NCBI GenBank assembly: GCA_000004985.1
Contig: GG739038.1
Direction: 5' to 3' (one strand)
Source of the DNA: Naegleria gruberi
Taxonomy: Eukaryota
DNA: 9,432 nucleotides
Shown piece by piece: positions 1 to 9,432 of this stretch. Position numbers and translations under genes: made by a program. Positions within the stretch are counted from its first letter, which is position 1. Every line of letters begins with the position of its first letter. A model generated the notes under the pieces. That model was not told the DNA's origin. It made no database searches and saw only the letters and a list, made by a program, of their open reading frames with translations.

Positions 1-4
1 AATT

Positions 5-1126
5 TCAATCTTGTCCCTTGAATGATTTAATCCAATTGAAATGTCCTCTCCTCTTATCATAATTGAATCCAAATTGACCTTCTCTTGAAAAGGAAGCGGC
101 AACATTAAATTGAATTTTTGCTTGAACTTGTAATTGACCTTCCAATGCAAAATTTACATTTACAACAACTGGAATTGCTAGAATTGTAAACTTGATACTA
201 GTAATTTTCTTCTTTTTCAAAATTGTAAAGTCTTTTGTCTTTTCAAATTCAGCTGTCATTGTCAAATTAGCATTCAATGCATTGTCAAAGTGAACTGATG
301 CAGCAGCTCTATTTGGTTTACACCATCTAAAGTTAATTTCCATTGTAAACCGAACTGTACTGTAGAAATAACAATTACTGCAGACATATTTGAAATTTCC
401 TTCTTGATTTTCAATGGATGGATTTCTGGCAGTTTTTCTATCTCTATCCCAATTAAAATTGACAATATCAAAAGATCTATTGACACTCCAACGTTTGTTT
501 GGTGTTGTTTGAGTTACAGAGCTCGATTCAGGTTGTTTGACACTTGGATTATGAGTTTGAAGTTTGATGTGTGTGAAAACTTGATTAAATTCAATTGTTT
601 TAGTATCGACCACATAGAGAATTTCTCCATTTTCAGTTTTCACTTCATGAATATTTTCTGCCAATCTGTACAAAACTGGTTCATTAGTTGGTTGACCAAT
701 TTCACAGTCAAAATCATCCATACTTGAAACTAATAATGAACCAATCTTGATATGAGTATTGGTATGTCTGGTCTTTCTCACTTTCAAGTAAAGTCTGTCT
801 TTCGAACATCCAATATCTAACACGTCAGGATGCATGTCTAAATTGACAGTGTCAAAAGTCAATGTAGCGTCATAGGCAAAGAATTGTTTGTTATCCTTAT
901 TGGACAATGAGCCATCAGGTCCTATGAGTCTTTTACTTGTCATTTTGGTATGAGATTTAATTCTTTCCTTTGCTCTGATGAAAAATTGTTGGTCTGACAT
1001 TTGGCGTTTCATGTGAAATGGCTTTCTAGAAGCAAAGTACTTAGTAGCAGTCTCATCCCATGCATTAGTACAGGATGCAAATACACTAATGCAAATCAAC
1101 AAAATCACCGCTTTGAGTGCTGACAT
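5..1126 (-). CDS. Secreted protein of unknown family. The N-terminal 373 aa are present. The ATG is at 1124-1126 and the ORF is still open at the window edge, so the C-terminus is missing.
   Basis: The minus frame is uninterrupted for 1122 nt in a roughly 33% GC background. The N-terminus MSALKAVILLICISVFASCTNA is a classic signal peptide: a positive residue, a hydrophobic core, then small residues. The ATG is preceded by AAAAAA, matching the other genes here. No family motif was recognised from the sequence alone. Confidence 0.6.
   Translation of the reverse strand: MSALKAVILLICISVFASCTNAWDETATKYFASRKPFHMKRQMSDQQFFIRAKERIKSHTKMTSKRLIGPDGSLSNKDNKQFFAYDATLTFDTVNLDMHPDVLDIGCSKDRLYLKVRKTRHTNTHIKIGSLLVSSMDDFDCEIGQPTNEPVLYRLAENIHEVKTENGEILYVVDTKTIEFNQVFTHIKLQTHNPSVKQPESSSVTQTTPNKRWSVNRSFDIVNFNWDRDRKTARNPSIENQEGNFKYVCSNCYFYSTVRFTMEINFRWCKPNRAAASVHFDNALNANLTMTAEFEKTKDFTILKKKKITSIKFTILAIPVVVNVNFALEGQLQVQAKIQFNVAASFSREGQFGFNYDKRRGHFNWIKSFKGQD
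274..727. other. The internal and antisense ORFs 274..486 (-) and 404..727 (+) lie entirely inside the 5..1126 gene. I treat them as spurious.
   Basis: Both overlap the long signal-peptide ORF in other frames and have low-complexity, hydrophobic composition. Confidence 0.6.
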
Positions 1127-1305
1127 TTTTTTATAAACAAGATGACATGTTAATTTCGTGTAACATATTCACATGGGCTGAAAATTGACATGTTTTTATT
1201 ATGGTAGTGAAGTAGGACATTTCCATTCTACTAATCCAATTAGATTCTTTTATAAAGAACAGTAATTTCAACAATATAGTACACACAAGTTGACTCATTA
1301 CAAAA

Positions 1306-1330
1306 ATATTTAACAATATTTAACAATATC
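1306..1330. repeat. Tandem direct repeat of the 10-bp unit atatttaaca, 2.5 copies (atatttaaca atatttaaca atatc).
   Basis: Read directly from the sequence at 1306-1315, 1316-1325 and a partial copy at 1326-1330. Confidence 0.7.
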
Positions 1331-1343
1331 ACTGCAATCCACC

Positions 1344-1378
1344 AAATTGCACTTTTCACCCTTTTAAAAGTGCAATTT
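1344..1378. repeat. Perfect 13-bp inverted repeat aaattgcactttt / aaaagtgcaattt with a 9-nt spacer (caccctttt). It lies 29-63 bp upstream of the 1407 ATG.
   Basis: Arm 1 at 1344-1356 is the exact reverse complement of arm 2 at 1366-1378. It could be a dimeric transcription-factor site or a 5'UTR hairpin. Confidence 0.6.
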
Positions 1379-1406
1379 CACAAGTTCATCCAAATTTACA
1401 AAAAAA

Positions 1407-1704
1407 ATGATTCCACAACAACAACCACAGCAATCATCACCTCCAACCTCAGAAGAATTAGAAAAAGATCATACAACAACAACAGCAGCAGAAACCTCAT
1501 CATCACCATTTATTGTGGGTGAAAGTGTTGGAGAGCAAGGATGGCCAATTATTGAATGCTTGGATCAATGTTTAAAATCCATCGGAGATGCTAAGGAATT
1601 TAATGTAACTAATGATGGAAGAGGTTTTATTTATATTAGTTATCGGAGAGTGACTTCTACAACGTTTCCTTCACCCATCAGAACGATTGATGATTTACTT
1701 AGGA
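1407..1704 (+). CDS. N-terminal 99 codons of a protein-coding gene that runs into the N-run. Product unknown. The N-terminus is low-complexity, Q-, S- and T-rich.
   Basis: ATG at 1407-1409 preceded by aaaaaaa. The frame is open to the gap and reads MIPQQQPQQSSPPTSEELEKDHTTTTAAETSSSPFIVGESVGEQGWPIIECLDQCLKSIGDAKEFNVTNDGRGFIYISYRRVTSTTFPSPIRTIDDLLR. Everything after 1704 in the 1425-aa track ORF is translated N's. Confidence 0.55.
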
Positions 1705-4700
1705 NNNNNNNNNNNNNNNNNNNNNNNNNNNNNNNNNNNNNNNNNNNNNNNNNNNNNNNNNNNNNNNNNNNNNNNNNNNNNNNNNNNNNNNNNNNNNNNN
1801 NNNNNNNNNNNNNNNNNNNNNNNNNNNNNNNNNNNNNNNNNNNNNNNNNNNNNNNNNNNNNNNNNNNNNNNNNNNNNNNNNNNNNNNNNNNNNNNNNNNN
1901 NNNNNNNNNNNNNNNNNNNNNNNNNNNNNNNNNNNNNNNNNNNNNNNNNNNNNNNNNNNNNNNNNNNNNNNNNNNNNNNNNNNNNNNNNNNNNNNNNNNN
2001 NNNNNNNNNNNNNNNNNNNNNNNNNNNNNNNNNNNNNNNNNNNNNNNNNNNNNNNNNNNNNNNNNNNNNNNNNNNNNNNNNNNNNNNNNNNNNNNNNNNN
2101 NNNNNNNNNNNNNNNNNNNNNNNNNNNNNNNNNNNNNNNNNNNNNNNNNNNNNNNNNNNNNNNNNNNNNNNNNNNNNNNNNNNNNNNNNNNNNNNNNNNN
2201 NNNNNNNNNNNNNNNNNNNNNNNNNNNNNNNNNNNNNNNNNNNNNNNNNNNNNNNNNNNNNNNNNNNNNNNNNNNNNNNNNNNNNNNNNNNNNNNNNNNN
2301 NNNNNNNNNNNNNNNNNNNNNNNNNNNNNNNNNNNNNNNNNNNNNNNNNNNNNNNNNNNNNNNNNNNNNNNNNNNNNNNNNNNNNNNNNNNNNNNNNNNN
2401 NNNNNNNNNNNNNNNNNNNNNNNNNNNNNNNNNNNNNNNNNNNNNNNNNNNNNNNNNNNNNNNNNNNNNNNNNNNNNNNNNNNNNNNNNNNNNNNNNNNN
2501 NNNNNNNNNNNNNNNNNNNNNNNNNNNNNNNNNNNNNNNNNNNNNNNNNNNNNNNNNNNNNNNNNNNNNNNNNNNNNNNNNNNNNNNNNNNNNNNNNNNN
2601 NNNNNNNNNNNNNNNNNNNNNNNNNNNNNNNNNNNNNNNNNNNNNNNNNNNNNNNNNNNNNNNNNNNNNNNNNNNNNNNNNNNNNNNNNNNNNNNNNNNN
2701 NNNNNNNNNNNNNNNNNNNNNNNNNNNNNNNNNNNNNNNNNNNNNNNNNNNNNNNNNNNNNNNNNNNNNNNNNNNNNNNNNNNNNNNNNNNNNNNNNNNN
2801 NNNNNNNNNNNNNNNNNNNNNNNNNNNNNNNNNNNNNNNNNNNNNNNNNNNNNNNNNNNNNNNNNNNNNNNNNNNNNNNNNNNNNNNNNNNNNNNNNNNN
2901 NNNNNNNNNNNNNNNNNNNNNNNNNNNNNNNNNNNNNNNNNNNNNNNNNNNNNNNNNNNNNNNNNNNNNNNNNNNNNNNNNNNNNNNNNNNNNNNNNNNN
3001 NNNNNNNNNNNNNNNNNNNNNNNNNNNNNNNNNNNNNNNNNNNNNNNNNNNNNNNNNNNNNNNNNNNNNNNNNNNNNNNNNNNNNNNNNNNNNNNNNNNN
3101 NNNNNNNNNNNNNNNNNNNNNNNNNNNNNNNNNNNNNNNNNNNNNNNNNNNNNNNNNNNNNNNNNNNNNNNNNNNNNNNNNNNNNNNNNNNNNNNNNNNN
3201 NNNNNNNNNNNNNNNNNNNNNNNNNNNNNNNNNNNNNNNNNNNNNNNNNNNNNNNNNNNNNNNNNNNNNNNNNNNNNNNNNNNNNNNNNNNNNNNNNNNN
3301 NNNNNNNNNNNNNNNNNNNNNNNNNNNNNNNNNNNNNNNNNNNNNNNNNNNNNNNNNNNNNNNNNNNNNNNNNNNNNNNNNNNNNNNNNNNNNNNNNNNN
3401 NNNNNNNNNNNNNNNNNNNNNNNNNNNNNNNNNNNNNNNNNNNNNNNNNNNNNNNNNNNNNNNNNNNNNNNNNNNNNNNNNNNNNNNNNNNNNNNNNNNN
3501 NNNNNNNNNNNNNNNNNNNNNNNNNNNNNNNNNNNNNNNNNNNNNNNNNNNNNNNNNNNNNNNNNNNNNNNNNNNNNNNNNNNNNNNNNNNNNNNNNNNN
3601 NNNNNNNNNNNNNNNNNNNNNNNNNNNNNNNNNNNNNNNNNNNNNNNNNNNNNNNNNNNNNNNNNNNNNNNNNNNNNNNNNNNNNNNNNNNNNNNNNNNN
3701 NNNNNNNNNNNNNNNNNNNNNNNNNNNNNNNNNNNNNNNNNNNNNNNNNNNNNNNNNNNNNNNNNNNNNNNNNNNNNNNNNNNNNNNNNNNNNNNNNNNN
3801 NNNNNNNNNNNNNNNNNNNNNNNNNNNNNNNNNNNNNNNNNNNNNNNNNNNNNNNNNNNNNNNNNNNNNNNNNNNNNNNNNNNNNNNNNNNNNNNNNNNN
3901 NNNNNNNNNNNNNNNNNNNNNNNNNNNNNNNNNNNNNNNNNNNNNNNNNNNNNNNNNNNNNNNNNNNNNNNNNNNNNNNNNNNNNNNNNNNNNNNNNNNN
4001 NNNNNNNNNNNNNNNNNNNNNNNNNNNNNNNNNNNNNNNNNNNNNNNNNNNNNNNNNNNNNNNNNNNNNNNNNNNNNNNNNNNNNNNNNNNNNNNNNNNN
4101 NNNNNNNNNNNNNNNNNNNNNNNNNNNNNNNNNNNNNNNNNNNNNNNNNNNNNNNNNNNNNNNNNNNNNNNNNNNNNNNNNNNNNNNNNNNNNNNNNNNN
4201 NNNNNNNNNNNNNNNNNNNNNNNNNNNNNNNNNNNNNNNNNNNNNNNNNNNNNNNNNNNNNNNNNNNNNNNNNNNNNNNNNNNNNNNNNNNNNNNNNNNN
4301 NNNNNNNNNNNNNNNNNNNNNNNNNNNNNNNNNNNNNNNNNNNNNNNNNNNNNNNNNNNNNNNNNNNNNNNNNNNNNNNNNNNNNNNNNNNNNNNNNNNN
4401 NNNNNNNNNNNNNNNNNNNNNNNNNNNNNNNNNNNNNNNNNNNNNNNNNNNNNNNNNNNNNNNNNNNNNNNNNNNNNNNNNNNNNNNNNNNNNNNNNNNN
4501 NNNNNNNNNNNNNNNNNNNNNNNNNNNNNNNNNNNNNNNNNNNNNNNNNNNNNNNNNNNNNNNNNNNNNNNNNNNNNNNNNNNNNNNNNNNNNNNNNNNN
4601 NNNNNNNNNNNNNNNNNNNNNNNNNNNNNNNNNNNNNNNNNNNNNNNNNNNNNNNNNNNNNNNNNNNNNNNNNNNNNNNNNNNNNNNNNNNNNNNNNNNN

Positions 4701-5520
4701 NNNNNNNNNNNNNNNNNNNNNNNNNNNNNNNNNNNNNNNNNNNNNNNNNNNNNNNNNNNNNNNNNNNNNNNNNNNNNNNNNNNNNNNNNNNNNNNNNNNN
4801 NNNNNNNNNNNNNNNNNNNNNNNNNNNNNNNNNNNNNNNNNNNNNNNNNNNNNNNNNNNNNNNNNNNNNNNNNNNNNNNNNNNNNNNNNNNNNNNNNNNN
4901 NNNNNNNNNNNNNNNNNNNNNNNNNNNNNNNNNNNNNNNNNNNNNNNNNNNNNNNNNNNNNNNNNNNNNNNNNNNNNNNNNNNNNNNNNNNNNNNNNNNN
5001 NNNNNNNNNNNNNNNNNNNNNNNNNNNNNNNNNNNNNNNNNNNNNNNNNNNNNNNNNNNNNNNNNNNNNNNNNNNNNNNNNNNNNNNNNNNNNNNNNNNN
5101 NNNNNNNNNNNNNNNNNNNNNNNNNNNNNNNNNNNNNNNNNNNNNNNNNNNNNNNNNNNNNNNNNNNNNNNNNNNNNNNNNNNNNNNNNNNNNNNNNNNN
5201 NNNNNNNNNNNNNNNNNNNNNNNNNNNNNNNNNNNNNNNNNNNNNNNNNNNNNNNNNNNNNNNNNNNNNNNNNNNNNNNNNNNNNNNNNNNNNNNNNNNN
5301 NNNNNNNNNNNNNNNNNNNNNNNNNNNNNNNNNNNNNNNNNNNNNNNNNNNNNNNNNNNNNNNNNNNNNNNNNNNNNNNNNNNNNNNNNNNNNNNNNNNN
5401 NNNNNNNNNNNNNNNNNNNNNNNNNNNNNNNNNNNNNNNNNNNNNNNNNNNNNNNNNNNNNNNNNNNNNNNNNNNNNNNNNNNNNNNNNNNNNNNNNNNN
5501 NNNNNNNNNNNNNNNNNNNN
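1705..5520. other. Run of 3816 N's, either an assembly gap or masked sequence. Its content cannot be known.
   Basis: A contiguous n run. The four long ORFs in the track spanning it (1407..5684, 1640..5629, 1687..5532, 1699..5568) are X-string artefacts. Confidence 0.99.
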
Positions 5521-5629
5521 CGGAAGTTGTAGAAGAAGCATATGCAACAGTACTATTAAAACTCTCAATCATCACATTCTCATCAAATCTAACCTGTCTG
5601 AGAGACGGAGAGGATTGTAGTGAAGACAT
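5521..5629 (-). CDS. N-terminal 36 codons of a minus-strand gene that runs leftwards into the N-run. Product unknown.
   Basis: ATG at 5627-5629 on the minus strand, preceded by aaaaaagaaaaa. The frame is open to the gap edge and reads MSSLQSSPSLRQVRFDENVMIESFNSTVAYASSTTS. It converges with the 1407 gene inside the gap. The plus-strand tail of ORF 1407..5684 in this same stretch derives from the T-rich complement of this gene's A-rich leader and is rejected. Confidence 0.45.
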
Positions 5630-5780
5630 TTTTTCTTTTTTGCTCTTTTTTTCTCAATCTTTAGGAGTTCTTATGATGGAGTAATTGGAGGAGTTTCCGA
5701 GAAGAGTTCCGGTCAATGAAATACATGTTTGGATGGAATAGTGTGTTGCTATTCACATTCTATGATTGTAAAAGCTTCTT

Positions 5781-5786
5781 TTTATT
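5781..5786 (-). terminator. AATAAA polyadenylation-signal-like hexamer 29-34 nt downstream of the ubiquitin-like gene's stop codon.
   Basis: The plus strand reads tttatt at 5781-5786, which is AATAAA on the minus strand. The stop codon TGA is at 5815-5817 on the minus strand. Confidence 0.35.
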
Positions 5787-5814
5787 GAAATTGTACAGTA
5801 AGAATGAGAAGTAT

Positions 5815-6045
5815 TCAACCTCCTTTTAATTGGGGAGTGAGATGAATGATATCACCATTCTTTAAGCCAGTATCGATTATTGAGGAATCGTCTGGGAGAA
5901 TCTTTCCATTATATACTAATCGTAGATTGACAATGCTAAATCCAATCTTTTCCTCAATGAGTTTCTTCAAATATATTATTTTATCTGAATTTTCCAAATC
6001 AAACTTGAGGTAACCTCCTGATAATGTTCTGACTTGTATTTGCAT
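5815..6045 (-). CDS. Ubiquitin-like protein of 76 aa ending in Gly-Gly followed directly by the stop codon. It is a divergent member of the ubiquitin/NEDD8(Rub1) fold family, a single exon, and has no C-terminal propeptide.
   Basis: ATG at 6043-6045 on the minus strand, preceded by aaaaaaaaa. It reads MQIQVRTLSGGYLKFDLENSDKIIYLKKLIEEKIGFSIVNLRLVYNGKILPDDSSIIDTGLKNGDIIHLTPQLKGG and stops with TGA at 5815-5817. It aligns without gaps over all 76 positions to ubiquitin, with about 25/76 identities: M1, I3, V5, T7, L8, G10, E18, S20, D21, K27, K33, G35, R42, L43, G47, K48, D58, K63, H68, L69, L73, G75, G76. It matches NEDD8/Rub1 at about 27-28/76 (EEKxG at 31-35, RLxYxGK at 42-48). Positions 72/74 are Q/K rather than ubiquitin's R/R or NEDD8's A/R, and there is a Pro at 71. 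Confidence 0.75.
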   Translation of the reverse strand: MQIQVRTLSGGYLKFDLENSDKIIYLKKLIEEKIGFSIVNLRLVYNGKILPDDSSIIDTGLKNGDIIHLTPQLKGG

Positions 6046-6087
6046 TTTTTTTTGATGTTTCGAATGTTGTCATGCATACACCAAAGT

Positions 6088-6378
6088 TCATGTTGAGAAC
6101 TCATTACAAAAATTACAACAAAAACTTATTGAAAATTGAAATTGTGCCATCAGTACTTTCACACAAATAACAATATCCTGTTTTTGGGTCAATTCTCACT
6201 CCATACAATCCACTACTTGAACCCAAAGCAAATGATTTCAACATGTTAAGCTCTCTATCAAACACAAATACGTTAGAGGAATTAGTAACAAAAATTCGGT
6301 GGCTATCCTCTTCATAGAATATTGAATAAAAACTCTGTCCCTCTTTTGGTGATCCTGTTTTTTTGAAGACCTTGGAAA
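6088..6378 (-). CDS. Possible coding exon of 96 codons (open stop-to-stop, no initiator at its start) with beta-propeller-like repeat character (NHL/YVTN-like). The gene model is unresolved.
   Basis: The minus frame reads FSKVFKKTGSPKEGQSFYSIFYEEDSHRIFVTNSSNVFVFDRELNMLKSFALGSSSGLYGVRIDPKTGYCYLCESTDGTISIFNKFCCNFCNEFST and stops with TGA at 6088-6090 on the minus strand. A 96-codon stop-free stretch with non-repetitive, strand-like composition is unusual at this AT content. A polypyrimidine-AG (ttaattttccaag) lies immediately 5' of it on the minus strand. A putative signal-peptide-like start MMNKKLVLTLMLHF exists upstream at about 6600 (minus strand), but I could not connect it with GT-AG introns. 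Confidence 0.3.
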
Positions 6379-6663
6379 ATTAAGCCTCCTCAAACAGTAG
6401 TCTGAGTAAACAATGAACAAATCATTTTCCTTAATTATGTACTTGTGAGACTAACATCCAAATAGTAACAGCCTGTTAGCCACTTCTATTCTGCCCACCA
6501 ATTCAAAATCTAGAGAAAATATTATACGAGAGGGTTCTCGGTTTCAGTCATGTGGTCGAAAATGCAACATCAATGTTAATACCAACTTTTTGTTCATCAT
6601 TACATTTTTTCTTCTCGATTATTATTCTTTCCCGTATAAAATTTTAGGTAGTCAGTTTGTGAA

Positions 6664-6708
6664 AACTCAATATCAAATTTTGAAAAATAAACAATTTGAT
6701 ATTGAGTT
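6664..6708. repeat. Perfect 16-bp inverted repeat aactcaatatcaaatt / aatttgatattgagtt separated by a 13-nt A-rich spacer. It is embedded in a field of aatttga/tcaaatt and gatc motifs (about 6640-6790).
   Basis: Arm 1 at 6664-6679 is the exact reverse complement of arm 2 at 6693-6708. Nearby are gatcaaattgatttgat and ttttgatccaa. Confidence 0.65.
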
Positions 6709-6896
6709 GTGATCCGAATTAAATTTTTCGAGGATCAAATTGATTTGATAGAGAGTTTTGATCCAATAGCTGAATCAAAATTCGACTCTGAAAAATTCCC
6801 TGATTCATTGCTGAAAGTTACTGAAACCATGCTGAATAACAACTTTGAATCCTTACTCTTGTGGATAGAATAAGAGCTTTATTCAAGAGTGAGATT

Positions 6897-7106
6897 ACAA
6901 TCCTACTACAGCACAGAATGAAGATGAATGATAATTAGACACACTTACCTATACGTATTATGAAACCTTCTCAGTTTCAGCTATGTATGTTGCCATTCAA
7001 GCTGTCTTGTCCTTGTATGCTTCTAGTTGAACTACTGGTGTTGTTTTGGACTCTGGTGATGGTGCCTGCCACTGTTCCAATTTATGAAGGTTATGCTTTG
7101 CCACAC
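6897..7106 (+). pseudogene. Decayed internal fragment of a conventional actin gene, roughly residues 110-175. It has a premature stop and a frameshift, and the 5' and 3' thirds of actin are absent.
   Basis: 6980-7063 translates [27 protein letters not shown], where actin has [29 protein letters not shown]. An in-frame TGA at 7028-7030 sits where the conserved Arg codon AGA belongs, with Gly>Ser beside it. Between ggtgatggtg and tgttccaatttat, 8 nt (cctgccac) replace the expected 10 nt encoding V-T/S-H-T, a -2 frameshift. After that, 7071-7106 reads T-V-P-I-Y-E-G-Y-A-L-P-H in another frame; this is the track ORF 6960..7142. Upstream, 6914-6980 retains ragged similarity to ...NREKMTQIMFETFNVPA with indels. 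Actin similarity stops abruptly after LPH at 7106. Confidence 0.6.
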
Positions 7107-7548
7107 TCTTCATCCAAACACTCATCATCATCCTCAAAATGACCATTATCAATTGTTATGGATCAGCAACAGTAAGATCTCCGCACGTTATCATCTTCAT
7201 CAACATTGATTGCAGCATTGCCAAATACAATTCCGACACTTCTTGGTAGTTGCCAGCTGGCAGGTTGGGACAAGTGGCCTTAATAGATTTAAGAATGTTG
7301 TCAGATCCCGCCAATTCCCTTTGTAAAATCAAAGGCTATTTTTACCTTAAAAAAATGGCATACTACTTTGTATTCGAGGAGGTATCGTACAAGGAAATCA
7401 TTGCGTAACAGGTTGCTCAACTATAGTATTTACATTGGACAATCAAGGATTGGTAAATCGATATAGTAGTTTTGAACTAATATGAATTGGATGAATCGAC
7501 TAGTATGTATTTAAGCCTGTGATATTCCGATCATCATCATTATTATAG

Positions 7549-7803
7549 TTGATCAACAGGACGATTCATCATCAACAACAAAAACAAGAACAGCTTCCGA
7601 ATCAGATCAAACCACAGAGGGTAGGAAGTTGCAACTCTGCTATCAAAGGTCCTGGTGTTTTTTGCTTGCTAACTTTGACGACACGTTTGTACCCTCATTG
7701 TTGCACAAATACCACTCTCAATTGCTTAAATGTAAGTATCACGAATAATTAATTATTAAGACTTGTTCTCTTTTCAGAAATACATCTCTTCAATATTAAC
7801 ACT
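7549..7803 (+). other. Candidate exons of a spliced plus-strand transcript (coding or 5'UTR). They comprise an exon at 7549-7731, a 46-nt intron at 7732-7777 (GTAAGT...ctcttttcag), a 26-nt micro-exon at 7778-7803, and a second GTAAGTAG donor at 7804 running into the N-run.
   Basis: Canonical splice signals can be read directly. The exon at 7549 follows a pyrimidine-AG (ttattatag at 7540-7548). The track ORF 7549..7752 starts at TTG, not ATG, so it is an exon candidate rather than a gene start. Possible upstream exons sit around 7346-7372 (aaaaaaATGgcatactac...gaggag|gtatcg...taacag) and 7405-7446. The frame and protein identity are unresolved. Confidence 0.25.
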
Positions 7804-7828
7804 GTAAGTAGTAAATGAGAATATCATC

Positions 7829-8179
7829 NNNNNNNNNNNNNNNNNNNNNNNNNNNNNNNNNNNNNNNNNNNNNNNNNNNNNNNNNNNNNNNNNNNNNNNN
7901 NNNNNNNNNNNNNNNNNNNNNNNNNNNNNNNNNNNNNNNNNNNNNNNNNNNNNNNNNNNNNNNNNNNNNNNNNNNNNNNNNNNNNNNNNNNNNNNNNNNN
8001 NNNNNNNNNNNNNNNNNNNNNNNNNNNNNNNNNNNNNNNNNNNNNNNNNNNNNNNNNNNNNNNNNNNNNNNNNNNNNNNNNNNNNNNNNNNNNNNNNNNN
8101 NNNNNNNNNNNNNNNNNNNNNNNNNNNNNNNNNNNNNNNNNNNNNNNNNNNNNNNNNNNNNNNNNNNNNNNNNNNNNNN
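7829..8179. other. Run of 351 N's (gap or masked).
   Basis: A contiguous n run. Track ORFs 7815..8186 (+) and 7824..8264 (-, TTG start) are artefacts of translating N. Confidence 0.99.
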
Positions 8180-8289
8180 AAAGTAATTGTTCTTGTATTA
8201 AATCAAGAGAAGAATCATTATTGGATAGATCATCTCCAACAAGTGAATGGTCATTGTAAGTCAACTTTTCAATTTACTAATTGTTAATT

Positions 8290-8550
8290 ACATTCTCAAG
8301 TTTGATTGGAAATCATTAAATGAATAGGATTGGATTGATTCATTTTGGATATGAACGAATCTCATTATTGGACATGAATCATATGGTTTATTTTCATTAG
8401 AACTCAATCCTATAGAATCATTTCATGATGCGAAGAGTCTGAATCATATTGTTTAATCATTAGATAGAATCACTTCATGATGTGAAGAGTAGTAATTTCT
8501 CCTTACCTCAACTTGTAAATTTTCGACTTGTTAATTTTGACAAGTCAATA
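8290..8550. repeat. Motif field upstream of UBC9 with at least 8 copies of (t)gaatcat/atgattc, including two 27-nt direct repeats, atagaatcaYttcatgatgYgaagagt at 8412-8438 and 8464-8490. It also holds a short inverted repeat gacttgt/acaagtc (8525-8531 / 8540-8546) containing ttgacaagtcaa.
   Basis: Read directly. The copies are gaatcattaaatg, ttgattcatttt, gaatctcatt, tgaatcatatgg, agaatcatttcatgatg, tgaatcatattg, taatcattag and agaatcacttcatgatg. The two 27-mers differ at 2 positions and are 52 nt apart. Confidence 0.55.
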
Positions 8551-8987
8551 AATTATCAATTATTTACAACAATTTTGGTATCAAGTTTTGATGTCTACAT
8601 TGGTACTCAGTTTTGATCCTTTTTATTTTTTTATTTTGAATCACAGGTCCAGAATCTGTACATCACTTAGCAAACTCAATATCAAAACCAATGATCCCAG
8701 ATATCAAACTTCAATAAAACCCATAACCAAAAAGCTTCGCGATTTTGATCAAACATTGATCTGGAAATTTTATACGGGTTAACTTTAAATAGTGGAAGAA
8801 AATAATGTTTCCACACAATTAAATCCTTGTTATTAATTCTTTGGTAGCACAGATGATGAATTCGTCATTAAACAAATAACATTGTTCTCTTCTGAATATT
8901 GAGCAAGAAGGCTTGTAGAAATGGGCCATGCAATTTTTTAATAAAAATAAAATTGTTTTCAAAAATTTAAAAAAAAGCAAAAACAAA

Positions 8988-9053
8988 ATGTCCTCCATCG
9001 CTAGAAAGAGAGTTATGGAAGAGAGAAAGAACTGGAGAAAGGACCACCCTTAT
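8988..9053 (+). CDS. UBC9: UBC9-type SUMO-conjugating enzyme (E2), exon 1, 22 codons.
   Basis: ATG at 8988 preceded by aaaacaaa. It reads MSSIARKRVMEERKNWRKDHPY, matching the UBC9 N-terminus ...L/RxxERKxWRKDHPF. It is followed by the donor GTATGT at 9054. The track ORF 8928..9122 is this exon read through the donor into the intron, plus a spurious upstream extension. Confidence 0.85.
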
Positions 9054-9194
9054 GTATGTATTGTTTTGAGGTGTAATTTAATATCGATATATAAAGAATA
9101 TTTTCTTCCGATCACCAAATAATTAAATTGATTTTAATGATGACAATAATTTACTATATTGTGTGATGAAAATTAACAACAACAACAATAACAG
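9054..9194 (+). other. UBC9: Spliceosomal intron of UBC9, 141 nt, GTATGT...AACAG, phase 0.
   Basis: The donor gtatgt is at 9054-9059. The acceptor is ...caacaacaataacag|GGTTTC, with AG at 9193-9194. Joining restores HPY|GFWARP, colinear with HPF|GFVAVP in canonical UBC9. Confidence 0.8.
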
Positions 9195-9432
9195 GGTTTC
9201 TGGGCCAGACCTCAACAACAAGAAGACGGAACAACTAATGTAATGGTATGGAATTGTGGTATCCCAGGTAAACCAGGTACAATATGGGAAGGAGGTGAAT
9301 ATAGATTAGATATTGAATTCCCTGATGAATATCCAGACAAGCCTCCAAAGTGTAAATTTGTACCACCACTTTTCCATCCAAACATTTTCCCAAGTGGTAC
9401 TGTTTGTTTGAGTATTTTGAATGAAGATAAGG
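9195..9432 (+). CDS. UBC9: UBC9-type SUMO E2, exon 2 (UBC fold core). It is partial and continues past the window end.
   Basis: It reads [79 protein letters not shown]. It carries the UBC9 hallmarks PPKCKF, the HPN motif, and the active-site Cys in SGTVCLSIL. Confidence 0.85.

Follow-up and report, generated by a model that had tools for sequence, protein, structure and literature searches.

Background

In almost every eukaryote, the ubiquitin-like protein NEDD8 controls the cullin-RING ubiquitin ligases. The rules of its recognition, namely the identity of residue 72, the E31/E32 pair, the I44 patch and the processing of the C-terminal tail, have been worked out almost exclusively in animals, yeast and plants. 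At position 72, a non-basic residue (Ala, Thr or Gln) permits use of the NEDD8 E1 and keeps out the ubiquitin E1, the C-terminal hexapeptide dominating the choice of E1, and Glu31-Glu32 is needed for cullin neddylation. The hydrophobic patch L8-I44-H68-V70 and the tail residues L71 and L73 are used by E1, E2 and deneddylases, and residues 39-41 and 68-71, which take in Q40 along with the I44 patch and the tail, are partner-contact surfaces of both ubiquitin and NEDD8. Ubiquitin is otherwise almost invariant in sequence.

Among protists, the NEDD8 of the malaria parasite, PfNEDD8, is a tail-less protein of 76 amino acids with Gln72. Cullins are modified with it through its Gly76, and it can complement yeast rub1; in the genus Plasmodium, NEDD8 has a tail in some species and none in others (PMC7677368). 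The NEDD8 proteins of Nematocida, Hydra and Amphiamblys are likewise tail-less, apicomplexan NEDD8 normally has Gln72, and the NEDD8 proteins of T. gondii and C. parvum have Gln31-Glu32 (PMC7677368). In E. histolytica, EhNedd8 has been attached experimentally to cullin1 and is removed by CSN5 (PMC7531848); the sequence used here, C4LVJ5, is probably the EHI_103510 of that study (PMC7531848). The NEDD8 of T. brucei modifies all six cullins (PMC7600729). The ubiquitin of Naegleria differs from that of human at only 3 positions (PMC9741609), and a heterolobosean (Naegleria or Willaertia) NEDD8 sequence was not found in the literature.

The modifier gene and its surroundings

The window, by which we mean the whole 9,432-nucleotide stretch of DNA that was analyzed, is eukaryotic, has a G+C content of about 33% and contains two runs of N (1705-5520 and 7829-8179). 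The features considered here are the following.

5818-6045, minus strand: coding sequence of a NEDD8-like modifier, 76 codons, from the list of open reading frames and the translation
6045-6043, minus strand: ATG of the modifier gene
5815-5817, minus strand: TGA stop, directly 3' of the Gly75-Gly76 codons
5781-5786, minus strand: AATAAA, a putative polyadenylation-like signal, from a pattern scan downstream of the stop
6046-6072, minus strand: short 5' leader, from reading of the sequence and an in-frame walk upstream
6070-6072, minus strand: in-frame TGA, nine codons upstream of the modifier ATG
6938-7097: fragment of a broken conventional actin gene, with a stop and a frameshift
8988: start of a UBC9 gene, with a GT-AG intron at 9054-9194

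The modifier gene translates into MQIQVRTLSGGYLKFDLENSDKIIYLKKLIEEKIGFSIVNLRLVYNGKILPDDSSIIDTGLKNGDIIHLTPQLKGG, a protein of 76 amino acids with an ...LKGG end. A first-pass annotation of this DNA had placed the gene at 5815-6045, with 76 codons and a TGA right after the Gly-Gly codons; these coordinates are correct, and the strand is minus. The A-rich context of the ATG and the AATAAA past the stop, which it also described, are both present: eight A residues lie directly 5' of the ATG, and the distance of the AATAAA is 31 nt, counted from the T of the TGA stop. The upstream in-frame TGA excludes an N-terminal fusion partner unless splicing is assumed, and a pattern scan of the open reading frame detected no strong donor of the GTAAG or GTATGT type. 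The same annotation had named as counter-evidence a gene that really continues past Gly-Gly into a normal precursor; readthrough of the TGA would append ILLILTVQFQ, followed by TAA, and this peptide is unlike the tail of any relative. Reassignment of TGA to an amino acid was considered since relatives of the protein have Cys directly after Gly-Gly, and was rejected because TGA also stops a neighboring 373-aa open reading frame and occurs in frame upstream of the ATG, and because readthrough yields an unrelated 10-residue tail. The modifier open reading frame is a real, intact and selected gene that is presumably expressed.

The E2 gene located 3 kb from the modifier gene clearly encodes, by its sequence matches, UBC9, the E2 of the SUMO pathway: the best 28 PDB matches are all UBC9, at 142-158 bits, compared with at most 85 bits for other E2s. 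Genes for E1 or E2 enzymes were not found near the modifier gene in any related family locus, and the linkage to UBC9 is therefore taken as a coincidence. No open reading frame longer than 67 aa was found over the 3 kb between the modifier gene and UBC9, and searches of the window for tRNAs and Rfam families gave no hit. When the window was compared by tblastx with 14 loci (L001-L014), the modifier gene was the only match. A head-to-head arrangement of actin and modifier genes common to the window and L006 was rejected as a case of synteny because the window contains a broken conventional actin and L006 a divergent actin-related protein.

Fold and comparison with known modifiers

The first-pass annotation had proposed a ubiquitin-family profile search and had estimated about one-third identity to ubiquitin and NEDD8, with no gaps in the alignment to ubiquitin. 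The window protein matches the Pfam ubiquitin family (PF00240) with E=3.6e-14 and 52.7 bits against a cut-off of 25.4, far above chance, and a match to Rad60-SLD (E=8.2e-07) is much weaker. Residues 1-76 align without gaps to residues 1-76 of both ubiquitin and NEDD8, with ungapped identities of 36% (ubiquitin) and 37% (human NEDD8), in agreement with the estimate. An AlphaFold2 model, computed from the family alignment described below, has a mean pLDDT of 84.4 and the secondary-structure pattern of the beta-grasp, and in a Foldseek search of the PDB the best 8 matches are NEDD8 chains, with a TM of 0.76 and ubiquitin close behind. The window protein is thus one beta-grasp domain of the ubiquitin type, about 76 residues in length.

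At the residue level, the fold-defining positions listed in the first pass (L8, K27, K33, R42-L43, G47-K48, H68-L69, L73 and G75-G76) are all in place except for K63, the lysine being at position 62 and Asn at 63. The tail residues P71, Q72 and K74 and the V44 in place of I44 are present as well. Within the hydrophobic patch and the tail, L8, V44, H68 and L73 are kept, and T70 and P71 are departures specific to the window protein.

Canonical NEDD8/Rub1 (human NEDD8, A. thaliana RUB1 and yeast Rub1) has the same 76-residue beta-grasp and aligns with the window protein without gaps, and the two have in common E31-E32, K22, K27, K33, R42-L43, G47-K48, an acidic residue at position 53, G64, H68-L69, L73, G75-G76 and a non-basic residue at position 72. 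However, the identity is only 36-41%, and the window protein has V44, T70, P71, Q72 and K74 where canonical NEDD8 has I44, V70, L71, A/T72 and R74, has N-L instead of Q40-Q41, and lacks both the C-terminal propeptide and the canonical lysines K4, K6 (Arg in the window protein), K11, K54 and K60. Ubiquitin resembles the window protein in fold, length, MQI start, R42, K48 and the Gly-Gly end, but has F4, K11, K29, K63 and R72 in place of Q4, G11, L29, N63 and Q72; moreover, ubiquitin genes are organized as polyubiquitins or ribosomal-protein fusions, whereas the window open reading frame stands alone. SUMO, with its ...QxGG end, has a flexible N-terminal extension that is missing from the window protein, and SUMO chains show 20% identity in the Foldseek comparison, far below NEDD8 and ubiquitin. 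Finally, ISG15 and FAT10 consist of tandem domains and FUBI is fused to ribosomal protein S30, whereas the window protein is an unfused single domain.

The QLILQLKGG family

A word-indexed search with the single protein as the query identified a first relative, P0001, which is 75% identical to the window protein, consists of 78 aa with an LKGGSL end and is encoded on a metagenomic contig of 4 kb with 32% G+C. Alignment-based searches added P0152, P0153, P0154 and P0155, among which P0154 (ABK040_002648) and P0155 (ABK040_003816) come from the heterolobosean amoeba Willaertia magna, and a four-sequence family search added P0156-P0160, two of which carry the JGI automatic annotation 'ubiquitin-like protein Nedd8'. 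Thus, the ten relatives comprise two Willaertia magna paralogues and eight metagenomic sequences; no Naegleria protein was among the relatives recovered by the four-sequence family search. An exhaustive representative search with a single query returned only polyubiquitins among its best 150 matches, as the scores of the repeats add up. A match obtained in a metagenome locus scan was discarded, being a near-canonical ubiquitin on a giant-virus-like contig that is unrelated to the family. No mention of PRJEB11402 was found in the literature.

The window protein and the ten relatives are monophyletic, with 95-98% bootstrap support, and the window gene belongs to a sub-clade that includes Willaertia (88-91% support), so that its source, to judge from this one gene, is probably a heterolobosean or another amoeboid protist related to that group. 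The QLILQLKGG family is a fast-evolving, NEDD8-related family in amoeba-like protists, and Willaertia magna is so far the only organism named among the relatives in this lineage-restricted clade. All relatives finish in ...QLILQLKGG, as far as the contigs reach, and each of the nine complete ones carries a tail of 1-6 residues after it (N, F, F, LQ, CL, CF, CF, SL and GHNKNL). Only the window copy lacks a tail and, with tails in nine of nine complete relatives, it represents a derived tail-less form; this state, although unusual within the family, is already known for the NEDD8 of the malaria parasite.

The invariants of the family as a whole include K22, E32, D53, Q72, K74 and G75-G76. In the closest six sequences, the invariant residues are L8, S9, G10, K14, D21, K22, Y25, K27, E32, K33, G35, R42 and L43 in the first half and V44, N46, G47, K48, I49, L50, D52, D53, L69, Q72, L73, K74, G75 and G76 in the second half. 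The window copy differs from the other members in having H68/T70/P71 instead of Q68/I70/L71 and N40-L41 instead of Q40-Q41, and it sits on the longest branch. It is the most diverged member of the family (37% identity to human NEDD8), and it has lost Q40, Q41 and L71, three residues that do not vary elsewhere in the family or in ubiquitin and NEDD8.

Probable placement on the NEDD8 branch

In comparisons with PDB sequences, the window protein scores 51.4 bits with A. thaliana RUB1, 47.7 bits with human NEDD8 and 35.4 bits with ubiquitin, and typed reference sequences reproduce these scores, with no deviation in the case of ubiquitin and human NEDD8 and with one of no more than 1 bit in the case of RUB1. 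A NEDD8-type reference yields the best score for nine of the 10 family members. The residues of the window protein that match NEDD8 are E31-E32, K22, D53, G64 and the non-basic Q72; across the family, members have E31-E32 or Q31-E32, and all but two have G64. The P0156-P0160 proteins carry the stretch VEEKVGIPPxQQRLVFSGK, the human counterpart of which is VEEKEGIPPQQQRLIYSGK, along with the KILPDDKT...QLILQLKGG that is typical of the family. The profile of the entire family is nearly equal in its scores for human NEDD8 (65.4 bits) and ubiquitin (65.1 bits), with 71.1 bits for RUB1.

The position of the family in neighbor-joining (NJ) trees depends on the references included. With canonical references only, the family (98%) falls outside a grouping of ubiquitin with NEDD8 (74%), and its own grouping with NEDD8 receives 25%. 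When the protist NEDD8 proteins, which were taken from a machine-read alignment in the supplement of PMC7677368 and may contain small OCR errors, are added, the family (95%) is found within the NEDD8 grouping beside EhNEDD8, with ubiquitin among the FUBI/ISG15 outgroups; the support for this inclusion is 44%, a low value attributable to the mere 76 residues available for comparison. In both trees, FUBI and ISG15 are separated from the family with 100% support; all bootstrap values were counted on unrooted splits. The named NEDD8 nearest to the family in the tree is that of E. histolytica (C4LVJ5), with a support of 24% for the grouping. EhNEDD8 and the family member P0159 have in common NIK..L.G, EPTDKI, QQRLVF, DDKT and a one-residue tail, F, but EhNEDD8 ends in LLLALRGG (A72, R74) as opposed to LILQLKGG in the family; its identity to the window protein is 37%.

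The level of divergence seen in the family appears to be ordinary for protist NEDD8 proteins when identities are compared. Identity to human NEDD8 is 45% for T. brucei, 51% for E. histolytica, 52% for P. falciparum and 55% for Amphiamblys, and protist NEDD8 proteins are often only 33-44% identical among themselves. The members of the QLILQLKGG family are 37-49% identical to human NEDD8 and 37-54% identical to EhNEDD8, the upper value being that of P0159. Judging from these comparisons, the window gene probably encodes a divergent modifier of the NEDD8 branch that belongs to a lineage-restricted clade.

The first-pass annotation had read the same features differently, taking Q72, K74, the tail-less end and the strong divergence as marks of a distinct modifier with its own E1 and E2. 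This reading is not supported. PfNEDD8 (Q8IEI4) resembles the window protein in consisting of 76 residues, with a stop after Gly76, Gln72 and E31-E32, so that a tail-less 76-aa form and Gln72, both known in validated NEDD8 proteins, offer no argument for a new class of modifiers. In addition, the window protein has E31-E32, less diverged relatives carry a NEDD8 core, two of them being automatically annotated as Nedd8, and the validated NEDD8 of T. brucei shows just the low identity to human given above. The window protein and PfNEDD8 are 39% identical and belong to different clades; the loss of the tail and Gln72 are therefore parallel states and do not reflect common descent.

Selection, the accelerated window lineage and alternative readings

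The branch of the window gene carries 8-9 unique amino acid changes compared with 0-1 in P0001 when the nearest outgroups are used (chi-square 5.4-9.0). The nine changes that could be polarized are V17L, P39V, Q40N, Q41L, M45Y, V59T, Q68H, I70T and L71P, and the window-specific changes cluster at residues 39-41 and 68-71. Such clustering could reflect relaxed constraint or, alternatively, a change of partners.

A shift in partners would be expected if the window gene were an extra lineage-specific paralogue derived from NEDD8 and retained beside a more conventional NEDD8. Such a paralogue would differ in its targets, its readers or its deconjugating enzymes, and perhaps also in its E1 and E2. 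This alternative, a weaker form of the first-pass proposal that we consider unlikely, is favored by the acceleration of the window lineage, by the position of its nine derived changes at partner-contact surfaces together with the loss of the tail, and by the equidistance of the family profile from ubiquitin and NEDD8. Furthermore, Willaertia magna has two paralogues of the family that are 63% identical (dN/dS 0.42), a Naegleria protein is absent from the recovered members, and a single metagenome yielded both P0001, which is sister to the window gene, and P0152, which is more conserved, on contigs with 32.0% and 32.6% GC. However, the GC3 of 0.28 in P0001 versus 0.39 in P0152 implies that the organisms may differ; the C-terminal hexapeptide LQLKGG is identical in the other members and the window protein differs from it only at P71; and a dedicated E1 or E2 is linked to no family locus, the neighboring E2 being UBC9. 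A split of the family into two paralogues (WINDOW+P0001+P0155 versus the rest), suggested by the common V5, I34 and S55, was rejected, as the 'paralogue B' group received only 14% bootstrap support, which also counts against an extra paralogue.

A broader version of the same idea, that the whole clade is a modifier distinct from NEDD8 that exists beside canonical NEDD8 in heterolobosean-type amoebae, with the window copy acting in a separate pathway, seems to us rather improbable. The features of the window copy tied to it are the re-tooled 39-41 loop, the edge of the I44 patch, the tail residues T70 and P71 and the missing propeptide.

In a further alternative, the window gene would be a redundant copy under relaxed constraint that is turning into a pseudogene, its frame being open by chance or selection having been lifted only recently, with little or no function. 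The gene does sit on the fastest branch of the family, with substitutions at the otherwise invariant Q40, Q41 and L71, in a gene-poor stretch that contains the actin pseudogene fragment and no open reading frame above 67 aa for 3 kb, and an exact-sequence look-up of its protein in the public collection gave no match, as was the case for the neighboring 373-aa open reading frame. Nevertheless, in the comparison with P0001, dN/dS is 0.19 at a dS of about 0.95 (other pairs in the family span 0.12 for P0152-P0154 and the value for the two Willaertia magna paralogues given above), and the gene is under purifying selection. In simulations of neutral drift from the sister sequence, which exclude indels, the open reading frame, Met1 and Gly-Gly remain intact in 5.9% of cases at 0.15 substitutions/site and in 1.2% at 0.27 substitutions/site, and this low survival indicates that the gene is no pseudogene of long standing. 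Every core fold position is retained, as is G75-G76, and the AlphaFold2 model is confident. Decay of the gene is thus, in our estimate, a poor prospect. The dN/dS value, the free Gly-Gly end and the rarity of neutral survival bear out the initial view of a conjugatable beta-grasp protein, as opposed to a ubiquitin pseudogene, and the window protein is very probably conjugatable.

Assignment to another ubiquitin-like class (ubiquitin, SUMO, FUBI or ISG15/FAT10) or to non-conjugated ubiquitin-fold proteins, for which the UBC9 gene 3 kb away and the Rad60-SLD match could be invoked, can be dismissed as highly improbable given the 36% identity to ubiquitin with R72, F4, K11, K29 and K63 all missing, the 20% identity to SUMO and the absence of UBC9 linkage from every related locus, the single domain with neither an N-terminal extension nor a fusion partner, unlike ISG15 and FAT10, and the grouping of FUBI and ISG15 away from the family with 100% support.

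Proposed mechanism of the window modifier

If the window protein is a NEDD8-branch modifier, as we favor, its exposed Gly76 carboxylate would be adenylated by the heterodimeric NEDD8 E1 (ULA1-UBA3), which would tolerate the non-basic residue at position 72. The activated modifier would then be passed to an E2 of the UBC12 type and joined to the conserved lysine in cullins, the presumed targets, whereby the cullin-RING ligases would be switched on. Removal of the modifier from cullins would be the task of the COP9 signalosome, and CSN5, CSN2 and CSN8 are present in Naegleria. The tails of 1-6 residues in nearly all relatives would be clipped by a C-terminal hydrolase; with the stop located directly after Gly76, the window protein would be born mature and this step would be skipped.

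Conclusions

The window gene is a new, unusually diverged, tail-less relative of NEDD8, and in that sense a modest find; a separate modifier served by enzymes of its own is not supported. The QLILQLKGG family adds another independent lineage with Gln72, and the window gene another independent loss of the propeptide, along with Pro71 in the tail and Thr70 in the patch, two elements that are usually treated as fixed. The variation within the family is useful for the analysis of the specificity of E1, E2 and deneddylases, and may be of relevance to Naegleria-related amoebae, in which neddylation has been proposed as a pathway to target with drugs. Should it be true that the family coexists with canonical NEDD8, it would represent a new lineage-specific modifier.

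Genomic context of the NEDD8-like gene

The window contains the 5' part of a gene for the SUMO-conjugating E2 UBC9, for which the top 28 PDB matches are all UBC9; 3 kb separate this gene from the one for the NEDD8-like protein. The linkage between UBC9 and the ubiquitin-like modifier (UBL) was not found at any of the related loci, that is, the contigs carrying other members of the family.

Features surrounding the NEDD8-like gene
5-1126, minus strand: intron-less ORF of 373 aa, ending in TGA
1705-5520: N run of 3816 bases
6938-7097, plus strand: fragment of a conventional actin
7829-8179: N run of 351 bases
8412-8438 and 8464-8490: direct repeat of 27 nt (93%)
8988-9432, plus strand: UBC9 gene, 5' part
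8988-9053, plus strand: UBC9 exon 1
9054-9194, plus strand: UBC9 intron, GT-AG
from 9195, plus strand: UBC9 exon 2, continuing beyond the window end

The stretch of about 3 kb that separates the UBL gene from UBC9 (6046-8987) contains no ORF longer than 67 aa on either strand, its content being limited to fragments and the single direct repeat; such gene poverty would be unusual for the organism if the gene density matches that of Naegleria. The actin fragment in this stretch corresponds approximately to residues 117-170, with 64-83% identity to human beta-actin. Its reading frame is broken by one stop codon and one frameshift, and it appears to be what is left of a pseudogene. Its kinship with the actin-related gene that adjoins the UBL gene on a metagenomic contig (L006) was rejected, the two being unrelated.

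In the left part of the window, an ORF starting at 1407 on the plus strand, with a Q/T-rich low-complexity N-terminus, enters the longer N run, so that a large gene there is unreadable. The 373-aa ORF has a signal-peptide-like N-terminus (MSALKAVILLICISVFASCTNA...); a Pfam search gave no match, and no exact match was present in the public protein collection.

Relatives in Willaertia and metagenomes

Willaertia magna (GCA_041937235.1) encodes two paralogues of the family (L003:10001-10237 and L004:10001-10249), which share 63% identity, with a dN/dS of 0.42, and are both annotated as hypothetical protein, nothing more. One lies in gene-dense surroundings of 26% G+C, whereas the second, which carries the 6-residue tail GHNKNL, lies in gene-poor surroundings of 19.6% G+C.

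Two further members come from the same ENA metagenome, ERZ929261 (L001, L006): P0001 is the sister of the window gene, and P0152 is close to the Willaertia copy. Their contigs are nearly alike in G+C (32.0% and 32.6%, respectively), and their GC3 values are unequal (0.28 vs 0.39); a single organism could have supplied both as paralogues, or each could stem from a different organism.

A ubiquitin gene on another metagenome contig (L002:828-1073) is unrelated to the QLILQLKGG family; its product is near-canonical, preceded by MT and extended at its C-terminus by VDF. This contig is gene-dense, with ORFs including eIF1A-like and uracil-DNA-glycosylase-like ones, and looks like a giant virus.

The C-terminus of Trypanosoma brucei NEDD8

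In a machine-read alignment (PMC7677368, supplementary Fig. S2), in which an OCR error is possible, the NEDD8 of Trypanosoma brucei (Q584D3) ends in ...ALRAGC, where ...RGG is expected. If this ending is no such error, the Gly75 rule would be relaxed even in the validated discoban NEDD8 of T. brucei.
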